Part shown: positions 1 to 64,000 of the stretch, one piece after another
Layout: every line of letters begins with the position of its first letter
How positions within the stretch are numbered: position 1 is the stretch's first letter
Assembly: GCA_016935665.1 (NCBI GenBank)
Contig: JAFGQN010000203.1
Span: forward strand, 49,237-113,236
Length of the DNA stretch: 64,000 bases
Direction of reading: 5' to 3'
Source of the DNA: Deltaproteobacteria bacterium
GTDB lineage: Bacteria; Myxococcota_A; Polyangia; JAAYKL01
The notes under the pieces: generated by a model
What the model was told of the DNA's origin: nothing
The model's database searches: none
What the model saw: the letters and a program-made list of their open reading frames with translations, nothing else
Made by a program: the position numbers and the translations under genes

Positions 1-55
1 AGATCAATTCTCCGTCAACACTGAGACAGAAGTTTATATAACGCCGAAAAACGAA

Positions 56-1195
56 ATGAAACGACAACAACTTACGGTGTTATCGATCGTTTATGAACCA
101 CAACAGGAAATTATCGCACTCATTCCACCGGATTTCGAGCTCAAAGACGATGCCACTTATCTTGTTACTGTGGATCTGCCGTTCGGGTACAGTATTGATA
201 GAAAGTTCAGATATAGTCCCGGGGATTGCGCCGATACCGATACTGACGAAGATACCACACCAGGAACCGCAAACAAAGAGACAGGTGACGACTCGACTAC
301 GGAAACCATTAATGACACGGAAGATACAGTGACGAACCAGACAGACACTATGTCAGATAAAGATACGACCAGTGTCGCATCCCCTGATACTGACGCGGAC
401 TCAGAGACAGACACGGATTCCGATACAGAGACAACGGGTATTCTAAGTATCATCGCCCTGAAAGAAGCAGATTACAATGTGGAATACACGTCGGGCCGAT
501 TGAACAGTAACTTCGAGGTACCCAATGAAGCCGGTACATTCGTTGAAGCGCGGCTCAAATTAGTGCTTGGCAGATGTTCAGAGGCCAATCGGTATGTGAA
601 CGGCAGCTGGGTGGCTTTCTGGTTGCTCGGCAGCAACTCAGATGAGCAAGGCTACGGCGGAACGGTCCCCTGGCCGGAATGCGGTGAGATCGTAATGGTC
701 CAGTGGATCGGCGCATACGGCGATACGTATTTCACGACAAACCAATCGGGCAGCCCTGCATTTGATGTCGACCACAACGTGCAGAGCTACATCAACTTCA
801 CAACCGGGCCCGAACATTGGCATACGTACGGGGTTCGATTTAACGGCGATACGATTACCTTCACGTTTGACGGTGAAAACATGAGCACCAAAATCTACAA
901 TGACGCTGAAGACCACACCCACCGCATACTGCTGAATATGGCTGTCGGCGGGGTTTTGGGCGGAATCGTCGATGAAAATTTAATCCAGGATATGCTTCAG
1001 GTAGACTGGGTACGGGTGACAGATGCGGACGGCGAGCTGTTGTGGGCGGATGAAATGAACTCCGAAACCTTTACCCGCGCCAACTGGTTTCCCCATGTTG
1101 GCAAGGCATACAACAATGAGTTGCAATATTATACAAATTGGGAATCTGACAATTTTCAGTGGCATGGCGATTTCTCTCTCGGCGAGTGTGATTAG
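56..1195 (+). CDS. Secreted / cell-surface protein: acidic D/T/S-rich low-complexity linker followed by a GH16-like (concanavalin A-like beta-jelly-roll) domain. Probably 5'-partial, because the reading frame is open back to the window edge.
   Basis: 379-aa ORF. Linker (aa ~57-125) reads DTDTDEDTT...DTDADSETDTDSDTETT. The C-terminal domain carries W-P-E-C-G-E-I-V-M-V-Q-W-I-G, which aligns to the GH16 laminarinase motif W-P-x-x-G-E-I-D-I-M-E-x-x-G. The catalytic Asp and acid/base Glu positions are Val and Gln here. No signal peptide at the first ATG, and there is no in-frame stop between position 2 and 56. Confidence 0.6.
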   Translation: MKRQQLTVLSIVYEPQQEIIALIPPDFELKDDATYLVTVDLPFGYSIDRKFRYSPGDCADTDTDEDTTPGTANKETGDDSTTETINDTEDTVTNQTDTMSDKDTTSVASPDTDADSETDTDSDTETTGILSIIALKEADYNVEYTSGRLNSNFEVPNEAGTFVEARLKLVLGRCSEANRYVNGSWVAFWLLGSNSDEQGYGGTVPWPECGEIVMVQWIGAYGDTYFTTNQSGSPAFDVDHNVQSYINFTTGPEHWHTYGVRFNGDTITFTFDGENMSTKIYNDAEDHTHRILLNMAVGGVLGGIVDENLIQDMLQVDWVRVTDADGELLWADEMNSETFTRANWFPHVGKAYNNELQYYTNWESDNFQWHGDFSLGECD

Positions 1196-1433
1196 GATAG
1201 AATGTAAAGCGCTCAGGAAACATTCCCTGGTTTCAGACAACGATATCCCCTTTGTTGTTTGTCGTGTTTTGTTTGTCGTTTGTCCTTTGTAACCGAAAAC
1301 GCCCGCTTTTTGCTTGTGGGGACCACAGCTTATGGATATCTTCTTTTTGAATTTCAATGTGAGTGAACGATAATCATTCAATACGAACTTCACGAAAATT
1401 ATATGGTGCAACTTTGATACGCGAGGGCTTTAT

Positions 1434-2975
1434 ATGGAAAAATCGATATGGTTTCTGTTGGCATATCTGACCCTGGGCATTTTTGTTTACGCAGGATGCT
1501 CGTCGAACAGGAACGGGGAAGAAGACCATGATAGCGGTACAAGTGACGCCGACACGGATGCTGATTCGGACAGCGATGCGGACACAGACGCGGATGCCGA
1601 TACCGATAGCGATACCGATAGTGACACAGACACCGATACAGATTCGGACGCGGATTCGGATGCGGATTCGGATGCGGACACAGACACGGATTCGGACTCG
1701 GACACAGACACGGATGCGGATTCGGACTCGGATACGGATAGCGAAACGGATACCGATATAGACAGTGAAGCCGCGGCCGCTGTTGACGCCATTGCAGTGA
1801 CCAACATTGATGACGTTCGCGGCAATCTGACGCTGCCAACCACATCAAATGGTCTGCCCGTTACCTGGTCATCTGATAATCCGTCAATCATATCTGCGGC
1901 GGGTATCGTGAATCGTCCTGGCAGTGATACCGTTGTCGTACTAACCGCAACAGCTGTGAATGGAGATGGCAAAGCGAGCCGAAAGATTACGGCACAGGTG
2001 CTGGGTGCGGTTGACCTGGCTCCGTTTGAGGGCTATGCGTTTGCATACTTTACCGGCAATTCCATAGCCGGCGAAAAAATTCACTTCGCTGTGTCACGGG
2101 GCAATGATGCGCTCAAATGGGATGAACTCAACGACGGTCAGCCGATATTCACCTCAACATATGGCACAAAAGGCCTTCGCGACCCGTTCATCATTCGGTC
2201 CCCGGAGGGCGACACCTTTTACATGATCGCCACCGACCTTTCCATCGGCTCTGGAACCTCATGGGATGAAGCGCAGCGCCAGGGGTCTCTCCATCTCGAA
2301 GTGTGGGAATCGCACGACCTTGTATCGTGGTCGAAGCAGCGCCATGTCAAGGTATCTCCTGACACTGCGGGTAACACCTGGGCGCCTGAGGCCTATTACA
2401 ACGAGGACCTTGGCGCATACGTGGTATTCTGGGCATCGAAGCTTTATGAAGAGAACGACTCCAATCACACCGGAAATACCTACAACCGGATGCTCTATGC
2501 GACCACCCGGGATTTCGTCACATTTTCTGAACCGCAGATTTGGCAGGACGGTATTTCGCGCATCGATTCAACGGTGCTTAAAATCGGTGACGTGTATCAT
2601 CGCTTTACAAAGGATGAAGGCGCCGGTACCACCGGTTGCTCGGATATCATTCAGGAAACGTCAACAAAGCTCACAGCTCCTTTGCCGGAGTGGACGATGA
2701 TCGACAGCTGCATCGGCAAAAACGCAGGTACCAGCGCAGTTGAGGGACCGTCTGTTTTCAAGTCGAACCCCGGCGATATCAATGGCAACTACTTTTATCT
2801 GTTTGTAGACGAGTACAGCGGTCGCGGCTATATCCCCCTGCGTACCTCAGACATTGGCAACCCGTCATGGACCGTGGCGCCGTCATATGATCTCCCCGCA
2901 GCCCCTCGCCATGGCACCGTGATGCCTGTGACCGCCGGTGAGCTGGAAAAGCTGAGGGCACAAATCAATAAATGA
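1434..2975 (+). CDS. Lipoprotein: acidic (D-x-D-x) repeat linker + Ig-like domain + glycoside hydrolase family 43 domain
   Basis: Signal peptide with lipobox (LTLGIFVYAGC). About 100 aa of DTDADSDSDADTD... repeats. The GH43 hallmarks are present: the general-base Asp in GLRDPFIIRSPEGDTFYMIATD and the acid Glu in the SAVEGPSVFK (EGP) motif. Confidence 0.8.
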   Translation: MEKSIWFLLAYLTLGIFVYAGCSSNRNGEEDHDSGTSDADTDADSDSDADTDADADTDSDTDSDTDTDTDSDADSDADSDADTDTDSDSDTDTDADSDSDTDSETDTDIDSEAAAAVDAIAVTNIDDVRGNLTLPTTSNGLPVTWSSDNPSIISAAGIVNRPGSDTVVVLTATAVNGDGKASRKITAQVLGAVDLAPFEGYAFAYFTGNSIAGEKIHFAVSRGNDALKWDELNDGQPIFTSTYGTKGLRDPFIIRSPEGDTFYMIATDLSIGSGTSWDEAQRQGSLHLEVWESHDLVSWSKQRHVKVSPDTAGNTWAPEAYYNEDLGAYVVFWASKLYEENDSNHTGNTYNRMLYATTRDFVTFSEPQIWQDGISRIDSTVLKIGDVYHRFTKDEGAGTTGCSDIIQETSTKLTAPLPEWTMIDSCIGKNAGTSAVEGPSVFKSNPGDINGNYFYLFVDEYSGRGYIPLRTSDIGNPSWTVAPSYDLPAAPRHGTVMPVTAGELEKLRAQINK

Positions 2976-3087
2976 GAGAGAACCTGGAGAACAGAGCACA
3001 CAGTAGAGGATGTGGTCTTCGTCTCAGGTCAGCATTACGTTTCGGATTACGTGCCCTTTGTCCTTCAAACAAATTTCATCGGCCAGA

Positions 3088-3735
3088 TTAAGCAGGGCGT
3101 GCTGCCACCAGCAGATAGTAGAATCCTCCATAGACCTCCTGATAGAATACTTCATCAGAGGATTGTGTAAGATATTCGCGAACGGTCCGGTCAAGATCGA
3201 CGCCGCCGAATGGTACACTGATGGCCCGGAAGACGCCGTTGATAGCGTTGAAGCCCTTGTGGGATGACAGCTTGAATCCAATAAAACCAATGCGTCCTCC
3301 TGGCTTAACGGCGTTGACCATCATGTCGATTGTTTCTTTCCAGGGAGGAATAATTTCGATGGCGAAGGTGCACAGCGCAGCATCGAAAGGTTCGTTGGGC
3401 TGATACGCCTTTGAATCGGTTTCCACAAGCTTGATATTCTTAAATCCCGCCTTTTCAACACGCTGCCTTGCAAGCGTCAAGGTCTTTGGCGACTGATCGA
3501 TACCGCATATCAGTCCCTTTTCACCAAGCGCCTTATGGAGCAGCTTGAAATTCAATCCAGTGCCACAGGCCACATCCAGCACCCGTGAGTGGTCGGATAA
3601 CCCGAGCTGGTCAATGACCCGTGCCCGATATGGAGAGTCGGCGGTTGCCCGGCAGGTCCACGCATCCAACTCCCAAAAAAAAGGAATACTTGAAAATCTG
3701 TCATACATTTGACGAATCGTGGAATTTTTCATCAT
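3088..3735 (-). CDS. Class I SAM-dependent methyltransferase (UbiE/COQ5-like fold)
   Basis: Motif I VLDVACGTGLNF and post-I VKPGGRI. I chose the start at the MMKNS ATG pair (3735), which is preceded by GGGGGAG; the ORF track begins 20 codons earlier at 3795. Confidence 0.75.
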   Translation of the reverse strand: MMKNSTIRQMYDRFSSIPFFWELDAWTCRATADSPYRARVIDQLGLSDHSRVLDVACGTGLNFKLLHKALGEKGLICGIDQSPKTLTLARQRVEKAGFKNIKLVETDSKAYQPNEPFDAALCTFAIEIIPPWKETIDMMVNAVKPGGRIGFIGFKLSSHKGFNAINGVFRAISVPFGGVDLDRTVREYLTQSSDEVFYQEVYGGFYYLLVAARPA

Positions 3736-3860
3736 GCTCCCCCTTACGCATTGAATCGCATCAACCATTGTTAATGCGGAATGATATAAACACAAAGCGA
3801 CAAATTCGTTTACAGAAAAAGTTGCCAGAAATCACTGTATTCTCTTAGAACGGAGATATT

Positions 3861-4946
3861 ATGAATACAGTGATTTTTGGAAAATTTCGATTCAATTCAT
3901 TTCACTTCCCTGGTTTGACCTGCTGCGCGGTGCTGTTGGTCTGGTATTTCGCGTGGAATATCAGGGCCCTTGAACCGAACGATAACATTAAATCAACCTC
4001 TGACGACTCGATTTCTTCAGTATCAAACAGCGTCACAGATGACAATGATGATATCCTTATTGAACAACAAACCGAATGTTTGGATGGTCCAAAGTTGCAG
4101 CAGGCGCTTGCTTTCGTTTTAAACAGATACCCCGAAAAACGCCAACTGATGACGATTGTGGCCTCGGATGCGCCCACAGAAGCAGGCGCCAATCTGCACC
4201 TGCGCGCTATTATGAAAAGCAGCGGCGAGATTTCTTTGGACAGACAGTTTTCCCTCGAAAGCGCCGATTGCAATAGCGCGGCGGACTTGCTCTCTTTGGT
4301 GCTGGAGCAGTTTCTGACGGATTTTTCGGTGGAGCAGTGGCGCGCAGAACATGAATCGGATGCATTGATGCCGCAAAAGGTGGCGTCAACAGAAGCTTTG
4401 GAGGAGAAGCCAACTGAAAAGATAGTTGAAAAAGTAGTGACTCGGGAGATCGTGAAAGAGGTGGTGGTGGAAAAAGATACCGCAACTCTGGCGGGTTTTG
4501 TGTTTGTGGGGGCAGATTTTCGCTGGATCACACCGGGCGTGGATTTTGAATTGGGCGTGGCGTTTGATACGGGAACATCGGCCCATCGACTGATTGCGGG
4601 GAGTATTTACAGGGCAACCATGCCCAAAACGCTTGGAAGCGGTCGTTACATGGAAAATCTGTTTTTGCTGTGCGTGGGATGGCAATACCGTGCCGCCAGA
4701 ATAGTGGTACGTTCGGAAGTGCGAGTGGGCGCAGAGCTGATTTCGGGATTTGGCTATGGCACCAGCTACAACGAATGGAACTTACAGTTAGAGTTTAACG
4801 AAGCGCTTTTGTTTCAGCTGGGCGCCTTTCGTTTGGGCCCCCAGATTGGCATTTCCCCCATTCGACGCCACATCTTTGTTGCGGGGGGGCCAAAAGAAAA
4901 TCTGCCGAATTTCAGAGCCGGAATCTCCTTTGGAAAAACATTTTAA
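3861..4946 (+). CDS. Hypothetical membrane-anchored protein with a C-terminal beta-barrel-like region (possible outer-membrane protein)
   Basis: N-terminal hydrophobic segment (LTCCAVLLVWYFAW). GGAG 8 nt upstream of the ATG. The C-terminal ~150 aa have alternating hydrophobic pattern and end in a terminal Phe (ISFGKTF*). Lies just upstream of the ECF sigma factor. Confidence 0.4.
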   Translation: MNTVIFGKFRFNSFHFPGLTCCAVLLVWYFAWNIRALEPNDNIKSTSDDSISSVSNSVTDDNDDILIEQQTECLDGPKLQQALAFVLNRYPEKRQLMTIVASDAPTEAGANLHLRAIMKSSGEISLDRQFSLESADCNSAADLLSLVLEQFLTDFSVEQWRAEHESDALMPQKVASTEALEEKPTEKIVEKVVTREIVKEVVVEKDTATLAGFVFVGADFRWITPGVDFELGVAFDTGTSAHRLIAGSIYRATMPKTLGSGRYMENLFLLCVGWQYRAARIVVRSEVRVGAELISGFGYGTSYNEWNLQLEFNEALLFQLGAFRLGPQIGISPIRRHIFVAGGPKENLPNFRAGISFGKTF

Positions 4947-5075
4947 AATAAATTGAAGATTCGAAACCGAAGTGGACAATAACAACGGGTGCCAGGTGAA
5001 CCCTCACGGGAGGGGCTCAAGCTGCGTTTATTGGTAATTATACGTGCTTTGTGATGACAACACCGGATTTGGAAT

Positions 5076-5600
5076 TTGCAGGAACATATAAACATCGACA
5101 TTTTGTTTACGGAGCACGCGCCGTTTCTGGGACGCGTCATTGAACGTATTTCCGGCAGGGGGCCGCACGTCGATGACATACTGCAGGAAACCTTTATTGT
5201 TGCGTATAAAAAGCGCCACAAATTCGATGCCTCAAAATCACTGCCGCGCACCTGGCTGTATGGCATTGCGGTAAAGCTCTGTTTGGGCCATGAACGCGGA
5301 AAACGGCGATTTAACCTGTTTTATAACAGATTCTCCAGCGAGATAACGGAGTCGCCCAGACGGCCGGATGACTTGATGGAACAGGAATCTTTGACGCGCA
5401 CAGTTCGCAACGCCATTGAAAAAATGCCCATGAAGCAGCGCGAGGTATTTGTGCTTTTCGAATTGGAAGAAATGGATGGCAGGCAAATCAGCGAATTGCT
5501 CAACATACCGGAGGGGACGGTGTGGACCCGTTTGTTGCACGGCAGAAAACACTTTAAAAAACAAATAGCCCGAATTACCGGGACCGGTGGTATCAGATGA
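5076..5600 (+). CDS. ECF-type RNA polymerase sigma-70 factor
   Basis: Region 2 (DDILQETFIVAYKKRHKFD...PRTWLYGIAVK) and region 4 HTH (REVFVLFELEEMDGRQISELLNIPEGTVWTRL). The track start is a TTG; the exact start is uncertain. Confidence 0.85.
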   Translation: MQEHINIDILFTEHAPFLGRVIERISGRGPHVDDILQETFIVAYKKRHKFDASKSLPRTWLYGIAVKLCLGHERGKRRFNLFYNRFSSEITESPRRPDDLMEQESLTRTVRNAIEKMPMKQREVFVLFELEEMDGRQISELLNIPEGTVWTRLLHGRKHFKKQIARITGTGGIR

Positions 5601-6547
5601 AACAGCGCCAATTCCCAAAACCGTTGATAAAGACCCAAACGTATGGCCCCTTGCTTGACGCCGCTTGTAAACCCGATGTGAACAGCGTTCGCCTGACTGT
5701 TGTGCAGCAACGGGTGAGTGACCAGATAACGCAGATGGAACGGCAGCCAACACGCGCTTTTTTGTGGACGTCGCTACAAGGAAGGAAGCGATCGTTGGTC
5801 TTTGCGGCGCTGCTATTGCTGACAGTATCTGTCGGGGCCACGGCATACGACGGTTCGTTATGGAAGCAAATACTCGGATTCTTTGATGAACGCACAGATT
5901 CGAAATTGCCGGACGCCGTTGAGGCCCCGGCAGATACAGGCGCTGATGCCACACACAAACGGCCAGACGGAAAGAAACGCAAACTGAATTCAGCGGGTGA
6001 TGCGCAGGACCAATTCGCTTTGCCGTCTACCGTTGTGTTGGCCAACATTGCCGAATTCGAATCGCCAATTCCATCTGACGAGACAGAGCCGATGCATTCG
6101 CGAAATAAAGGATTGCCCAATACCGATGCGTCCGCGGTGAAGGCAGCACAGGCACAAAGCGCTTTGAAAATTCAGATTGAACTTTTTAATCAGGCGAAAC
6201 GGCAGTCCCAAACGGCACAATGCGCAGACGCGCTGGACACCCTGAATCGACTGGTCGTCCAATATCCCAATACGCGACTGCGCGCGGATGTGCGGCGATT
6301 GAAACTGCGTTGTCTGGTCCAGCTGCACAGATACAGCGAGGCGTCCGGTGTTGCAACGCAGCTCATAGACGACCCGTCCATGGCCGGGAAAAAGGCGGAG
6401 CATCTGCGGATTCTGGGAGATTTACAGATTCATCAGGGGCGGTGTGATTTGGCCGTGCAGAATTATCACCGCGCTTTGGGATTGGGATTATCTGGCCGTC
6501 AGGCGGAGGCGGCCAGGAACGGTTTGAAAAAATGCAATACCCGCTGA
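5597..6547 (+). CDS. Putative anti-sigma factor: single-TM protein with a C-terminal TPR-like domain
   Basis: Start overlaps the sigma-factor stop by 4 nt (translational coupling). TM helix LVFAALLLLTVSVGATA around aa 75-95. The C-terminus has TPR-like helical repeats (LRILGDLQIHQGRCDLAVQNYHRALGL). Confidence 0.5.
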   Translation: MKQRQFPKPLIKTQTYGPLLDAACKPDVNSVRLTVVQQRVSDQITQMERQPTRAFLWTSLQGRKRSLVFAALLLLTVSVGATAYDGSLWKQILGFFDERTDSKLPDAVEAPADTGADATHKRPDGKKRKLNSAGDAQDQFALPSTVVLANIAEFESPIPSDETEPMHSRNKGLPNTDASAVKAAQAQSALKIQIELFNQAKRQSQTAQCADALDTLNRLVVQYPNTRLRADVRRLKLRCLVQLHRYSEASGVATQLIDDPSMAGKKAEHLRILGDLQIHQGRCDLAVQNYHRALGLGLSGRQAEAARNGLKKCNTR

Positions 6548-6653
6548 TTTTTTTTGAAGAATGTTCCGACATGCGGTCAATCATATGCATTGAACAAACC
6601 CGGCCAGGTGATTGAACAACGAAAAAAAAATTTAACGGAAATGGAGAAACAAT

Positions 6654-7337
6654 ATGCGTTGGATGATCTTTTTTATATTGCTCATGGGATTGATTGGATG
6701 CGACGGCGTGCTTGTTGGCGAGGATGATACGGAAAGTGATGGGACAACTACTGAATCAGACACTTTGGACTCTTCAACGGAATCTGGAATCGATTCGAAC
6801 ACTGAAGTGTACCTGGAAGATTCAAGCAGTGCTTTTGAATTGGACTCTGGAATCGATTCGAACACTGAAGTGTACCTGGAAGATTCAAGCAGTGCTTTTG
6901 AATTGGACTCTGGAATCGATTCGACCACTGAAGTGTACCTGGAAGATTCAAGCAGTGCTTTTGAATTGGATTCTGGAGTTGATTCGAACTCTGAAACGGA
7001 AACAGACACCGCCGAAGAAATTCCTTCCACCGATTCAGATATGGGGCCCATTTCCGGCGAAATCGGCACTCGATGCCCCACAGCAGGCTACTGCGATGTG
7101 GATCTGGAATGCCGTATGGATTTCTTTTACGAGCGGCGGGTGTGCACCCGGGCATGCGACATGGCCAATGACGACTGCCCGGGAGAAACCGTTTGTGTGG
7201 ACCAGATTCCAGATTATGACGGCGGTGTCATCGGCCCATATTGTCTGCGCCCCTGCAATTATCAGGCGGATTGTGAAACCATTCTTGGCAGCGATTGTGA
7301 TACCATCGACGGACTTTTAGGCCGATTCTGTTTTTAG
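6654..7337 (+). CDS. Secreted lipoprotein with three and a partial 21-aa tandem repeats and a Cys-rich C-terminal domain
   Basis: Lipobox LMGLIGC. Repeats SGIDSNTEVYLEDSSSAFELD x3 plus a partial copy. Twelve Cys in the last ~115 aa. RBS GGAGAAAC upstream. Confidence 0.6.
   Translation: MRWMIFFILLMGLIGCDGVLVGEDDTESDGTTTESDTLDSSTESGIDSNTEVYLEDSSSAFELDSGIDSNTEVYLEDSSSAFELDSGIDSTTEVYLEDSSSAFELDSGVDSNSETETDTAEEIPSTDSDMGPISGEIGTRCPTAGYCDVDLECRMDFFYERRVCTRACDMANDDCPGETVCVDQIPDYDGGVIGPYCLRPCNYQADCETILGSDCDTIDGLLGRFCF
6783..6990 (+). repeat. Near-perfect 63-bp tandem repeat x3 plus a partial fourth copy, in-frame inside the 6654..7337 CDS
   Basis: Unit tctggaatcgattcgaacactgaagtgtacctggaagattcaagcagtgcttttgaattggac starts at 6783, 6846 and 6909 with one substitution (aac->acc). 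A degenerate copy begins at 6972. Confidence 0.9.
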
Positions 7338-7354
7338 GAAAATAATTTCATTCT

Positions 7355-8287
7355 TCAGAACAGAGGAACCCTGGTCAAACTGTATGTGGTATCCGGCAGC
7401 GGGGGAGTGGTGAAGCGGGCGTTCACGGCGTACAGGGAAGATCCCACCCTGGCGATAGTGGCCGGAACATCCAGGTCTTCGTGGGTTAGGATATCACCGA
7501 TTTCACCGCTCAGATAATCTTTGTCAAAGGTGATTTCGGCTATCTGATTGATCATGTTCAAAACCACATACAGACGCTTACCCACCCAAAGCATGCCATC
7601 TCCAAATTGAACATTGCCGTCCCCAAGGTCTATCACATCGGCGACACCGGTTGTGGGATTCACTTTGTAGAGTTCGCCAAAATAGCTGTTCACCATAATG
7701 AGAAAGGAACCGTTGCAAGTGGGCGAAACGATACCGTTGCCGTTTATTTCACCGGGTTCAAAGTCGAAATCACCAGACAGCGCGATTTCTTCCAGTTGGG
7801 CGTCTTCATCAAAACGGCCGTCAAAGCCGAGCGCGAGCCGATAAAGCACTGGTCGCCACGAGTCGGTAAAGTACGCCGCCTGCTTCGTTATCACCACGTC
7901 GTTCACCATTGCTCCGTCTGCAGCCACATCCAGAATCGCTATATCGGTTCCATCAATTGCGTCGTACACATACACTTTGCCGGTGGGACCGCCTGCCACA
8001 TATAAAAAGTCCGACCGACTGTCCCATTTCATTCCCACCGCGTTGCGACCTTCGACAGGTGGCACCAGATAGCTGCCCACACCGGTAAACGGACTGACCT
8101 CATACACGGCGCCCTGAGCGATGGACCCCACCAGGAGCGATCCTGCGGGACCATTGGTCACGCCTTCCGGGTTAAACCCATCCGGCAAATCGATGGTGTC
8201 TGCGAGACCACATGCACGCGCCGCGCTGGTGACCCCGGCATTGATTGCGAAAAATGAGATAGCCAATAAAAATGCAAACTTTTTCAT
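7355..8287 (-). CDS. Secreted beta-propeller protein (SMP-30 / gluconolactonase / LRE-like or NHL-like)
   Basis: Signal peptide MKKFAFLLAISFFAINAGVTSA. Repeated blade-like motifs (YFTDS, VNDVVI, LYVV, LYAVN) in 310 aa. Fold assignment is by pattern only. Confidence 0.45.
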   Translation of the reverse strand: MKKFAFLLAISFFAINAGVTSAARACGLADTIDLPDGFNPEGVTNGPAGSLLVGSIAQGAVYEVSPFTGVGSYLVPPVEGRNAVGMKWDSRSDFLYVAGGPTGKVYVYDAIDGTDIAILDVAADGAMVNDVVITKQAAYFTDSWRPVLYRLALGFDGRFDEDAQLEEIALSGDFDFEPGEINGNGIVSPTCNGSFLIMVNSYFGELYKVNPTTGVADVIDLGDGNVQFGDGMLWVGKRLYVVLNMINQIAEITFDKDYLSGEIGDILTHEDLDVPATIARVGSSLYAVNARFTTPPLPDTTYSLTRVPLF

Positions 8288-8672
8288 CGTAAACTCCCTT
8301 AAGTCAATGTATCCAACGGCTCATCCCGCCAGACACGGTCCAACAGTCCGCTTGCGAACTGCATTTGTAAACAAAACAGATAGATTTGTGTTTGTGACCT
8401 TTGGCATCATATACTGGTCCTCATTCTATGCATATATGAAACAGGCAAACCGTTTGGAAATTATCGAAAATGTGGCATTGCCAACGCCGGATTCCGCGTT
8501 TTGATGCGGTTGCGGTGTGGGACATAAGCAGGTAAAAAAAGCGGACAACACGAGACACGTACACGAATTGCGAAAAAAATTGTGTGCTATTGCCATTGTT
8601 GGGAGAAGTGCATTCTCAGTTGAACATCCAGAATGTGGGTTGTGTCGCAGAAGCCGATCACCTGCTGACCAT

Positions 8673-10649
8673 TTAACGCTGCAACGAGACAGCCAACATC
8701 TTTTCCAATTCGCGCAGTTCTTTTTGGAAACCTCCGCTTAGGATGGGAAAGCGGCACCAGGTTTTTGGGTCCAGGTTTTTGTCGTCCAGATGGAACGACG
8801 GCGCGTAACGTTCGCGTTTCCATTGGTTGCGCGACCAGAGCGTAAAAAATCGTTTAATCCACTCTTTAAGCGTTTGTTCAGGCACATCCAATTCCAGCTT
8901 TAGTCGCTTGTAAATGTGCACCGGCCCTTTGCGGTCACGGATGGCCAGCTTTTCAATATCCTCAAGTACAGAGTATGGCATTAAATCCGTTTCATCGGTT
9001 TGCGCCGATGATAATGGACGCAACTCTGCAGTTGGATTCTGTGATGTGATAACCGTTAAAAATGTCATTGGGGCCAAATCGGCCACGCCGGATGCTTCAA
9101 CTTCGGATAGCCAGGTGAGCAGGTAGGCTTTGTCTATGCCGGCAATGGGGCTAAGTCCGCCGCTGGTATCACCGTCCATCGTGGCATAGCCCACTGCGGC
9201 TTCGGAACGGTTGCTGGTTGAAATCAGCAGCGCCCCTTTCACATTTGCCAGCATCCACACACCGGGTGCCCGAACCCGCGCCTGAATGTTTTGCAATGCC
9301 AAATCATCCTGTTCCCAGGTGAGGTTGCGCTCCAGGGATTTTTCGAGGATGCCTGTATACGACGAAACCATCGCGTCCACGTCCCAGTGAAAGAACTGCG
9401 CACCAACAGATTCGGCAACGATCTGCGCCGCCTTAAGGGTGGTGGTGGAGCTGTTGCGGGTGCTCTGATAAACGCACGTCAGCATTGCGGCCATCAATTC
9501 GTCTGCAGTTGTGGCGTCCGCCGGCAGAAAACCGGCACGGCGTTTCATTTCGGTTTGCCCGATTTCCTCCAACGCCAGTTCTACCATTATTCGAATCAGC
9601 ACCGCCACCGCACCGGAATCGGCGCCACCGCTGAGGGACAGGATAAATCCTCTGGAACGGCTTTTGGTCATGTAGTCAAATAGCCCAAGTGATACAGCCC
9701 GGGCAAACTCCTCTGCCTTTCCCATTGTCGTATCCCGTACTGGTTTTGACACCAGGGGCGCAGAAGGCGTCTGAAAGTGGGCGGTCGATATTACCACATC
9801 ATTTAGCGATTTATCTGCTCTGGCAGCGGGGCGCTGCGTTTTTTGCATCCGGGTGTCTTCAATGTCCACATCGTGGGTGAGCAACTCCACGGTTTTGAAT
9901 GAAAAGCGTTTGCCGGTCGCTACCATTTTTCCCGCGGACGCAATAAGGGCACCGCCATCGTAAACAATCCGACCCGCTTCGTTTCCCACCAGATTGGCAT
10001 ACACATATGTTGAAGCGAATGCACGGGATCCTTCCCGGACAAACGATTTTCGCGTCTCATGTTTACCAAAGCTAAAGTGGCTGGCACTGGGGTTCAGAAT
10101 AATATCGACGCCACGCCGGGCCAACTGTATACCCGGGCGTTCGGCCACCCATGCGTCTTCACAGATTTCGAAACCCACGCGAATGCCATTAATGGCAAAT
10201 AACAAATCACCAAACGGAACCGCCTCATTGTCTATCAGCAGAGTTCCGCGTTTGCCCCCTGGCCACGGTTTAAACCACCTGGGCTCATAGTGAATGCCAT
10301 CGCCTGCAAGAAACTGCTTGGCCACAATTCCGCATATTCGGGTATCGTTAATCAACGCAACGCAGTTATACAATGCGTTTTCAAAATTCACCGGGAGTCC
10401 CACGGCGACTGTAATGCCCGTGCATTCCGCAGCAATTTCCAAAAGGCATGACATGGCCATCTGTTGCAGTGAGGGTGAAAGAAACGCATCTTCACATCCA
10501 TACCCGGAAATGACGAGTTCCGGCAGGCACAGCAAGGACACATTCTTCGACTGGGCAAGACCAATGGCCTGTTTGATATGATTTGTATTGAGCTCCCAGT
10601 GGAGCGGCGTCTGATTCAGGGTGGCGGCTGCTACGCGCAATAGCTTCAT
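8673..10649 (-). CDS. nadE: Glutamine-dependent NAD+ synthetase (N-terminal CN-hydrolase domain + NAD synthase domain)
   Basis: N-terminal nitrilase-like domain (MKLLRVAAATLNQTPL...LCLPELVISGYGCEDAF) and C-terminal SLSGGADS P-loop. Start taken at the MKLL ATG (10649). Confidence 0.85.
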   Translation of the reverse strand: MKLLRVAAATLNQTPLHWELNTNHIKQAIGLAQSKNVSLLCLPELVISGYGCEDAFLSPSLQQMAMSCLLEIAAECTGITVAVGLPVNFENALYNCVALINDTRICGIVAKQFLAGDGIHYEPRWFKPWPGGKRGTLLIDNEAVPFGDLLFAINGIRVGFEICEDAWVAERPGIQLARRGVDIILNPSASHFSFGKHETRKSFVREGSRAFASTYVYANLVGNEAGRIVYDGGALIASAGKMVATGKRFSFKTVELLTHDVDIEDTRMQKTQRPAARADKSLNDVVISTAHFQTPSAPLVSKPVRDTTMGKAEEFARAVSLGLFDYMTKSRSRGFILSLSGGADSGAVAVLIRIMVELALEEIGQTEMKRRAGFLPADATTADELMAAMLTCVYQSTRNSSTTTLKAAQIVAESVGAQFFHWDVDAMVSSYTGILEKSLERNLTWEQDDLALQNIQARVRAPGVWMLANVKGALLISTSNRSEAAVGYATMDGDTSGGLSPIAGIDKAYLLTWLSEVEASGVADLAPMTFLTVITSQNPTAELRPLSSAQTDETDLMPYSVLEDIEKLAIRDRKGPVHIYKRLKLELDVPEQTLKEWIKRFFTLWSRNQWKRERYAPSFHLDDKNLDPKTWCRFPILSGGFQKELRELEKMLAVSLQR

Positions 10650-10751
10650 GGTTGCCCCGGTGTCACCCGCATGCAACTGTCGGGTGAAAAATAAATGGTT
10701 TGCTGACACATCATTTGCATTATTATTAAGGAGTGTAAAGGATTAATAAAC

Positions 10752-11675
10752 ATGCGAACGGATACCGTCGACACACAGTTCTTCCAGAGGAATGAAGCAC
10801 TTGTTGCAATCACTGTGTCACTTTTGCTGACCGTCGGAAACTCGGGATGTTTTTCGGCAGATGGACGCGAACCCACGGGGGCAATTCCCCAACCCAATGC
10901 GGGGATTATGGACACGGTACAGCGACGCTCACCCCCGGAGGTAAAAAAAGTCCCTGAAATAGAGCGTCCGCAGCCGCGGTTTCCCGTACGTCAAACGCCA
11001 GAATCGTTAACCGTACCCGGGTTTGAACCGGCAGCGTTTGTTACCCCCTCAGAAGACACCGGGCAGGCCAGACCTGTGATCATTGTGTTGCATGGCAATT
11101 TCGATCGCCCTGAATGGCAGTGCGAAATGTGGCAGGAAGTTGGCTCGTGGCATGGATGGATTCTGTGTCCACGGGGCGTGCGAACCCCGTTTGCTACATT
11201 GGCAGAAGACCGGTGGACCTACAAAGGCGGCGCTCCGGCGATATCAGCGGAAATGATTGCTGCTTTGGACGCTTTGGATGCGCGGTTTCCGGGTGCGGTT
11301 TTGCGACGCGGATTGATATTGGTGGGATTTTCTCTGGGCGCCATACGTTTACCGGAATTGATTCGGTTGCATCCGGACACTTTTGAAACGGTTTTTTTAA
11401 TTGAAGGGGGATTAAAACAGCTGGAAGCGGGGTTGCCGATGATGAAGAAAAATGGTGTAAAACGAATTGGCCTGGCCATGAGCACGGCTGGCAACCGACA
11501 AAACGTTTCAGTTGTGCAAAATAAAATTAAGCGTTACGGCCTTCGTTCCGTATATGTAGATATGAAGGGAGCAGGACACAATTATCGCTCGGATTTCGGG
11601 AGAACTGGAAATCGAGCACTACACCAGCTACTGGATACCGTTGAAATGACTCAGGCTGCAGAGGCCGACAAATGA
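10752..11675 (+). CDS. Alpha/beta-hydrolase fold protein (esterase / lipase-like), probably exported
   Basis: G-x-S-x-G nucleophile elbow (LILVGFSLGA). HGNFDRPEW and downstream His/Asp are consistent with an alpha/beta hydrolase. N-terminal hydrophobic segment. Confidence 0.6.
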   Translation: MRTDTVDTQFFQRNEALVAITVSLLLTVGNSGCFSADGREPTGAIPQPNAGIMDTVQRRSPPEVKKVPEIERPQPRFPVRQTPESLTVPGFEPAAFVTPSEDTGQARPVIIVLHGNFDRPEWQCEMWQEVGSWHGWILCPRGVRTPFATLAEDRWTYKGGAPAISAEMIAALDALDARFPGAVLRRGLILVGFSLGAIRLPELIRLHPDTFETVFLIEGGLKQLEAGLPMMKKNGVKRIGLAMSTAGNRQNVSVVQNKIKRYGLRSVYVDMKGAGHNYRSDFGRTGNRALHQLLDTVEMTQAAEADK

Positions 11676-12499
11676 AAGCGACACAAAAACTCATGCGACA
11701 TATCATATTTTTCTGCCTTTCCAGTTTTTTATTGCTGGCGTGCAGCAGCGATCTTATTCAATCCAAACCGACGCCAGCGTTCCAATCCAGAATCCAGGGA
11801 TGGCAGGATGACAGTTCCACCGTTTCATCCAGAGGTCTGCAATCTCTGTTGGAAGAGAATGTCGTTGCCCAGTTGCCTCCCCTTAACAGTAAAGAGACAC
11901 CGGTACTGTTCGTGCGCGGGAGTTTACGGGCGGATGAAAAGGGTAGTGTGCTGGTGCTGGAGGGACGTTTTCTGCATTTCGATGTCCAAAGCAACTCTCA
12001 TGTCCCTGTAAAAGTGATTGTTATGGGGAGCATTGAGGGAACAGGCAGGGGAAAAAAGGAACGACTGCTGAAAGGGGTTTTGGGGGATATGAAAAACGGT
12101 TTGGCGTCAAACATTCGGATCTGTAACGGTAATCCGAAGCAATGGATTGCGGCACTGGATTCTCCGGAGCCAGATGAACAAATACTGGCGCTGACTCTGC
12201 TGAAATTGCACCAGGAGAAATCCGCTGTGGGCAAAGTGATTGATATGCTTGATGATCCCAGAAGCGAAGTGGGCACGGCCGCTGCGGAAACCGCAGCTGT
12301 AATCGCCAGTCAGAAGCATGCGGATATGGTGATTGGGCAGGCCCATAAAGGGGGTGTGGAAGTGGAAGCGCGATGTATTCTTGTGCTGTCCCGGATTGGC
12401 GGGGCCAATGCCATTGCCTGGCTTGAAATGCTGGCAGTGGGGCACCAGAACTCTCAACTCCGAGAGCTTAGCTTTAATGCATTAAAAAGATTGAAATAA
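11672..12499 (+). CDS. Lipoprotein with C-terminal HEAT / PBS-lyase-like repeats
   Basis: Lipobox FLLLACSSD. Start overlaps the upstream stop (ATGA). The C-terminus has repeated helical LxxLxD...AAxALxxIG motifs. Confidence 0.45.
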   Translation: MKATQKLMRHIIFFCLSSFLLLACSSDLIQSKPTPAFQSRIQGWQDDSSTVSSRGLQSLLEENVVAQLPPLNSKETPVLFVRGSLRADEKGSVLVLEGRFLHFDVQSNSHVPVKVIVMGSIEGTGRGKKERLLKGVLGDMKNGLASNIRICNGNPKQWIAALDSPEPDEQILALTLLKLHQEKSAVGKVIDMLDDPRSEVGTAAAETAAVIASQKHADMVIGQAHKGGVEVEARCILVLSRIGGANAIAWLEMLAVGHQNSQLRELSFNALKRLK

Positions 12500-12621
12500 T
12501 CCGTATGCCATTTTATAAAGGTTGGCCCTTCGGCTCCATAGCTGTCATTGTGCTATTGTAACTTGCCAGTTGGGTCGGAGTTGGACGGCGGAATTATCTT
12601 GAAAGAAATTGGAGTAACTGG

Positions 12622-13653
12622 ATGCAACGGGCCGCTTTGGATTGGAAGAATTTGGGATTTACTTACCGGAAAACGGATTACAACATCCGGTACACCTGGA
12701 AAGATGGTGACTGGGACAACGGTGTAATCACCGATGATGAGTATATTCCAATGCATATGGCTGCGACCTGTCTTCACTATGGACAGGAAGCGTTTGAAGG
12801 CCTTAAGGTATACGAGCAGAAAAACGGTGATGTGGTCGTTTTCAGAGATGTTGAAAATGCCCGGCGCATGATTCGATCTTGTGAAAAGATTTACATGCCT
12901 ATCGTTCCTGAGGCAATGTTTCAGGATGCTATCAATCGTGTGGTGGACGCCAACCGGCGTTATGTACCACCCTTTGGGACCGGTGCGACACTGTATGTTC
13001 GACCGCTGCTCATTGGCACCGGTGCGCGAATAGGCGTGCGGCCTGCCGATGAATATATGTTTATAGTAATGGTGACTCCGGTCGGTCCCTATTTTAAAGC
13101 GGGATTTAAACCGGTGTCGCTGGTTATTGAAGAGGAGTTCGATCGTGCAGCTCCCAATGGCGTCGGCGACGTGAAGGTAGGCGGCAACTACGCGGCTGGA
13201 TTGCGGGCCAGCTTCAAGGCAAAAGCCAATGGGTTCACCGAGGCTCTGTACCTGGATGCCCGGGAAAAGAAGTATCTCGATGAATCCGGGCCTGCCAACT
13301 TTTTTGGAATCACCCAGGACGGGCAGTATGTGACGCCCGCCAGTCATTCTGTTTTGCCATCAATCACGAATATGTCACTCCTGCAGATTGCTGACGATAT
13401 GGGATTGCGACCTCAGCAGCGCCCCATCGAAGTGAATGAGATTTTTAATTTTGTGGATGCAGGCTGCTGTGGCACTGCTGCTGTCATTACGCCGGTGAAG
13501 TCCATTACATGGAGAGATAAAGAAGCCGTGTACTGCAGCGATGATATGCCAGGCGAATATTGCGCCAGACTCTATAATCGACTGGTGAATATTCAGCTGG
13601 GAATTGAGGAAGATATCCACGGCTGGATTCGCAGACTGCCGTTGACTGACTGA
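12622..13653 (+). CDS. ilvE: Branched-chain amino acid aminotransferase (class IV PLP enzyme)
   Basis: EGLKVYEQKNG...VFRDVENARRMIRSCEKIYMP; PLP Lys in GDVKVGGNYAAGL; GTGATLYVRPLLIGTGARIGVRPADEYMF. Confidence 0.85.
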   Translation: MQRAALDWKNLGFTYRKTDYNIRYTWKDGDWDNGVITDDEYIPMHMAATCLHYGQEAFEGLKVYEQKNGDVVVFRDVENARRMIRSCEKIYMPIVPEAMFQDAINRVVDANRRYVPPFGTGATLYVRPLLIGTGARIGVRPADEYMFIVMVTPVGPYFKAGFKPVSLVIEEEFDRAAPNGVGDVKVGGNYAAGLRASFKAKANGFTEALYLDAREKKYLDESGPANFFGITQDGQYVTPASHSVLPSITNMSLLQIADDMGLRPQQRPIEVNEIFNFVDAGCCGTAAVITPVKSITWRDKEAVYCSDDMPGEYCARLYNRLVNIQLGIEEDIHGWIRRLPLTD

Positions 13654-13666
13654 TAAACGGGCTTTG

Positions 13667-14086
13667 CTAACGCCGCTTCTTTTTTTTCGGAATTTCCATG
13701 ATTGCAATTTCCACTTCAATAATGCCTTGACGAATCATGTCCAGCCGTATGGCTGCGGCACGAGATAAATCGATTATGCGCCGACGATCGCCAAATGGCC
13801 CCCGGTCATTGATTGTTACGATTACCGACTTCATGTTGGACAGGTTGATGACTTTTACTTTGGTGCCAAATGGAAGGGTTTTGTGAGCGGCGGTCAGTTT
13901 CGTTTTGTCGTATATTTCGCCGCTGGCCGTTTTGCGACCATGAAATCTGTCCGCATAATAGGCTGCGATTCCAGATATTCTGCTTCCCGGATGAAGTGTT
14001 TTGGCACAGGCGGAAACGGAAAAGCCTTCCATAAATATCACGAGTGTAAATAGTAGAAATCTGGGAATTGGTAAAAAACGCATCAT
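13667..14086 (-). CDS. rlpA: RlpA-like lipoprotein (double-psi beta-barrel, septal-ring lytic-transglycosylase family)
   Basis: Lipobox FSVSAC. DPBB core GIAAYYADRFHGRKTASGEIYD...HKTLPFGTKVKVINLSNMKSVIVTINDRGPF. Confidence 0.8.
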   Translation of the reverse strand: MMRFLPIPRFLLFTLVIFMEGFSVSACAKTLHPGSRISGIAAYYADRFHGRKTASGEIYDKTKLTAAHKTLPFGTKVKVINLSNMKSVIVTINDRGPFGDRRRIIDLSRAAAIRLDMIRQGIIEVEIAIMEIPKKKKRR

Positions 14087-14232
14087 TCCAGCTATATCAT
14101 AGCTGCGGCATATTACGGACTTTTTTTTAAAGTGACCAGTGCAGTGGCGCGATCAGGCGGCGGTATCGAGTTCTGCCAAAGAGTAGAAAACAACGTAGAT
14201 CGGTAGTTTATCTGCCGCCTTACGCCGTCAAC

Positions 14233-14253
14233 GGCCGGGCATAAAGCCCGGTC
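14233..14253 (-). terminator. GC-rich hairpin downstream of hisG (possible intrinsic terminator with a weak U-tract)
   Basis: GGCCGGGC-ataaa-GCCCGGTCC, a stem of 8 bp with one mismatch, 35 nt past the hisG stop. No clear poly-U follows on the minus strand. Confidence 0.25.
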
Positions 14254-14286
14254 CCTATATTTCGAGAACTCGATTGCTCTGCGCGA

Positions 14287-15162
14287 TCAGGGGATTATTT
14301 TATTGATGGGGTATTCGATGATTCCTTCTGCGCCGGCTTCCTTCAGTTTAGGCAGAAGTGTGCGAACGATGGATTCTTCCACAATAATTTCGATGGCTCT
14401 CCAATTTTCATCGGTGAGATGAGAGACCGTTGGATTGTGCAGGGAGGGGAGCAGTTCAATAACGTTGTCCAGTTTATCTACAGAGCAGTTCATCTTGATG
14501 CCCACAAAACTGCGTGCGCGAATAGCCGATTCCAGCATCAGCGCAATCCGGGAGATCTTACCGCTTTTCCATTCGTCCCGCATGGCGGCTTTGTTGGCAA
14601 TAAGCCGTGTGGTGGATACCTGAATATCATCAATAATTTTAAGATTATTGGCTCGAAGCGAAGAACCTGTTTCAGTGATCTCCACAATGGCATCCGCCAA
14701 TTTTGGAGGTTTCACTTCGGTGGCGCCCCACGAAAACTCAACTTTAGCGGTTACGCCATGCTTTTTCAGATATTCCCTGGTCAGGTTCACCACTTCGGTT
14801 GCAATGGTTTTGCCTTCCAGGTCTTTGGGGCCCTTAATATCCGAATCGTTGGGAACGGCCAAAACCCAGCGGACGTTGCCATAACTGGCTTTGGCATACT
14901 CCAGTTCGGCAACCTCCTGCACATCGGAACCATTTTCAACAATCCAGTCCAGACCGGTCAACCCCAGGTCCAGAATGCCGTTCTCCACGTATCTCGACAT
15001 TTCCTGCGCGCGAATCAGCATGCATTCAATCTCTGTATCATCAATGGATGGGTAGTAACTTCTGGACCGAAAAGTTATATTATATCCCGCTTTGGCAAAT
15101 AGAGCGGCAGTACTTTCCTGAAGGCTGCCTTTGGGGATTCCCAATTTCAAAGTCCGACTCAT
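14287..15162 (-). CDS. hisG: ATP phosphoribosyltransferase, long form
   Basis: [28 protein letters not shown]-terminus plus a C-terminal regulatory domain. Start at the ATG preceded by GGAGGG (15162); the track ORF begins 14 codons earlier. Confidence 0.85.
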
Positions 15163-15175
15163 ATCATTCCCTCCG

Positions 15176-15556
15176 TTATTTCTTGTACACCTCGCTCGGA
15201 TCAAAGACGAGCTCTTCCACTATTTTCAATTCACCGCTGTCATCCAGCTTCCGATAGAAACAGGAATTGTATCCCTTGTGACATGCTGCATTGCCAATCT
15301 GGTTGACTTTGACAAGAACCGTGTCCTCGTCGCAATCCACATAAATTTCTTTTACTTCCTGAATGTTGCCCGAGCTTTCACCTTTTACCCACAACTGATC
15401 GCGGGAACGGGAGTAAAAAGTGGCTTTTTGGGTTTTTACAGTATGATCAAAGGCTTCCTGATTCATAAATGCCACCATCAGGACTTTTCCAGTCTCAAAA
15501 TCCTGCACGATAGCTGGCAGAAGGCCGTTTCCTAATTTGTCAAAGTTTAGTTTCAT
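15176..15556 (-). CDS. hisI: Phosphoribosyl-AMP cyclohydrolase (stand-alone HisI)
   Basis: [25 protein letters not shown]...[19 protein letters not shown]...VDCDEDTVL...[11 protein letters not shown]. Lies 13 bp upstream of hisG on the same strand. Confidence 0.85.
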
Positions 15557-15706
15557 TTTGAGTTTACTCCATTAATGGCTGGATTATCGAGTATTTGCGA
15601 ACAAAGACACGCGGATAATAGAGAATATTTTTTGTTTTGCAACGGCAGATTTCGGTTTTGCGAGAAAAAAACAGTGGTGAGAAATAATGCTACGGCAAAA
15701 AAAAGA

Positions 15707-16597
15707 TTATTCAGCGGCCTCAGCAGCGGGTTTAGCGGCGGCGGCAGGCTTGGCAGCGGGTTTAGCGGCGGCGGCAGGCTTGGCAACGGGTTTAGCGCCG
15801 GCAGGTTTGACTGCGGGTTTAGCGCCAGGCCCAGGGGCTGCTGCCGTATCTTCTGCTACGATTTCCAACAATTCAATGTCAAAAATGAGAGCGCTGTTGG
15901 GACCAATTTTTGAACCCGCGCCTCTTTCACCGTAACCCAAATCCGGTGGAATGAACAGTTTCCATTTGGAACCGACCGGCATAAGTTGAAGCGCTTCAGT
16001 CCAGCCTTTTACGACTCTGCCCACAGGGAACGTGGCGGGACGATTGCGCTTGTGGGAACTGTCAAACTCACTGCCATCAATCAACGTACCCGTATAGTGC
16101 ACGGAAACGCGATCTTCCAGAGTGGGTTTGGGGCCATCGCCTTCTTTGACGATTTGGTACTGAAGGCCGGATTCCGTGGTGATAATGCCTTCTTTCTTTT
16201 TATTTTCTTCAAGGAAATCGTCGGCTTTCTTTTTGTTTTCAGCGGCGGCTGCGTCACGCTCTTTACGCTCTTCTTCTCTACGGATTTTGGAATGCTCCCG
16301 TTTGGTTTCGATTCTTTCCTTGTCATCCAGTAATCCGCTTTCGGGATCGTCGCTATCGCTCATTCCATCGACAACACCTTTGAGAAAAATATCGTCTTTC
16401 AAATTCATTTTGTTTCGGGCGGCTGAGCGGCCGACGTCGTATCCCACTGCGTAATTGAGTTTATCATTCAAATCCTTCAAATCGGATTTGGTCACTTCCT
16501 TTTTGGCTTCTTTTTCAGGCTGCTTACATTCTGGACATGGTTTATTGCATGCAACAAGCAACAATGTGATGGCACAAGCGATAATTCCTTTGTACAT
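15707..16597 (-). CDS. FKBP-type peptidyl-prolyl cis-trans isomerase lipoprotein with a C-terminal Ala/Lys/Pro-rich tail
   Basis: Lipobox LLLVAC. N-terminal dimerisation-like helices. FKBP domain [37 protein letters not shown]...[29 protein letters not shown]. Tail [34 protein letters not shown]. Confidence 0.8.
15726..15815 (-). repeat. 30-bp tandem repeat x3 encoding the AKPAA low-complexity tail of the FKBP gene
   Basis: gcgggtttagcggcggcggcaggcttggca repeated at 15726, 15756 and 15786 (third copy degenerate). Confidence 0.8.
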
Positions 16598-16896
16598 GGC
16601 ACTCTCCTTTGTCAGTTAGCGTTGTACATCTTCTTAAAATTGAAAACGGATACTTTCAGTTCCAGCGGCATCCGTCAATGCTGAAATCATTTTTTTTCAT
16701 TTCCCGTGTATTCGTCACAAATATCTCTGTTTGTGGTGCATGTACATCGGAACAACCGATTTCTCAAAATATTTCCTGTAAAAATCGAGCAATCTGGGGT
16801 ATAGCATATCGTACAATGACAAATGGAAATTGTTTTTCGGTTAATTTTAAAGGATTCCAAAATTAAAAAACGAAGGAACTTTGCTTATCTCATCCT

Positions 16897-18474
16897 GTGA
16901 GTGACACGCCACTTCAGTCAAAGAACGAGGAAAATCAGGTGACATCCAAAAAAACAGCTGTGATTATTGGCGCGGGCCCCGCTGGACTTACCGCGGCATA
17001 CGAATTGGTAAATCGAACAAATATAACACCTCTGATAATCGAAGCGACAGACGCCATCGGGGGGATTTCCAAAACAGTGAATTACAAGGGAAACAGAATG
17101 GATATTGGTGGCCATCGGTTTTTTTCGAAATCCAAAAAAGTGATGGACTGGTGGTTGAATATTCTTCCCCTTGAGGAAACCGCGTCGGATTTGCCAGGGT
17201 ATTCGACTGCTCATTTGACCCGGCGGGCCAACGCGGCGGAGCAGGACGCGGTAATGCTGGTCCGCAATCGGCTATCCAGAATATATTATCTGCGTAAATT
17301 TTTTGATTATCCGATTACCCTGAACTGGAATACTATTTCCAATCTGGGTATTTTTCGAATGGGAGAACTGGGGCTTTCATACTTAAACGCAACGCTGTTT
17401 CCCATTCGCAACGAGCAATCTCTCGAAGATTTTCTGGTAAACCGCTTTGGCAAACGCCTGTATCGGACATTTTTTAAAGACTACACCGAAAAAGTCTGGG
17501 GGGTGCCCTGCAAGGAGATTGGCGCAGACTGGGGCGCTCAGCGAATCAAAGGTCTATCCATTCGGAAGGCTTTGGGGCATGCCGTTTCACAGGTTTTAAA
17601 ATCGCAAAAAGCGCTGGCCACGCAAAAAGTTGAGACGAGCCTGATTAATCGGTTTCTGTATCCAAAATTTGGACCGGGGCAGTTGTGGGAGAACGTGGCC
17701 GCACAGGTGGTTGAAAAGGGCGCGTGCATCCAGATGAACGAACGTGTGGTCGGGATTGACGTTTCTGATGGTAAAGTGATCTCGGTGACGACAGCCAACA
17801 GTGAAGGCCGTGAAACAAAATACCAGGCGGACTATGTTTTTTCGACAATGCCCGTGAAAGATTTGGTTGTGGCCATGGGGACGGTGCCGCCAAACAACGT
17901 GAAGCGCGTGGCCGACGGCTTGATGTACCGGGATTTTGTCACGGTGGGGTTGCTGCTTAAAAAAATGAAGGGGGATTTAAACGGCATCAGGGATAACTGG
18001 ATATACATACAGGAATCAGATGTAAAAATAGGGCGGCTTCAGGTGTTCAACAATTGGAGCCCGTACATGGTGGCCGATTCCGCCAACGTCTGGCTGGGAC
18101 TTGAATATTTTTGCAACGAAGGCGACGAACTGTGGCAAATGACCGATGACGAATTCGCGCAATTCGCCATTTCGGAGATGACAAAAATCGATATGATTGA
18201 ACAGGATGACGTCATCGATGCCAAGACGATTCGGGTACCCAAAACCTATCCCGGATATTTTGGAACCTACAGTGAGTTCAGCGTTGTTGAATCCTGGATG
18301 AATACTATCGAAAATCTATATCTGGTGGGCCGAAACGGAATGCATCGATACAACAACCAGGATCACTCAATGCTATCGGCGATAACTGCAGTAGACAATA
18401 TCATTGAAGGTCGAATCGATAAATCCAATATCTGGGCGGTCAATACAGAAGACGAGTATCACGAAGAAAAATAG
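16897..18474 (+). CDS. NAD(P)/FAD-dependent oxidoreductase (amine-oxidase / UDP-galactopyranose-mutase-like Rossmann enzyme)
   Basis: N-terminal dinucleotide-binding motif [17 protein letters not shown] and GGHRFFSK. 525 aa. A GTG at 16939 is an alternative start. Confidence 0.6.
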
Positions 18475-18489
18475 ATTGGGACCCACCCC

Positions 18490-19113
18490 TTAAAGACGCC
18501 GATAGACACCCATCACAACACCCAGTAACTGCATGGGGAGAAAATCCTGACGACGAACCATGACAGGTGAGCAGTTGCTGTTGGCGGGCACAAAGCGGAT
18601 ATGGTCCCGCTCTGGATGATAATAGCGCACTGCTGCATTGTCTCCCAGAAGCGCCACCACCACATCGCCTTTTTCGGCAAACATCTGCTTTTTAACAAAG
18701 ATAAAATCGCCATTGTGAATTCCAGCCTGCAACATGGCATCGCCGTTCACCCACATGCCAAATACTTCTTTGGTATTGCCAAGCAGGAACCGGTCAACGG
18801 TGATGTAATCTTCGATGTTCTGTTCTGAGAGAACAGGCTGTCCGGCAGTAACGCGACCCACAACTGGAATTTTAACCGTATCAGACTGCTTTTTGTCTTC
18901 CATGTTGACAGGCCTTAGCGCACGCGATTTCATGTCTTCGCGTTTTAAATACCCTTTGCGCTCCAATGCTCTCAAATGGTCGTTCACACCGTTGGTCGAA
19001 CGAATTCCCATGTGTCGTCCAATTTCACGCAACGTTGGGGGGTAACCGCGTTCTGTAATGGAGCTGGTGATGTAGTCGAGCACTTTTTCCTGTCTTTTGG
19101 TCAATCCTTGCAT
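18490..19113 (-). CDS. lexA: LexA-family repressor with Ala at the catalytic-Ser position (wHTH + S24 peptidase-like domain)
   Basis: wHTH MQGLTKRQEKVLDYITSSITERGYPPTLREIGRHMGIRSTNGVNDHLRALERKGYL. Ala-Gly cleavage site (RVTAGQPV) and Lys (FIFVKKQ) are present, but the GDSM nucleophile motif reads GDAM (codon gcc, checked in the nucleotide sequence). Start ATG preceded by GGAGGAAAAAAAAACGT. Confidence 0.8.
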   Translation of the reverse strand: MQGLTKRQEKVLDYITSSITERGYPPTLREIGRHMGIRSTNGVNDHLRALERKGYLKREDMKSRALRPVNMEDKKQSDTVKIPVVGRVTAGQPVLSEQNIEDYITVDRFLLGNTKEVFGMWVNGDAMLQAGIHNGDFIFVKKQMFAEKGDVVVALLGDNAAVRYYHPERDHIRFVPANSNCSPVMVRRQDFLPMQLLGVVMGVYRRL

Positions 19114-19141
19114 ACGTTTTTTTTTCCTCCACAAACGACAA

Positions 19142-19157
19142 CTGTTATTGGGTGCAG
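19142..19157. promoter_or_regulatory. Candidate LexA (SOS) box CTGT-N8-GCAG upstream of lexA
   Basis: CTGTTATTGGGTGCAG lies 29 bp upstream of the lexA ATG. It has one mismatch to the proteobacterial CTGT-N8-ACAG consensus, and the LexA box of this lineage is unknown. Confidence 0.2.
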
Positions 19158-19258
19158 TAAGTGATAGTGATACTACTGAACAAGAGAATACAGAGTCAAA
19201 TTGTTGGCATTAATTTTGTGAAAATTATGGAATTGTTTTTGGGCAGGAGCAAATTTAA

Positions 19259-22200
19259 TTAGCGGATTAGTGCGGATTCGCTGTTCATGCGTTCTGTAAT
19301 CAGCACAAACTTCTGAAAGTCGGTATAGTGTTCTGGTGCAATTCGCTGGATGTTAAGGTGTGTTTTCCGTTCGATACGCACACGGTGATTTTCTGTTTCA
19401 GTTTCATAGCGGATGCAATATTCGGCACGCCCGCTGGCGTCCGACACGCATTGGGATTGCGGAAGCTGTGAAACCGCAAGGGTTTGAGGTAATTCAATAT
19501 CAACAACATAAGTGGATTTCATATAAGTGGCCAATACCAGTGGCATCGCGCGTTTTGCCAGACCGCCTGTCAACTGCGTGAAATCGGTTTTGAGTGGAAT
19601 AAACAAGTGGCTGCCGTTTGCTGTCTGCTGCAGCATTCCCTCCAATCGGATGTGGTACACCACAGTGAGAGGCACATCGCCATCGTGGATATTTCGAAGT
19701 GAAAAATCCTGCAGTACCGCTTCGGGAAACTTCGATGCCAGCAGATGTTCTTCTACAATTCGACGGTGCTCAGATTTTGAACCTTTAAACAGCGACCGCA
19801 ACAACGATGCCATTTCGCCAGTAATGGATTCTGTTACGGTGCCTGTGCCGCTACCATTGTCGTCGAGCGCAATAGTGGCGTCTATTACTGTTTCATCCAG
19901 AGGGATTCGTCCGGAATTTGTTTTTGCTATCTCACATGTATCTGGCAGCAACACGGATTGATGCTTCAGTTCTGCTGGCAATGTTCCCATTAAGGTCTCG
20001 TCGGCATCCATATGAACCCACGTGCCATCCGGCAGCAAAATCAACGGACTGCTATAGCGATTCATGTCCGGAATAGCGGAACGGGTGTGGTCACCCCACG
20101 CATGAGTGGCCAGTCCCAACCTGGCGTTGATACCCACTGCATTTAACATTGTTTGGAACAGACGCGCCCGGTTGCCCCGTCGACGACTGTAAATGTGTGT
20201 AACAGGCTCAAAGAGCATTGAGTCGTTTTCGATGTTTCGAATAATCCAGGTGTATATCCGATCGGCCTTTTTCGAATCGGGTGCATTTGACTCACCCTTC
20301 AGCGCAATTTTTGTGGCGAACTGTTTCAACTTTGGACTCTGCTGTGATTTACCGTGCAACAGTGTTGTATACCACTCACAGAGTGCTCTGTTGTTCGCCG
20401 CCGCCGTCACGCGAACAGACGGTAGGAATTCGAGGGCATCCGGTGTGTCCGGCTCGCTTTGCAGCGGTTCGATATTGCGGCGTCTAAAGGTGACCACCTG
20501 AATATTATCTGTCAGGCGCGTATTTGGTTCGGGCGCATCTCCCCGTGGGTCAAACTGCAGCGGCATTTCCCTCGGCGCAACAACAATCAGTTCCGAGCGT
20601 ACAAAAGTACTGTTGAAATCCTGAAAAAAGAACGGCTCGGAGTCAAAACCTCCCTTGAATACGTCATGTGGCGGCAGATAGCTGATGCCTTCATATTCCA
20701 CGTAATCGCCAATGGCCAGTCTGGGCATCGACAATGTGGATTTGTTATCGATGGGAGATGGATACAGCACACTTAAATCCGGTTTGATAACTCTGGCCTG
20801 AAGAATTTCGGCTCCTGGAGGAACAGGGAGTTCGCCATACTCGCTGACGGCATCCATGGAGTTGATGCGCCCCACCCAGTGCACCAAACGCATCCCGGCG
20901 CCAAACTTATCGATTATAAGCACCATTCTATCCAGCACCCACGAAAAGTCTCTATCGCTGGTGGAATTTCCTGCCTGATAATCCGCAACCACTTTCAAAC
21001 CATCCACACGATAGGAATTTATCGACATGCCTCCAGCCACTTCGTCACAAGCATACTGCAAATCAGGTCGAAGGGGCATGGCAGCCTGACTGCGACAGAT
21101 CTCCATGGCCTTCTTCGTCTGTGATGTGGCGTGGTATGCGTCAATCAAATACAGTTTGGGCGCCATGGCCAACGGAAATCTTTTATTCGCGGCATTCAAC
21201 TGGGAAATGGCATCTGTTTCTTTGCCCGCGTGTAACAGCGCCATGGCCGTGTCTATTGCGGCTTCGGGAGAAAACGGCGTCTGCTGCGAAATATGCGCCA
21301 GTTCTCCTGCGGCGGCATCAAACTTTAAACGTCTTGAAAATTCAGTAGCCAGGGCGGTGTTGGATAGCGTGCACTTTGTAATTTGTTGCGCCGTTTCCAT
21401 TGCATCATCAAATCGATTTTCCTCAACTGAAAACGCATAGTCCCACATCAGGATGGGGCAGGCATTGTCGCCAAGAATGGTCTTTGCCCCCATAAGATAT
21501 TCCTGTGCAAATGGCATCCATCTTTTTTCATACGCCAACTCCGCAGCGGTCAGATAAAGCGTTGGCTCCTTTGGCGCGGCCTTAATGGATTCATTTACAA
21601 TATCAAATGCGTCCTGCGTGCGCTCATTGCGGTTCGCTGCCTGCGCCAGAAAACGCGCCGCCCTGTACAGACGCGAATCCCTTTGAAACGCGTGTTCATA
21701 TTGCTGCCGCGCCGTTTCCATGCCCGTTTCGATTGCATTGTACGGAGACGTCAGGGCCGCTTCCGCTTTTAAAAGCGCTTGAAAAGGAGCGTTGTCGTTC
21801 AGCTTTGACACCTCCGCCTGCCACTGGTGGGGCGCCACATTCCACAGGTTGTATCGCAATTGGGCCAATCGAGCCGATTCCGAAAGCGGAGCGGGAAAAC
21901 GAATCCCAGTTAATTTCGTCGGTATTGGGGCAGTGGTGAGCGGGAATGATTCGGAGTCATGCAACAGGACCGATTGGTGCATGGTGATCGCCGCCAGGGA
22001 AAATGACGGAGTGTACTCGGTGGCAAATGCCGAAACACTTATCTGGTGACTCCCCGGCGGCAGTGTCGCCGAAAGCCATCTGCTTTCAGGGAGCCATCGT
22101 TCCTGAGAGGTCTGGATGTATGCTGCTTCTCCATCGATATAAATAGTGGCATCGGAATTGCTCTGAAAACGAAACCATACCGTTTGAGGTGTTGAAAGAT

Positions 22201-22930
22201 GGATAGCGGTGCGGGCGACAACATATCCGGTGTTGTCGTCTGGCAGGGGTTGCGACGTAATTTGACACACATCAAACGTGCGATTCTCCACGGGGATCAA
22301 CGGGCGGCCGGCGCCAGCGGACAGCTGCCCTGGCCATATGGGCGATTCAATCAGTTTCGCAAGAGAACGTCTGCCCGTTATGTCTGTTGATAGAGGACCA
22401 GTCAGTTGCCATCGTAAAAGACAGCCCGTATTCTCAAGCAGTTTGAGCGCATCGTCATGTCCCCGTTTCTGTGCAAAGGAAAACTGAAGAATGCGTAATT
22501 GAAACAAGGCTTCAGGCGACAGTGTACCCGGTGCTGCGGACCATTCTTTCAGATGCGGCGAAATGCGTTGCTCAAAATTTTGCACGCGGTGCCGCAACTG
22601 AACCAGCGCAATCGCCGCTGCGGTCCCTTCCCAGAATAGATTCGGCGCTGTACGCGCGACCGAAACGGTGCGTAGATATTTTTCAAACGCTTCCTCGGGA
22701 GTTCCTGTTTCATCCAGAATATATGCCAATATGTAGTTCGCCTCAGGCGTATTGCGTTGACGCAGTTGGTTTTCCAGGGAGGCAATATCGCTTTCTTTGA
22801 AAAAAAGCGACTTTGCCGGCGCTTGCCCACCGCTCCAATTTTGTGAATGAACCGTTTGGGCGGGGATAGAAGCGCAGGATGAAATAAAAAGATACAGCAG
22901 TATGATAACAGCGTTCAACGAGCGAAACAT
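19259..22930 (-). CDS. Large secreted TPR/repeat protein with a degenerate transglutaminase-like domain (Cys and His lost)
   Basis: 1,223 aa. Signal peptide MFRSLNAVIILLYLFISSCAS. The segment aligned to the paralogue's catalytic core reads RRGNRARLFQTMLNAVGINARLGLA and ...SSPLILLPDGTWVHMDAD. The start ATG overlaps the upstream gene's TAA by 1 nt. Confidence 0.6.
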   Translation of the reverse strand: MFRSLNAVIILLYLFISSCASIPAQTVHSQNWSGGQAPAKSLFFKESDIASLENQLRQRNTPEANYILAYILDETGTPEEAFEKYLRTVSVARTAPNLFWEGTAAAIALVQLRHRVQNFEQRISPHLKEWSAAPGTLSPEALFQLRILQFSFAQKRGHDDALKLLENTGCLLRWQLTGPLSTDITGRRSLAKLIESPIWPGQLSAGAGRPLIPVENRTFDVCQITSQPLPDDNTGYVVARTAIHLSTPQTVWFRFQSNSDATIYIDGEAAYIQTSQERWLPESRWLSATLPPGSHQISVSAFATEYTPSFSLAAITMHQSVLLHDSESFPLTTAPIPTKLTGIRFPAPLSESARLAQLRYNLWNVAPHQWQAEVSKLNDNAPFQALLKAEAALTSPYNAIETGMETARQQYEHAFQRDSRLYRAARFLAQAANRNERTQDAFDIVNESIKAAPKEPTLYLTAAELAYEKRWMPFAQEYLMGAKTILGDNACPILMWDYAFSVEENRFDDAMETAQQITKCTLSNTALATEFSRRLKFDAAAGELAHISQQTPFSPEAAIDTAMALLHAGKETDAISQLNAANKRFPLAMAPKLYLIDAYHATSQTKKAMEICRSQAAMPLRPDLQYACDEVAGGMSINSYRVDGLKVVADYQAGNSTSDRDFSWVLDRMVLIIDKFGAGMRLVHWVGRINSMDAVSEYGELPVPPGAEILQARVIKPDLSVLYPSPIDNKSTLSMPRLAIGDYVEYEGISYLPPHDVFKGGFDSEPFFFQDFNSTFVRSELIVVAPREMPLQFDPRGDAPEPNTRLTDNIQVVTFRRRNIEPLQSEPDTPDALEFLPSVRVTAAANNRALCEWYTTLLHGKSQQSPKLKQFATKIALKGESNAPDSKKADRIYTWIIRNIENDSMLFEPVTHIYSRRRGNRARLFQTMLNAVGINARLGLATHAWGDHTRSAIPDMNRYSSPLILLPDGTWVHMDADETLMGTLPAELKHQSVLLPDTCEIAKTNSGRIPLDETVIDATIALDDNGSGTGTVTESITGEMASLLRSLFKGSKSEHRRIVEEHLLASKFPEAVLQDFSLRNIHDGDVPLTVVYHIRLEGMLQQTANGSHLFIPLKTDFTQLTGGLAKRAMPLVLATYMKSTYVVDIELPQTLAVSQLPQSQCVSDASGRAEYCIRYETETENHRVRIERKTHLNIQRIAPEHYTDFQKFVLITERMNSESALIR

Positions 22931-25900
22931 TATTTTGCTTCTCCTTTGCGATGGAGCGTAATTCGCGCGCGCTCCGCCGCGTCCACCGCCAGTACAAACC
23001 GCAGGAAATCGCCATATTCAGACACCTCCACCACCTGCTTTGTCAAACTGAATGTGCGTGTCACCGTCAGTCCTCCCGCTGTTTTTCGAATGCGTCGCTC
23101 ATACGCGCCAAAGTCGGAGACAATGCGGGCATCGTTGACAGGTGTTTCGGCGTTGTACTGATGTGGAACAAGATACCGAATGGTCAGCTCCGTTGTGCGG
23201 GCGGGGCCCACCTGTAGCGGGTGACGTCGTTTTTGCAACGGAGCAAATTTGGGCTTTAGTTTCATGGGAGGCATTACTTCAAATGACAGGGTCCCAAAAT
23301 TTTGTTTCGCCAACTGCGGTATCCGGGCAAAAAAGGCAATCTGAGGGGTTTTTTCCAGGTCTTTCAAATTTAAAAAGTCAGACGATTCCATTTGAATGGC
23401 GGGATATCGTTCGGAAAACCGTTCTTCAAGAATCTGCTTATCGCTGGCGGTTGCGAACGTGGTGCGCAGCCATGGTGCAAAAGGCGCCCCGGATGCGCTC
23501 ATCGTTCCGTTTATGGTTGCGCTGCCATCCGATGCAATGGTTATCGTCTCTGTTTCAATAAACGTGGATGCAGCGCTGTCACGGACAGTCGTATTTCGCA
23601 ATTTTACAGGTGAAACACCAATCACCAGCGCCTCTATCCCCTGGTCTTCGAAGGGCATGTCGTTTACCCCATGAAATGTGGCTGTCCCATCCAGCCATAA
23701 ATCGTATTTGGGTACGTATGCAATGGCGTGATTGAACAGTGAGAGGGAAGGGTGCTGCATGCGTATCTGACCAGCGGACCGGGTACGCACAAGCGCTACA
23801 TGGGCCTGTATACCGGCTTCGTTCAACATGGCTACCAGAAGAGTGGCGGTGTCTTTGCAATCGCCAAAGCCGCGGGCACGCACCTGAGAGGTACTGTATG
23901 GTTTGTAGCCATGAATACCAAATTCCAGACCCACGTATCGGATGTTGGTAGTTACCCAGCTGTAAACGGCTGCAATTTTATCCCGGTCGTTTCGACGATT
24001 TCTAATCAATTTCTGAACCAGCGATTTCAGCGATGTGTCCCCTTTGAGCTGGGGACGAATCAGTTCCGCGTACCACGATTCCATTTGGGACCAATCCTGC
24101 CAGGAGGTGGCGTGGACGTATTCCACCAGCGACATAGCGCCGGGGACATCCGGCTCGTCGGGGATGGCAGGGAGATTTTGTGCTGTAAATACAGTTATAT
24201 CCATATCATCCGCCTTTGTGTCAACTCTACGGACGGGGGTGGACAGTTCAAAGTATACTGGAAACGTTTTGGGGCGTATGAGGGCAAACTGGAACAGCGC
24301 CACCGGGATATCGCTGTTGATCGGGATAATGGTGCCAAAGTAGTTTCCAAACATATTCTCCTGGCCAATATCATCAACGCGAAATTGAAATTCCACCACA
24401 TCTCCCACGGCCGGTCTGGGCAATTCCACCACTTCCGCCTCAATGTCGTAATAGAGCCGATACCAGGGTTCTGACACCGGGAAGGTGGCGCGTCCTGTGG
24501 CCTGTTCGATGGTGCCATCGGTTTTGAACAACCGGGCCTTAAGCAGCTGAATCGTCTGAGTGGAGGAAAATTGCTCGCTGTACTGCTGCCATTGTCTGGC
24601 GCCATCGTCGGTGGCGATATAAGCAACCACCTGCGTGACGGTGGACGACAGACCGTTTTCGTGGACCTGAATGACGGTGTTGTTTACCAGGAGACAGTCC
24701 TCCTGCCGGTTTTCACAGAAGTGGCCTTTTTTTGTAAATGTTTGTGGGGAAATAAGCCAGGGCGTCGCCAGCGTGTCCTCCGGTTGCAGGAATGACAGAT
24801 ATGCACGCAATTGGGTATCCTGCGGGGATTGCCGCAAACTGCCGGTCAGATATGTAAGCGCGCGATCTTTGTCTCTGTGGATATAAAACTCTCCGGCAAA
24901 CTTTCGGTATTCACTAACCCCCGGCGCTTTTGCATGCAGGTCATCGAGGAGGGCAATCAGTGGTTTGGTGAGAGAAGCGCCGTCCATCAGTTTCGCCAGT
25001 TCGAGAACCGTTTCAATGGGGGGCGCGCCAATGAGCTGCCAGGATTTCAATGTTTGCTGTACGGATTTGTCAATGCCATCCACCGACAAACGCAGTATCT
25101 GCAGATGACGGTCGAAATTCCCAAAATCGCTGTCCAGCGCTTTTTTTAAAATGGTTGTTGTGTGTACATCTGCCGGCATCCCTTCCTGGCTATCGGCCAC
25201 ACAACCGGCGAGCAGCGGGGAGAGGGGACGGCCGATGAGCTGTTTTCTGAGTTGTCGCCCGGTCTCCGGCAGAAATATATTGTAGTAATTGAGTATCGCA
25301 CAAATGACTTCATCGGATGCGTCCGGGCGTTTTGACGCTTCGATAAGATCGAACTGCGCATTGCGATAAAGCGGCGCGGCAGCGTCCAAAATCAGCAGTT
25401 TCGTTTTGGCTTCTGCATTTTCCACATCCTTTTCCAAAACATGCATATATGCCTGGCGCTGCTCATTCACATCCAATGTCAGTTGTGCGGCTGTGAAGCA
25501 GAACTCGAAGGACTTCAATTCCTCACAGGCGCTGAATGCGGCATCCCTTTGAGCGGTGTCTTTTTTTGCGGCGCCGGTCAGATGTGCGTACTTTGCAAAA
25601 TAGCCGTTATGGGCAGGACGCACAGGTCCTTTGGGCGCAGGTTTTAACAGTTGCAGCAGAGACGCCGACTTTGGCGCCGTCGCCACTTCAGTGTGAACGG
25701 GGGGACGAAATTCGGCACGCTCATTAAACGGGAGCACTGGCTGTTCGTTGGAATCGAGAAACCGGGCGTAAAAAGAAAGGGTACCACTCTCATCGCTGCA
25801 GACTTTGACAGTGATGCTTTCTTTGCCCTGTTCCAGCCGCACGGGGATGTGGAATCTGTTTATATCGGCGTCGTCAAATTGGGTATCTTCCAAAACCCGC

Positions 25901-26535
25901 GTATTATTGACGTAGACCCGTGCCTGACCTCCGGCGCCAAACCAAAGATGATAGTTGTCGGTGCGCGGAACGGCCACATGGGTTTGTGCGACAACACATA
26001 TATCTTTTGCTGATGAGAAGAGGGGTTCCATCGTTACTTTTCCAAGACGATGAGAGAGCCAGCTGGATTGGAACAGACATGGCCCTGCGCTTTTGGACGG
26101 TGTGCAATTGGGTGCCGTTGGCAGTGGTGCGGGTGAATCATTGTCGATGATAAACGATTCAGCAAGTCCTGTGCCCGACTCGTTGGGAAATGGACCGGCA
26201 AATTGCCACCGGGTTAAAAATCCCATTTGTTCAATCGCATGGTTGGCGTCTTTGGGGTGGCCAGTCATGAGTTTTAAAGTGGCCAGCAGATGACGGGCCC
26301 GGTGTCTTGCGGCCGGCTGCAAAGCGGGGAGCTGCAGTGCGCTTTCCAGCTCGGCGGTGGCAACCTTTGCTCCAAATGAACCATACTGCTCAAAAATCTG
26401 CAAAACGAGCAAATCGGCAAAACGGGAATTCGGTTTTTGCTTCAACACTGAGAGTGCTCTGGAGTCTGCCAGTGCCGAAGTTGCTGCGAGCAGCGTGCAC
26501 ATGACCCCCAATAAAAACAGTTTACGTATCTTCAT
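22930..26535 (-). CDS. Large secreted protein with an intact transglutaminase-like cysteine-protease core (DUF3857/DUF3858-like architecture)
   Basis: About 1,200 aa. Signal peptide MKIRKLFLLGVMCTLLAATSALA. Core RGFGDCKDTATLLVAMLNEAGIQAHVALV (Cys), FNHAIAYV (His) and LWLDGTA (Asp). Start chosen at the MKIRK ATG; the track uses an upstream TTG at 26571. Confidence 0.7.
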   Translation of the reverse strand: MKIRKLFLLGVMCTLLAATSALADSRALSVLKQKPNSRFADLLVLQIFEQYGSFGAKVATAELESALQLPALQPAARHRARHLLATLKLMTGHPKDANHAIEQMGFLTRWQFAGPFPNESGTGLAESFIIDNDSPAPLPTAPNCTPSKSAGPCLFQSSWLSHRLGKVTMEPLFSSAKDICVVAQTHVAVPRTDNYHLWFGAGGQARVYVNNTRVLEDTQFDDADINRFHIPVRLEQGKESITVKVCSDESGTLSFYARFLDSNEQPVLPFNERAEFRPPVHTEVATAPKSASLLQLLKPAPKGPVRPAHNGYFAKYAHLTGAAKKDTAQRDAAFSACEELKSFEFCFTAAQLTLDVNEQRQAYMHVLEKDVENAEAKTKLLILDAAAPLYRNAQFDLIEASKRPDASDEVICAILNYYNIFLPETGRQLRKQLIGRPLSPLLAGCVADSQEGMPADVHTTTILKKALDSDFGNFDRHLQILRLSVDGIDKSVQQTLKSWQLIGAPPIETVLELAKLMDGASLTKPLIALLDDLHAKAPGVSEYRKFAGEFYIHRDKDRALTYLTGSLRQSPQDTQLRAYLSFLQPEDTLATPWLISPQTFTKKGHFCENRQEDCLLVNNTVIQVHENGLSSTVTQVVAYIATDDGARQWQQYSEQFSSTQTIQLLKARLFKTDGTIEQATGRATFPVSEPWYRLYYDIEAEVVELPRPAVGDVVEFQFRVDDIGQENMFGNYFGTIIPINSDIPVALFQFALIRPKTFPVYFELSTPVRRVDTKADDMDITVFTAQNLPAIPDEPDVPGAMSLVEYVHATSWQDWSQMESWYAELIRPQLKGDTSLKSLVQKLIRNRRNDRDKIAAVYSWVTTNIRYVGLEFGIHGYKPYSTSQVRARGFGDCKDTATLLVAMLNEAGIQAHVALVRTRSAGQIRMQHPSLSLFNHAIAYVPKYDLWLDGTATFHGVNDMPFEDQGIEALVIGVSPVKLRNTTVRDSAASTFIETETITIASDGSATINGTMSASGAPFAPWLRTTFATASDKQILEERFSERYPAIQMESSDFLNLKDLEKTPQIAFFARIPQLAKQNFGTLSFEVMPPMKLKPKFAPLQKRRHPLQVGPARTTELTIRYLVPHQYNAETPVNDARIVSDFGAYERRIRKTAGGLTVTRTFSLTKQVVEVSEYGDFLRFVLAVDAAERARITLHRKGEAK

Positions 26536-26704
26536 TTGACGTGAGTATAAGAGGCTGCGTTGGAAAAGCAATTTGGATTTAAAATGAATGAATGCGAAGC
26601 CCTGTTTTTCAATTCAATCCTCCGTTATCGTTTGACCTGTGCGCCCAGACCTTGTCTTATGCCGACAATCAACTATGTGGAAAGTTCCCTTAAACAGAGT
26701 GGAT

Positions 26705-27841
26705 TCAGCTCAAGGCGTCTTTTAAATCATCGAGCAAATCCGGAGTATCCTCGATGCCCAGTGAGAGTCGTACATTGGTTTTTTTGATTCCGGCGGCGAT
26801 GCGGGCCTCTTTGGTCATGGATGCGTGGCTCATGAACCAGGGCGCCTCCGCCAGCGATTCGATACCTCCCAGCGATTCGGCCAGAGTGAAATAGTTGAGT
26901 CGGCTGAAAAAAACATTGAGATCCATTGCACCGGGTTTAAAATCAAAACTGACCATTCCCCCAAAACCACTCATTTGCCGTTTGGCCAACGCGTGCCCCG
27001 GATGGGTGGCAAGGCCCGGGTAATAGGTGGTCTCCACTTTATCGTGATTCTGCAGAAACTCCGCCACCGCCGTGGCATTTCGTGTATGCTGCGCCATTCG
27101 AATTCCCAGCGTTTTAACACCGCGCAACACCAGCCATGCATCGAACGGCGCCTCACTGATGCCCAATGCGTTTACATTGAACTGAACCTGTTCGGCCAGC
27201 TCTGTGGTGGAGGATACAATCACGCCTCCCACAACATCGCTGTGTCCGTTGATGTACTTGGTGGTGGAGTGAATGACAATATCAATACCGAGCCGCAGCG
27301 GCTTTTGGTAATACGGCGTCATGAAGGTATTATCCACAACGCTAAGAGCCCCGTGTTTGCGTGCAATGGATGCCACGGCTTCCAAATCCACAATATTCAG
27401 CAGCGGATTGGACGGTGTTTCTATCCACACCATTTTGGTATTGGGGCGCAGGGCGACCTTGAGATTGTGGGGATTTCGCATGTCCACGAAGGTGAATTCG
27501 ATGCCCATGCGGGAAAAGACCGCATCCATTAATCGAAATGTGCCACCGTAAATATCATTTCCGCTAACCACGTGATCACCGGCCTTAAGCAGATGCAGAA
27601 CCCCGGTGACGGCACTCATTCCCGTTGACGTGCATCGGGCATCCACGCCTTCCTCAAGAGTCGCAATGTTCTCTTCCGCAGCCCGGCGCGTTGGATTGCC
27701 GGAGCGGGTATAATCGTATCCGGTGTTGGTGTGAATGTCACTGAATGCAAAATTGGAGGAGGTGTACAGCGGCGTGGTCACCGACCGGTACTGGGAATCC
27801 TTGGCCACCCCTGTGTGTACTGCTTTTGTATTAAACCCCAT
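26705..27841 (-). CDS. PLP-dependent Cys/Met-metabolism enzyme (cystathionine gamma-synthase / beta-lyase / methionine gamma-lyase family)
   Basis: YTRSGNPTRRAAEENIATLEEG and the PLP-Lys region STTKYINGHSDVVGGV. 378 aa. Confidence 0.8.
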   Translation of the reverse strand: MGFNTKAVHTGVAKDSQYRSVTTPLYTSSNFAFSDIHTNTGYDYTRSGNPTRRAAEENIATLEEGVDARCTSTGMSAVTGVLHLLKAGDHVVSGNDIYGGTFRLMDAVFSRMGIEFTFVDMRNPHNLKVALRPNTKMVWIETPSNPLLNIVDLEAVASIARKHGALSVVDNTFMTPYYQKPLRLGIDIVIHSTTKYINGHSDVVGGVIVSSTTELAEQVQFNVNALGISEAPFDAWLVLRGVKTLGIRMAQHTRNATAVAEFLQNHDKVETTYYPGLATHPGHALAKRQMSGFGGMVSFDFKPGAMDLNVFFSRLNYFTLAESLGGIESLAEAPWFMSHASMTKEARIAAGIKKTNVRLSLGIEDTPDLLDDLKDALS

Positions 27842-28040
27842 ATCTATTTCCTTTGTCTGTCAGTCTCTAAAATAAAATTCATGGTCCAAATTAAAGTGGT
27901 AAACTAATTCCAATTTACGGCTGTGTAAACTGAAAACAGACGGTGCAATGAAAATTAACCATTTCGATTTCACGCAGGTATCCGTGTCAACAAACGCTGC
28001 GAACCAACACAATAAAAGGGGAAGTAAATAGAGGAGGAGG

Positions 28041-29777
28041 TTATTCGCTGTCTTTGCTGTCCGCTTTTTCAGCAATTTGACCAATCTGGCTGCTGAGCAA
28101 ATCTCCAAGAGTTGCCTTTTCAGTGGGCTTCCTGGCCATTTTGCGAGCGTATTCCGTCATGTCGCCTTCTTCCTCATTGCCAGTCAAAGACTTGATGGAA
28201 AGACCAATTTTTCTTTCCTGAGGATCGAGGGTAATGATTTCTGCCTTAATGGTTTCACCTTCCTGGATGATGCTTTTGGGATCATCAATGCGCTCATTGC
28301 TGAGTTCGGAAACGTGAATCAGACCTTCGATGCCGGGCTCCAGCTCAACAAATGCGCCAAAGTCCGTAATCTTGATCACTTTTACCTCGCGAACCTGACC
28401 CAGTGGGTAGTCCATGGGAATTCTTTCCCACGGATCTTCGTACAGCTGTTTGATACCCAGACTGACTTTTTCTTCCTCGTGGTCGATGTTGAGGATAACC
28501 GCTTCAACTTCTTCGCCTTTGCGGAAAAGCTCAGACGGGTGATTGATGCGCTGCGTCCATGAGAGGTCGCTTTTGTGAACCATGCCGTCGATGTTGTCAT
28601 CAATGCCGATGAACACACCATAGTCGGTGATGGAGCGGATTTTACCTTTGATGGTGTTGCCTGGCTGATACTGCTCGATGAAGCGCTCCCATGGATGCGG
28701 TTCAAGTTGCTTGAGACCCAGGGAGATGCGCTGTGCGCTGGTGTCCACGTCGAGAATGACGCATTCCACTTCGTCGCCCACTTCCAAAACTTTGGAGGGG
28801 TGCTTCACGCGCTTGGTCCAGCTCATCTCGGAAACATGAATAAGTCCTTCGATGCCCTGTTCCAATTCAACAAATGCGCCGTAATCGGTAACGGAAACAA
28901 CTTTGCCGCTGACCTTGAGGCCGATGGGATAACGGGATACTGCATCTTCCCATGGATCGGGCTGAGTTTGTTTCAGACCAAGAGATACGCGCTCGTTGTC
29001 TTCGTTGTACTTGAGGACGCGCACTTCAATCTTATCACCCACTTTAAGGATTTCAGAGGGGTGACCAATGCGGCCCCAACTCATGTCGGTGATGTGGAGC
29101 AGACCATCGATACCGCCGAGATCCACGAACGCACCGTACTCGGTGATGTTCTTGACGATACCCTCGATGATGGCGCCTTCCTGGAGGTTCTCCAGTGTGT
29201 GCTCTTTCATCTGGTTACGTTCCTGCTCAAGAAGTGCTCTTCTGGAAAGAACGATATTGCCACGCTTCTTGTTGAATTTAATGATTTTGAATCTGTGGGT
29301 CTCGCCTATCAGTTTTTCAAGATTTCTGATTGGGCGCAAATCCACCTGCGAACCAGGAAGGAAGGCTTTCACACCACCAGCAATGGTCACTGAAAGACCG
29401 CCTTTTACGCGTTGGCTAATGGTCCCCTCAATGATGGATTCCTGATCACATGCATCGGAGATGTCGTCCCAAACACGCATCTTGTCTGCCTTCTCTTTCG
29501 AAAGCTCAACCAGTCCGTGTTCGTTTTCAAGCTCGTTCAGATAAACTTCGATCTTCTGACCGAGTTCAACTGATACCCTGCCGTCGGGTGCCGTGAATTG
29601 AGAGATAGGGATTTCTCCCTCGGATTTGTAGCCAATGTCAACGATGACAAAGTCTTTGCTGACTTTGACAACGGTGCCATTGATGATGTTTCCCTCCTCC
29701 AGGGACTTTTCCTGCTCAAAAGATCCTTCGAGCAATTGTTCAAAATCGGTTGCTTGGGCTGTTTTAATATCGTTCAT
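28041..29777 (-). CDS. rpsA: 30S ribosomal protein S1
   Basis: 578 aa with six tandem S1 domains (repeated G-x-V-x-x-[IV]-x-x-[FY]-G-x-F-V motifs). cmk lies immediately upstream, the classic cmk-rpsA arrangement. Confidence 0.9.
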   Translation of the reverse strand: MNDIKTAQATDFEQLLEGSFEQEKSLEEGNIINGTVVKVSKDFVIVDIGYKSEGEIPISQFTAPDGRVSVELGQKIEVYLNELENEHGLVELSKEKADKMRVWDDISDACDQESIIEGTISQRVKGGLSVTIAGGVKAFLPGSQVDLRPIRNLEKLIGETHRFKIIKFNKKRGNIVLSRRALLEQERNQMKEHTLENLQEGAIIEGIVKNITEYGAFVDLGGIDGLLHITDMSWGRIGHPSEILKVGDKIEVRVLKYNEDNERVSLGLKQTQPDPWEDAVSRYPIGLKVSGKVVSVTDYGAFVELEQGIEGLIHVSEMSWTKRVKHPSKVLEVGDEVECVILDVDTSAQRISLGLKQLEPHPWERFIEQYQPGNTIKGKIRSITDYGVFIGIDDNIDGMVHKSDLSWTQRINHPSELFRKGEEVEAVILNIDHEEEKVSLGIKQLYEDPWERIPMDYPLGQVREVKVIKITDFGAFVELEPGIEGLIHVSELSNERIDDPKSIIQEGETIKAEIITLDPQERKIGLSIKSLTGNEEEGDMTEYARKMARKPTEKATLGDLLSSQIGQIAEKADSKDSE

Positions 29778-29947
29778 TCTTTCTGTTGTATTGGCCTCGT
29801 GGCCACACTCCTCTCATCTGTCTGCCGTCGGAAATACCGTGGTTAAAGGTTAAATTTTTTTGAAATGGTCCGGTAAAACCTTCGACTGCGACGCAGGCAC
29901 CTTTATATTCTTTTTGTACGGAAGTCAAAGATTTTCAGTGGAAAATA

Positions 29948-30625
29948 TCAGGAATACCGACTAATTACTGAACGAGTGATAAGTTGAATTACTTCATTGG
30001 CAGATATGTCCTCGCAATTGACTTCTTTGGCGTCATCTGCCTTACGCAACGGAGCCACCTCGCGACAGGCATCTCGTTCGTCGCGAATCTCCTGGGCCTT
30101 TTCCACGTCATCCAGGGAAACGTCCTCACCTTTTTCCTTTAACTGCAGGTAACGGCGACGGGCGCGTTCTTTAGCGGACGCAACCAGAAAGAATTTTGCC
30201 TCAGCGTCGGGAAACACCACCGTGCCTATATCTCTTCCTTCCAGCACCACACCGCCATTGATTCCCATCTGTCGTTGAATATCGAGCAACACCTCGCGCA
30301 CTTCGGAATGTTTGGCAACAGTAGATGCGCCTTCGCTCATTTCCGGCGTTCGAATCATGTCCCCCAAAGGCGCACCATCCAGCAGCAGATTCCCTTCCAA
30401 ATCGAAGGCGAAATGGTGCGTTGCCGCTTCCTTCGCCACGGCCGCACCATTTTGCCAATCCACATTCTTTGTTTTGGCGGCAAACGCCACTGACCGATAG
30501 ATGGCGCCTGTGTCGATAAATTGATAATTCAAAGCGGATGCGACTCCTTTGGCAACGGTGCTCTTACCTACGCCGGAAGGCCCGTCAATGGCCACCACTG
30601 GTTTAGATCTCCTCATATAACTCAC
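29948..30625 (-). CDS. cmk: Cytidylate kinase
   Basis: P-loop VVAIDGPSGVGKSTVAKGVASALNYQFIDTGAIYRSVA. Confidence 0.85.
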   Translation of the reverse strand: MSYMRRSKPVVAIDGPSGVGKSTVAKGVASALNYQFIDTGAIYRSVAFAAKTKNVDWQNGAAVAKEAATHHFAFDLEGNLLLDGAPLGDMIRTPEMSEGASTVAKHSEVREVLLDIQRQMGINGGVVLEGRDIGTVVFPDAEAKFFLVASAKERARRRYLQLKEKGEDVSLDDVEKAQEIRDERDACREVAPLRKADDAKEVNCEDISANEVIQLITRSVISRYS

Positions 30626-30645
30626 TCCTCATTTCAGTTGGATTA

Positions 30646-31668
30646 CTAATTCACCATATTTCTGATCTGCATAATGGGCTCAATCAGCTGTTTCAGTTTG
30701 TCGACATCGTTCAGAGAGAATCCAACAGAGGTTTTTAATCGATTCCCTTTGGCGTCGATTTTTATTTTTTTTATCAGCGATTTTACGCCGAGCATAGCTA
30801 TCAACACGTTGGAAGAGATGGACTTCAGCTCCTGATTCACCCGCGATGCCGCTTCAGTGGCATTTTCTGCATCATCCATGATTGCGTTGGCGCGAAACGA
30901 TATTCCTTCACCAAAGTGGAGCCTGGCGCTGGCGTGTTGAACCTTTTGCGACAGCCTGCCGTATGCGGGAGGCAGGTATTCGAGATATCCGTTTTTGCGC
31001 AGACCATCCCCGCGAACATACAAAGACGCCGCCCCCGCCTTTTTCGGCATTTCGATTTTCTGCAATACAGGGGTATCTCTCAATGTCTTTGTTTTCCGGG
31101 CCATGCACAACGTAACTGTTTCCTCCAGATGATCACTTACGATTGCCAGGGTCCGTTCAGAAACGGCAAAAACGTCGATGTTGCGAATTTTGAGTTTTTT
31201 CTGCCCAATTGTCCGGGCTCTAAGCCGCTTATTATCCACCAGTTGTTTGAGAATGACATCGGTATCCCAATCTCCCTTTAACAGGGCCACAAATCCATCG
31301 GGCTCATCTGGAGAACGGTGTCCGCTGGCGGTGAAAACTTCATCGGCTTTGTTTAAGGTGGACAGGACAAAATCTTTGCTGAGTAACGACTCGCTATAAT
31401 ATGAATTCAATAAGAATTTCAAAGTTGGCCAAATAGGAGATGTGCGAATTTCCTGGAGATTCACCCAGCTGACGCCCTGAAGACCATCCGGTGCCAGCAT
31501 CGCCAGATCCGCGTCGAGGGGAGGACGCTCGCCAACCACATTCAATACCTGGCTGGAGATAATGGTGCTCTGTTTGGGCGCGCAGGCTGTGAGAATCAGC
31601 ATCATCATCCAAACGCCCAGGATTTTTATTCCGGCTATATTATTCTTCATTTTTGACACCTCAGTCAC
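30646..31668 (-). CDS. Hypothetical lipoprotein (first gene of the apparent lipoprotein-cmk-rpsA transcription unit)
   Basis: Lipobox LILTACAPKQ. No recognisable domain. Gaps of 20 and 170 bp to the downstream genes on the same strand. Confidence 0.4.
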   Translation of the reverse strand: MTEVSKMKNNIAGIKILGVWMMMLILTACAPKQSTIISSQVLNVVGERPPLDADLAMLAPDGLQGVSWVNLQEIRTSPIWPTLKFLLNSYYSESLLSKDFVLSTLNKADEVFTASGHRSPDEPDGFVALLKGDWDTDVILKQLVDNKRLRARTIGQKKLKIRNIDVFAVSERTLAIVSDHLEETVTLCMARKTKTLRDTPVLQKIEMPKKAGAASLYVRGDGLRKNGYLEYLPPAYGRLSQKVQHASARLHFGEGISFRANAIMDDAENATEAASRVNQELKSISSNVLIAMLGVKSLIKKIKIDAKGNRLKTSVGFSLNDVDKLKQLIEPIMQIRNMVN

Positions 31669-32011
31669 TGCGGGATTTCCCAGGTCACCTTAACATTCGC
31701 GTACACCAGATACCTCAGAAAAGCAGCTACTGGCAAGCGAAGATAATGAATCGATATCCACCCGCCGTACAATAGCACAGGTGCGAATTAAAAGTGCCAG
31801 TGCGAATCCTTTTTTCCTGATTTTACTTTGGCGAACACAATCTTCAATAATTGTTTTTTTTGCTAACAGCTGGTAATTGATTAGATAATCCGTATCCGAC
31901 AAAGCTGTGTCTGTATCCGAAGACGATGGTTCAATTGTTGCTAGAGCACTTGCCGCACTTCATTCGAATTATATTTCGAAGATAAATGTTTATATAAAAA
32001 AAGGAATAGTA

Positions 32012-33529
32012 ATGTCCGATAATCAAGCTTTGAAACAAGTCAGTATTCAGGAAAATACAGAAAGCAGTAATCCATTTGAGGGGTTGGCTCGTCGTCGCCT
32101 CGACATGCTGTTTGATAAGGGAACTTTTGAGGAAATTGGCGCCGGAGTTGTGAATCGTTCCACAGACTTTGGGTTGGACAAAAAGCGAATTCCCGGCGAT
32201 GGTGTTATTACGGGATCCGGTGAAGTTAATGGTCGAATTGTCTTTGCGTACTCACAGGATCGCAGTGTGATGGGCGGCTCCCTTGGAGAAGCACACGCGA
32301 AAAAAATTGCACGGCTGCAGGATTTGGCCATGCGCGCCAAAGCGCCCATGGTAGGTATCAATGATTCGGGCGGAGCACGTATCCAGGAGGGAATTGATTC
32401 GTTGGGCGGCTATGGTGAAATTTTCCGTCGCAATGTGTTGAGTTCCGGCGTATGTCCGCAAATTTCAATGGTTTTGGGTCCTTGCGCGGGCGGGGCAGTT
32501 TACTCCCCGGCATTAACTGATTTCGTCGTGATGGTGCGCAAGCAGAGCTACATGTTTCTGACCGGTCCCAAGGTTGTAAAAACGGTTACATTTGAGGATG
32601 TGGATGCCGAATCTCTGGGAGGGGCGGATGTACACGGCAGAACCAGTGGTATCGCTCATCTTATTTACAAGGATGACGAATCCGCAATATCAGGCGTTCG
32701 CGAATTGCTCAGTTATCTGCCACAGAGCTACCTGGAGAAACCGCCATTCGAGGAACCCACGGATCCCATCGAAAGAGATTGTTCAGAACTTGATACAATC
32801 ATCCCAGCCTCATCCAAGCAGATTTACAACGTCAAAAATATTGTAAAAAGCATTTTTGATTTGGGATCGTTTTTCGAAATTCAGAAAAACTGGGCGAAAA
32901 ATGTAGTGGTAGGATTTGCGCGCCTGGGTGGATACTCTGTTGGCGTCATTGCCAATCAGCCAGGGATGATGGCCGGTGTCCTGGACTGTGATGCCTCCCG
33001 TAAAGCCGCCCGGTTTATCCGCACCTGCAACTCTTTTAATATTCCTATTATTTCACTCATCGATGTGCCGGGGTTCCTTCCAGGGACCGGCCAGGAGCAC
33101 AATGGGGTCATCGCGCATGGCGCCAAGTTGATGTACGCGTATTGCGAGGCCACCGTTCCCAAAATTGCTGTGATCATGCGAAAAGCCTATGGTGGTGCAT
33201 ATATTGTAATGAGTTCCAAACACGTTGGCGCCGATGTGAATCTGGCGTGGCCCACCGCCGAGGTGGCTGTGATGGGCGCCGCCGGAGCAGTGGAAGTGCT
33301 GTTCCGCAAGGAAATCACACAAGCCGAAGATCAGGAAGAGGCGACGGTGAAAAAAGTGGAGGAATATGAGAGCAAATTCCTCAATCCGGCACGCGCGATG
33401 GAGCGGGGGTATGTGGATGCCGTGATTCAGCCCAAAGATACACGTGTAAAGCTGTACCGCCATTTGAAAAGCCACTTCAACAAAATCGAACATCGTCCCG
33501 AACGTCGGAACGGAAACATTCCCACCTGA
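32012..33529 (+). CDS. Acyl-CoA carboxylase carboxyltransferase subunit (propionyl-CoA carboxylase beta / methylmalonyl-CoA decarboxylase alpha family)
   Basis: Two crotonase-like carboxyltransferase halves: GVITGSGEVNGRIVFAYSQDRSVMGGSLGEAHAKKIARL...GINDSGGARIQEG and a C-terminal half. Start at the MSDNQ ATG preceded by AAGGAA. Confidence 0.85.
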   Translation: MSDNQALKQVSIQENTESSNPFEGLARRRLDMLFDKGTFEEIGAGVVNRSTDFGLDKKRIPGDGVITGSGEVNGRIVFAYSQDRSVMGGSLGEAHAKKIARLQDLAMRAKAPMVGINDSGGARIQEGIDSLGGYGEIFRRNVLSSGVCPQISMVLGPCAGGAVYSPALTDFVVMVRKQSYMFLTGPKVVKTVTFEDVDAESLGGADVHGRTSGIAHLIYKDDESAISGVRELLSYLPQSYLEKPPFEEPTDPIERDCSELDTIIPASSKQIYNVKNIVKSIFDLGSFFEIQKNWAKNVVVGFARLGGYSVGVIANQPGMMAGVLDCDASRKAARFIRTCNSFNIPIISLIDVPGFLPGTGQEHNGVIAHGAKLMYAYCEATVPKIAVIMRKAYGGAYIVMSSKHVGADVNLAWPTAEVAVMGAAGAVEVLFRKEITQAEDQEEATVKKVEEYESKFLNPARAMERGYVDAVIQPKDTRVKLYRHLKSHFNKIEHRPERRNGNIPT

Positions 33530-33621
33530 TTTCTGTAATTTCATTGAATATTTGCAGGCTCTCCTGATATTTTCGTTGTTTATTAGGTTTATTAATTATT
33601 GAAATTGGCTGTGTTTCTTGT

Positions 33622-34563
33622 ATGGTGCAAATCATGAAAGACAAGATGGAAATTTGCGCCAGCTGCGGATCAATCGCGCCAGCAGGCAAGTACCAGTGTT
33701 CCAGGTGCCATGCACCGTTTGAATATAATCGAATTGTTGTATCTCCCCCGAAAGACGAACTGATCTACACACGAATCTGCGGCAGTTTCAATTGTCGTCG
33801 CTGCGGACATAATATAGCGTTGAGCTATTTCACCCTTGATGGTTTTCAATGTCCAGAATGCAATAGTCTGGAACGGTTTGACTGGAGCCTCTGGGAAGAT
33901 ATTGTAAAGGATGCCCATAACGTGGCGGATTTGTGCGGATTTGATCAACCGGATGCCGCCAACCATGAATTCTGGCAATTTCTTCGCGATTTTACCAGTG
34001 AGGACCTCCTGCGGGATTTGAGGGCTATTGGGCGCAATTCCTCAAGGTTGCACAAAAAAAATCCCAATCCACACCTGGCCGGATATTCTGTTGATCTCAG
34101 TCCTGGAAATCCGGTTTGCAGCACCTGCAGGACGCCGCTTCAAATCAGGGTGGTCGACGAAGTGTTGCAGACGTATTGTTTCGAATGCAAACGCAAAGAG
34201 CCTTATGAGATTGTTTCCGGTCTCGAGGAATATCAGTTTCTGTTTGCATGCATTGGCCAATGGCACCGAGCGGAACGTTCAAATGAACAGTCTCGTCCCA
34301 CTCTGCCTTTTCCCGAAGACGCCTCCCCCTGGTGGATGGTGTTTCAGGGGGCTTCTCCATTGAGACTTAAAATTGAAAGAAAAATCAGGCGACAGGAAGA
34401 AGAGACCAAACGGGAAAATCTGAAAGCCGAGAAAAGAAAGGCTCGCGCGGCGGAGCGGCATCGACGAATGCGATCCAAAGTGCGCAACAGAGCGGCAGTC
34501 ATTTTACTTGGCGTGGGAATTGTGACAGCGGTTGTTACCGGCGCAGTGCTTCAGTTTTTATAG
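33622..34563 (+). CDS. Hypothetical protein with three zinc ribbons, a basic coiled coil and a C-terminal membrane anchor
   Basis: C-x2-C...C-x2-C pairs (CASCG..CSRCH; CRRCGH..CPEC; CSTC..CFEC). Lys/Arg/Glu-rich helix. Terminal TM AAVILLGVGIVTAVVTGAVLQFL. Confidence 0.4.
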   Translation: MVQIMKDKMEICASCGSIAPAGKYQCSRCHAPFEYNRIVVSPPKDELIYTRICGSFNCRRCGHNIALSYFTLDGFQCPECNSLERFDWSLWEDIVKDAHNVADLCGFDQPDAANHEFWQFLRDFTSEDLLRDLRAIGRNSSRLHKKNPNPHLAGYSVDLSPGNPVCSTCRTPLQIRVVDEVLQTYCFECKRKEPYEIVSGLEEYQFLFACIGQWHRAERSNEQSRPTLPFPEDASPWWMVFQGASPLRLKIERKIRRQEEETKRENLKAEKRKARAAERHRRMRSKVRNRAAVILLGVGIVTAVVTGAVLQFL

Positions 34564-34617
34564 ACAGTCAATTGGTGTTGGTGTTGACCGAGAGGAGAGG
34601 GCGATCGCCAAAGGGGA

Positions 34618-34797
34618 CTATTCTTCAGTGGCTGCTTCTTTGGGCTTTGGGGCGGCCAGTTTGATTTTCTTTTCCTTAAGCAGGATTTCAACTTTGGCCT
34701 CGCCATTGATGTACTTGCCATCTTTGCCAACAACCGCGAAACGGCCGGAACGCTTTGGGACTATTTTGTAATCTGCTTTTGCTTTTTTCTTTGCCAT
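34618..34797 (-). CDS. Unannotated small basic protein (59 aa), absent from the ORF track
   Basis: Translation MAKKKAKADYKIVPKRSGRFAVVGKDGKYINGEAKVEILLKEKKIKLAAPKPKEAATEE. TAAGGAG lies 7 nt upstream of the ATG. Sits in an otherwise empty 416-bp gap. Confidence 0.45.
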   Translation of the reverse strand: MAKKKAKADYKIVPKRSGRFAVVGKDGKYINGEAKVEILLKEKKIKLAAPKPKEAATEE

Positions 34798-34979
34798 GTC
34801 GTACTCCTTAATCAGTTTCGACTTTAAGGAAACAATTTTCCAGACCGAATGTCTACTTTATTATGGAAGCCGGGTCAAGGCTTCATCCCAGCAGACGGAA
34901 AGAACGTTTTTTGAACAGCTTGCCAGGCCATTGCCAGGGATGTATATGAGAGAGATGTAATTCTCAGAAGGAGCACACA

Positions 34980-35288
34980 GTGAATTTTATCAATATGGCA
35001 TCAATGATTATGGCTCAACAGGATGTAAAACCATCTGCCGACAGCGTTGGTTTCGAATTGGCCATCTGGAAGTGGGTGGTTGTTATCGCAGTCGTGGCGT
35101 TCGTTATCATCTTCTTTTTAAAGCGACTGGGTGATATCGTTGCAAAGAAGAAGACGGAAAACATGATTGAATCCGTTGTTGGAAAGGGCGAAGCGCAGAA
35201 AAATCCGGAATGGATAGAAGAAGATGAAGAAGACGACCAGGACGATAGTGACAATGATGACGCTTCGTTGGACAATTCCAAATCCTGA
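34980..35288 (+). CDS. Small single-TM protein with a highly acidic C-terminal tail
   Basis: TM WKWVVVIAVVAFVIIFFL followed by ...EEDEEDDQDDSDNDDASLDNSKS. GGAGCAC upstream. No known domain. Confidence 0.35.
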   Translation: MNFINMASMIMAQQDVKPSADSVGFELAIWKWVVVIAVVAFVIIFFLKRLGDIVAKKKTENMIESVVGKGEAQKNPEWIEEDEEDDQDDSDNDDASLDNSKS

Positions 35289-35330
35289 ACCCGGCCGACT
35301 TTACCCGGGCCCCCCGCCTGATTCTGTGTT

Positions 35331-37160
35331 TTATTCCTCGATAGTTCGGACGGCGCCTTTGTCGGCAGACGCAGCGAAGTGGGCATAGGCTTTCAGTGCG
35401 CGTGAGACCTCTCGCACCCGGGGACCGGGAGTATAGGCACTGTCACCTTTGGCTTCCTCGGCGGCTTTTCGTTTGGCCAATTCTTCATCGCTCACAATCA
35501 CTTCGATACTGCGATTGGGAATATCGATTTTAATGGTGTCGCCAGTTTGAACCAGAGCAATCAGCCCTCCGGATGCCGCTTCGGGAGACACATGACCGAT
35601 AGACAGTCCTGCGGTTCCACCGGAAAACCGACCGTCGGTCACCAGTGCACATTGTTTGTCGATTCCCATGGATTTGATATACGACGTGGGATAAAGCATC
35701 TCCTGCATTCCCGGTCCCCCTTTGGGGCCTTCGTAGCGGATGAGGACCACATCGCCCGCGTTCACTGTGCCATCCAGAATGCCCTCACAGGCGTCATCCT
35801 GGGAATTGAATACGTGGGTTTTACCTTCGAATTTGTAGATGGAGGGATCGACCCCCGCCGTTTTGACGATGCAACCGTCCTTTGCAATATTGCCATACAG
35901 CACTGCGAGACCACCGTCCTGACTGTAGGCATTTTCGCCACTGCGAATACACCCCTCTGCTCTGTCTTTATCGAGTTCTTTGTACTTTGCACTTTGCGAT
36001 CCCAGAACACCATTGAAGACTCCTCCCGGAGCCGCGCTGTATACCTCGATGGCATCGTCGGTTACCGTTTCACGCATAATGTCGTATTCATCCAGAATTT
36101 CGGCCAGGGATTTGTCAATACGGCTGACGGATGTGTCGAGCAATCCCAGTCGATCCAGCTCGCCCATGATCCCCATGATGCCACCGGCGCGGTTCACGTC
36201 TTCCATATGGTAGTGAGAACTGGGCGCCACTTTGCTGAGATTTGGAGTTTTGCGAGAAAGGGCGTCAATGTCATTCATGGTGAAATCCACCTCTGCCTCC
36301 CGGGCCACTGCCAGAATGTGCAATACCGTATTGGTGGAACCGCCCATGGCCACATCGAGCGTCATGGCGTTTTCGAATGCCGCCTTCGTCGCGATGGAAC
36401 GCGGGAGCACCGAATCGTCACCGTCTTCGTAATATCGCTTTGTCATTTCAACAATGGTTGTTGCCGCTTTATCGAAAAGCGCCAGTCGTTTGGCATGTGT
36501 TGCCACAATTGAACCGTTGCCAGGGAAACCCAGTCCCAGCGCTTCGGTAAGGCAGTTCATGGAATTGGCGGTAAACATGCCGGAACACGAACCACATGTG
36601 GGGCATGCGTTTTTCTCCACTTTGTCGAGCAACTGGTCATCTGTTTTGGCGTCTGCGGCCTTTACAATCGCGTCGATGAGATCATATTTCTTTCCATCCA
36701 CAACCCCTGCTTCCATTGGGCCGCCGGAAACAAACACGGTGGGGATATTCAACCGCATGGTGGCCATGAGCATACCGGGGGTGATTTTGTCACAATTGGG
36801 AATACAGACCATGGCGTCCACGCGGTGGGCGTTGCACATATATTCGACGGTATCGGCAATGACTTCTCTGGACGGGAGCGAATAGAGCATGCCGTCGTGT
36901 CCCATGGCGATGCCGTCGCAAATGGCCATGGTGTCAAATTCTGCGGCAAAGCATCCGCATTCCTCGATTTTCTTTTTCACCATCTGACCGATGTCGTGAA
37001 GGTGACCGTGTCCGGGAACATACTGAGTGAACGAATTGGCGATGGCAATAACGGGCTTGCCGATCTGTTCTTCTTTCATACCGTTTCGGCGCCATAAACT
37101 GCGCGCCCCTGCCATACGGCGTCCCTGGGTTGAGGTATGACTTCTTAAAGGATTTTTCAT
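35331..37160 (-). CDS. ilvD: Dihydroxy-acid dehydratase
   Basis: N-terminus [28 protein letters not shown]...[20 protein letters not shown] is collinear with E. coli IlvD. Fe-S Cys ligands present. 609 aa. Confidence 0.9.
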
Positions 37161-37262
37161 ATCTTACCTTTCCAAATATTGAATGCTTCGCTTTAAAACC
37201 GGAATGTCCGAGTTATGCAAAAGTTGTCCAGTCTGCAGGAAATTGTCAATTTAAATGAGAGA

Positions 37263-38171
37263 TTATATGGACCTGGCGGTTTCGTTCAATGGAATTGTGT
37301 CAAAAGTGTCCCGCTTTGGCCAATAACGGGTGATAGTGGCATCCCGCAACCCTTCTGGACCGAATCGAAGGGTGTTGTACGCCAGTTGCTTTTCGGAATT
37401 GCCAACGTTGTTGGATGCGGAGGGCACCCCAAGCACCCGCACATCTCCCACCATTCTGTCGCTGACCACGTGAATGTGACCATGGAGCACCACCGCCTTT
37501 CGCTGCTGCAGCAGCGCCATTAACGGCGCGTATCGCTGCATGCCGTCCAGATATTGCTTCACTGCGTGAGTGCCAATGGCAAATGGTGGATGGTGCATGG
37601 CAATGACCGGGGTAAGAGACGGACTCAGCCGGGTCAGTATTTCCGTTAGCCGATGCAATTGCCTTTTAGGGAGTCTGCCCGCTGCGCGAATGGGGCCTCT
37701 CCATGTTGCGGTATTCAATCCAATGAGGGCCACATGGCCAACTTCCTTGTATGTTGGGTATTGTTTTTTGGGGCCCGGAAAGGGCAGCCAGGTGGCAAAA
37801 TGTCGCTCAAAATCACCTCGATACTGGGCACCTGGGGTATACCGATCGTGATTTCCCGGGATGCAGAAAAGCTTGTCTGCCGAAAATCCGTGGGAATGAA
37901 ACGTCTGTGCGAGATTGGCGAACTCTTCGTCCAGCGCCAGGTTCACAAAGTCACCGGTGGCCACACAGATGGAAGCGTCCTGTTCAATGAGATGAGACAG
38001 CAGTTTTTCAAACGGTTCTCTCAGATGCGTTTTACCGCGATTGAATTTGAGGTTGGCCCAACCCAGGATGCGTTTGGACAGCATCTTCCGCAGCGGAATT
38101 GGGCTGGATACGGGTAAATGAAAATCGGAAATGTGTGTGATCGTTGTAATGTTACTCGATTTAATTTGCAT
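37263..38171 (-). CDS. Calcineurin-like metallophosphoesterase (CpdA-like; candidate cyclic-nucleotide phosphodiesterase)
   Basis: Motifs ITHISDFH (D-x-H), GDFVN (GD), GNHDRY (GNHD/E), HHPP and GHIHV. Start taken at MQIKSS (38171); the track extends 36 codons further to 38279. Confidence 0.7.
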   Translation of the reverse strand: MQIKSSNITTITHISDFHLPVSSPIPLRKMLSKRILGWANLKFNRGKTHLREPFEKLLSHLIEQDASICVATGDFVNLALDEEFANLAQTFHSHGFSADKLFCIPGNHDRYTPGAQYRGDFERHFATWLPFPGPKKQYPTYKEVGHVALIGLNTATWRGPIRAAGRLPKRQLHRLTEILTRLSPSLTPVIAMHHPPFAIGTHAVKQYLDGMQRYAPLMALLQQRKAVVLHGHIHVVSDRMVGDVRVLGVPSASNNVGNSEKQLAYNTLRFGPEGLRDATITRYWPKRDTFDTIPLNETARSI

Positions 38172-38300
38172 GCCGCGAATATGCCAGGGAACTGCCGTGC
38201 GCACAAGAAGTAATGCAATCCGCAATTCATAAACGCTAATCTTTTTTTTAATAAAGTCGATACTGTTTTTAACTGACAATTTACGGAAATAAACTTCGAT

Positions 38301-39101
38301 ATGATAAACAGTCGTGGTGTTTCAGAAGAACTGGAAAAACAATACGGGTTGTGTAAAGCGATCGCCCGTGAGGTGTATGACCTCGTTTCCCATCTCGGTA
38401 CCCCAAAAGTGTTGTTGCGCGATAAAAATCTACTTGTTGAGTTGCCTTCGAACACTGTCAGTTTTGTGACAGAAGGGTATTTGAAATTGGTGCACGACAA
38501 CCGGGAAATCCGCATGTTTTCCAATGGCGACTTTATCCCAGTGACTGGTGGATGGGCAGAGGAATATCGCATTTCAAGCGACTTTAAATCCGAGCTGATG
38601 ATTTTTCCCCATTTGGAACTGGTGGAATATATTTGTAAAAAAGAGGAATTGGGCCGAAAGTGGGCCGAATTGTGCGCCATGGAGCAACGGTTGCAATTGT
38701 GTTTGTGTGGTGAGTTTGCACCAGAAATAATTGATTGTGAAATGGTGGTGAAAACTTATTCAAAAGGCGATGTGATAATGAATCCGAACTCGACGGATGG
38801 TACTGTTTTTGAGATGATATCCGGAAAAGCAGATGTTTTTGTAGATGATATTCTGGTTGGGACGGTGGGGAACAATGAGTTGTTCGGAGAGTTGACACTG
38901 CTTGTTCCGGATTCCACACCCGAAAAGGTAATTGCCAGAAAAAACTGCTTTGTACGTCAACTGGATTCTCGTGCGTTTACACATCTGATTGAGTCCAACT
39001 CGCAATTTGCAGTCACATTGCTTAAAAACCTCGCTTCAAAAATTGAAGCCCTCCATCAACTGGCAACCCATAACCATAACCAGATCAGCCGCCCCGAATA
39101 A
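38301..39101 (+). CDS. Cyclic-nucleotide-binding domain protein without a DNA-binding domain
   Basis: cNMP-binding fold in the C-terminal half (KTYSKGDVIMNPNSTDGTVFEMISGKADVF...NELFGELTLL). No HTH follows. Divergent from the metallophosphoesterase. Confidence 0.65.
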   Translation: MINSRGVSEELEKQYGLCKAIAREVYDLVSHLGTPKVLLRDKNLLVELPSNTVSFVTEGYLKLVHDNREIRMFSNGDFIPVTGGWAEEYRISSDFKSELMIFPHLELVEYICKKEELGRKWAELCAMEQRLQLCLCGEFAPEIIDCEMVVKTYSKGDVIMNPNSTDGTVFEMISGKADVFVDDILVGTVGNNELFGELTLLVPDSTPEKVIARKNCFVRQLDSRAFTHLIESNSQFAVTLLKNLASKIEALHQLATHNHNQISRPE

Positions 39102-39271
39102 ATTCAGCATTCGATTGTTGTGGCTGCCGATTGGATTATGGTTCGCACATAAAAAAAATATCCGCAATTGAAAAGTGTGCAGGAGTGACTACAATTGGCC
39201 CAGGTATTTGTTGCTCCATAAAATTATGGGGAGAGAATCAATAACTAATCTGACAATATGCGGAGTTTGAA

Positions 39272-40204
39272 ATGGCGAATGATGTAAGAAACGTTGTGAT
39301 TATAGGTGGTGGCCCTGCCGGATACACTGCGGCGATTTACGCGGCACGAGCGGCCGCATCCCCATTGCTGATTGAAGGGTTCGAACCCGGGGGACAATTG
39401 ATGACAACTACCGAAATCGAAAACTTTCCCGGTTTCGAAGAATCCATTGCCGGCCCGGAACTGATGAACAGGATGAAGGCGCAGGCGGGCAGGGTGGGTA
39501 CGGAATTTCTCACCGACGCCGTGGAGAGCGTTGATTTGTCCAACAGACCATTTCGGGTCAAAACCAATACCGGCGAAGTTCTGGCCAAAACCCTCATCAT
39601 CGCCACCGGAGCCAAAGCAAAGTGGCTGGGCATTGAATCTGAACAAAAATTCATGGGACGCGGCGTGTCCGCGTGCGCCACATGTGACGGATTCTTTTAC
39701 AGAGGCAAAGAAGTGGCTGTTGTGGGCGGCGGCGACACCGCCTGTGAGGAAGCCATCTATCTGACCAATCATGCCACCAAAGTGTATCTGGTCCATCGTC
39801 GGGATGAACTGCGCGCATCCAAAATCATGGCTGACAGACTGCTGGCCAATCCCAAAATCGAGCCGGTGTGGTATTCCATGGTGGACGAGATTCTTGGCGA
39901 CGATTCGGGCGTTACCGGTGTTCGTCTTAAAAGCACCAAAGATGGCAGCACCAAAGATTTGGCTATCGATGGTATATTTATGGCCATTGGGCATCAGCCC
40001 ATGGTGGATTTCCTTGGCGGTCAGCTGGAACTGACCGCAACGGGAAACATCAAAACCGCCCCGGATAGCACCAAAACCAGCGTGAAAGGTGTATTTGCCG
40101 CCGGAGATGTGCAGGATTCCGTGTATCGGCAGGCCGTTACAGCTGCGGGCACCGGATGCATGGCGGCCATCGAAGCAACACGATTGTTGGAAGAAGATGA
40201 GTGA
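39272..40204 (+). CDS. trxB: Thioredoxin-disulfide reductase
   Basis: FAD motif VVIIGGGPAGYTAAIYAARA, redox-active CATCDG, NADPH motif. 310 aa. Confidence 0.9.
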   Translation: MANDVRNVVIIGGGPAGYTAAIYAARAAASPLLIEGFEPGGQLMTTTEIENFPGFEESIAGPELMNRMKAQAGRVGTEFLTDAVESVDLSNRPFRVKTNTGEVLAKTLIIATGAKAKWLGIESEQKFMGRGVSACATCDGFFYRGKEVAVVGGGDTACEEAIYLTNHATKVYLVHRRDELRASKIMADRLLANPKIEPVWYSMVDEILGDDSGVTGVRLKSTKDGSTKDLAIDGIFMAIGHQPMVDFLGGQLELTATGNIKTAPDSTKTSVKGVFAAGDVQDSVYRQAVTAAGTGCMAAIEATRLLEEDE

Positions 40205-40776
40205 TTTTCCACTCGAATCCTTTTTGACTCAGTCTTTTCGGACTGCCCAGTGAGTCGCCAAACACCTCGATTTTTAAGAGTTTTTAGTAATAACGCAAAA
40301 TTACAATTCAATAATTTCAACTGGTTGGAAGCATGTGGCAGGCAGATAATTTTTGGTATGATGTTCGCATTGGAAAATCCGCGTGGAGCGAATATCGATA
40401 TCCCACCTGCGATAGGAGTGCCACATTCCCAAATTCCTACCTTAGCCGGCGCTGGAACTTGTTATCGGCACCGGTCCATCTTTTTTCTGATGAATTTCAG
40501 TTGTTTGCATTGAAAGGCGACGGACGGCAAATTGGAGTTGCCCCGGGTATCTCACCCTGATAAAAAGCGTTTTTGACGGGATTGTCCCGAGTGGGTACCA
40601 GACTTTGAGTCGGCGCCTGCAGATATGAGTTCCAGGAAGTGGCCGTTTTTTTGACGCATTAATGATGACATCATGTCGTTTTCTTTTTTTATCTTTACAG
40701 AGGTCATCCGGTAGTGCAGTCAATATTATCTCGATTGCATATACCTGATTTTGATGCAGTAAAAGGAGAATGGTAG

Positions 40777-41088
40777 ATGAGTCCATATAACAGAAGCAGC
40801 AAGGAAGAAGAATATTTTGCCAAACAGGAAGCCGAAAAACTGCGCCAATCCGCATTGGAGCACGCTGCGGAAATGGCAGAAGAAGAAAAAAAACGCCAAA
40901 AAGAACTGCATTACATGAAATGTCCCAAATGCGGGATGGATATGAAAGAAATTGAATTTCGCAATGTTCACATTGACAAATGCTTCAGTTGTGGCGGATT
41001 GTACTTCGATGACGGCGAGCTGGAACAGGTGATCGCCGATGAGGGAGAAGATTCATTCCTTGGCCGGATCACCAGCTTCTTCAAATAA
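40777..41088 (+). CDS. Small protein with a TFIIB-type zinc ribbon (zf-TFIIB-like) after an N-terminal charged helix
   Basis: MKCPKCGMDMKEIEFRNVHIDKCFSCGGLYFDDGELEQV matches the C-P-x-C...V-x-I-D-x-C-x-x-C-x-G-x-W/Y-x-D-x-G-E-L pattern. AAAGGAGAATGG upstream. Confidence 0.55.
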   Translation: MSPYNRSSKEEEYFAKQEAEKLRQSALEHAAEMAEEEKKRQKELHYMKCPKCGMDMKEIEFRNVHIDKCFSCGGLYFDDGELEQVIADEGEDSFLGRITSFFK

Positions 41089-41101
41089 TTCCTGACTTTG
41101 A

Positions 41102-42187
41102 TTATTCAACTTCAATCTGAAACTGCGTGACGCAGTCGGTAAGGGGCCCTGCAAGACCTGACCAGCCCGCGTTTCCCTGCGCAACTTCCGGCCCCCGCAT
41201 CGTTGCTCCAATGGCAGCAAAGGTGACTGGGTCAATCTGGGTGAGGGTGGCATCGGAACTCATGATATACAGTCTGGCTGTGTTGTCTGTAAACAATGCC
41301 CCGCCCAGGGCATGTATTCCCCATGTGCCGCCGTTCCCCACCAAGACACCATTGCCGGCTTCGTAGTTGAACGCATAAATGTCTCCCGTATCGATTGCGA
41401 ATCCATCGTTGTCGGTGATTTCCCCCTGCGCATTTATCCCGGGCGCCAGATCGTCGATGTCGGCAACAGTGCCCGTGGACCAGTCACTGACGACGGAGTA
41501 ACTCAGGTCTTTCGATAGAAAATCTCCGGTGAAGCGAATAAGCCGGTTTCCAGCAGCGCTGGAGTCGTTCTCACCGGTGTCCATGGCGTACAGATAGCCA
41601 TCGCAGTCCGTATAAAGTGCCTCAATTTTAATACCATCGATCATCTCGCCCAGGGAGATGTAGGCCGCCTGCTCTCCATTTCGCGGTGGCTGTGCGATAT
41701 AATACAATTCCGTTACCTGGGTGTCCTTCACCAGTCTGGCGCCGACGAGCCCACCGTTCTTGAGCATTGTGAGGCTGTTTTGCCCCAGTCCCAGGCCTTC
41801 GATAGTGCTCGAATGGGTTTCGAGGAACGCGCCGGTAGCGGGATCGAGCACAACGTGAACGAGCAAGTTATCTACTGAATACCACAGCTCAGCGAACATT
41901 GGGGCGGCGGGTTCCGTGTCGCTGTCAGATGCGGTCCCGCTATCCTCGCTGCCGTCTGATTCGGTGCCAGACGCGGAATCGCTCCCGCTGTCTGTGCTCA
42001 TTCCTGGCGATGTCGCTGAATCCGAGTTCGAATCGGAGCCATTGGAATCCGTACCCAAATCTGAACCGGTATCCTGGGCACTGGTTTTGTTGGCATCTTT
42101 GCTATCGTCCGAACAGCTTGTGCAAAGAAAAAACAAAACGATAGAAATGGTGTTGATAGGCAATTGGCTGATATTGATGTGGCGCAT
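41102..42187 (-). CDS. Secreted lipoprotein with an acidic S/D/T-rich linker and an uncharacterised C-terminal domain
   Basis: AGGAGG 6 nt before the MRHINIS ATG. Signal with lipobox (FFLCTSCSDD). About 80 aa of SDSNSDSATS.. / DSGTASDSDTE low complexity. The track ORF extends 32 codons upstream with no signal peptide. Confidence 0.5.
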   Translation of the reverse strand: MRHINISQLPINTISIVLFFLCTSCSDDSKDANKTSAQDTGSDLGTDSNGSDSNSDSATSPGMSTDSGSDSASGTESDGSEDSGTASDSDTEPAAPMFAELWYSVDNLLVHVVLDPATGAFLETHSSTIEGLGLGQNSLTMLKNGGLVGARLVKDTQVTELYYIAQPPRNGEQAAYISLGEMIDGIKIEALYTDCDGYLYAMDTGENDSSAAGNRLIRFTGDFLSKDLSYSVVSDWSTGTVADIDDLAPGINAQGEITDNDGFAIDTGDIYAFNYEAGNGVLVGNGGTWGIHALGGALFTDNTARLYIMSSDATLTQIDPVTFAAIGATMRGPEVAQGNAGWSGLAGPLTDCVTQFQIEVE

Positions 42188-42524
42188 AGTACCTCCTTGC
42201 GACTGACACAGAGATACCTTTGTTATCGGAATCCCTGTGCGAACAATAGCACAGATTTTCAGGGAGCTGATCGGGGCAGGCATTTTTTTGTGGAAAACGT
42301 CAAAACAGACTGCCGTTTCATGGTGTCATTTTTTGTTTTTTGCAACTGAAATGGATATAACGATCCCACATGGTGCTGCAATGGTGGCCAATGTGGGATA
42401 ATTCACTACATTTATGCCAATTAGTTGCGAAGCCCCCTGCAAACGACGTAAAATCAATTTGCTTGCGTCGCCAGATTGAGGATGACGAAAAGTTTGAATT
42501 TTTTTACACCAGACTGCGAGATTT

Positions 42525-44888
42525 ATGAGTTCAAATCAGACATTTAAAATTCTTTTTCAAGAGAGCTGGAATGACAACGCTCTCGACGACGCGACCAGTG
42601 GTTCCAAAATTTTAAAATTTGATCCGGCAGCGATGCGGGGGGTAATGAATCTGTTGGTTGATGGGAAACCCCTGCCTGCGCATCCCGGCGAAGACTCTGT
42701 ATTTTTTTTAATGAGAGATTTACTGGCTGCCGGCGAACGGTTGACAACGGGGGACAGCAGCGCACGTGTCAGCTTTTACGAAACCCCCTACGAACTGGTT
42801 TTTCAGCGCAATGACGGGTTGGTGTATTTGACGTTTTATCGGGGAGGTCATTTTCCGGAGGTACTGGTCAAAGATCGTGTATTGAATTTTTCTGCATTTC
42901 TAAGAGGTATCGTCGAATCCGCAGGAAATCTGATTGCACAGGTTGCCAGAATCGATGCAGCAGTTGAAAGCAACCCTTTAATTCACTGGATGCAGGAGAC
43001 GGGAACGCGTCTGATTGAAGCAGCCAATCAACTTCCAAATGTGTTGGAAAAGAGAATTGGAATTCGTCGGGTGAAAGTGGAAAGTTCCCGATGGCACGAG
43101 CCCAGGAACCGAAACGGATTTTCATTTGGCTTTCGGTTTGTTGGCAGCAGCACGGATTTGCTCGCTCCGGGGAGACCCATTGGCAATGACTTGAATGCGC
43201 TGTTGTTTCGCGGACAATTAGTGGTCCACGCAAGGGCGCGGCGTCGCGTAATGGGCGAAGGATATCTCTTTTTACAGGCTGAGAAACTGTTGGCGGCATT
43301 GCGTAAGCTACTGAGTTCGTGGGAGGAAGGGCGCCCCATGTCGGTGCGTCTTATTGCCGAGGGATTATCAATTGGATTAAAACTGACAAGTGACGAAAAA
43401 TTAACGGTGTCGCTGGCGAATCAGGCCGATGATGATTCCCTCATTGTTTTAAATGATATTCATCCTCTCGAGTTCGCCGAAGCAGCACTGGGCGTTGCCC
43501 GGGAGATTCGCCGATACGTGATTCATCAATCTCAGAAGCAACGTAAAAACATGCGTATCGAAAGTTATTCCCGCGAAATCCGCCGACTTACATCAATGGC
43601 GCGAGAACATCAGCGGGAATCTGTGATCAACGAGAACACGGCAAGATATAAACAATCGCTGCACATGACAGCGCAGGACATTCCGCAGATTGGCATCAGT
43701 GAATCACGGGGAATGGTTTTTAAAGAACGCTGGCGTCTGGAAGCCGAAGGTCTGGATTTGGCAGGGACACTCGTTGTCGGTGATATTGGACTGATATCTG
43801 CCCGAGGTTCCATCCTTGGTATCGAACTGGAAACTGGTATGGTGCTGTGGCGCAGAGAGATTGATAGGGGTGACTATCGACTGCAGGCGGCGGGCAGAGA
43901 CGGCTTTGTTCGTGTTTCCCAAAGTGGTGTAGTGGATATGCTGGATGCCAGAACCGGAGTGCTTCGTTGGCGCAGCACACTGGCTCCCAGATCAGGGGGC
44001 GCTCCTGTTGTTTTAATTGAAGAGGGCGGTCCATTTCCGGCAACCATCATCGTCGCCGAGGAAGACCGCAATCTCGTTGCGCTTGACATGCGCACAGGTG
44101 AAGTAAAATGGCGGTTTGCCGTAATGCGCGGGGGACGATTCTCTCTTCGCAAGCATGGTCGGCTGCTGTATGTGTCCAGTGGTGACACCCAGTTTTCTGC
44201 CATCGATATGGAAGATGGCAATCTGGTATGGAGTCATATCGATAAAATCAGATATTTCCTGCCACCGGCAGTGCTGGACGATCAGGTTTTTGAAGCCGGT
44301 GGGCGCATTGGAAAAAGCGAAGGTCGGCTATTTGGATTTGATGCATTCAGTGGCAGGAAAAACTGGGCGGTGTCATTGAATGGTGGCGCACTTACAGCCC
44401 CCATTGCAACCGATGGCGTTGTGCTGCTTCCTGTGGCCACCAAAAGAAAAAATGATTTGGTGGCTTTTCGCGCATCAGACGGAGAGATGCTCTGGCGCAA
44501 ACCCTGTGATAGCTGGGCGGATTCCTGTTCCCTTTTTGCCCTGGACGATAAATTCATTATCAACCTGGCTGGAGGTACTGTTCGTGCGTTGAATGCACAA
44601 ACGGGCGAAGATGAATGGTCTACTGTTTTGGGACCAACATGTTCAGATGATATTCCACTGGGACTCGGTGTATATTTGAGAGGGGGCGCCTTATTTGTCC
44701 CCGCTGACACGATTTACGTTGTCAATCCAATCACCGGAGAAATCGTCCATTCACTTGGTGGTGATCCCCCGGTACCAGATCTGTTGCAGGTGAATCCGGA
44801 TTGTTCGATATTTGTTGCCGAAGAAAGTGGCCATATCGGCATGTACGAAATCTCGCGCAGTTTCACAGTTGTCACTGGCGGCGCATAA
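42525..44888 (+). CDS. Large cytoplasmic(?) protein: unique ~400-aa N-terminal region + C-terminal PQQ-like beta-propeller repeats
   Basis: 787 aa with no signal peptide. The C-terminal ~380 aa carry repeated G-x-[VL]-x-W-[RS] blade motifs (GMVLWRREI, GVLRWRST, GEVKWRFAV, GNLVWSHID, GEMLWRKP, GEDEWSTVLG) typical of PQQ / BamB-like propellers. Confidence 0.55.
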   Translation: MSSNQTFKILFQESWNDNALDDATSGSKILKFDPAAMRGVMNLLVDGKPLPAHPGEDSVFFLMRDLLAAGERLTTGDSSARVSFYETPYELVFQRNDGLVYLTFYRGGHFPEVLVKDRVLNFSAFLRGIVESAGNLIAQVARIDAAVESNPLIHWMQETGTRLIEAANQLPNVLEKRIGIRRVKVESSRWHEPRNRNGFSFGFRFVGSSTDLLAPGRPIGNDLNALLFRGQLVVHARARRRVMGEGYLFLQAEKLLAALRKLLSSWEEGRPMSVRLIAEGLSIGLKLTSDEKLTVSLANQADDDSLIVLNDIHPLEFAEAALGVAREIRRYVIHQSQKQRKNMRIESYSREIRRLTSMAREHQRESVINENTARYKQSLHMTAQDIPQIGISESRGMVFKERWRLEAEGLDLAGTLVVGDIGLISARGSILGIELETGMVLWRREIDRGDYRLQAAGRDGFVRVSQSGVVDMLDARTGVLRWRSTLAPRSGGAPVVLIEEGGPFPATIIVAEEDRNLVALDMRTGEVKWRFAVMRGGRFSLRKHGRLLYVSSGDTQFSAIDMEDGNLVWSHIDKIRYFLPPAVLDDQVFEAGGRIGKSEGRLFGFDAFSGRKNWAVSLNGGALTAPIATDGVVLLPVATKRKNDLVAFRASDGEMLWRKPCDSWADSCSLFALDDKFIINLAGGTVRALNAQTGEDEWSTVLGPTCSDDIPLGLGVYLRGGALFVPADTIYVVNPITGEIVHSLGGDPPVPDLLQVNPDCSIFVAEESGHIGMYEISRSFTVVTGGA

Positions 44889-44909
44889 TTTGAAATTGAG
44901 AGTGATACG

Positions 44910-46418
44910 ATGAAAGCAAACGACGCATATCAATGGTTGGTTCAACACCAAACAGATACGGCATATCTGTTTTCCACAGCAGAGCTGGCGGCGTGGGATC
45001 AGCGCACATATATCCCTGCCCAGGGGCATGCGCATCGCAGTAAACAAATCGAAACGCTGGCCAGGCTGATGCATCAGCGAGGAACCGACCCGCAAATTAA
45101 TGATCGTCTGCAGGAGGTGGAAAGCAGCGCGTTCCTGCACGAGGCTTCGCCAAAGGTTCGCGCCAACATTCGAATGTGGCGCAGAGACTATGACCGGCAG
45201 GTGAAAATCCCGGAAAAGCTGGCTTCTGAAATAGCAGGCGCTTCATCAGCAGGTGAATCGGTTTGGGAATCCGCGATGCAGGAGAACGATTGGGATTCTT
45301 TTTTTCCCCATCTGGAAAAATTACTCTCGTTAAGCAGGGAAAAAGCAGAGTGTTTAGGATATGCCAACGAACCGTACGACGCGCTGCTCGATGAATATGA
45401 GATGGGGCTGACCGCAACTTTCCTAAGCAGTATGTTTGAAGAATTGCAGCATCCACTGGTGGCGCTGCTTCGAAAAATTCAGGACAGTGCTGTTAAACCA
45501 AAGCATTCTGTTCTGCACGGCGATTTTCCGGTGTCAAAGCAAAAACAAGTATGCGTGTCACTGGTTGAAGCAATTGGTTACTCCCTTAAAAGCGGTCGGA
45601 TTGATGAAAGCATGCATCCTTTTTCCGTTGGAATTGGCCCTGGGGATTCACGAATAACCACTCGATACAACCCGGAGTATCTCGGAAGCGGCATATTCGG
45701 GTGCCTTCACGAAGCTGGACACTCTTTGTACGAATTGGGGCTGCCCAAAGCCCATTTTGGCACACCTGCAGGCATCTTTGCATCCATTGGCGTGCATGAA
45801 TCTCAGTCCCGTTTGTGGGAAAATCAAGTCGGACGCTCGCTCGCCTTTTGGAAATTTGCACGGCCCGTTTTAGACGACGCTTTTTCATCGGTGGCAAACG
45901 CGTCGATGGATGACCTGGTGCTCTCTGTCAATGAAGTAAAACCGGGGCTTATTCGCGTTGAAGCGGATGAAGTCACCTACAATCTTCATGTCATGCTGCG
46001 GTTCGAACTGGAAAGGGCGTTGTTCAAACGAGAAATAGATCCCGCGGAATTGCCGGAGGTCTGGTCGACAAAAATGGAGCAGTTGCTGGGCATTCGACCA
46101 CTGACTGTCAAAGAAGGCGCCATGCAGGATGTTCATTGGTCTGCGGGCATGTTTGGCTATTTTCCAACCTACAGTCTTGGCAATCTGTATGCCGCTCAAC
46201 TCTTTGCCGCTGCGAACCGCGATCTGGGTGATTTGGACGAGCAGTTTGGCAAAGGCGAGTTCTCAGAGCTCCTTGGCTGGTTGCGACAAAAAGTGCATCA
46301 GAAGGGCCAATGCCTGTCTCCCATCGAATTGATACGGAATGCCACAGGAGAGCTGCCGACGTCGAAGTATTTCCTCGAATACTGCCAGACCAAGTACTCC
46401 AAATTGTATCAACTTTAA
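44910..46418 (+). CDS. M32 family metallocarboxypeptidase (carboxypeptidase Taq-like)
   Basis: HEAGHSLYE zinc-binding motif plus IGPGDSRITTRY (the DxRxT M32 signature) and GxxQDxHW (GAMQDVHWSAGMFGYFPTYSLG). Confidence 0.8.
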   Translation: MKANDAYQWLVQHQTDTAYLFSTAELAAWDQRTYIPAQGHAHRSKQIETLARLMHQRGTDPQINDRLQEVESSAFLHEASPKVRANIRMWRRDYDRQVKIPEKLASEIAGASSAGESVWESAMQENDWDSFFPHLEKLLSLSREKAECLGYANEPYDALLDEYEMGLTATFLSSMFEELQHPLVALLRKIQDSAVKPKHSVLHGDFPVSKQKQVCVSLVEAIGYSLKSGRIDESMHPFSVGIGPGDSRITTRYNPEYLGSGIFGCLHEAGHSLYELGLPKAHFGTPAGIFASIGVHESQSRLWENQVGRSLAFWKFARPVLDDAFSSVANASMDDLVLSVNEVKPGLIRVEADEVTYNLHVMLRFELERALFKREIDPAELPEVWSTKMEQLLGIRPLTVKEGAMQDVHWSAGMFGYFPTYSLGNLYAAQLFAAANRDLGDLDEQFGKGEFSELLGWLRQKVHQKGQCLSPIELIRNATGELPTSKYFLEYCQTKYSKLYQL

Positions 46419-46470
46419 AACAACAACGAAAACAACAACGAAATGGGGTCGATTCACGTGGACCAGACGC

Positions 46471-47181
46471 TCAGATGGGCAATCGAACGGGGACTTTTCT
46501 GGAGATTTTGCACCCATACAGAGAATGCTCAACGGACCACGAAATGATTTCCACTCCAAATTCCGATGCAGACAAAAGCGTTTCACTGTAAATCGGATCT
46601 ATCTGGACAGCAGGAGAAACAAACTGGCAGTCATTCCGGTTTACCAGAAAAAACATTACCGCGCGATGTCCCTCTTTCACCATGTCCGATAGTTCCCGCA
46701 AATGTTTGGCGCCCCGGGTGGTGACAGCATCGGGAAAGTATGCGCCGGCGCCTTTTTTGTATGTCACGTTTTTCACTTCCACATAGCAGCGCTTATTCCT
46801 GGATTCCAATAACAGATCAATGCGGGAACCTGTGCCATACGTCACCTCTCTTCGGATGGTGTCATACCCCTGCAGCTCCGGAATCTGTCCAGCGGCAATG
46901 GAGGTTTCCACAATATGATTGCTGAATGACGTATTCACGCCCACCCAGGTTCCTTCAGACTGCACCAGTTCCAGGGTCCATTTCAACTTTCGTTTGGGAG
47001 ACGGATGGTAGGACACCGCCACGGGTGAACCGGGAGTTTTCGTACTGAGCATAGATCCCGTGTTGGGCAAATGGGCGGTGATTTCCTCGCCTGAGTCCAA
47101 ATGAATATCGGCGAGGAAACGTTTGTATCGTTTAATGAGTTTACCAGTCGTCAGTCGTTCGGTATATTGAACCACAACCAC
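46471..47181 (-). CDS. sfsA: Sugar fermentation stimulation protein A homologue
   Basis: N-terminus YKRFLADIHLDSGEEITAHLPNTGSM and overall collinearity with SfsA. 236 aa. Confidence 0.8.
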   Translation of the reverse strand: MVVVQYTERLTTGKLIKRYKRFLADIHLDSGEEITAHLPNTGSMLSTKTPGSPVAVSYHPSPKRKLKWTLELVQSEGTWVGVNTSFSNHIVETSIAAGQIPELQGYDTIRREVTYGTGSRIDLLLESRNKRCYVEVKNVTYKKGAGAYFPDAVTTRGAKHLRELSDMVKEGHRAVMFFLVNRNDCQFVSPAVQIDPIYSETLLSASEFGVEIISWSVEHSLYGCKISRKVPVRLPI

Positions 47182-47383
47182 CTGCCATTGCTGTTATACT
47201 GTGCGGTTTCTCGTTACGTTTAAACTTCATTTTCTTTGTACTGTCAAATGGTACTGGTCGATTTTAGCGACCACAATTGTTTCATTTGGGATACCCACCG
47301 CATGTGAAGGGCTTCACAAAGTTCATTCAAAATTGTAGTTTCAACTTGTTGTCCTTCGATATTATAGGTATTAAAGGCTCATT

Positions 47384-48628
47384 ATGGAAAAGATCAAAAC
47401 GGATGTGACTGTTCTTCATATTGAAAGTGATGCTGACAACCGGCGTCTGGTTCATGAAATACTTTCGAACAACGGTATTAATGTAGTTGAAGCGAGCAAT
47501 GGTATTGATGGCATCCATAAGGCGTTATCCACTTCGCCCGATGTTATTTTGCTGGACATCGCTCTGCCGGATTTGGATGGTTATGAAGTCACCCTGAAAA
47601 TACGAGGCGACGAGCGCGGAAAAAAAGTACCCATCGTGGCGTTGTCTACTCAGAATGATAAAAAAATGATTCAGGCTGTGGGCTGTGATGGATTGATCGT
47701 TAAACCCATTGAAATTTCAAAGCTTCCCGAACAGATTCGCGCGTTTGCCAAAGCCGGCAGACCGACTGTGCAGATTCGAAGCGATGCAGATAGAGATGAC
47801 GAAAGTGGATTGCTGCTGCTTCAGGGACATAAGTTGGCAGACAAGCTTCAAAAGAAGGTGGAGGAGCTCGAACGCGCCAACCGCGCATTGCTGGAATCGG
47901 AAAAGATCCGAACCGATTTCTATCGAAATTTATCCCATGAATTATCGACCCCCTTGACCCCGGCTGTTGGATACCTGAACATGCTCCTTAACGAGGATTT
48001 GGGCGAACTGACCCCGTTGCAACGCAAAGCCATCGAATCCATTGGACGAGGTGTCACCAAAGTGCGCTCCATGGTCGAAAATCTGCTCGATGTTACCGCT
48101 CTTTCCACCGGAAAGATGTCCTTTTTTTCCAGGGAGTACGATTTTAACATGCAGGCGCGAGAGGCATTGAAGCTCTGCTCGGAACAGTTTCGTGAAAGAG
48201 GGATTCGTGTGGATTCCTCCATTCCCAAATCGCAGTTTGTCGGCATTGGCGATTCGGAGAAACTGCGACGAGCGATGGTTCAATTGCTTGAAAATGCTGT
48301 AAAATTCTGCAAACCCGACGGTCAGGTCCATATATGTACGCGTCGCACCGCCGACAGATTTATGTACCTGGTTTATGATTCAGGGTCCGGAATTCCGGAG
48401 CAGGAACTTCAGGCCATTTTCAAAACATTTTATCAAATCGATGGCTCACCCACCCGCGAGCATGGTGGCACAGGACTGGGTCTGGCGCTGGCACGAAAGA
48501 TCATTGAACGATTTGGCGGAGAGATATGGGCAGAGTCTCCCCCAAAGGAACACGCCATTGGATTTGAATGGGCACAAACGATGGTTGGGTTGTGGGTTCC
48601 GGTGCAGGTTTCGGTAGCAAACGTATAA
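47384..48628 (+). CDS. Hybrid sensor kinase with the receiver first (REC - HisKA - HATPase_c)
   Basis: REC with acidic pocket and Asp (DVILLDIALPDLDGYEV). H-box SHELSTPLTP. G-boxes SGSGIPEQE...GGTGLGLALA. Confidence 0.8.
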   Translation: MEKIKTDVTVLHIESDADNRRLVHEILSNNGINVVEASNGIDGIHKALSTSPDVILLDIALPDLDGYEVTLKIRGDERGKKVPIVALSTQNDKKMIQAVGCDGLIVKPIEISKLPEQIRAFAKAGRPTVQIRSDADRDDESGLLLLQGHKLADKLQKKVEELERANRALLESEKIRTDFYRNLSHELSTPLTPAVGYLNMLLNEDLGELTPLQRKAIESIGRGVTKVRSMVENLLDVTALSTGKMSFFSREYDFNMQAREALKLCSEQFRERGIRVDSSIPKSQFVGIGDSEKLRRAMVQLLENAVKFCKPDGQVHICTRRTADRFMYLVYDSGSGIPEQELQAIFKTFYQIDGSPTREHGGTGLGLALARKIIERFGGEIWAESPPKEHAIGFEWAQTMVGLWVPVQVSVANV

Positions 48629-48631
48629 AAG

Positions 48632-48640
48632 TTATCCACA
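48632..48640 (+). promoter_or_regulatory. Perfect DnaA box TTATCCACA (box 1)
   Basis: Exact 9-mer match, 4 bp after the stop of the upstream kinase gene. Confidence 0.6.
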
Positions 48641-48745
48641 GGCCAGCGTTGTTTTTCTTGATAACGCATCCGAATTTTACCGGTTAAACAATTGAAATTA
48701 TTGAGTTTTGAATAGAGTATGCCATTGTGACGGAATTCACAATAG

Positions 48746-48775
48746 TTTATCCACAGGTTTTCCACAGTTGTCCAT
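48746..48775 (+). promoter_or_regulatory. Perfect DnaA box TTATCCACA (box 2), immediately followed by two degenerate boxes TTTTCCACA and TTGTCCATA
   Basis: 48746..48754 perfect; 48757..48765 one mismatch; 48767..48775 two mismatches. All in the same orientation. Confidence 0.6.
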
Positions 48776-48807
48776 AAGTGAAAAAAAAATGGAAATTTTG
48801 CTCCGTG

Positions 48808-48838
48808 GTTCCCACATTTTCTCCCCAGTTTATCCACA
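48808..48838 (+). promoter_or_regulatory. Degenerate DnaA box GTTCCCACA and perfect DnaA box TTATCCACA (box 3)
   Basis: 48808..48816 two mismatches; 48830..48838 perfect; same orientation as boxes 1 and 2. An AT-rich tract (A9TGGAAATTTTG) lies at 48781..48800, and the region 48660..48745 is AT-rich. Confidence 0.6.
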
Positions 48839-48844
48839 AAAAAA

Positions 48845-48947
48845 ACGGCGAACTCGCGATTTGGGGGCTGTTGTTTGCGAATTCGCCGTTGGTAAATTGA
48901 AGGCGACGAACTCGAATCGGGGGGCTGTTGTTATCGAGCTCGCCGCC
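48845..48947. repeat. Two tandem imperfect palindromes / hairpins with a conserved loop GGGGGCTGTTGTT (candidate sRNA or paired protein-binding sites)
   Basis: Hairpin 1 at 48845..48889: arms ACGGCGAACTCGC / GCGAATTCGCCGT, 19-nt loop. Hairpin 2 at 48902..48947: arms GGCGACGAACTCGA / TCGAGCTCGCCGCC, 18-nt loop. Stem differences between the two copies are compensatory. Confidence 0.5.
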
Positions 48948-49183
48948 AAAAACTGGTTGGAATCAAATGCAACAGATGTGCCATATGTTACAAAGGGGAC
49001 TGCACCGCAAAAAATCCTGTATATTCAAATTGTACCGAATTTTAATACCCAATGCGTTTTTATCCGTGCTAAAAGGGATGTTTCAGACCTGAAACGATGG
49101 CTTGCAAAAGGTTAATTTTTGACATGTTGGCGAAATCGTTCAAATTATGTGAATGGTAACTCAACAGAAAGCAGTAACTTTTA

Positions 49184-51181
49184 GTGATGTCGCTAACGAT
49201 TTATAAGGTAGTTGTTTTCTCGACTGACAGTTTTGATGTTCTTGGGTTTCGACGTGCGCTAAAAAAAGCATCCATTCACTGTGAAACCGTGTTTATTTCC
49301 GCGTATGAGGAGCTGGAGCAAATCATTCATCAGGAAAATCGCGAAACGTTTGATTTGGCATTGGTTGAGTATGGAGAAAATATAGAGGATTCCTGTCGCG
49401 CGGCCCAGTTGCTCGTGGGTGAAACCGATTTGCCCATTATTGGCATCTTCATGCCCGACAGCTTTGAAACCATCGCCAGGGAACTGTCCGAGGGAATCAC
49501 GAGTTATGTTGTTCAATCTCAAAAGGGAGAACACTTCGATGTGTTGTCCGTACTCATCCGCAACAACGTCCGGTCTCAAACCGATGTGGTGAAGTTTGAC
49601 AGGTTCCGCGAGCAAATCGCCATGTTAAAGCGGGAGCAGCACGCTCTGCTTAATTCGAGTTTGACATTGATTTCATATCATCAGCCCGATACCCGCATTA
49701 TCTGGTCCAATGCGTATGAAGAAGAAGGCGAGGTCAGTTCGTACGACTACCTCGCAGGACGTTTGTGTAAGGAAATCTGGAAAAATGGCGGCATACCCAA
49801 TGGCAAATGCCCCGTGGCCACCGCTGTGGAAACGGGAGAATCTGTCGAAGCGGAAGTGACCACCCTGGATGGATACACTATGCTGCAGCGATCCTATCCA
49901 GTGAAGAATGAAGACGGCAAAGTGGTTGGTGTCATGGCCAGTACTCTCGATATGTCTGCTGTTTCGCCAGCTCAGGAGGCTATGCGCACTGCTGCTCGAA
50001 TTCAGGCATCCGCCACTCTTGCGGGGGGGATTGCACATAAATTCAACAACTTAATGGCAGGGGTCATGGGTAATGTGTCTTTGGCGCTGCAGGATTTGAC
50101 AGAAAACCATCCCGCCTGTCCGTTGCTCTACGAGATTGAGCAGGCGGCTCATACAGCCGGTGAGTTGTCAGAACAATTGTTGGCTTTCGCGCGCGGCGGC
50201 AAATACCTGCCAAAGCGAATCAACATGAACGAGGTGATTACCGAAGCATTGCAAACCCATTCCCGCAGGCTTCCCGGGAAAATAAAGCTGGATCACGAGC
50301 TCACCAAAGATTTGTGGCCCATTGACGCCAATCAGGCGCAAATGGGACTTCTGTTGACGCAGGTATTCAATAATGCTGTTGAAGCGATTGAAGCCAGCGA
50401 CAGATTTCAGAGAGGGGAAGGTCGTATTTCCATCATCACGACCAATGAGCAGATTGTGGATTCCGCCAATTCACAAAAACCGTGGCTGAGAGATGGACGC
50501 TATGTGTGCGTCGCCATCGAAGACAACGGTTGCGGTATGAGCGCGGAAACCCGGCAGAAAATATTTGAACCGTTCTTTACAACGAAGAAAAAGGGTCGTG
50601 GCCTCGGGTTATCCGGTGCTTATGGGATAGTGCGCAGTCACGAAGGACATATTTTTGTTGAATCCGAAAAGGGAAGGGGCACTACCGTGGCAATTCATAT
50701 TCCTGCGACGAATGTGGAAGAATTACCTGTCGAACCACCGGCAAAAGCAATAGCGGAAACACCACGTCCGATTGTACTGGCCCGCGGAAGCGAGACAGTA
50801 CTGGTTGTGGATGACGAAGCGATGCTTCGCAAAGCCATTCACAGACTCCTGAAGCGACTGGGATATACCGTGCTTGAAGCATCCAGTGGCGATGAAGCTG
50901 TGACACTGGCCAAAGAATACGAAGGTCCCATACATATCACCTTACTCGATATGATTATGCCTGGACTGGATGGTATGGACGCCTACCGTCAGTTAAAAGA
51001 ACAGTATCCCACCATGGAAGTAATTGTAATGAGCGGTTACGATCGCGAAACATATGGCGACGCGCTTATCGATGCCGGAGCTGGTGCGTTTATGCAGAAA
51101 CCAGTTCCCATGGATCGAATAGCCTCTGAAATACGCCGCATACTGGACGACAAGGAAACACCGCCGGTTCCTGCCGATTGA
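49184..51181 (+). CDS. Hybrid sensor kinase (pseudo-receiver-like N-terminus - PAS - HisKA - HATPase_c - REC)
   Basis: H-box GIAHKFNNLMAGV. G-boxes ...DNGCGMSAE...GRGLGLSGAYGIV. C-terminal REC with Asp (ITLLDMIMPGLDG). The N-terminal ~110 aa are REC-like but the acceptor position reads LVEYGE. Confidence 0.8.
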   Translation: MMSLTIYKVVVFSTDSFDVLGFRRALKKASIHCETVFISAYEELEQIIHQENRETFDLALVEYGENIEDSCRAAQLLVGETDLPIIGIFMPDSFETIARELSEGITSYVVQSQKGEHFDVLSVLIRNNVRSQTDVVKFDRFREQIAMLKREQHALLNSSLTLISYHQPDTRIIWSNAYEEEGEVSSYDYLAGRLCKEIWKNGGIPNGKCPVATAVETGESVEAEVTTLDGYTMLQRSYPVKNEDGKVVGVMASTLDMSAVSPAQEAMRTAARIQASATLAGGIAHKFNNLMAGVMGNVSLALQDLTENHPACPLLYEIEQAAHTAGELSEQLLAFARGGKYLPKRINMNEVITEALQTHSRRLPGKIKLDHELTKDLWPIDANQAQMGLLLTQVFNNAVEAIEASDRFQRGEGRISIITTNEQIVDSANSQKPWLRDGRYVCVAIEDNGCGMSAETRQKIFEPFFTTKKKGRGLGLSGAYGIVRSHEGHIFVESEKGRGTTVAIHIPATNVEELPVEPPAKAIAETPRPIVLARGSETVLVVDDEAMLRKAIHRLLKRLGYTVLEASSGDEAVTLAKEYEGPIHITLLDMIMPGLDGMDAYRQLKEQYPTMEVIVMSGYDRETYGDALIDAGAGAFMQKPVPMDRIASEIRRILDDKETPPVPAD

Positions 51182-51212
51182 AGATTAAGGGCGGAACTTA
51201 AGAGCACTTTGT

Positions 51213-51722
51213 TTATCGCCGTTTCAGTTCAGCGAGTATCAGGTCGGCAATTTCTTTTGGGGAGCGGTTCTCTGTATCCACACTGAAATCAGCGGCGGAT
51301 TCGTACAGCGGGGTTCGTTCCAACAGCACTTCTTCAATTTCTTCAAGAAATGACTTGCCGTCTTTGAGCGCAGGCCGTTCGGTGGAGGAGGCGATTCGTT
51401 TCTCAATAACAGCCGGTCCTGCTTTTAACCACACCAGGGTTGCATTGGATTTCAGAACGGCTGTATTCGCCTCGCGCAATACCACCCCTCCCCCGCAATC
51501 TATTACAAGGTCATCCATTGCTGCAAAGTGCGCTGTGATTTCCTGTTCCAAATCTCGAAACGCGGCCCATCCGTCATTTTCAACAATCTGCGATATGCTC
51601 TTGCCCGCACTTTGAACAATCTCATCATCCAGGCTCACGGCTTGTTTTCCAGTTTGCCGGGTAAGCCATCTGGATACTGCCGACTTTCCCGTACCTCTGT
51701 ATCCAATCAATGCAATATTCAT
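51213..51722 (-). CDS. aroK: Shikimate kinase
   Basis: P-loop MNIALIGYRGTGKSAVSRWL. 169 aa. Confidence 0.85.
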   Translation of the reverse strand: MNIALIGYRGTGKSAVSRWLTRQTGKQAVSLDDEIVQSAGKSISQIVENDGWAAFRDLEQEITAHFAAMDDLVIDCGGGVVLREANTAVLKSNATLVWLKAGPAVIEKRIASSTERPALKDGKSFLEEIEEVLLERTPLYESAADFSVDTENRSPKEIADLILAELKRR

Positions 51723-51758
51723 CTTATATTCCCGTTATTTTTTGCTCGCATCGAACTG

Positions 51759-52637
51759 TTACTGCAGACGATCCAGCACCACTTCCCGCATTTCCGCCTT
51801 GGGGGCAGTGCGACCTGTCCACGATTCAAATTGAATGACCGCCTGGTTCACAAACATCTCCAACCCGCTGACCACTTTTATGCCAAGAGACCTGGCATCT
51901 TTAATCAGTTGGGTTTGCAGCGGATTGTACACAATATCCATTATTCCCATGTCCAGATGTAAAAAAGATTTGGGAACAGGGGTGGCGCCCACTTTGGGGT
52001 ACATTCCCACGGGGGTCGTGTTTATCAACACCTCTGTTTGAGAAACCGCTTTTTTCAATTTGTCCTCTGTCAGCAAAACGGTTTCCACGGGTACAGCCGA
52101 CTTGTCCGAGATATTTTTAGCCAATGTTTCCATCTCATCTTTGTCGATGCCGCAAAGGGTTAGGTGCTGCGGCGGTGCATTGTACACCAAATCAAAGACA
52201 ATAGCCCTGGACGCACCGCCGGTCCCCAGTACCGTTACAGTGCGCCCTATGGGATTGATTTCACTGTCAATCAACGCCTGCCTGGCGCCAGGGCCATCAC
52301 TGCCCAAACCAATGAGCTTGCCATTATCGTTGATAATTGTATTGATTGAGCCGATGGACGCATCCACTTCGGACAACTCGTCGACACACGCCATCACCGC
52401 TGTCTTGTGGGGGATGGTGACACTCATGCCGCGAAAATTGTGCAGCGCGCGCATTCCGTTCAAAGCTGCGGCCACATCTCCCTCATTGACACGAAATGCA
52501 ACATAAACATAGTCGAGCTTAAGAACATCAAATGCTCGGTTATGCAATGCGGGAGACATGGAGTGGTCCACTGGATTCCCAATTATTCCACATACTTGAG
52601 TCATGGGGCTAATAGAGGCAATGGTTCTCATTGTCAA
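51759..52637 (-). CDS. aroE: Shikimate 5-dehydrogenase
   Basis: GIIGNPVDHSMSPALHNRAF and NADP-binding VLGTGGASRA. Confidence 0.85.
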   Translation of the reverse strand: MTMRTIASISPMTQVCGIIGNPVDHSMSPALHNRAFDVLKLDYVYVAFRVNEGDVAAALNGMRALHNFRGMSVTIPHKTAVMACVDELSEVDASIGSINTIINDNGKLIGLGSDGPGARQALIDSEINPIGRTVTVLGTGGASRAIVFDLVYNAPPQHLTLCGIDKDEMETLAKNISDKSAVPVETVLLTEDKLKKAVSQTEVLINTTPVGMYPKVGATPVPKSFLHLDMGIMDIVYNPLQTQLIKDARSLGIKVVSGLEMFVNQAVIQFESWTGRTAPKAEMREVVLDRLQ

Positions 52638-52685
52638 ATTCCTTTCACAATTCCAAAGGGGAAAAGCGGTTTACCTGCGTTTTTC

Positions 52686-54281
52686 TTATCTGTCTGCAGG
52701 GGTCGCTGTCAGATTGTCTTTAAAAATTTTGTAGTTCATGGAGTCGTACAACGCTGTCAGACTGGCTTCAATAATATCCTGGGACACCCCCACCGTAGAC
52801 CATGTTTCCTTTTTGTCCCCGGACTCAATATGGACGCGCACTTTGGCCTGTGTTCCATCGTGGCCATCGAGCACACGCACTTTGTAGTCGACCAGGTGCA
52901 CTTTGGCCAGTTCGGGATAAAAGCGGATAAGCGCCTTGCGCATGGCCTGATCCAGCGCGTTCACAGGGCCGTTGCCATCCGCCACGGTGTGCTCAGTAAT
53001 ACCGTCCACCTGCACTTTCATGACAGATTCCGAGTATCGTACGCCACTTTCATCGAACATATCATTGACCTTTGCGTAGGTTATTTTAAAAAACGGCTTA
53101 TATTGCTTCAGCTCGCCCAGCAGCATCAGCTTGAACGATGCGCCGGCGCCATCAAACTGAAAGCCTTCGTGTTCCAGCTCTTTGATTCTCTGTACAAAGT
53201 TTCGACTGAACTGGACATCTTCACCGAGATCAATTCCCGCTTCCTTCGCCACGTAGTGAATATTGCTTTTTCCGGATAATTCGGACACCACCACATCACG
53301 CTTATTGCCAACCTGTTCCGGCTGGATATGTTCGTACATGCGGGCATCTTTCAGCACGGAACTCACGTGAATTCCACCTTTGTGAGTAAATGCTGATTTT
53401 CCCACATATGCCATGCGGTGATTGGGTATCTGATTGGTCACTTCATCAAAGAAGTGACTCACGCCGGTAAGGTGATGCAGGCTGGCGTTCAACTGTCCCA
53501 AATCCTTATCTTTTTTAAGAAGCAGGTTGGGAATGAGACTGCAGAGATTGCAGTTGCCACATCGCTCGCCAATGCCATTAATCGTTCCCTGGGCGTGCGT
53601 GGCCCCCGCGTCGATGGCCGCAATGGCATTGGCCACTGCCAATTCGCCGTCGTTGTGGGAGTGGATACCGATTGGCACATCCACTCTTTGACACACGTCC
53701 TGTACGATGTTGTATACCTCGGTGGGCAAACACCCGCCGTTGGTATCGCAGAGCACCAGACGGGACGCGCCTGCCTCTATTGCGGCATTCAACATGCGGA
53801 GGGCAAATTCCGGAGAGTCTTTGTAACCGTCAAAAAAATGCTCCGCGTCAAAAAACACTTCCCGCCCGGCTTCTTTGAGGTAGTGGATGGAATTGTAAAT
53901 CAACTCCGCATTCTCACTGTCGGAAATCCCCAGACTTTCTTTGGAGTGAAAGCGCCAGGTCTTGCCAAAAAGTGTTATGATAGGCGCCTCGGATTTCAGA
54001 AGTTTGTGAATGTTATCATCCACCCGAACCTTGTCCGCTTTGCGCGCAGTGGCCCCAAATGCCACAATCCGGGCATGGTTCAGTTGAAGGCTCGCCACTC
54101 TTTCAAAAAACTGCTCGTCTTTCGGATTGCTGCCAGGCATGCCGCCTTCAATGAAATCCACACCAAACTCGTCCAGTTTCTCGGTGAGCATAATTTTGTC
54201 TTCCACCGATACATTTATATCCCTGGCCTGGGTCCCGTCCCTCAACGTCGTGTCAAAAATTTCGATTCTTTGCAATGTCAT
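52686..54281 (-). CDS. Citramalate synthase / 2-isopropylmalate synthase family enzyme (LeuA / CimA, long form with C-terminal regulatory domain)
   Basis: IFDTTLRDGTQARDINVSVEDKIMLTEKLDEFGVDFIEGGMPGSNPKDEQFF DRE-TIM metallolyase N-terminus; HxH metal site (IGIHSHNDGELAVANA). 531 aa. I lean towards a CimA-type enzyme. Confidence 0.75.
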   Translation of the reverse strand: MTLQRIEIFDTTLRDGTQARDINVSVEDKIMLTEKLDEFGVDFIEGGMPGSNPKDEQFFERVASLQLNHARIVAFGATARKADKVRVDDNIHKLLKSEAPIITLFGKTWRFHSKESLGISDSENAELIYNSIHYLKEAGREVFFDAEHFFDGYKDSPEFALRMLNAAIEAGASRLVLCDTNGGCLPTEVYNIVQDVCQRVDVPIGIHSHNDGELAVANAIAAIDAGATHAQGTINGIGERCGNCNLCSLIPNLLLKKDKDLGQLNASLHHLTGVSHFFDEVTNQIPNHRMAYVGKSAFTHKGGIHVSSVLKDARMYEHIQPEQVGNKRDVVVSELSGKSNIHYVAKEAGIDLGEDVQFSRNFVQRIKELEHEGFQFDGAGASFKLMLLGELKQYKPFFKITYAKVNDMFDESGVRYSESVMKVQVDGITEHTVADGNGPVNALDQAMRKALIRFYPELAKVHLVDYKVRVLDGHDGTQAKVRVHIESGDKKETWSTVGVSQDIIEASLTALYDSMNYKIFKDNLTATPADR

Positions 54282-54296
54282 ATTACTCTTCTTATC

Positions 54297-54551
54297 TTAT
54301 TCTAAATTGCTGGTTTCCCGATGCAGGTCCACCAGTTGTGCCATTAGTCTTCTGGACTGATACGTCATGTATCCCCAATACAAAAACAACATCCCGTTGA
54401 TGATAGAGTAGGCTATGATCATCAGCGTTTGGCCGTCCACCATATTCAGCGACGCCGGATCCACGGCGACATAGCCGTCCTCGGCTTTTAACGGGGAATG
54501 ATACAAAAAAAACGATAAAAAAATGTAAAATATTTTCATGTAATTACACAT
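54297..54551 (-). CDS. Small membrane protein, possibly a CcmD-like heme exporter subunit
   Basis: Start overlaps the ccmC stop by 1 nt. TM LMIIAYSIINGMLFLYWGYMTY followed by QSRRLMAQL, which resembles the CcmD TM + RRxL pattern. May start at an internal Met (MVDGQ). Confidence 0.35.
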   Translation of the reverse strand: MCNYMKIFYIFLSFFLYHSPLKAEDGYVAVDPASLNMVDGQTLMIIAYSIINGMLFLYWGYMTYQSRRLMAQLVDLHRETSNLE

Positions 54552-55249
54552 TATTTATTCATCTGATTAATATACTTTTTTTGCATCAATTCATCTACCC
54601 GACGACGCTGTTTTTCGAGCGAAAGTCGCTTTCTGAGAAACACAATAAACACGACGGTGAATGCTGTCATGCAAACGAGAAATGTGGTTTTCATTTCGGG
54701 GTCCAGTCCCCCCTGGCGCAGCACTGCCGGATGCTGTCCGCGCCATTTGTACACCGATATATGAATGAGCGGAATCAACGCCGCGCCAACCACCGACAAT
54801 GCTGCGGAGAATTTTTTAATGGCTTCAGCGGTACTGAGTTGTCGCAATATCACATAGGACAGCACAACCAGGGTCATCACCAGCGCCGACGTCAACCTCG
54901 GGTCCCACACCCAATAGGCGCCCCAGGCTTTGCGGCCCCACAGCGGACCGGTAGTCATGACCATTATGGCAAACAACAAAGCAACTTCGGCACTGGATCT
55001 GGCCAATTCGTCATATTTGTCATCATTTTTTGTTATGAACAGAATGGATGAAACAGTACACACCAACCACGACAAATACATGGCGTAGGCGGCGGGCACA
55101 TGAAAATAAAAGATTTTCTGGACTATTCCCATCTGCTGCTCAATAGGCGCATAAAAAAAGACCATCCACAGTGAAACACAAATGGTCGCAGCGGCTATCA
55201 GGGGTTCCAGGATTTGAAAGCGTTGTTTCATGGCCGTTAAATAACACAA
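54551..55249 (-). CDS. ccmC: Heme exporter protein C (cytochrome c maturation system I, WWD-domain protein)
   Basis: WWD motif LWGRKAWGAYWVWDPRLTSALVMTL and conserved His residues. 232 aa. Confidence 0.8.
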   Translation of the reverse strand: MCYLTAMKQRFQILEPLIAAATICVSLWMVFFYAPIEQQMGIVQKIFYFHVPAAYAMYLSWLVCTVSSILFITKNDDKYDELARSSAEVALLFAIMVMTTGPLWGRKAWGAYWVWDPRLTSALVMTLVVLSYVILRQLSTAEAIKKFSAALSVVGAALIPLIHISVYKWRGQHPAVLRQGGLDPEMKTTFLVCMTAFTVVFIVFLRKRLSLEKQRRRVDELMQKKYINQMNK

Positions 55250-55472
55250 CTAAAAAAAAATACATGTCTATTTTAAACGCGGGTTTTAAAGAAGGGCGGA
55301 TGCAGCGCCTTTGGAAATGCGATTGGAAAACCCAAATCATGAATAAAAATGATTAATGCGTTACCATAAAATCATTGGACAAGATGGAACGTCTACGACT
55401 AAATTTACAAATTCACTACAGAAATGTAGAAGTCTGAAAGGTGAATCAACTCATTATGGTGGGAGTGAACAA

Positions 55473-56756
55473 ATGAATACCCTGGAAAAAGCAAAAGCCG
55501 CCAAACAGGCATCTTTTAAATTGGCGTCTCTTGATGACAAAACCAAAACCGCTGTGATTTTGCGTGTCGCAGGATTGATGAAGGAAAGGGAATCCTTCAT
55601 TCTGGCGGAAAATCAAAAGGATTTGGACAAAGCCAAAACCGAGAATATCAGCGACGTTTTATACAAACGGCTGGTGCTGACTTCAGAAAAAATTGACGGC
55701 ATGATCACGAGCCTTAAGGAAGTGGCCCAGCTTCCCGACCCGGTCGGCCATGTCAGTGTTCGGCGGGAACTGGACGATGACCTGATTTTAGAGAAAGTGT
55801 CGGTTCCCATTGGTGTGATAGGTATCATTTTTGAATCTCGTCCCGACGCGCTGGTGCAAATCTCCAGCCTGTGTATCAAATCCGGAAACGCTGCAATATT
55901 AAAGGGAGGCCGAGAGGCCCAGTTTAGCAATCGCGCACTGTATGGTATCTTTGTTGATGCCATGGCCGAAATCAATTCGCTGTTTAACAATTGTCTGCAA
56001 CTTGTGGAAAGTCGCGAGGATATTGGCGAATTGCTCTCCATGGACGACTACGTGGACCTTATGATTCCAAGGGGATCCAATGATTTGGTGAAATACATCC
56101 AGTCCAACACCCGAATTCCGGTGCTGGGGCATGCGGATGGTATCTGCCATGTATATATCGACAAAGACGCGGATTTGGAAATGGCGGTCAATGTCAGTGT
56201 GGATGCCAAATGTCAGTATCCCGCTGTTTGCAATGCCATGGAGACGTTGCTGGTGCACCGGGATGTGGCAGGCGATGTGCTGCCTGCTCTGGCTGACGCA
56301 TATGCCCCAAAAGGGGTTGAATTGCGTGGAGACAGCGCCACATGCCAGATTATCAGGGCCGTACCGGCGACGGATGCCGACTGGAAAACCGAATACAACG
56401 ATCTGATTCTCTCGATTCGTGTGGTGGAATCTCTGGAGGAAGCCATTGACCACATCAACACATTTGGCAGTCATCATACCGACGCCATTGTCAGTAAAAG
56501 CGCGCATGCCTGCGCCATCTTTCTTGCCACAGTGGATTCCAGTTCAGCATTGGTGAACTGCTCCACCCGTTTCGCCGATGGGTTTCGATATGGTCTTGGC
56601 GCGGAGGTGGGCATTTCCACCAACAAAATTCACGCCCGGGGGCCTGTGGGACTGGAAGGTTTGCTTATCTACAAATATCGTCTGGTTGGTAATGGCAATA
56701 TCGTTTCGGATTACGCGTCGGGAAATAGGAAATTTACTCACAGAGATGTGCTGTAA
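55473..56756 (+). CDS. proA: Gamma-glutamyl phosphate reductase (glutamate-5-semialdehyde dehydrogenase)
   Basis: MNTLEKAKAAKQASFKLASL... aldehyde-dehydrogenase fold with catalytic Cys region. Start at the ATG after GGTGGGAG (the track begins 39 codons earlier). Confidence 0.85.
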   Translation: MNTLEKAKAAKQASFKLASLDDKTKTAVILRVAGLMKERESFILAENQKDLDKAKTENISDVLYKRLVLTSEKIDGMITSLKEVAQLPDPVGHVSVRRELDDDLILEKVSVPIGVIGIIFESRPDALVQISSLCIKSGNAAILKGGREAQFSNRALYGIFVDAMAEINSLFNNCLQLVESREDIGELLSMDDYVDLMIPRGSNDLVKYIQSNTRIPVLGHADGICHVYIDKDADLEMAVNVSVDAKCQYPAVCNAMETLLVHRDVAGDVLPALADAYAPKGVELRGDSATCQIIRAVPATDADWKTEYNDLILSIRVVESLEEAIDHINTFGSHHTDAIVSKSAHACAIFLATVDSSSALVNCSTRFADGFRYGLGAEVGISTNKIHARGPVGLEGLLIYKYRLVGNGNIVSDYASGNRKFTHRDVL

Positions 56757-56791
56757 CGTGGCATTGCGATTCAGTGCTGTATATTGAAATT

Positions 56792-57895
56792 ATGAGAGAT
56801 TTTTCCAAAAGCAAAAAGATAGTTATAAAAATTGGTACAAATACCTTAACCAAAAACAACAAATTGAATGTGGAGTATATCGCGAATATCGCCGGTCAGA
56901 TAGCCACTATTAAAAGCCAGGGATATCAACCATTGCTGGTATCCTCCGGCGCTATCGGCTTCGGCGCCCGGGAAATGGGCATTGAGAAAAAAGTTAAAAA
57001 AACAAGATTAAAGCAGGCATGCGCCGCCATTGGTCAGCCGATTCTGGTGCATTCGTACCGAACGGAGTTTCAAAAATACAACATCCATATCGCTCAGGTG
57101 TTGTTGACCCGGGAAGCACTGGACAACCGCGACACATATGTAAATCTGAAGACTGCGGTGGAAGCATTGCTGGAAATGGGAGTGGTTCCCATTTTTAATG
57201 AAAATGATAGCGTTTCCACTTCGGAAATCGAACCCTATATTGGCGACAACGACCAGCTGAGCGCCCACATCGCCAGCAAGCTCGATGCGGATTTGCTGAT
57301 TATCCTGACAGATGTGGACGCACTGTACGATAAAAACCCCAACCATTTCCCCGATGCGAAGCCCATCCGCGTGGTGGAAGAGTTGACCGAAGAAATCGTT
57401 GCCAACGCAGGCGGTGCAGGTTCATCATTTGCAACTGGCGGAATGAAAACCAAAATAATGGCAGTGCGGATTGCCCGCAAAGCCGGGTGCAGAACAGTAC
57501 TTGCCCACGGCATGGCGCCCGATGTGGTTCCCAGAGTTCTGTCCGGTGAGGAAATTGGCACTCTGTTTTTGGCGGACAAGCAGAAGATGCCCAACAAAGC
57601 CCGGTGGATTCTGAATGCCACTCCCAGAGGCAAACTCACCATTGACGCCGGCGCCGAGGCAGCCATTCGTCTCAACAAGAGTTTACTTCCCTCGGGAATC
57701 GTGTCGGTGGAAGGCGAGTTTTCAAAAGGTGATGTTATTCTCATCAATGACAAGTTCAAGGCCATAGCCGGTTCGGACAGCAGCAACATGCGCCAAATCA
57801 TTGGTGTGCACTCCCGCGAAATCAAAAATATTCTGGGCGAGGCCAAACGGGATGTGATCTGCCGATCTCAGGAAATCATTCCCATACCTGAATAA
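56792..57895 (+). CDS. proB: Glutamate 5-kinase with C-terminal PUA domain
   Basis: KKIVIKIGTNTLT...LLVSSGAIGFG amino-acid-kinase motifs. C-terminal PUA. Alternative GTG start at 56774. Confidence 0.85.
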   Translation: MRDFSKSKKIVIKIGTNTLTKNNKLNVEYIANIAGQIATIKSQGYQPLLVSSGAIGFGAREMGIEKKVKKTRLKQACAAIGQPILVHSYRTEFQKYNIHIAQVLLTREALDNRDTYVNLKTAVEALLEMGVVPIFNENDSVSTSEIEPYIGDNDQLSAHIASKLDADLLIILTDVDALYDKNPNHFPDAKPIRVVEELTEEIVANAGGAGSSFATGGMKTKIMAVRIARKAGCRTVLAHGMAPDVVPRVLSGEEIGTLFLADKQKMPNKARWILNATPRGKLTIDAGAEAAIRLNKSLLPSGIVSVEGEFSKGDVILINDKFKAIAGSDSSNMRQIIGVHSREIKNILGEAKRDVICRSQEIIPIPE

Positions 57896-57976
57896 GTAAA
57901 CATTTCCCTTTTATCTTTGCGTCTACAGCCGGTTGGTTTACAAACGGTATACAATCTGAAACTGGAGACTGTCAGA

Positions 57977-58948
57977 ATGAAAATGAGATATATCATTGCT
58001 TTGCTTATTGTGCTTGGTCTGGATGTTATTTCATCTCGTGTGCAGGCACAGCAGGTTCCCCAGATGGGGGATGGGCTGAACAGCCAAAACCTATGGAAAA
58101 CCCCTGGCCCTTCTAATTTTTCTTTTACGCAGTCCGCCGATATACTGGCACACCGGGATGTATCGTTTGGAGTCACCGCTGATTATTATCGAAAGCCCCT
58201 TGGAATCGAAATCGACGACCGGATTTACTGGAGTGTCAGCAGAGTGACCGCCATTGATTTCTCTTTTGCCATTGGCCTGCTGGACAGATTTCAGGTAGGC
58301 GTTGTGTTGCCCGTCCATATTGAACAGGCCGGTATTGGCGATTCGCCTCTGGCGCCAGGAAACATCAACACCGGCATTGGCGCGGCCGCAGTTGGTGACA
58401 TGAGAATACACGCGAAAACCATGCTGTACCAGCAGAACTACAACCGCGAAATACGCGGCGCCGGCCTGGCTCTGGATATGGGGTTGAGCCTTCCTGTGGG
58501 GGACGAAGAAAATTTTGCCGGGGAAAAGGGCATCATTTGGGCGCCATCCTTTATTATGGATTTCCGCAGACAATGGTTGTCGGCAGCCTCTTCCATTGGC
58601 GTTAGATTTCGTTCCGGCGAAAAGCCAGGACTTGCCGATTCCACCGTGGGCAATCAGATGGCATATGGCCTGGGGCTCACATTTCACATTCTGGACGATA
58701 AACTTCTGTTGGGCGGTGAAACAAATCTGTTGGCCGAGCTGGATAATTTCGAACGCATGGGCATGGAGTTGCGCGGCGCCATCGGCAGCAAGCCACTGGC
58801 GTCCAAAGCGATCACCGTGTGGCTCACCGGTGCAGCGGGGCTGGCAAATAGAGACGAGCCACTTTTGTGCGTACCACAAATGAGATTTACGTTGGGACTT
58901 TCCTACACGCCATCTGCAGAGGATGGGCAGGCGGATTTGTTTTTTTAG
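57977..58948 (+). CDS. Putative outer-membrane beta-barrel protein
   Basis: Signal peptide MKMRYIIALLIVLGLDVISSRVQAQQ. Amphipathic beta-strand pattern. C-terminal ...GQADLFF* (terminal Phe). Confidence 0.5.
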   Translation: MKMRYIIALLIVLGLDVISSRVQAQQVPQMGDGLNSQNLWKTPGPSNFSFTQSADILAHRDVSFGVTADYYRKPLGIEIDDRIYWSVSRVTAIDFSFAIGLLDRFQVGVVLPVHIEQAGIGDSPLAPGNINTGIGAAAVGDMRIHAKTMLYQQNYNREIRGAGLALDMGLSLPVGDEENFAGEKGIIWAPSFIMDFRRQWLSAASSIGVRFRSGEKPGLADSTVGNQMAYGLGLTFHILDDKLLLGGETNLLAELDNFERMGMELRGAIGSKPLASKAITVWLTGAAGLANRDEPLLCVPQMRFTLGLSYTPSAEDGQADLFF

Positions 58949-58964
58949 AGGAATTGCGACGGCG

Positions 58965-59201
58965 TCACGAGAGAATGACGTTCATCATATTGGGTTGGGA
59001 GCTGTTGCTCGATCTGAACGCCATATTGGTGGTATCGTCAACGGACTGCACCGGCTTCAATCGAAATTTGGGAATTGTCATCTGGCAGGAACTTTCGAGT
59101 TTCTTAAAAAGACAAACCGTACACAGATGGTGACCGTCAATTTGCGCCAGGGCCAGTGCGCCACATTCATCACAGAATACCGGATTAATCTTTTTCATCA
59201 T
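58965..59201 (-). CDS. Small hypothetical zinc-ribbon protein (78 aa)
   Basis: MMKKINPVFCDECGALALAQIDGHHLCTVCLF (C-x2-C-x13-C-x2-C). GGAGAT 7 nt upstream of the ATG pair. Downstream of the LysM/peptidase gene on the same strand. Coding status uncertain. Confidence 0.3.
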   Translation of the reverse strand: MMKKINPVFCDECGALALAQIDGHHLCTVCLFKKLESSCQMTIPKFRLKPVQSVDDTTNMAFRSSNSSQPNMMNVILS

Positions 59202-59475
59202 TACATTATCTCCATTCGTTCCAATCAATTCAAACAGGCAGCCGTCCTTGTGCAGGAAGTGGACCATCATTTGCCGATATGAAATGGGTAGAATCTATCA
59301 GGAGTTTTGATGTCACTGTATCATTTCGACTACAGAAACAGGGTCAATTTGCGTCGAAATCCGTGACCCATCGTGTCATTTTTGACCTATGTTCGCATTA
59401 GCGGAAAGATTTAAACGGTTTACAGAAAGAATAGTTTTAAAATGAGAGGCGCGTCGCAGAAAAATTGCGGTTTTT

Positions 59476-60690
59476 CTACGCCTGTCCGGCCCCCTGCAAC
59501 GATGCGATTTCGGCTGCGGCCGACGTTTCCTTGCTTTTCGTTTCGGATTCTTTGGAAGATACAGGTGTGTCGGAATGGGCGCCAACGGTTTTGGCCACAG
59601 ATGCTGCCACATTGGTGGGTTTGGAAGTGGAAGGTGTTTCTCTCTCTGCGGTATCCACTTTTAGAGAGACTCTTTTCTCTGCGCGCGCTTCGCGGATTTT
59701 CTCAATGTCTTCTTTGGTCATGCCCGCACGCGCATAGATGGCCCGTTCACCGGGACGAGAGTAATCAATCCAAAACGCATTCTGCTGCCTGGTATCCATA
59801 TGGATGAACACTGAGTTGGGATAAAATCCAACACCGGTATTGTCGAACTGACGGACAAAATTCACCAGTTTGCGGTTTGGGATTCCTGCAACGCGGAAAT
59901 CGATAGCCTGGCCCTTGTTATGAAGTGACTCGTGGTTTTTCCGCTTTTGCAACCGCTGTCCGGAAACAATTTCCAACCGGCGATTTGGATATTCATCAGC
60001 AACCTTTTGAAGCAGTACAGCCAATCGGGGATGAAGCGGGAATGGCATTTTTTCCATATTCAAAGGAGATGAAAACCTCGACAACTGATCCACACCGGCA
60101 GGATTGGGTTTCCCGTTGCAGAACGTAAGATGTATCTTTACTGTTTCATTATTTCGAACACGGTAGAATTCAACCGCAGGATTGTAGCATGGGGGCGGAG
60201 GTACCAGTTCGATTTCTTTTGTCGCGCCGGGGATTAGAATTTCCATGCCGGCTCGCACACTGTCCGGATCACTGAGATTGGCATTTGCCTTAACGATGGC
60301 CGCAACAGATACCTCGTATGCTTTGGCTATACGCGTGAGGGTAAAGCCTTTGGGGACTTCAACAAAAATTTTCTTTGGCCGCTGCTTTTCCACCGTCGCG
60401 GGTGTATCCCCGGTTTTCATTCTGGCGCCTGGTATCATAAGCTCCATGCCGCTGTAAATTTTGTCGGGGTTGTCAAGCCCGTTGGCATCAATTATATCCT
60501 CAATGCTCACGCCGTGAGAGATGGCGATACCGCCGAGATAGTCGCCATCTTTAATGATATACACAGAAGCTTCGCGGGTCTCGACCAGATCTTTTTTTGC
60601 ACCGGATGCAAGTACAGACATGGTAGCGATGATTGATGTAATGCAGAGACTCGCGAGCCATTTTATTGATGTAGTTTGAAATTGCACCAT
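59476..60690 (-). CDS. Peptidoglycan-binding protein: signal peptide + 2 LysM domains + DUF882 / peptidase-M15-like (YcbK-like) domain + low-complexity tail
   Basis: LysM domains (YIIKDGDYLGGIAISHGVSIEDIIDANGL; FTLTRIAKAYEVSVAAIVKAN). M15-like zinc motifs (SGQRLQKRKNHESLHNKGQAIDFRV...GFYPNSVFIHMDTR). Confidence 0.7.
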   Translation of the reverse strand: MVQFQTTSIKWLASLCITSIIATMSVLASGAKKDLVETREASVYIIKDGDYLGGIAISHGVSIEDIIDANGLDNPDKIYSGMELMIPGARMKTGDTPATVEKQRPKKIFVEVPKGFTLTRIAKAYEVSVAAIVKANANLSDPDSVRAGMEILIPGATKEIELVPPPPCYNPAVEFYRVRNNETVKIHLTFCNGKPNPAGVDQLSRFSSPLNMEKMPFPLHPRLAVLLQKVADEYPNRRLEIVSGQRLQKRKNHESLHNKGQAIDFRVAGIPNRKLVNFVRQFDNTGVGFYPNSVFIHMDTRQQNAFWIDYSRPGERAIYARAGMTKEDIEKIREARAEKRVSLKVDTAERETPSTSKPTNVAASVAKTVGAHSDTPVSSKESETKSKETSAAAEIASLQGAGQA

Positions 60691-60703
60691 CTTGAGAACT
60701 CCT

Positions 60704-60760
60704 TACATGTATAGCCTAAACATACAAAGAGCGCACATGTCAAGAAAAGTACTACATGTA
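60704..60760. promoter_or_regulatory. Three ACATGT-core palindromes (TACATGTA x2, CACATGTC) in the divergent promoter region between the LysM-peptidase gene and the GH3 gene
   Basis: TACATGTA at 60704..60711 and 60753..60760; CACATGTC at 60734..60741. Confidence 0.2.
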
Positions 60761-60938
60761 ACCCATTGTGTTCCTGTTCTGGAAAAAAATTTTAAATACG
60801 GATAGTTACACCTGCCAGGGCGGGCGATACGCCAATCAAATTTACAGAAAAATTAGGTTTTTTCGTTTTTGATTGCCCCTGTCACGGGGGTGTTTATATA
60901 CAATTGTCGGCGATGACCGCCGAAAGGGTATTGTTACT

Positions 60939-63203
60939 ATGAATGATGAACTGTTCAGGGATCCCTCTAAAACCGTGGATGAGCGGGTAGGGGATCTATT
61001 ATCGAAAATGACACTTGAAGAAAAGTTGGGGCAAATGCTTCAGCTGGATGGCACTCATGGCGATTTGCGCCAGGCCATTTTGGAGTTGCATGCCGGTTCT
61101 CTGTTGCATATCCAGAATGCACGTGCGGATGAAGCCATTGATTTAAACGAAACGACCCGATTGCGAATTCCTCTGTTGCTTGCCGATGACTGCATCCATG
61201 GACATGGATTTATGCGGGGGGCCACCGTTTTTCCCACCCAACTGGCCATGGCGAGCACGTGGGATGCGAAATTGCTGGAGCGTGCGGCCCGAGTCACGGC
61301 ACTTGAAGCGTCCTGTACCGGTCTTCACTGGACGTTTTCTCCGGTACTCGACGTCACTCGCGATTTGCGCTGGGGACGCGTGGGCGAAACATTTGGCGAA
61401 GATCTGCTTCTGGCAGCGGACATGGGCGCGGCGATGATACAGGGATATCAGGGGGAGGGCCTTTTTGACAAGACAGCGTTACTGGCAACGGCCAAACATT
61501 TTGCCGGATATTGCGAAACACAGGGCGGCCGGGATGCTTCTGAAGCGGATTTGTCGCAGCGCAAATTACGTTCGTGGTTTTTTCCGCCCTTTTTGCGAGC
61601 GGTTCGCGCGGGATGCATGACGTTCATGACCGGGTATCAGGCTATTGATGGCGTTCCCAGCACCGCATGCGATTGGCTGTTGAAATCGGTGCTGCGAGAC
61701 GAATGGGGATTTGAGGGAGTTTTGGTAACGGATTGGGACAATGTGGGCAGAATGCACTGGGAGCAGCAGGTTTGCGCCGACATGACAGAGGCAGCCACTG
61801 TGGCGGTCACGAGCGGAAACGACCTGATGATGGCCACTCCTCAGTTTTTTGAAGCCGCAAAGGTGGCTGTGAAAGAGGGTCGACTGAGCGAGGTTCAGAT
61901 AGACGCGGTGGTTGCCCGTATTCTGGCGCTGAAATTTAAGATGGGGCTGTTCGAAGACCCGCGGCGACCCGATTTCCAGCGACAGCAGGAGTTGGTCGGC
62001 TGTGCGGCCCATCGGGCCATTAATCTTGACGTCGCGCGCAAATCGGTGGTGTTGCTGCAGAATAACGGCATTTTGCCTCTGGCCTCGAGCGACGTTTCTT
62101 CCATTGCTGTGGTGGGGCCCAATGCGGACGATCCCCATGCGCAACTGGGAGACTGGGCCGGCGCCAGTGGACAGGTGGCCTGGCTCATGGACGGTCAGCC
62201 CCGGGAATGCGTGACTACGGTATTGGATGGGTTGCGTGCGTACGAGAGTGAATCGTTAAAGATACACCACGAAAAAGGAGCGGACATCGTTTCTTTGAAC
62301 ACCGAAACATACGGCTATTTTAATACCGGCGCCATTGAGGCCAACGCCACTCACATCCCCACTCACGACGATGCCCAATTGAACCGTGCAATCGAATTGT
62401 CCATGCAAAGTGATGTGACGATCGCCGTTGTGGGAGATCACTTCGCACTGGCAGGGGAAAACTGTTCCACCGCAACCCTGGAATTGCAGGGCGGTCAGAT
62501 TGAATTGCTGGAACGACTCAGTCGCACGGGAAAGCCGCTGGTGGTTGTTCTGGTAAATACAAAACCCATGGTATTGCCCCGATGCATCCACGACGCTGCT
62601 GCCATACTTGAGGTATTTAATCCAGGTATGGAAGGGGGGCGTGCCGTGGCGGAAACCCTGTTTGGCGATAATTTGCCGGAAGGCCGATTATCGGTGTCCA
62701 TCCCCTATCATGTGGGCCAGCAACCCATCTATTATCATCAGATTCGGGGACAGCATGGCGATCGTTACGCAGATATGACTCAGCACCCCCATTTTCCATT
62801 TGGGTGTGGACTTTCCTACACTCGGTTTAAATACAGCAATCTTCGATTGGCCCGTCGTACCCTTTGCGAGCGGGATATGTTCGAGTGCACGGTAACCCTT
62901 GAAAACATCGGGTTGCGCCCGGGTGTGGAAACGGTTCAACTGTACATCCGGGATGATGTAACGTCGGTCACCTGGGCGGAAAAGGAGCTGAAGGCGTATC
63001 AAAAAGTACATCTGCTGCCCGGCGAAAAAACGGATGTAGCGTTAAAAACTGCGGTTTCCAATTTTACTATCGTTAATGCGCGCGGTCAACGCGTGGTTGA
63101 GCCCGGGTCGTTCACGGCAATGGTTGGACCGGTAAATTCGACGGATGCCGGAATGCACGCAAGTTTCGAAGTCGTGCAAAATGGAGAAACGGCAGACAGT
63201 TGA
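60939..63203 (+). CDS. Glycoside hydrolase family 3 beta-glucosidase / beta-xylosidase-like enzyme
   Basis: GH3 N-terminal domain with nucleophile motif VLVTDWDNVGR, a C-terminal alpha/beta sandwich and a FnIII-like domain. Start at the MNDELF ATG. Confidence 0.85.
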   Translation: MNDELFRDPSKTVDERVGDLLSKMTLEEKLGQMLQLDGTHGDLRQAILELHAGSLLHIQNARADEAIDLNETTRLRIPLLLADDCIHGHGFMRGATVFPTQLAMASTWDAKLLERAARVTALEASCTGLHWTFSPVLDVTRDLRWGRVGETFGEDLLLAADMGAAMIQGYQGEGLFDKTALLATAKHFAGYCETQGGRDASEADLSQRKLRSWFFPPFLRAVRAGCMTFMTGYQAIDGVPSTACDWLLKSVLRDEWGFEGVLVTDWDNVGRMHWEQQVCADMTEAATVAVTSGNDLMMATPQFFEAAKVAVKEGRLSEVQIDAVVARILALKFKMGLFEDPRRPDFQRQQELVGCAAHRAINLDVARKSVVLLQNNGILPLASSDVSSIAVVGPNADDPHAQLGDWAGASGQVAWLMDGQPRECVTTVLDGLRAYESESLKIHHEKGADIVSLNTETYGYFNTGAIEANATHIPTHDDAQLNRAIELSMQSDVTIAVVGDHFALAGENCSTATLELQGGQIELLERLSRTGKPLVVVLVNTKPMVLPRCIHDAAAILEVFNPGMEGGRAVAETLFGDNLPEGRLSVSIPYHVGQQPIYYHQIRGQHGDRYADMTQHPHFPFGCGLSYTRFKYSNLRLARRTLCERDMFECTVTLENIGLRPGVETVQLYIRDDVTSVTWAEKELKAYQKVHLLPGEKTDVALKTAVSNFTIVNARGQRVVEPGSFTAMVGPVNSTDAGMHASFEVVQNGETADS

Positions 63204-63224
63204 AAGAATGAATTTATACGTCGA

Positions 63225-63965
63225 TTAGAACAAATCCAAATCGTCTTTTTCTTTTTTCTTCTTTTTTTCCTTTTTCTTTGCCTTTTTCTTTTCTGCCTGC
63301 GGCGGACTGACAACGTCTTCTTCATTTATGTCCCACTCGACCGCGTCGGGGCAGGGTTTATTTTCCTTTTTCGCTTTCTCTTCGTCGCACGGCTCCTCTG
63401 TACGGGCAGTATCCCGAAGAAACTCCAGCTCAAACGATTTTCCCTTTATGCGAATCAGTTCTGTGAGGGCATAAAAATCGTCGACCAGAGAGTTGAACTC
63501 TGCCGGCTCTGATTCCAGGACAACCAGAAGCACCAGGGGGATCTCTTCTTTGACGCCTTTCAGGTTTTTCGTTCGGTTCAGTCCGCCCATATCGGTGATT
63601 TTAAGCATAAAAATGGCGAAGCGCATATCGGCGTCGGGGGCATTCGAATCAAATTCGCTGCGATTCACGTAGCCAATAAGGCCATCGTAATCCAGCACTT
63701 TGACAGCCTTGTAATTCAACATGGTTATTTTTGCCTGTTTATCCACCTCTGACTTTTCAAATCGTTTCCCGGCATTCCACGGTTCTTTGGCCGCCATGTT
63801 CGCCACAAATGTTTTATACATATCTTCTACAGACATTTTCCATTCCGCAGAAGAGGCAGTGGTCAAGTCCACTGTTAATGTAGAGAGGCTCCCATCATGT
63901 TTTAAAACCAGTTCGGAATGGTATTTCTTCACTCGGTCCGGATTCCCGTTATTATATTTATCCAC
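63225..63965 (-). CDS. Hypothetical protein with a Lys/Glu-rich C-terminal tail; the frame is open to the window end, so it is probably 5'-partial
   Basis: 246 aa shown. Tail AEKKKAKKKEKKKKKEKDDLDLF. No stop between the first Met and position 64000 in frame. Confidence 0.4.
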   Translation of the reverse strand: MDKYNNGNPDRVKKYHSELVLKHDGSLSTLTVDLTTASSAEWKMSVEDMYKTFVANMAAKEPWNAGKRFEKSEVDKQAKITMLNYKAVKVLDYDGLIGYVNRSEFDSNAPDADMRFAIFMLKITDMGGLNRTKNLKGVKEEIPLVLLVVLESEPAEFNSLVDDFYALTELIRIKGKSFELEFLRDTARTEEPCDEEKAKKENKPCPDAVEWDINEEDVVSPPQAEKKKAKKKEKKKKKEKDDLDLF

Positions 63966-64000
63966 ATAGACATTGCCTTTGAATTCCGGGAGATCTATGC

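Follow-up and report, generated by a model that had tools for sequence, protein, structure and literature searches.

We present evidence that the lexA gene of an uncultured, Polyangia-related lineage of Myxococcota encodes a catalytically dead LexA, the positional orthologue of the canonical protein, in which self-cleavage has been switched off by substitution and kept off. We assign this reading a probability of roughly 0.78. The gene lies in a 64-kb stretch of assembled DNA, analyzed here over its whole length and hereafter called the window. The case rests on the replacement of both catalytic residues by alignment to Escherichia coli LexA, on the conservation of the replaced state across a clade of related sequences, on the position of the gene in its chromosome and on the selection acting upon it. 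Proteins are referred to below by the residues they carry at E. coli positions 119 and 156 (Ser/Lys, Ser/Arg or Ala/Arg).

Protein architecture and catalytic residues

The features of the coding region and its ribosome-binding site are the following:

18490..19113 (-), lexA coding sequence of 207 aa, with ATG at 19113 and stop codon at 18492..18490 (TIGR00498, PF01726 and PF00717)
18919..19113 (-), N-terminal LexA winged-HTH (wHTH) DNA-binding domain, residues 1-65 (PF01726)
18544..18867 (-), peptidase S24-like domain, residues 83-190, with the fold kept and the catalytic residues lost (PF00717)
18841..18846 (-), Ala90-Gly91 codons, counterpart of the scissile bond Ala84-Gly85 by alignment to E. 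coli LexA
18736..18738 (-), Ala126 codon GCC, at the position of the nucleophile Ser119 by alignment to E. coli LexA
18625..18639 (-), codons of N159-A160-A161-V162-R163, the general-base region by alignment to E. coli LexA
19126..19130 (-), ribosome-binding site GGAGG, 12 nt ahead of the ATG; GGAGG or GGAAGG occupies the same place in all Ala/Arg loci

By homology, the open reading frame at 18490..19113 (-) is a full-length LexA. Its product scores 206.7 bits against the TIGR00498 equivalog model (cutoff 110.95), matches PF00717 over residues 83-190 (E 1.9e-24) and can be aligned end to end with solved LexA structures (E about 1e-31). A PF01726 match over residues 1-65, spanning the full profile length (E 1.7e-27), bears out the typical LexA wHTH described in the initial annotation of this DNA. 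Every homologue begins with MQGLT, which fixes the start codon; a longer TTG-initiated reading frame from 19134 is used by none of them. The DNA-binding domain is highly conserved: over M1..P68, 54 of 68 residues are the same in all 17 Ala/Arg and Ser/Lys relatives compared, and the recognition helix (S39-T40-N41-G42-V43-N44-D45-H46) is invariant in relatives of both types.

The GDAM motif of the window protein aligns with GMSM of E. coli, placing Ala126 at the nucleophile Ser119, and the crystallised S119A mutant (1JHH) aligns with the window LexA residue for residue. E. coli Lys156 (..DDEVTVKRL..) aligns with Arg163 (..GDNAAVRYY..), encoded by CGC at 18627..18625 (-), and Thr154 and Glu152 correspond to Ala161 and Asn159, respectively. 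With Ser119 aligned to Ala126 and Lys156 to Arg163, both dyad residues are therefore replaced, and by this alignment the window LexA is without either member of the Ser-Lys dyad. The initial annotation had correctly recognized an Ala, codon gcc, at the S24 nucleophile position, but the codon lies at 18738..18736 (-) and not at 18738..18740 as given there. It had also taken the lysine of FIFVKKQ for the catalytic one, whereas that lysine aligns with E. coli H134/K135 and the true counterpart of Lys156 is Arg163.

The consequences of such replacements have been established in E. coli, where S119A alone makes LexA uncleavable (the PDB 1JHH mutant), K156R alone is an uncleavable, SOS-minus allele of lexA (PMC5760743), and mutation of Glu152 shifts LexA towards the cleavable conformation (bioRxiv 10.1101/2023.10.30.564768). 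By analogy with these mutants, loss of the dyad predicts that RecA*-stimulated autoproteolysis is absent from the window LexA. The earlier suggestion that a natural Ser-to-Ala LexA would be non-inducible by self-cleavage is supported at the sequence level, both S119A and K156R being uncleavable in E. coli.

The Ala-Gly cleavage site noted in the initial annotation is indeed present, A90-G91 (18846..18841) aligning with the scissile A84-G85 of E. coli. The pair is kept in 8 of the 11 Ala/Arg proteins first found and has changed in the remaining clade members, to A-T in P0004, S-G in P0008 and P-G in P0009; in P0122, an Ala/Arg protein discussed below as a separate conversion, the scissile position reads Pro-Gly. 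Around it, the cleavage motif is essentially fixed as RVAAG in Ser/Lys proteins, and takes the forms VTAG, VATG, ISAG, INAG, ITSG, IIPG or VVPG in Ala/Arg proteins. Alignment columns at least 85% conserved in 108 Ser/Lys proteins and changed in the Ala/Arg proteins were considered clade-specific. In E. coli numbering, these columns include A83, A90, L113, S119, E152, T154 and K156; E10, K121 and I149 differ too, as does a Thr close to the C-terminal end. Both A83, beside the scissile bond, and A90, in the cleavage loop, are invariant in the 108 Ser/Lys relatives and variable in the Ala/Arg set; in the same 108 proteins Thr154 is invariant, Glu152 near-invariant and L113 invariant or nearly so. 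None of the clade-specific positions has gained a conserved Ser, Thr or Cys. In the pocket that receives Phe203 of RecA, defined as V79, V82, F111, L113, V146 and V153 (E. coli numbering), the residues are largely kept in Ala/Arg proteins and only L113 changes, to Met or Phe. As judged from these columns, the decay is specific to cleavage.

Distribution, phylogeny and selection

When 5.8 billion protein clusters were searched, the best 120 proteins were taken as the homologue set. Ser and Lys occur together in 108 of them, P0096 alone combines Ser with Arg, and Ala119 is found in the other 11, all of which also carry Arg156. The Ala119 carriers are the nine closest homologues (70-100% identity), P0037 and P0090, so that the alignment of LexA orthologues, proposed at the outset as a check on the conservation of Ala, returns this residue in 11 of 11 closest clade members. 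A profile search for further members of the clade gained only P0121 and P0122, both Ala/Arg, bringing the combination of Ala and Arg to 13 distinct database proteins, 12 of them within the clade of the window. A metagenome scan with the Ala/Arg alignment gave Ser/Lys loci only among the at least 600 matches listed, with no gain of Ala/Arg DNA. In the seven Ala/Arg loci with DNA, Ala126 is encoded by GCC, GCG or GCA and Arg163 by CGC, CGA, AGA or AGG. From the CGC codon of the window, either Lys codon can be reached only by two or more substitutions.

In a neighbour-joining tree with bootstrap support, computed with the catalytic columns removed, the core nine Ala/Arg sequences group at 100%, P0037, P0090 and P0121 at 93%, and the two groups together at 71%, the support with which the Ala/Arg clade so composed is monophyletic in this analysis. 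P0122 joins the Ala/Arg groups at 8%. Its nearest neighbours are Ser/Lys proteins (69-70% identity), and its locus (L172) contains a single DUF3857 gene followed by lexA, asd, a 261-aa gene, pyrF and spoU, in the order seen in L003 and L005; P0122 is thus most simply interpreted as a separate Ala/Arg conversion at the same locus. Two proteins, P0096 and P0133, retain Ser and carry Arg156, each grouping with different Ser/Lys proteins, and their placement among Ser/Lys sequences therefore suggests that replacement of Lys156 by Arg can precede replacement of Ser119 by Ala.

A wider survey of 150 diverse representatives, drawn from 50%-identity clusters, contained the full set of Ala-Gly, Ser, Thr and Lys in 127 cases. 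The same survey included four distant LexA-like proteins with Ala and Arg (P0142, P0166, P0175 and P0244) and one with Gly and Arg (P0199). Many small ORFs surround P0175, in what is apparently a mobile element. Taken together with P0122, the distant Ala/Arg proteins point to Ala/Arg as a recurrent end state, these replacements being the most conservative that a single-nucleotide change allows if the chemistry is to go and shape and charge are to stay.

The genomic context of the gene is anchored by a further feature:

19259..26571 (-), two genes in tandem, each of about 1,220 aa and with DUF3857, transglutaminase-core and TPR domains, directly upstream of lexA (synteny anchor)

This DUF3857/transglutaminase pair precedes Ala/Arg lexA in the window and in L007, and Ser/Lys lexA in L003, L005, L010 and L088; in L002, where the contig runs out, the nearer DUF3857 gene is represented by its end alone. 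The same slot being occupied in Ala/Arg and Ser/Lys genomes, the window lexA is therefore the positional orthologue of the canonical Ser/Lys lexA of related genomes, and its product is nested in the phylogeny of Ser/Lys relatives. The window itself is ordinary housekeeping chromosome, with a GC content of 49.6% and genes for NAD synthase, HisG, an FKBP isomerase, ribosomal protein S1, cytidylate kinase, IlvD, shikimate-pathway enzymes and LeuA-like proteins. The best 80 loci listed in a scan of GTDB belong to Polyangia, Polyangiaceae, Sorangium and related MAGs, and among them are at least two Ala/Arg species representatives, JAKQNG01 (86%) and JAFGVO01 (73%). No second lexA locus from the same assembly was found among these 80.

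Because synonymous sites are saturated even in the closest pair, selection is expressed here as pN/pS proportions and no dN/dS is given. Between the window and L002, whose LexA is 90% identical, pS is 0.85 (saturated) and pN 0.066. Across the seven Ala/Arg loci, pN/pS is 0.09 in the DNA-binding domain and 0.24 in the C-terminal domain, versus 0.33 for the latter in Ser/Lys relatives. LexA is 86-90% identical between the window and L002 or L007, and the large neighbouring gene 33-36%. The lexA gene of the Ala/Arg clade is under strong purifying selection and, since no member of the clade departs from Ala126 or Arg163, it follows that the altered state is maintained and not drifting.

These data bear directly on two trivial explanations of the substitutions. 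The initial annotation had raised the possibility of a single-base error, tcc to gcc, in which case the true codon would be TCC (Ser) and the protein an ordinary LexA. A single base change does separate the two codons, and the window stems from a metagenome-assembled genome, yet the identical protein recurs in a sequencing run that was assembled independently (Logan), Ala occurs in 13 distinct proteins, always with Arg156 and encoded in three ways across the seven loci with DNA, and the window also departs from canonical LexA at Lys156, by two or more changes from AAR, and at Thr154 and Glu152. Codon turnover at the Ala126 and Arg163 sites therefore rules out sequencing or assembly error, to which we attach practically no weight. 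The same negligible weight is given to the idea that the gene is a decaying remnant devoid of function. Although the degraded catalytic residues and cleavage-site flanks might suggest as much, every member has an intact reading frame, pN stands at 0.07 with synonymous sites saturated, the DNA-binding domain is almost invariant, promoter and ribosome-binding site are conserved, and neither Ala nor Arg varies within the clade.

The lexA promoter and its SOS-box remnant

Two overlapping features lie upstream of the ribosome-binding site:

19170..19199 (-), lexA promoter, with -35 TTGACT at 19199..19194, an 18-nt spacer and -10 TAGTAT at 19175..19170
19175..19191 (-), myxobacterial SOS-box remnant GTATTCTCTT-GTTCAG-T in the promoter spacer, with the right arm intact and the left arm degenerate

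The promoter architecture is the same in the related loci compared. The right arm, GTTCAG, sits at 19181..19176 (-) between the -35 and -10 elements, and GTTCAG is present upstream of the lexA start in all 160 parsed related loci. The SOS box of Myxococcus xanthus is CTRHAMRYBYGTTCAGS, and its copy at lexA occupies the same place relative to TTGACT (PMC9705874). A first position-weight matrix that included the -35 element was confounded by the occurrence of both 17- and 18-nt spacers, and operators were therefore compared by direct alignment on GTTCAG.

In this alignment, the seven nearest promoters of Ser/Lys type (including that of the Ser/Arg protein P0096) keep GGTAAACCgtTGTTCAGTA, an AAC-N4-GTT palindrome whose left-arm AAC is present in all seven. 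In the window clade, all that is left in the seven Ala/Arg promoters is GT..tc...TGTTCAGTA, and these share a clade-specific GCCAAC.ATTTGAC at the -35 element. At position -6 the M. xanthus consensus has an invariable A, which is found at 57 of 75 distinct Ser/Lys sites and at 1 of 7 Ala/Arg sites. The window's left arm deviates both from the consensus of its relatives and from this fixed A. In M. xanthus, binding of LexA to boxes with T at the equivalent of -6 (recN, pafBC) is absent or weak (PMC9705874). From the left-arm decay in the seven promoters, read by analogy with the M. xanthus gel shifts of T-containing boxes, we infer that autorepression is weakened in the window clade. An intact GGTAAACCGTTGTTCAGTA box is found in the promoters of P0010 (Ser/Lys) and of P0122 (Ala/Arg, the separate conversion), and the intact box of the latter fits a sequence of events in which cleavage was lost first and the operator decayed afterwards.

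A different operator, the palindrome CTGT-N8-GCAG (19142..19157), had been put forward in the initial annotation. It is absent from L007, L008, L167, L168 and L169. As its class, CTGY-N8-RCAG, recurs seven times in the window against about four expected, and the palindrome is conserved only in L002, its presence can therefore be attributed to chance. Elsewhere in the 64-kb window, there is no match to the M. xanthus-consensus SOS box, and the intergenic DNA, with three GTTCAG in all, holds no other box-like GTTCAG site; GTTCAGTA occurs twice in the window, about the number expected.

Proposed function and comparison with known LexA systems

On the reading we favor, the window LexA would still dimerise via its S24 fold and bind GTTCAG-type operators, and would be devoid of RecA*-stimulated autoproteolysis, as expected from the E. 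coli mutants, which would place the repressor beyond destruction by DNA damage via the canonical route. It may repress a small regulon steadily, at a level set by its dose, with autorepression weakened to the extent indicated by left-arm decay. Damage-inducible genes would probably be LexA-independent, like most of those in M. xanthus, where direct control by LexA is confined to lexA, recA2 and the pafBC-cyaA operon and the majority of genes induced by UV do not depend on LexA (PMC9705874). Given so small a direct regulon in M. xanthus, a relative could lose inducibility at modest cost. If repression is relieved at all, candidate routes are modification, a partner protein, another protease, or binding of RecA* without cleavage.

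The conservation of Ala-Gly in most members of the clade, together with that of most of the RecA pocket, means that some interaction with RecA*, or cleavage in trans, is possible. We regard as speculative, and on balance unlikely, the broader proposal that Myxococcota LexA has repeatedly been made into a pseudo-protease, with Ala/Arg, the Ala-Gly loop and the RecA pocket kept for RecA* docking, and with either reversible sequestration or a LexA-independent damage response in which LexA serves another regulon. The series cited for repeated conversion comprises the window clade, P0122 and the Arg156-only intermediates P0096 and P0133. If the proposal were true, sequestration by RecA* would constitute a non-destructive, resettable SOS switch.

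Two further alternatives concern where damage induction might still reside. Some other bacteria carry two lexA genes, and the window copy could be a specialised, non-cleavable paralogue in a cell whose SOS response is run by a canonical Ser/Lys LexA encoded elsewhere. The 64 kb of genome examined here, and the fact that a divergent copy could fall outside the best 80 GTDB loci, give this explanation some room, but the window lexA fills the very syntenic slot of canonical lexA, the canonical Ser/Lys genes of related genomes are its closest relatives (65-70% identity), and no assembly has two lexA loci among those 80, so that we hold it to be quite unlikely. Lower still we rank the possibility that the protein is cleaved at Ala90-Gly91 after all, by an S24 peptidase acting in trans, another protease or a substitute nucleophile, with damage induction preserved by a different catalyst. 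The kept Ala-Gly and the mostly conserved RecA-binding pocket speak for it, as does the intermolecular cleavage of LexA and lambda CI in vitro that Kim and Little reportedly observed in 1993. However, the scissile pair has been lost in P0004 (A-T), P0008 (S-G), P0009 and P0122 (both P-G), A83 and A90 vary freely despite being invariant in 108 cleavable relatives, no new Ser, Thr or Cys is conserved at clade-specific positions, and no conserved partner gene lies beside lexA, the flanks differing among L002, L167, L168 and the window. These observations make continued cleavage improbable, and we retain the catalytically dead positional orthologue as the preferred reading.

With canonical LexA proteins, such as those of E. 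coli and M. xanthus, the window LexA shares the wHTH and S24 fold, the length, the TIGR00498 score and the position of Ala-Gly, and with that of M. xanthus, its nearest studied relative, a promoter of its own with a GTTCAG element. Unlike them, it has Ala for Ser119, Arg for Lys156, Ala for Thr154 and Asn for Glu152, and in its clade the cleavage-site flanks are unconstrained and the autoregulatory box has a decayed left arm. Self-cleavage, treated as the property that defines LexA, was described as common to all SOS-type S24 regulators in a 2021 survey (PMC8565304). The one natural exception that is well known, in Synechocystis, usually passes for an oddity of cyanobacteria. Among the papers listed, our literature search found no report of an uncleavable LexA in Myxococcota and none naming this phylum together with LexA, and the only natural precedent it documented is the cyanobacterial LexA of Synechocystis sp. 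PCC 6803 (Sll1626), in which the nucleophilic Ser is absent and which is regarded as unable to self-cleave and as a functional DNA-binding regulator (PMC1524924, PMC3091678), its activity possibly being tuned by phosphorylation, a post-translational modification having been proposed (PMC7567884). In both cases the catalytic Ser of a conserved chromosomal LexA has been replaced, but by different means: Synechocystis has Asp for Ser and Gly-Gly for Ala-Gly and keeps the Lys, whereas the window has Ala for Ser and Arg for Lys and keeps Ala-Gly. Unlike the cyanobacterial protein, that of the window is Myxococcota-like, its altered state is clade-wide, the conversion has recurred, and its DNA-binding domain hardly differs from that of cleavable relatives. 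Its nearest relatives being Polyangia LexA proteins of the cleavable type, the loss is therefore independent of the cyanobacterial one, and an uncleavable LexA would have been reached independently, apparently more than once, outside Cyanobacteria.

If LexA is uncleavable as we infer, switching on the SOS response by the textbook route would be impossible in the Ala/Arg lineage, and annotation as LexA is no guarantee of an inducible SOS system. Ser/Lys, Ser/Arg and Ala/Arg proteins, whose operators are intact in some cases and decayed in others, form a natural series that offers a probe of the role of an indestructible SOS repressor and of how the damage response is rewired around it. The closest experimental counterparts are the lexA(Ind-) alleles of E. 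coli (S119A, K156R and K156A), which likewise alter positions 119 and 156 and, in the case of S119A and K156R, introduce the residues found here; the lineage has thus used exactly the two substitutions by which geneticists make LexA uncleavable. The E. coli alleles are engineered or selected single mutants that carry a fitness cost under DNA damage, whereas the window holds a naturally fixed, long-maintained double substitution.

Ala/Arg and Ser/Arg LexA proteins beyond the window clade

Two homologous loci carry LexA proteins changed at one or both of positions 119 and 156 (E. coli numbering, used throughout).

L172 4788-5417: LexA P0122, Ala119/Arg156
L170 1517-2149: LexA P0096, Ser119 kept, Arg at the Lys156 position

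P0122 lies in the same syntenic slot, in a gene order of DUF3857 gene, lexA, asd, 261-aa gene, pyrF and spoU, and its cleavage site reads Pro-Gly. The protein clusters with the Ser/Lys proteins and not with the window clade, which it joins in 8% of bootstraps, and the SOS box in its lexA promoter is intact (GGGAAACAACCGTTCAGTA). P0122 looks like a second, separate Ala/Arg conversion. Ser119 is kept together with a Lys156-to-Arg change in P0096, P0133 and P0172, and these Ser/Arg proteins may be intermediates in which Lys-to-Arg preceded Ser-to-Ala. P0096 shows the further changes Gly117 to Ser and Thr154 to Ser, and the SOS box of its promoter is fully intact.

Five distant LexA-like proteins (P0175, P0142, P0166, P0244 and P0199; 39-51% identity to the window LexA) also combine Ala or Gly with Arg and have no Ala-Gly scissile pair. 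The first of these sits between runs of small ORFs that point in divergent directions, accompanied by RadC, NUDIX and DUF8336 genes. This neighbourhood resembles a mobile element or the immunity region of a prophage.

L173 6515-7216: LexA-like protein P0175

A promoter motif specific to the Ala/Arg clade

19194-19207, minus strand: GCCAAC(A/T)ATTTGAC, window lexA promoter

This clade-specific motif takes in the -35 hexamer plus 8 nt on its upstream side and is also found at the equivalent place in six homologous loci (L002, L007, L008, L167, L168 and L169). In the nearest Ser/Lys relatives that position holds either CCACAACAATTTGAC or something unrelated. The motif may serve as an UP element or as a site for another factor.

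Gene neighbourhood of lexA

19259-22930, minus strand: tandem paralogue 1, about 1,220 aa, DUF3857, transglutaminase core and TPR
22930-26571, minus strand: tandem paralogue 2, about 1,220 aa, same domains
16897-18474, plus strand: flavin amine-oxidase-like gene, directly downstream of lexA and convergent with it
L002 1855-4005: sulfatase gene, directly downstream of lexA

The upstream pair keeps its position beside lexA in both Ala/Arg and Ser/Lys genomes and evolves very fast, at 33-38% identity as against 86-90% for LexA and 89% for HisG. The first downstream gene differs between close relatives (the window and L002); the FKBP, HisG, aminotransferase IV and HEAT genes that come next are common to both. 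The lexA-adjacent stretch on this side is a small indel hotspot.

47384-48628, plus strand: hybrid histidine kinase/response-regulator protein
49184-51181, plus strand: hybrid histidine kinase/response-regulator protein
5076-5600: ECF-type sigma factor

Within the 64-kb window no link was seen between these three genes and lexA, and they represent regulatory content that is ordinary for a myxobacteria-like genome.

Follow-up and report, generated by a model that had tools for sequence, protein, structure and literature searches.

Two genes lie in tandem on the minus strand of the window, the 64,000-nucleotide stretch of DNA that was analyzed. The upstream gene, A (22930-26535), encodes a protein of 1201 aa annotated by NCBI as MBN2530034.1, "DUF3857 domain-containing protein"; its open reading frame runs from 22930 to 26571, and the ATG at 26535 gives the annotated product. 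The downstream gene, B (19259-22930), encodes the 1223-aa MBN2530033.1, a catalytically degenerate, B-type paralogue. At the junction (22928-22946), AAGGAG (22941-22946) stands 10 nt ahead of the ATG of B, and then comes TAATG (22928-22932), in which the stop codon of A and the start codon of B share one base. The sequence-only reading that preceded this work had described tandem genes of about 1,200 codons joined by this overlap, and that description held. Stop and start codons that overlap on one mRNA favor coupled synthesis of A and B.

LexA is encoded 145 nt downstream of B (18490-19113, minus), so the pair does stand directly upstream of lexA, as had been reported. One explanation of this arrangement, which is shared by three related loci (L001, L003, and L004), is that the pair forms part of the SOS or DNA damage regulon or has a functional link to lexA. 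However, lexA followed the pair in only 4 of 83 loci, these three and the window, and the adjacency is lineage-specific. Outside the pair, lexA has a promoter-like site of its own (19170-19199, minus; TTGACT-18-TAGTAT) in which an SOS-box-like motif, GTA-N6-TGTTCAG (19176-19191), is embedded; both the site and the operator-like motif were conserved, and the motif was absent upstream of gene A. Since lexA possesses its own conserved promoter and operator, its proximity adds nothing on the function of the pair. A and B are also both predicted to be exported. A link to lexA was therefore rejected as very improbable.

Domains and catalytic cores of A and B

Residues 1-23 of A (26467-26535, minus) form an ordinary SPase-I type signal peptide, MKIRKLFLLGVMCTLLAATSALA followed by D, with the predicted cut between TSALA and D. 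Residues 1-19 of B (22874-22930, minus), MFRSLNAVIILLYLFISS-C19, end in LFISSC19, where an uncharged stretch precedes Cys19; judged from this lipobox, B is a putative lipoprotein. Signal peptides had been assigned to both proteins beforehand, which is correct as to predicted export but missed the lipoprotein type of the signal in B. The N-terminal regions had also been called repeat-rich. A helical solenoid of the TPR type was found in each, at residues ~290-610 of A (24706-25668, minus) and ~350-650 of B (20981-21883, minus; Pfam TPR_16 and TPR_14), but it is preceded by a PA14-like beta-sandwich. Pfam called TPR in B; the A of the window gave no such call, although 16 of 20 A-type relatives did. 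Like B, PrsT, the TPR-repeat lipoprotein of the PEP-CTERM system, combines a lipoprotein signal with a TPR region, and residues 403-617 of B weakly matched its model, TIGR02917. The match reached 41.6 bits against a cut-off of 312.2 and covered the TPR part only, and B was rejected as a PrsT member.

The beta-sandwich spans residues ~106-267 of A (25735-26220, minus), where it starts with W-x-[FV]-x-GPF, and the collinear residues ~175-316 of B (21983-22408, minus). For A, the Pfam PA14 (PF07691) match was weak (15.1 bits against a cut-off of 24, E 0.02), the region was 29% identical to the N-terminus of a Verrucomicrobia hydrolase (P0061), and the structural model placed beta strands there at low pLDDT. 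For B, the modeled strands had a moderate pLDDT of ~60-78 and gave local Foldseek matches of ~110 columns to the glycosidases 3AC0 and 7KNC, which carry PA14 domains. Both models are single chains, each built from a 9-sequence alignment, since a wider search seeded with 60 aligned A and B sequences recovered mostly unrelated TPR proteins and no new family members. With confidence low in their N-terminal halves, the PA14 assignment is weak.

The C-terminal halves matched three Pfam families in the same order. DUF3857 (PF12969, cut-off 24.6) was found at residues 627-791 of A (24163-24657, minus; 67.1 bits, E 2.6e-18) and ~662-822 of B (20465-20947, minus; 29.5 bits, E 8.8e-07). Transglut_core (PF01841, cut-off 23) was found at residues 838-960 of A (23656-24024, minus; 40.1 bits, E 4.9e-10) and, in degenerate form, at residues 882-976 of B (20003-20287, minus; 26.2 bits). 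DUF3858 (PF12970, cut-off 27) was passed by residues 1126-1217 of B (19280-19555, minus; 27.7 bits); the match at residues 1120-1186 of A (22978-23178, minus) stayed below the cut-off at 22.5 bits, and the DUF3858 fold is present in the model of A, where the domain itself spans roughly residues 990-1196. Both models matched the three-domain fold of PDB 3KD4, including its DUF3858 part in B. This domain assignment is the one that the sequence-only reading had made. It had allowed that the C-terminal domains might prove not to be transglutaminase-like, and the HMM and structure matches contradict that.

The motifs GFGDC893KD, FNH936AIAYV, and LWLD949G of A carry a complete Cys-His-Asp triad, with minus-strand codons at 23857-23859 (Cys893), 23728-23730 (His936), and 23689-23691 (Asp949). 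In mature numbering, C893 begins the modeled helix 870-883, H936 lies on strand 911-918, and D949 comes after strand 923-925. This is the pattern of competent transglutaminase/papain-like enzymes, which have Cys where the core helix begins, His on the next beta-strand, and Asp or Asn as the third residue. A is thus predicted to be an intact transglutaminase-like cysteine enzyme, and protease, amidase, or cross-linking activity would be alike compatible with its sequence.

The corresponding motifs of B are RRRGNR921ARLF and YSS961PLILL. G919-N920-R921 sits at the G-D-C of A (R921 codon, 20168-20170), a placement that depends on the alignment, since a 5-residue gap opens at this point with both BLASTP and MAFFT. 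The models support it, with the catalytic helix beginning at C893 in A and at R921 in B. With S961 in place of His and M974/D975 at the Asp position, the triad is absent from B. The view of an intact upstream copy and a degenerate downstream copy was therefore borne out in both halves.

Comparison of profiles indicated that A and B are collinear paralogues over their full length (hhalign probability 100%, E 4.2e-93, 1093 columns) at 15% identity, which was not part of the sequence-only reading.

Conservation of the pair among relatives

A B-type gene directly followed the A-type gene in 63 of 71 informative loci, mostly from Myxococcota with a few metagenome-assembled genomes labeled Acidobacteriota; this answers the call for a conservation check in relatives. 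As judged from these loci, the pair is kept in most Myxococcota lineages sampled, which amounts to dozens of species and takes in metagenome-assembled genomes from the genera Sandaracinus and Labilithrix, and in some Acidobacteriota-labeled genomes. A 4-nt stop/start overlap (ATGA or GTGA) was found in 48 of the 63 paired loci and a 1-nt overlap in 4 more, so that 52 of 63 have one or the other. In the remaining 8 informative loci, of the Myxococcaceae type, the A-type gene stands without a B beside it, and A can apparently exist without a neighboring B. Clustering of the flanking open reading frames found no conserved flanking gene; the largest clusters were generic (GGDEF/FHA, UbiA, cNMP-binding, and TPR proteins). 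With no conserved neighbor, the pair is the unit. The gene context of a generic Duganella DUF3857 protein held no dead paralogue beside it, which indicates that members of the broader family do not always come in pairs.

In a neighbor-joining tree, A-type and B-type proteins each formed a single clade, and B-type proteins diverged more among themselves than A-type proteins did. The C-H-D triad was kept in 82 of 83 A-type proteins, whose conservation peaks in the catalytic core and whose motifs are nearly invariant (RYVxLEFGIHGxxPY...RxFGDCKD...FxHAIxYVP...LDGTA). None of 58 B-type proteins had Cys or His at the catalytic positions, no Cys was conserved in the B-type core, and a G-D-C-K-D-type motif was found in none of the 149 best B-type representatives. 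Transglut_core scored above the gathering threshold in 20/20 A-type relatives and only 2/20 B-type relatives; the figures for DUF3857, the domain in which B-type conservation peaks, were 20/20 and 19/20. The former active-site helix of B-type proteins starts with G-[NS]-R, G919 being present in 97% and R921 in 85% of them.

Signals were compared in the same way. By a simple rule, 41 of 52 B-type starts at related loci have a lipobox, as do 90 of 106 full-length representatives; several Acidobacteriota-labeled loci keep the pair with a B that has no clear lipobox. The A-type N-termini that were read (17 loci) are ordinary signal peptides. This was also true of the readable Myxococcus-type N-termini where B is absent (L025, L046, and L062), in which no lipobox was seen, and A has thus not visibly taken over anchoring.

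Could B be a decaying duplicate of A, a pseudogene or a functionless relic? The loss of the catalytic Cys and His and the greater mutual divergence of B-type proteins would fit such a history. However, B is an intact frame of 1223 codons, and full-length B-type genes are present at 63 loci. A single-sequence search with mature B gave at least 342 clusters (E<=1e-30) of steady length, with a median of 1245 aa, and B-type proteins keep invariant residues of their own and a lipobox. The conservation data refute decay, which is scarcely credible here, and with it the recent pseudogene that the sequence-only reading had named as a way of being wrong. By these sequence comparisons the pair is ancient and conserved, a real two-protein module predicted to act in the envelope.

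The pair evolves unusually fast in sequence, with 41-49% identity where neighboring housekeeping proteins were 85-96% identical. Synonymous sites were saturated at this level of identity.

Proposed mechanism and alternatives

The best explanation, which we hold to be somewhat probable, is a duplication that left A as a soluble cysteine hydrolase or transferase of the envelope and B as its pseudoenzyme partner, anchored in a membrane. A single ancient duplication of an exported protein of ~1,200 residues would have produced both genes. The ancestor would have had the layout of signal, short helical segment, PA14-like beta-sandwich, TPR solenoid, DUF3857, transglutaminase/papain-like core, and DUF3858. 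The upstream copy, A, would have remained an enzyme exported in soluble form, and the downstream copy, B, would have lost the nucleophile and the His and turned into a lipoprotein, with constraint moving to DUF3857. Their synthesis would be coupled through the overlapping codons of a shared transcript, and the two would work together in the cell envelope. There B, fixed to a membrane and without catalytic activity, would serve as the docking site of A and would place it, control it, or hand substrate to it. The reaction of A would be the cleavage or transfer of an amide bond, whether peptide, isopeptide, or glycan-peptide, in a polymer of the envelope or surface. We infer the physical A-B complex from the conserved adjacency and the stop/start overlap; the membrane concerned, the chemistry, and the substrate are proposals.

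Alternatively, A and B could be co-regulated but independent paralogues, an enzyme and a non-catalytic binding protein or adhesin (PA14-like, TPR, and DUF3857) that share a target material in the envelope or on the surface and form no complex. The 8 loci with an unaccompanied A-type gene are compatible with this, as are the separate Shine-Dalgarno sequence of B and the position of its conserved residues, which lie in DUF3857 and not at a recognizable interface. However, adjacency, order, and overlap have survived a divergence deep enough to leave A and B at 15% identity, with the 4-nt overlap alone in 48 of 63 loci, and this exceeds what co-regulation needs; moreover, no other neighbor has been conserved. 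We regard independent action as a rather doubtful account.

A further possibility is that B is a latency or inhibitory partner that binds A or its substrate and silences the enzyme until a signal arrives, in the manner of a trans-acting pro-domain or decoy. Adjacency, overlap, and paralogy speak for this as they do for any complex, and the conserved G-[NS]-R suggests a pocket retained for binding. However, the data fit activation or anchoring equally, and the rest of the B core is poorly conserved. An inhibitory role seems unlikely.

A bolder form of the partnership between A and B is that they make up an undescribed envelope machine, a heterodimer tethered to the outer membrane. The lipoprotein pseudo-transglutaminase would recruit its soluble partner, a cysteine amidase or transferase, and direct it to a polymer of the surface or cell wall, and the heterodimer would evolve fast through interaction with other cells. 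This is offered tentatively, as speculation with the chances against it. If true, the fast evolution would reflect contact with, for example, prey, kin, or phage and not housekeeping.

Relation to known systems

Gram-negative envelopes commonly contain proteins that combine DUF3857 and DUF3858 with a transglutaminase core. In one large subfamily, an intact enzyme and a lipoprotein pseudoenzyme now appear as a seemingly obligate tandem, in fixed order and with overlapping translation phylum-wide. The pair by itself settles no long-standing question; it offers a testable handle on which partner in this family would bind, which would cut, and which target they would share. A search of the literature for a function of DUF3857, DUF3858, or BDI_1141 proteins, or for a myxococcal transglutaminase, gave only passing mentions.

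LapG and HvyA, transglutaminase-like cysteine proteases of bacteria, fall in another Pfam family (BTLCP), for which no match was returned with A or B. They are small, single-domain proteins (LapG has 181 residues in 4FGO) that lack DUF3857, DUF3858, TPR, and a PA14-like domain. The partner of LapG, LapD, is not known to be a dead paralogue. PeiW, a pseudomurein endo-isopeptidase encoded by phages or proviruses of methanogens, has neither DUF3857 nor DUF3858, has no known pseudoenzyme partner, and showed no sequence-level match to A or B.

Enzyme and pseudoenzyme relatives with the transglutaminase fold are known mainly from eukaryotes, and the pair adds a bacterial, operon-encoded case to this theme. 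PNGase with Rad4/XPC and TGM with band 4.2 (EPB42) have domain contexts unrelated to those of A and B and, unlike A and B, are neither co-operonic nor exported. We know of no heterodimer of Rad4/XPC or EPB42 with the active paralogue.

The structural type of the family is BDI_1141 of Parabacteroides distasonis (PDB 3KD4, "putative protease"), which is not, to our knowledge, a member of an enzyme/pseudoenzyme pair. Unlike A and B, it has 505 residues and no PA14-like or TPR N-terminal half. In a phmmer alignment, this one solved structure has G-T-P at the G-D-C of A and, like B, appears to lack the catalytic Cys.

Gene pair, domains and catalytic residues

Both genes of the pair, A and B, are long minus-strand ORFs in head-to-tail arrangement. 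Gene A, the intact transglutaminase-like cysteine enzyme (22930-26535, ATG at 26535, 1201 aa), corresponds to NCBI MBN2530034.1, annotated as a "DUF3857 domain-containing protein", whose source MAG carries the label Deltaproteobacteria; gene B, its catalytically dead paralogue (19259-22930, 1223 aa), is MBN2530033.1. The overlap noted in the sequence-only reading was seen as TAATG at 22928-22932 (minus strand), where the stop codon of A overlaps the start codon of B by one base; AAGGAG precedes the B ATG by 10 nt. The N-terminus of A is an ordinary signal peptide (…TSALA/D) and that of B is a lipoprotein-type signal (…LFISS-C19).

DUF3857, Transglut_core and DUF3858 were matched in both proteins by Pfam, and all of these matches passed the curated cut-offs except DUF3858 of A (22.5 bits vs 27). 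B had TPR matches in addition, and A had a weak PA14 match. AlphaFold2 models, each built from an input alignment of 9 sequences, had pLDDT of about 75-95 in the C-terminal halves only, the N-terminal halves being poor. The best structural match of the B model, too, was 3KD4 (E 3e-28), the structure of BDI_1141 from Parabacteroides distasonis and the sole solved family member. Because of the Pfam domains and the match to 3KD4, the C-terminal domains of A and B are considered transglutaminase-like, as originally proposed. Short local matches of the B model to the glycosidases 3AC0 and 7KNC, both of which carry PA14 domains, were also found.

Sequence comparisons show that paralogy between A and B extends over their full length. 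BLASTP aligned their C-terminal 500 residues at 23% identity (E 1e-19) and linked their N-terminal beta-sandwiches weakly; comparison of profiles made from 20 A-type and 20 B-type sequences aligned 1093 columns collinearly at 15% identity, with a probability of 100% (E 4.2e-93). A tree built by neighbour joining from the C-terminal 610 residues (70 A-type, 35 B-type and three outgroup sequences) placed each type in one clade, with more divergence within B-type than within A-type; rooting was loose, as the three outgroups did not group together.

The triad of A was intact in both sequence and model, with C893 opening the core helix, H936 lying in the strand that follows, and D949 just beyond the strand after that. 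In B, the equivalent helix begins at R921 (G919-N920-R921), S961 is at the His position and M974/D975 at the Asp position. B had been read as carrying Arg for Cys and having lost the His. The loss stands, and B is without a nucleophile under either alignment reading; however, Arg at the Cys position is a model-based, structural statement and not one of column identity, because sequence aligners open a gap of 5 residues between A and B at the Cys turn. Among related loci, C-H-D was kept in 82 of 83 A-type proteins, whereas Cys or His was present in none of 58 B-type proteins, whose motif at the Cys position is R-x-G-[NSHD]-R. A phmmer alignment of 3KD4, deposited as a "putative protease", to A residues 751-916 showed G-T-P in place of the G-D-C of A; 3KD4 therefore appears to lack a nucleophile, like B.

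Residues 106-267 of A (25735-26220, minus strand), the N-terminal beta-sandwich, were 29% identical to the N-terminus of P0061, a Verrucomicrobia "serine hydrolase" (DUF3471 + beta-lactamase), and are therefore a mobile module common to unrelated exported hydrolases. In the TPR region of B, C491 and C520 (about 21371-21460, minus strand) were near-invariant in 20 B-type proteins and may form a periplasmic disulfide.

Conservation of the pair across species

An A-type alignment was used to scan GTDB species, each represented by one genome, and identified 80 loci, nearly all from Myxococcota (Polyangiales, Sandaracinus, Labilithrix, Enhygromyxa, Myxococcus, Corallococcus), with a few in MAGs labelled Acidobacteriota. 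Local HMM searches of these loci found a B-type gene directly after A on the same strand in 63 of the 71 whose sequence extends at least 3 kb beyond A on its downstream side. The B start overlapped the A stop by 4 nt in 48 of these 63 (ATGA 37, GTGA 11); in 4 others the overlap was 1 nt. A lipobox was present by a strict rule in 41 of the 52 overlapping B starts, and in several more by eye; A-type N-termini, read at 17 loci, were ordinary signal peptides. The distant contig L002 has an A-like and a B-like gene separated by 3 nt, and the next gene there encodes a peptidase M16 and is not lexA.

Eight loci of Myxococcus/Corallococcus type carried A-type genes that keep the triad and have no adjoining B (L015, L025, L038, L046, L051, L062, L070 and L071). 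Where the N-terminus was readable in Myxococcus-type loci (L025, L046, L062), the signal peptide of A was still of the ordinary kind. The record for L046 bears the title "Comamonas sp. KCTC 72670" although the locus is very similar to the Myxococcus ones, which may point to mislabelling or contamination. The Acidobacteriota-labelled L052, L056, L061 and L076 kept the pair and the 4-nt overlap, with an ordinary-looking B signal and no clear lipobox. A generic DUF3857 protein of Duganella had no dead paralogue alongside.

Mature B was searched against 1.84 billion cluster representatives, yielding 1859 matches with E<=1e-3, of which 955 had E<=1e-10 and 342 had E<=1e-30. The best 149 matches were all B-type, had no G-D-C-K-D-type motif and had a median full length of 1245 aa; 90 of the 106 full-length proteins among the best matches had a lipobox. 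This breadth, steady length and lipobox mark B as an old, selected pseudoenzyme. That B is a recent pseudogene was ruled out by its many full-length relatives, mostly with a lipobox, and pseudogene decay is effectively excluded.

Conservation among A-type proteins peaked at the catalytic core, with RYVxLEFGIHGxxPY, RxFGDCKD, FxHAIxYVP and LDGTA each at or near 90% or higher. The B-type core was poorly conserved, being recognised by Pfam in 2 of 20 B-type vs 20 of 20 A-type proteins. B-type conservation instead peaked at DUF3857 (D667, G677, H684, E700, P704, K716, D718 and G741, and further D742, E745, E747, F769, P786, E826 and P837), plus G919 and R921.

Possible role of the pair

As judged from sequence, an intact cysteine-triad enzyme is accompanied by a full-length dead paralogue, both exported and the second usually as a lipoprotein; throughout a phylum their genes keep one order, and the stop of the first overlaps the start of the second. 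In the favoured reading, B would be the membrane-anchored, non-catalytic partner of A that docks it, regulates it or presents substrate, and A would cleave or transfer an amide bond within a polymer of the envelope or surface. Eukaryotes have inactive transglutaminase-fold paralogues that act as binders (PMC10318531). The main rival is that A and B are co-regulated and act independently; a role of B as inhibitor is one version of the complex model. What the fold can do is illustrated by the structural neighbours LapG, which releases an adhesin, PeiW, which cleaves isopeptides in the cell wall, and PNGase, which cleaves glycan-peptide amides; HvyA, reported to control the capsule, is a further example. 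None of them tells which activity A has.

The domain family is already known and annotated as such. Full-text searches on DUF3857, DUF3858, BDI_1141 and Myxococcus transglutaminase returned passing mentions only (a gene adjoining lolA in Xanthomonas; proteins of the Tannerella vesicle proteome), and the literature searched held no description of the giant PA14-like/TPR subfamily, the obligate-looking enzyme/pseudoenzyme tandem or the lipoprotein dead copy.

Flanking genes, lexA and divergence

The neighbours of the pair are housekeeping genes, with lexA, an amine oxidase (opposite strand), an FKBP gene, hisI and hisG downstream of B. When all flanking ORFs of 83 loci were clustered, no family was present in more than 21, and the largest clusters were generic signalling or TPR proteins. 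The conserved unit is the two genes A and B.

The pair had been placed directly upstream of lexA, which is true in the window; only the related loci L001, L003 and L004 share this adjacency. A promoter-like site upstream of lexA, TTGACT-18-TAGTAT (19170-19199, minus strand), has an embedded GTA-N6-TGTTCAG (core motif 19176-19191) that is invariant in these four loci. The motif has the GTTCAG half of the SOS box published for M. xanthus (CTRHAMRYBYGTTCAGS; PMC9705874) and agrees with that box at 13 of 17 positions. This was the one exact copy in the window, and none was found there before gene A. With a promoter-like site of its own and no exact copy of the motif before A, lexA is a transcription unit in itself, and its adjacency has no functional weight; an SOS link of the pair is effectively excluded. 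A copy with one mismatch (31689-31704, minus strand) lies just upstream of ORF 30646-31668 (minus strand; 340 aa, no Pfam match), possibly a further LexA target.

L001, an ENA metagenome contig from a close relative, has the order A-B-lexA-FKBP-hisI-hisG as in the window. Between window 19259-26535 and L001 10001-17253, A was 49% and B 41% identical, compared to 96% for LexA, 92% for HisI, 91% for HisG and 85% for FKBP, so the pair evolves several times faster than its neighbours. DUF3857 was a conserved island in both proteins, and the core was another in A. Such divergence fits exposed, fast-evolving envelope proteins, and may come from diversifying selection, relaxed constraint or allele replacement.

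The 5' end of gene A is the exact point at which synteny between the two contigs stops (L001 1-9715 vs window 26536-31668). On the coding strand, cmk, rpsA and a Cys/Met PLP enzyme precede A in the window, whereas L001 has flaG, fliD, fliS and flagellin there. Flagellar genes are unusual in Myxococcota, so the lineage may fall outside the classical myxobacteria.

Follow-up and report, generated by a model that had tools for sequence, protein, structure and literature searches.

Non-origin DnaA-box clusters usually lie near the origin of replication. To our knowledge, the tuning of initiation by such clusters has been examined in very few models, namely datA and the DARS loci of Escherichia coli, the DnaA-box clusters (DBCs) of Bacillus subtilis, and Streptomyces. 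In B. subtilis, stable DnaA binding outside the origin needs at least four dense high-affinity boxes, and most of the clusters also regulate neighbouring genes (PMC2533591). The gcp-ydiF cluster of the same species is conserved and located between convergent 3' ends, a position described as "uncharacteristic for transcriptional regulation" (PMC2533591). The deletion of six B. subtilis clusters resulted in early initiation, and the role proposed for them is negative control by binding DnaA (PMC3245932). In the E. coli datA locus, a bend site is flanked at fixed spacing by boxes on which the locus depends (PMC4585315). The DARS core has three boxes, two of which (I and II) face in opposite directions 5 bp apart, and DnaA oligomerisation takes place on head-to-tail arrays with a spacing of 10-11 bp (PMC6868365).

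The window (the whole stretch of 64,000 nucleotides analysed here) contains a dense group of DnaA boxes in the gap between two sensor kinase genes. Judged by its box layout, the group appears to belong to the known class of non-origin DnaA-box clusters, among which its geometry would be unusually regular. The best explanation, which we consider to have about an even chance of being correct, is a conserved cluster outside the origin that buffers the initiator in the manner of the B. subtilis DBCs or E. coli datA.

DnaA Boxes in the Intergenic Gap

The gap (48629-49183/49186) separates two plus-strand genes, HK1 upstream (47384-48628), encoding a REC-HisKA-HATPase kinase, and HK2 downstream (49187-51181, ATG at 49187), encoding a hybrid kinase. 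Exact copies of TTATCCACA were found at 48632-48640, 48747-48755, and 48830-48838, all on the plus strand. These three same-strand copies within about 210 bp had been reported in the initial annotation and are confirmed, the middle box starting at 48747, one base from the reported 48746. The weaker co-oriented boxes were also as described there, with TTTTCCACA (48758) and TTGTCCATA (48768) following the second exact box and GTTCCCACA at 48808; TTCTCCCCA at 48819 is additional. The cluster of ~210 bp consists of three exact and four to five weaker boxes. The box preference of the host DnaA was assumed to be the standard consensus, and the binding of DnaA to these boxes is predicted.

The enrichment of boxes beyond chance was borne out by the counts. 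The window contains five exact copies of TTATCCACA against 0.45 expected, a number reached by 0 of 100 shuffles. The 500-bp bin of the cluster includes four boxes at ≤1 mismatch; when box density was compared with other sites of the window, no other 500-bp bin was comparable (maximum of two). A 218-bp segment comprises eight boxes at ≤2 mismatches versus 0.9 expected. The exact boxes outside the cluster, at 27330, at 63958, and on L172 (window-equivalent 64476), are isolated, and at least two of them apparently lie inside coding sequence. Over 70 kb, all six exact copies of TTATCCACA and 21 of the 26 boxes at ≤1 mismatch are located on the plus (apparent leading) strand; the positive GC skew, taken alone, would favour the reverse bias.

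The boxes are arranged in three parts. Box 1 (48632-48640, plus strand), an exact TTATCCACA, begins 4 nt past the stop codon of HK1. It is followed by a spacer of 106 bp (48641-48746), about 11 helical turns long and 64% AT, with little sequence conservation among relatives outside a mid-spacer motif, TTAAAC-N3-TGAAAT (48684-48698). At the end of the spacer, adjoining array 1, there is a perfect CRP/FNR-type palindrome, TGTGA-N6-TCACA (48726-48741), which is present in three of the six species compared; a protein with a cNMP-binding domain is encoded at 38301-39101. Array 1 (48747-48776, plus strand) has the structure TTATCCACA gg TTTTCCACA g TTGTCCATA, with head-to-tail boxes starting 11 and 10 bp apart, and its consensus among relatives is TTATCCACAggTTATCCACAggTATTCACA. 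After a run of nine A (48781-48789), array 2 (48797-48838, plus strand) is formed by a degenerate site at 48797, GTTCCCACA at 48808, TTCTCCCCA at 48819, and TTATCCACA at 48830 in steps of 11 bp, and is in helical phase with array 1 and box 1.

The box starts, including box 1, fit a helical lattice with a pooled best period of 10.5 bp (R = 0.88, six species). The fit of individual species to the 10.5-bp lattice gave R values from 0.85 to 1.0 in five of six, and the proportion of random positions matching it was ≤0.002 in three species, 0.02-0.05 in two, and 0.26 in one. At ≤2 mismatches, 36 of 42 boxes in the six species are on the plus strand. The conservation of the boxes together with their phasing indicates that selection maintains them and that they share a single face of the helix.

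Conservation of the Locus in Related Species

The window matches a contig of the Logan assembly of run SRR13394437, and NCBI lists the identical HK2 protein for a "Deltaproteobacteria bacterium" MAG. Relatives were retrieved through HK2 orthologues with 76-84% identity, which yielded five further species (L083/L084, L085, L086, L087, and L088). All of them share with the window species the block HK1 - gap - HK2 - aroK - aroE - leuA-like - ccsA. The alignment of the six long gaps revealed one layout, including box 1, a spacer of fixed length, array 1, an interval of 28-31 bp, array 2, an A-run, and a GC-rich hairpin. Box 1 is kept just past the HK1 stop codon in all five close relatives (in one with a 1-nt deletion). 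The spacer has diverged in sequence while its length is 106 bp in the window species and 107-108 bp in the relatives. Array 1 contains from two to four boxes and array 2 up to four, in both cases 10-11 bp apart; array 2 is missing from L088, a close relative that retains just three boxes. As in the B. subtilis DBCs, at least four close boxes lie in an intergenic region, and they are conserved at the same locus in five further species.

A more distant relative, L089 (= L092; 75% identity for HK1 and 50% for HK2), retains HK1 - gap - HK2, and its gap has no boxes, the HK1 stop codon lying directly against the A-run and hairpin. The cluster is therefore either a separable insert of ~210 bp or was lost from this lineage. 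The three boxes of L088 and the lack of any in the distant relative imply that the element is dispensable over longer evolutionary distances. Even more distant HK2 orthologues have different neighbours. A metagenome scan using the HK1 alignment and generic peptide patterns recovered one true orthologue, identical to L089 where read. The nearest GTDB genome by the M32 peptidase (71% identity) is a Polyangia MAG without the box cluster, in which synteny ends at the peptidase.

HK1 is much better conserved among the species than HK2, with identities from 75% to 90% for HK1 and from 50% to 84% for HK2. In distant relatives, HK2 has no HK1 partner, and the gene directly after it encodes the M32 carboxypeptidase; in the window this gene is located 2 kb upstream of HK1. 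To the left of HK1, all five close relatives have a divergent ArsR-type HTH gene and genes for multihaem cytochrome and Ni-hydrogenase cytochrome b; in the window species this place is occupied by sfsA and the M32 peptidase gene, so that synteny breaks immediately left of HK1. Farther upstream, on the minus strand at 19259-26571, two tandem genes of ~1200 aa encode paralogous proteins with TPR, DUF3857, transglutaminase-core, and DUF3858 domains.

The relative lacking boxes also bears on the identity of the binding protein. The 9-mers could be bound by another protein, for instance a response regulator from the phosphorelay that flanks them, and match the DnaA consensus fortuitously; the locus is embedded in a signalling module, and DnaA binding is a prediction. 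Against this, three of the 9-mers are exact copies of the DnaA consensus, the variants differ from it at positions known to be tolerant (TTWTNCACA), and DnaA is known to oligomerise on head-to-tail arrays spaced by 10-11 bp (PMC6868365). The signalling module is moreover present in the relative without any boxes, and we consider a different protein quite improbable.

Replication Origin Prediction

The initial annotation had proposed the gap foremost as a candidate oriC. The locus would then be an origin relocated away from dnaA, with the spacer between box 1 and array 1 acting as the unwinding element. In box density and in its number of consensus boxes the cluster equals typical origins, and a distal box phased with co-oriented proximal boxes is also found in the B. 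subtilis origin (PMC6669920). The GC skew does not agree with this reading. The cumulative skew and strand check recommended in the initial annotation was run over 70 kb and showed a monotonic rise from 0 to +1287, with no minimum at 48.6 kb and no sign switch at the gap; raw GC skew is positive on both sides of the cluster. The skew was also split gene by gene into replication and transcription components. The strand-corrected replication term on the left was r = +0.042 ± 0.008 (33 genes), where an origin would need a negative value, and on the right it was +0.007 ± 0.015 (11 genes), or +0.017 ± 0.011 with the flank extended to 70.4 kb. From the skew over 70 kb, we infer that the cluster is located outside oriC.

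The genes dnaA, dnaN, gidA, parAB, rpmH, and hemE were not found among the annotated genes of the 70 kb, the neighbours being housekeeping biosynthesis genes, and gene strands do not diverge at the cluster. The initial annotation had already noted, correctly, that the window contains no dnaA or dnaN, which extends to the 70 kb, and that the flanking gene strands show no clean divergence. The AT-rich stretch that it had likened to a DNA-unwinding element proved to be ordinary, since the spacer is 64% AT compared with 58-64% in the other gaps of the window, and lower stability is predicted for at least 12 other sites of the window. No similarity to plasmids or phages was found for the 600-bp gap, and the origin of an integrated plasmid or phage is therefore unlikely.

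The basal unwinding system (BUS) is defined by a box/box pair, a spacer of ≤16 bp, and at least three DnaA-trios (NAN) on the complementary strand (PMC8287927). The polarity of the trios was deduced from PMC10721633 and from the E. coli origin sequence. Past box 1, the window species has a GC-rich 8-mer and, on the complementary strand, five NAN trios (P about 0.05), as might be expected of an origin. Box 1 satisfies a permissive form of the rule in four of six species, with chance-level probabilities of 0.05-0.53, and fails it in two. The trio run is not kept in the relatives, and no conserved run of DnaA-trios was detected after any box in the six species. Neither array is followed by trios; the A-runs there put T, not A or C, at the trio centre (PMC8287927, PMC10721633). 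With no skew minimum or switch, no exceptional unwinding element, no conserved trios, and no indicator genes, and with the cluster missing at the same locus in L089/L092, the relocated oriC is very improbable.

Candidate Small RNA Gene and Transcriptional Context

In addition to the boxes, the gap contains a candidate unannotated gene for a sigma-54-dependent small RNA, predicted on the minus strand at 48838-48983. A perfect sigma-54 (-24/-12) promoter motif, TGGCAC-atctg-TTGCA, was identified at 48968-48983 (minus strand), from which transcription would start near 48957. This motif is found at one common position in all seven species, and the 9-14 kb locus of each relative has no second match; TGGCAY-N5-TTGCW has two matches in the window versus 0.36 expected. 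About 25-30 nt downstream of it is the first (or only) hairpin. Terminator hairpin A (48838-48890, minus strand) has a stem in which 48890-48877 pairs with 48857-48844, a GCCCCC loop, and a U-run at 48845-48838. The promoter-proximal hairpin B (48902-48947, minus strand) is a duplicate of hairpin A, present in the window species only.

The folding data assign the RNA to the minus strand. The minus-strand RNA 48960-48830 has a predicted energy of -49.7 kcal/mol (z = -6.3), compared with z = -1.3 for the plus strand, and the stem mismatches of the plus strand are all A-C, which become G-U pairs on the minus strand. The hairpin shows covariation over the seven species; among eight hairpin copies, 94.6% of cells are paired, with four pairs changed on both sides and five G-U cells, whereas slid controls gave 30-45%. 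The minus-strand hairpin is followed by a run of 6-11 U and is therefore taken as an intrinsic terminator. In most species the predicted transcript has a length of about 60 nt and amounts to little more than a 14-bp hairpin with a GCCCCCC loop; with the duplicated hairpin of the window species, it reaches about 120 nt. Rfam searches at gathering and permissive thresholds detected no known RNA in the gap, and no tRNA or tmRNA was found in the window. The hairpin covariance model revealed no extra copies in the window or in the 30 loci searched. No gene for an enhancer-binding protein was found among the window ORFs scanned against Pfam (part of the ORFs). An ORF of 108 aa at 48789-49115 (plus strand), called in the Logan annotation, is almost certainly spurious, because it is uncalled in every relative and spans the hairpins and the promoter.

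Small RNAs of this type are known beside two-component genes; the sigma-54-dependent Qrr of Vibrio, for example, is encoded next to luxO. Others are GlmY beside glrK/glrR in enterobacteria, including E. coli (PMC3045617), and Dv_sRNA2 downstream of DVU0679 in Desulfovibrio vulgaris (PMC3333781).

On the other side of the gap, HK2 has a conserved sigma-70-type promoter (TTGACA, 18 nt, AATTAT) at 49119-49148 on the plus strand. Between the two divergent promoters lie conserved upstream elements (49057-49095), comprising TTTTATC..GTGCTAAAAG and the palindrome GTTTCAGacCTGAAAC at 49080-49095, in which TTTCA-N4-TGAAA is present in all six aligned species. These elements may represent a site for an enhancer-binding protein or another regulator common to both promoters. 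A further TTTCAA half-site occurs in the conserved divergent control region (49057-49148). The half-sites of parS are separated by 2 nt; GTTTCAGacCTGAAAC was rejected as parS after inspection of the alignment, its conserved half-sites being 4 nt apart.

The box cluster is flanked by the HK1 stop codon on one side and by the terminator of the minus-strand sigma-54 transcript on the other. The U-run of hairpin A overlaps the last base of the DnaA box at 48830-48838. No conserved sigma-70 promoter was seen in the spacer when the six gaps were aligned and inspected by eye. The boxes thus lie between two convergent 3' ends and do not form a promoter operator. DnaA control of the downstream hybrid kinase, suggested in the initial annotation, is unlikely, since HK2 has its own sigma-70 promoter about 290 bp beyond the last box, with the convergent small RNA gene in between.

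Another form of local control would be a DnaA oligomer that, as a roadblock or insulator, separates the kinase unit from the convergent small RNA unit. For example, it could stop read-through of the HK1 mRNA across the antisense small RNA gene into HK2 and couple the module to replication status. No intrinsic terminator was found on the plus strand after HK1, in each of the five close relatives the last box directly adjoins the terminator U-run of the minus strand, and most B. subtilis clusters regulate neighbouring genes (PMC2533591). On the other hand, the boxes are downstream of both units with none at a promoter, HK2 has its own conserved promoter about 290 bp away, and the relative without boxes retains the arrangement of kinase, small RNA, and kinase. 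This relative keeps the whole arrangement, which means that the module works without the boxes. A roadblock function is therefore somewhat unlikely, while being the most credible of the alternatives to initiator buffering.

A broader proposal joins the DnaA array and the module of sigma-54 small RNA and two kinases in one functional unit. A DnaA oligomer dependent on replication status, phased over ~200 bp and looped via the 11-turn spacer, would gate read-through between the kinase mRNA and the antisense small RNA. If so, initiator availability would be wired directly into a phosphorelay. We know of no datA, DARS, or DBC locus that shows such a link between initiator and phosphorelay, and we regard the single unit as a long shot. 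A relocated origin lacking a BUS is a weaker alternative to it.

Proposed Role of the Cluster

Initiator buffering by a non-origin cluster remains the preferred reading. Under it, seven to nine co-oriented boxes would be displayed on one helix face about 10.5 bp apart, and the consensus boxes at 48632, 48747, and 48830 would nucleate DnaA. The weaker boxes between them may be filled cooperatively, giving a head-to-tail DnaA oligomer on both arrays, and the isolated box 1, at a distance of about 11 turns, could be brought into it if the fixed-length spacer loops or bends. The cluster would act as a sink or inactivation platform that lowers or buffers free (ATP-)DnaA and restrains re-initiation. 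DnaA binding, oligomer formation, looping, and the effect on initiation are all predicted from the arrangement of the boxes. The position of the cluster between convergent 3' ends, with no promoter operator, makes a sink or inactivation role the most likely, and the precedents of the B. subtilis DBCs and datA, together with the lack of a DARS pair, are the grounds for reading the locus as a DnaA assembly site.

Two narrower versions of this role had been put forward in the initial annotation. A DARS-like site is not supported, as the defining pair of oppositely oriented boxes is absent (PMC6868365); no conserved inverted partner of any box was found at the cluster. A DnaA-binding or DnaA-controlling locus stood in its generic datA- or DBC-like form, given the conservation and phasing in six species. 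The IHF consensus WATCAANNNNTTR was matched at the mid-spacer position with ≤1 mismatch in two of six species, which is the level expected by chance, and the datA-type mechanism is therefore not established.

A conserved, strictly phased cluster in an uncultured deltaproteobacterium-like lineage suggests that loci buffering the initiator are spread more widely than the model organisms indicate. With its co-oriented boxes on a 10.5-bp lattice and a further box 11 turns away, the cluster provides a clean natural design for studying DnaA oligomerisation on duplex DNA without unwinding. For metagenome-assembled genomes, the locus illustrates that a high density of boxes, taken by itself, can misdirect origin prediction. 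Besides the boxes, the gap has provided a candidate sigma-54-dependent small RNA, so far unannotated, next to the two sensor kinase genes.

Comparison with Known Systems

The candidate small RNA resembles GlmY, Qrr, and Dv_sRNA2 in the -24/-12 promoter, the upstream palindromes, and the short hairpin-terminated RNA beside sensor-kinase genes, and differs from them in being very short and in having no sequence or Rfam relationship to them. Compared with an oriC carrying a BUS, the cluster shares co-oriented tandem boxes, a distal phased box, and the consensus TTATCCACA (PMC6669920, PMC8287927), but it lacks a conserved DnaA-trio run, a distinctive unwinding element, a skew switch, and indicator genes. 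DARS1 and DARS2 of E. coli are likewise small non-origin DnaA-box clusters that control the initiator; they contain the oppositely oriented I/II core, whereas the boxes here are head-to-tail. As in E. coli datA, which acts through datA-dependent DnaA-ATP hydrolysis, boxes are located on either side of a spacer of conserved length, and the mid-spacer motif could be the bend site; the number and arrangement of the boxes differ, and the IHF consensus here is unreliable.

The closest resemblance is to the B. subtilis DBCs, which belong to another phylum. The cluster differs from them in the near-complete co-orientation of its boxes, the strict 10.5-bp phase, and the outlying box 11 turns away. The likeness is one of sequence layout, DnaA binding being predicted here and demonstrated in vivo there; it extends to dense intergenic clusters of at least four boxes outside the origin, to their conservation among relatives, and, for gcp-ydiF, to the position between convergent 3' ends.

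Follow-up and report, generated by a model that had tools for sequence, protein, structure and literature searches.

Results

The window, that is, the whole 64,000-nucleotide stretch of DNA analysed here, contains a 555-bp spacer (48629-49183) flanked on both sides by plus-strand signalling genes, a REC-HisKA-HATPase kinase gene (47384-48628, +) and a PAS-HisKA-HATPase-REC hybrid kinase gene (49184-51181, +). Homologues of the upstream kinase assign the window to an uncultured 'Deltaproteobacteria' MAG lineage, and the closest sequences to the ribosomal protein S1 were those of Polyangia, Myxococcota and Sandaracinus. Within the spacer lie two adjacent palindromes, which the initial annotation had located correctly, together with a motif, GGGGGCTGTTGTT, shared by both loops. 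One of them, named hairpin B (48844-48890, minus strand), is the 3' hairpin and supplies the terminator stem. Its 14-nt arms (48844-48857 and 48877-48890) are 93% complementary with 19 nt between them, and form the stem (AA)CGGCGAAUUCGC / GCGAGUUCGCCG(UU) with one U·G pair around a 19-nt loop, AAACAACAGCCCCCAAAUC (48876 to 48858, minus strand). The other, hairpin A (48902-48947, minus strand), is the 5' hairpin and an extra copy, with arms at 48902-48915 and 48934-48947, a stem GGCGGCGAGCUCGA / UCGAGUUCGUCGCC containing two G·U pairs, and an 18-nt loop, UAACAACAGCCCCCCGAU (48933 to 48916, minus strand).

Exact copies of GGGGGCTGTTGTT in the 64-kb window numbered two, at 48863 and 48920. When two mismatches were allowed, 3 matches were found against 1.8 expected, and the motif by itself is therefore not rare. 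The non-randomness of the site comes from the hairpin context and its conservation, not from the motif alone. A 135-aa open reading frame (48708-49115), previously judged to be spurious, indeed had no Pfam match and was not conserved as a reading frame: open stretches in relatives differ in length and boundaries, and are alike only where the DNA itself is conserved. A search for tRNA and tmRNA found none at the site, in agreement with the earlier dismissal of a tmRNA.

We examined which strand carries the structure. Folded as RNA, the minus strand forms two 14-bp hairpins that are perfect once G·U pairs are counted, at −48.1 kcal/mol (z = −7.1; none of 200 shuffled sequences was as good), whereas the plus strand gave a z of only −1.7, with hairpin A broken by A·C mismatches. 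The differences between the two stems had been described as compensatory. This description holds for one pair, the innermost, which is C:G in one copy and A:T in the other; the other three differences are one-sided, and all three of these imperfect stem positions are A·C on the plus strand and G·U on the minus strand. In five relatives the z of the sense strand ranged from −4.1 to −5.5, and that of the antisense strand was about −0.8 where wobble pairs are present. An alignment of hairpins with 15 rows contained 13 G·U cells against 1 A·C; not all of the 13 are independent events, and at least eight or nine are. Since those 13 cells would be mismatches on the opposite strand, they fix the transcribed strand, and on this comparison the structure is one of the minus strand. 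The loops, formerly read as GGGGGCUGUUGUU, thus read AACAACAGCCCCC in an RNA made from the other strand.

Conservation of the fold was assessed over homologous intergenic regions, as the initial annotation had proposed, with 16 distinct hairpins in alignment A3. The 13-bp helix was conserved, with 96.2% of stem cells paired, and when stem partners were slid by 1-3 columns, pairing amounted to only 29-43%. Compensatory changes on both sides were present in 5 of the 13 pairs, and none of 500 column shuffles reached either the observed pairing score or the observed covariation score. Two pair series pass through a wobble intermediate (A-U to G·U to G-C, and C-G to U·G to U-A), and unguided RNAalifold returned the same helix. 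Four stem pairs never vary, so that the support from covariation is real but modest in amount. The earlier view that structure rather than sequence is conserved has to be abandoned in this form, because the stem sequence is itself strongly conserved and its changes are only wobble or compensatory ones.

A small RNA of about 120 nt is predicted on the minus strand (48838-48957), consisting of 5'-ACCAGUUUUUG, hairpin A, the 13 nt UUCAAUUUACCAA, hairpin B, and U8. Its 5' end was placed from the promoter geometry, with +1 at 12 nt past the C of the −12 GC (±3 nt), and its 3' end by the U-tract. This U8 tract (48838-48845, minus strand) lies directly 3' of hairpin B, with which it makes an intrinsic-terminator-like 3' end, and its final base overlaps a DnaA box at 48830-48838. 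The GC-rich stem of 12-14 bp and the immediate U-tract on the minus strand are those of an intrinsic terminator, but the loops, at 17-24 nt, are longer than the 3-8 nt typical of one. A simple terminator scan did not call hairpin B, since it takes loops of 3-8 nt only. No U-tract follows hairpin A, and because hairpin A has neither its own promoter nor its own U-tract, both hairpins most likely belong to one RNA.

About 20 nt upstream of hairpin A we found an exact −24/−12 consensus of sigma-54 promoters, TGGCACATCTGTTGCA (48983 to 48968, minus strand), with GG at −25/−24 and GC at −13/−12. Only two exact matches to TGGCAY-N5-TTGCW exist in the 64-kb window, and this promoter is one of them. 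A simple promoter scan missed it because it is not of the sigma-70 type. In an alignment of six orthologous intergenic regions (A1), TGGCA and TTGC are invariant and their flanks variable. In L110 and L132, two lineages reached by synteny, the motif likewise precedes the stem by 20-23 nt, and across seven synteny-derived lineages TGGCAY-N5-TTGCW is invariant and its distance fixed amid divergent intergenic DNA. Neither the promoter nor the U-tract had been noticed in the initial annotation.

Further upstream, about 111 bp from the promoter, is a palindrome, GTTTCAGACCTGAAAC (TTTCA-N4-TGAAA, 49080-49095), a candidate upstream activating sequence that could serve as the enhancer site for an enhancer-binding protein. 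Its position is −109 to −113 in the window and in L098, L100, L105, L106, L108 and L110 (the copy of L106 having one mismatch), about −125 in L122 and −177 in L117, while in L132 it is roughly 130 bp upstream. L111 and L120 have an upstream copy with one mismatch, and the palindrome was not found upstream of L113, L125 and L130. Between the palindrome and the promoter, a block of conserved columns in A1, TTTTATCCGTGCTAAAA (49059-49075), could be the site of an architectural protein or a second activator site. The invariant islands of this alignment include a TTTTATC.GTGCTAAAA block and a sigma-70-like promoter that faces the hybrid kinase. Sigma-54 promoters need an enhancer-binding ATPase that is bound some 80-150 bp upstream. 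Neither the window nor the fetched flanks yielded a gene for such a protein when searched for its GAFTGA or ESELFGH motifs.

Comparison with related loci yielded fourteen other distinct homologues, all in metagenome assemblies, or 15 with the window. Their layout is a promoter, a leader of about 10 nt, one hairpin with a C-rich loop, and U6-10, the last being present after the hairpin in 15 of 15. Seven lineages were reached by synteny alone, a route that is unbiased as to the RNA. In five lineages (L098, L099-101, L105, L106 and L108-109), the kinases are 85-90% identical to those of the window and the order kinase-spacer-kinase is kept; each has one hairpin, with a run of A6-10 beside it on the plus strand. 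When six spacers were aligned on the minus strand (A1), invariant islands stood out in DNA otherwise 55% identical, namely the TGGCA/TTGC of the sigma-54 promoter, the hairpin arms, the C-run, the U-tract, the palindrome about 110 bp upstream, and the DnaA boxes. Two more distant loci were reached through neighbouring proteins: L110, whose hybrid kinase is only 50% identical, and L132-134, where the upstream kinase is 67% identical and MetH is on the other side. Both L110 and L132 have the promoter, about 21 nt, the hairpin, and U8 on the same relative strand, in addition to the upstream palindrome. A single hairpin lies between promoter and U-tract in L098, L100, L105, L106, L108, L110 and L132. 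Three loci with homologues of the upstream kinase (L102, L103 and L107; 64-73% identity) have different downstream neighbours and no hairpin, which indicates that linkage to the upstream kinase is frequent, not universal. At the kinase-665 homologue P0130, the spacer is 58 bp, too short for the RNA.

Additional members were sought by a pattern scan of metagenomes, which required TGGCAY-N5-TTGC, GCCCCCC 37-47 nt later, and T6 a further 13-21 nt on, and left the stem unspecified. The scan returned 21 loci, eight of which (L111, L113, L117, L120, L122, L125, L126 and L130) carry the stem CGGCGRAYUCG / CGAGUUCGCCG. Chance cannot explain this shared stem. As the pattern itself required the promoter and the U-tract, only the synteny-derived lineages test those two features independently. 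In the pattern-found members the loop folds further, into a 4-5-bp GAUG/CAUC helix that presents CCCCCCC(A) as an apical loop of 5-8 nt, and their genomic contexts include a kinase orthologue with MetH, Lon, REC-only proteins, and others. One further locus, L116, shares the architecture, but its stem is unrelated; it scored only 23 bits with covariance model R1 and may be a distant member or a look-alike. Over the family, the stem is nearly fixed in sequence (CGGCGAACUCG / CGAGUUCGCCG, 12-14 bp, GC-rich), and the loop of 17-24 nt contains 6-8 consecutive C, which are the best conserved of the unpaired features. The CUGUUGUU part of the loop varies among relatives, where only the C-run is conserved; in L132 the run is interrupted (CCCCUC).

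Covariance model R1 detected the two hairpins of the window (48835-48897, minus strand, 68.1 bits; 48900-48954, minus strand, 49.7 bits) and nothing else above 20 bits in the 64 kb, and exactly one copy per related locus in about 220 kb searched. Rfam 15 gave no match on the window at gathering thresholds, and in E-value mode, on the window and six distant loci, matches were at chance level only (E ≥ 1.7). The best-scoring family, though still below threshold, was suhB/mmgR: the window reached 13.8 bits and L130 21.2, where its gathering score is 41; ErsA scored 21 bits against a threshold of 50. The double loop was also looked for in the contigs of named genomes, as GGGGCTGTTGT-N32-62-GGGGCTGTTGT. 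Among the 96 matches, the best-folding ones, which were inspected, were CRISPR repeats, coding repeats and similar sequences, and none was homologous.

These comparisons bear on the origin of the two hairpins. In alignment A3, hairpin B is the orthologue of the single hairpin found in all relatives; by the same comparison, the second hairpin is a tandem duplication in this genome, and the ancestral RNA has one. The initial annotation had likened the locus to CsrB/RsmZ, and in the window genome alone the transcript does have repeated hairpins with an identical loop motif. However, the GGA or ANGGA motifs of CsrB/RsmZ loops are absent from the loops on both strands, and since 14 of 14 other homologues are single-hairpin, a repeated-loop array of that style is not the ancestral design. 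The likeness was therefore not upheld.

The spacer also holds an array of four DnaA boxes in one orientation (48629-48838, plus strand), a neighbour that lies outside the RNA module. Three boxes are perfect (TTATCCACA; 48632-48640, 48747-48755 and 48830-48838) and one is near-perfect (TTTTCCACA; 48758-48766), and a CRP-like TGTGA-N6-TCACA sequence is located within the array (48726-48741). The boxes, which had been reported beside the hairpins, are real: with up to one mismatch the window contains 26 against 14.3 expected, a number reached in none of 100 shuffles, and the five close relatives (L098-L109) have kept the array. They do not stand as a partner of the hairpins, because they are absent at L110, L111, L120 and L132, where hairpin and promoter are nevertheless present and the terminator and the stop codon of the convergent kinase gene are 0-56 nt apart. 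With respect to a replication origin, the three perfect boxes and one near-perfect box within 210 bp do make a DnaA-box cluster of the oriC kind. The GC skew is positive on both sides of the site with no sign change, and cumulative G−C, which climbs from 0 to about 1100, passes through no minimum at 48-49 kb. A replication origin is thus not supported.

Discussion

We consider it probable, at about 75%, that the locus is a minus-strand sRNA gene with a sigma-54 promoter. Its mode of action is much less certain than the gene itself. On comparison of the homologues, we regard as shown the strand and the hairpin, the shape of the terminator and the promoter motif, that there is a single copy, and that the module is independent of DnaA boxes. 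We infer that the RNA is made in the cell, that its transcription requires sigma-54 as well as an activator, and that the loop with the C-run is its working face. The initial annotation had offered a small regulatory RNA as one of three candidates; it is the one favoured here in kind, with the strand, the loop identity and the analogy all changed.

According to the proposed mechanism, RNA polymerase with sigma-54 would start at about 48957, presumably under the control of an enhancer-binding activator seated on the TTTCA-N4-TGAAA palindrome roughly 110 bp upstream, and transcription would end at about 48838, at hairpin B and U8. The product in nearly all relatives would be about 60 nt long, made up of a leader of about 10 nt, the stem, the C-run loop and a U tail, and in the window genome one transcript of about 120 nt would display two C-run loops. 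Most plausibly, by analogy with known RNAs, the C-run would pair with G-rich, Shine-Dalgarno-like stretches in the ribosome-binding regions of target mRNAs; binding of a protein is less likely. No conserved G-run was detected where translation of the two flanking kinases begins. The stem is conserved far beyond the needs of a simple terminator, which points to a constraint besides folding and suggests either a protein partner or participation of the 3' arm in pairing.

A different role for the same transcript would be in cis. A sigma-54-driven transcript might be attenuated at the hairpin, acting as a conditional terminator, and read-through past it would yield RNA antisense to the convergent gene (in the window, the kinase gene 47384-48628) and so regulate that gene. 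The arrangement of genes lends this some appeal: the downstream gene is convergent in every confidently called context, many of the terminators adjoin its stop codon or overlap it, and the gap to it is 0-22 nt in L110, L111, L113 (Lon) and L116 (DinB). In four separate lineages (the window clade, L110, L111/L120 and L132), this convergent gene is the one for the kinase. However, the convergent gene varies among kinase, Lon, DinB and REC-only proteins, so that the members have no common cis target. The stem with its U7-10 looks like a strong and constitutive terminator, about 210 bp of DnaA-box DNA separate it from the kinase gene in the window clade, and the conserved C-run loop would have no obvious role. 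We therefore regard regulation in cis as unlikely.

The hairpin might instead do no more than end transcription, or stabilise a 3' end, amid a crowded intergenic region, and have no function as an RNA, given that a GC-rich stem with a U-tract is the classical shape of an intrinsic terminator. Yet upstream of it, on the strand that has the U-tract, there is only the dedicated, conserved sigma-54 promoter about 20 nt away, and on the strand of the flanking genes no U-tract follows the hairpin. Its loop measures 17-24 nt and contains a conserved C-run, and the stem stays near-identical while the neighbouring kinases drop to 50-63% amino-acid identity, where a bare terminator would be expected to drift. 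Taken together, these features make a terminator without further function improbable.

An element acting as DNA, either the operator of a dimeric regulator, as had been considered before, or a cruciform or hairpin part of a replication origin, would account for the conservation of the arm sequences, which resemble operator half-sites, and for the 4-8 DnaA boxes of the same orientation that the hairpin adjoins in six lineages. The spacing of the arms, however, ranges from 17 to 24 bp among homologues and is incompatible with a fixed half-site geometry. The strand bias of the mismatches is likewise unlike recognition of double-stranded DNA, and the homologues that have no DnaA boxes, together with the course of the cumulative G−C, speak against the origin version. 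We hold a DNA-level element to be very improbable. The last possibility, also raised at the outset, is that of a selfish, dispersed REP- or MITE-like repeat present twice by chance, and it is scarcely credible: the palindromes are indeed tandem, similar and intergenic, but the window has no further copy, each related locus has just one, the lineages share a syntenic position at which the same promoter is always present, and target-site duplications and terminal repeats are lacking.

The best reading of the sequence evidence is thus a trans-acting, sigma-54-dependent sRNA, which would form a new family within that known class. To our knowledge, regulatory RNAs are almost unknown in uncultured Myxococcota, and we know of only one well-studied sRNA in the phylum, Pxr, reported only from Cystobacterineae and thought to be recent there. 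Pairing through its C-rich loop is suspected for stem-loop SL1 of Pxr. Pxr, which occurs in Myxococcus xanthus and other Cystobacterineae, is 108 nt long and folds into three stem-loops, of which SL3 has a conserved 8-bp core (PMC5684412). Its transcription appears to start at a sigma-54 promoter that has an enhancer region upstream, and its gene lies between pxrR/nla19, which encodes an NtrC-like regulator, and an NADH dehydrogenase gene (PMC5568312). The SL1 loop reads UUCCCCCC, in which a change of C to A abolishes function, and tandem paralogs, each with its own promoter, occur in Cystobacter (PMC5568312, PMC5684412). For comparison, we reconstructed the SL1 sequence from the probe and primers in Table S1 of PMC5568312.

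The two RNAs have much in common. Both belong to Myxococcota, stand alone, appear to rely on a sigma-54 promoter and an enhancer region upstream of it, carry a C-rich apical loop on the first stem-loop after a short leader, and end in a GC-rich terminator hairpin. The tandem paralogs of Cystobacter are paralleled by the tandem hairpin of the window, where the hairpin only, and not the promoter, was duplicated. In contrast, Pxr has three stem-loops and the present family a single hairpin that serves as its own terminator, and the stem of Pxr, GCUGAAGGUGG, is by inspection unrelated to the family stem CGGCGAACUCG, with only the low-complexity C-run in common. The neighbours also differ, being pxrR/nla19 in one case and histidine kinases, MetH, Lon and others in the other, with no GAFTGA protein found nearby. 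Pxr is the closest analogue, and we regard the relationship as analogy, not family membership. Because the window RNA does not have SL1-SL3 with the SL3 core, the position beside pxrR/nla19, or the stem, we have filed it as a separate family. A bolder proposal would make it a deep-branching counterpart of Pxr, a sigma-54 C-loop 'gatekeeper' sRNA in a histidine-kinase phosphorelay ancestral to a much wider part of Myxococcota than Cystobacterineae, whose terminator in the window clade would be fused to a non-origin DnaA-box array, so that, as at datA/DARS-type sites, transcription under sigma-54 would be coupled to the occupancy of the boxes by DnaA or to its titration. We think this proposal unlikely to be correct.

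Among sRNAs of other bacteria, Qrr1-4 of Vibrio (activated by LuxO), GlmY (GlrR/QseF) and CrcZ (CbrB) are sigma-54-dependent. The CbrB/CrcZ system is treated in PMC8871633. The window RNA resembles these in its −24/−12 promoter, a candidate activator palindrome about 100 bp upstream, a short predicted non-coding product and an intrinsic-terminator-like end. Their genes often lie beside two-component or phosphorelay genes, and the window RNA lies between two hybrid histidine kinases. They are, however, larger and have several stem-loops, and the window RNA shows no sequence or Rfam similarity to them. CrcZ and GlmY work either by mimicry or by using repeated A-rich motifs to titrate proteins, and neither design was seen in the window RNA. 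An unpaired C-run in a hairpin loop is found in RsaE/RoxS of Firmicutes, RepG of Helicobacter, and MmgR/suhB of alpha-proteobacteria, where it pairs with G-rich ribosome-binding regions or G-repeats. The suhB/mmgR score of the window RNA is far under the threshold, and the taxa and promoters differ.

If this reading is correct, the locus represents a second Myxococcota sRNA family with a sigma-54 promoter and a C-loop, unrelated in sequence to Pxr and known from 15 distinct homologues in uncultured myxobacteria-like bacteria. The family is not in Rfam 15. Its promoter motif, candidate enhancer site and covariation-backed fold are described here, together with a covariance model that annotators can use. 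The mechanism itself is of no new kind. The activator site, the sigma-54 promoter and the 60-nt RNA would make up a compact and testable regulatory unit, and the window genome would provide a natural case of an sRNA gaining a second functional loop through tandem duplication of a hairpin. At about 60 nt, and with little beyond its own terminator, such an RNA stands at the small end for trans-acting sRNAs.

Gene context of the predicted sRNA and its flanking regulatory sequences

The gene downstream of the predicted sRNA is convergent with it in every context that could be judged, namely the window, the distant loci L110 and L132 reached via neighbouring proteins, and the metagenome loci L111, L113, L116, L120, L122 and L125. 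The sRNA terminator often abuts or overlaps the stop codon of this gene (gap of 0-56 nt), and this proximity is found regardless of whether the convergent gene encodes a kinase, Lon, DinB or a REC-only protein.

One prominent feature of the window locus is an array of DnaA boxes (TTATCCACA and variants, all in the same orientation) at 48629-48838, in which the first box lies immediately 3' of the stop codon of the REC-HisKA-HATPase kinase gene and the last overlaps the U-tract of the sRNA. The array is kept only within the clade of the window, being likewise positioned downstream of the kinase stop codon in the close relatives' loci L098, L100, L105, L106 and L108; in all six loci it contains 4-8 boxes, some of them spaced 11 bp. 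Because the GC skew does not change sign at the array, its nearer likeness is to a datA/DARS-like or DnaA-regulated site and not to an origin. Inside the DnaA-box region of the window, immediately upstream of tandem boxes, we also observed a perfect CRP/FNR-family-type palindrome, TGTGA-N6-TCACA (48726-48741). Of the six lineages, three have the palindrome in perfect form; besides the window these are L100 and L105, in both of which it is likewise intergenic.

On the other side of the sRNA, a sigma-70-like promoter (TTGACA, 18-nt spacer, AATTAT; 49119-49148, plus strand) is located upstream of the PAS-HisKA-HATPase-REC hybrid kinase gene and is kept in all close relatives. This promoter and the candidate enhancer palindrome upstream of the sRNA (TTTCA-N4-TGAAA, 49080-49095) are arranged back-to-back, so that some regulatory DNA may be common to the two divergent units.

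Comparison with the same five relatives revealed a synteny break directly upstream of the kinase (window 44910-47181), where the window encodes an M32 carboxypeptidase and SfsA, and every close relative carries genes for an ArsR-type HTH protein and for multihaem cytochromes. The more distant hybrid kinase homologue P0130 instead adjoins an M32 peptidase.

Other short units and motifs with similar features

The best Rfam match, far below threshold, was suhB/mmgR (RF00519), an alpha-proteobacterial sRNA family (window 48831-48928 and metagenome locus L130 1472-1568, both on the minus strand). The match probably reflects a common shape, in which a hairpin presenting a C-rich loop precedes a terminator, rather than homology.

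Adjoining a dinB-like gene in L116 is an sRNA-like unit (1961-2045, minus strand) with the same architecture as the sRNA family: a sigma-54 promoter, a C-rich leader of ~24 nt, a hairpin with a C8 loop, and U10. Its stem (GCGGCCUGGUC / GAUCAGGUCGC), however, is unrelated to that of the family, and the covariance model scored it at only 23 bits. A different short unit with a sigma-54 promoter is present in three related metagenome loci (L112 645-731, L121 2503-2589 and L124 1123-1209). Its 3' terminator carries the C-run in the stem, not in the loop (…CCCUCAGCCCCCCUGAAUAAGGUGGGCUAUUUUUUU), and it may represent another small-RNA family.

The only other exact sigma-54 consensus in the window (22147-22162, plus strand) lies on the opposite strand within one of two adjacent paralogous genes (19259-26571, minus strand), each encoding a TPR / DUF3857 / transglutaminase-core / DUF3858 protein of ~1,200 aa.
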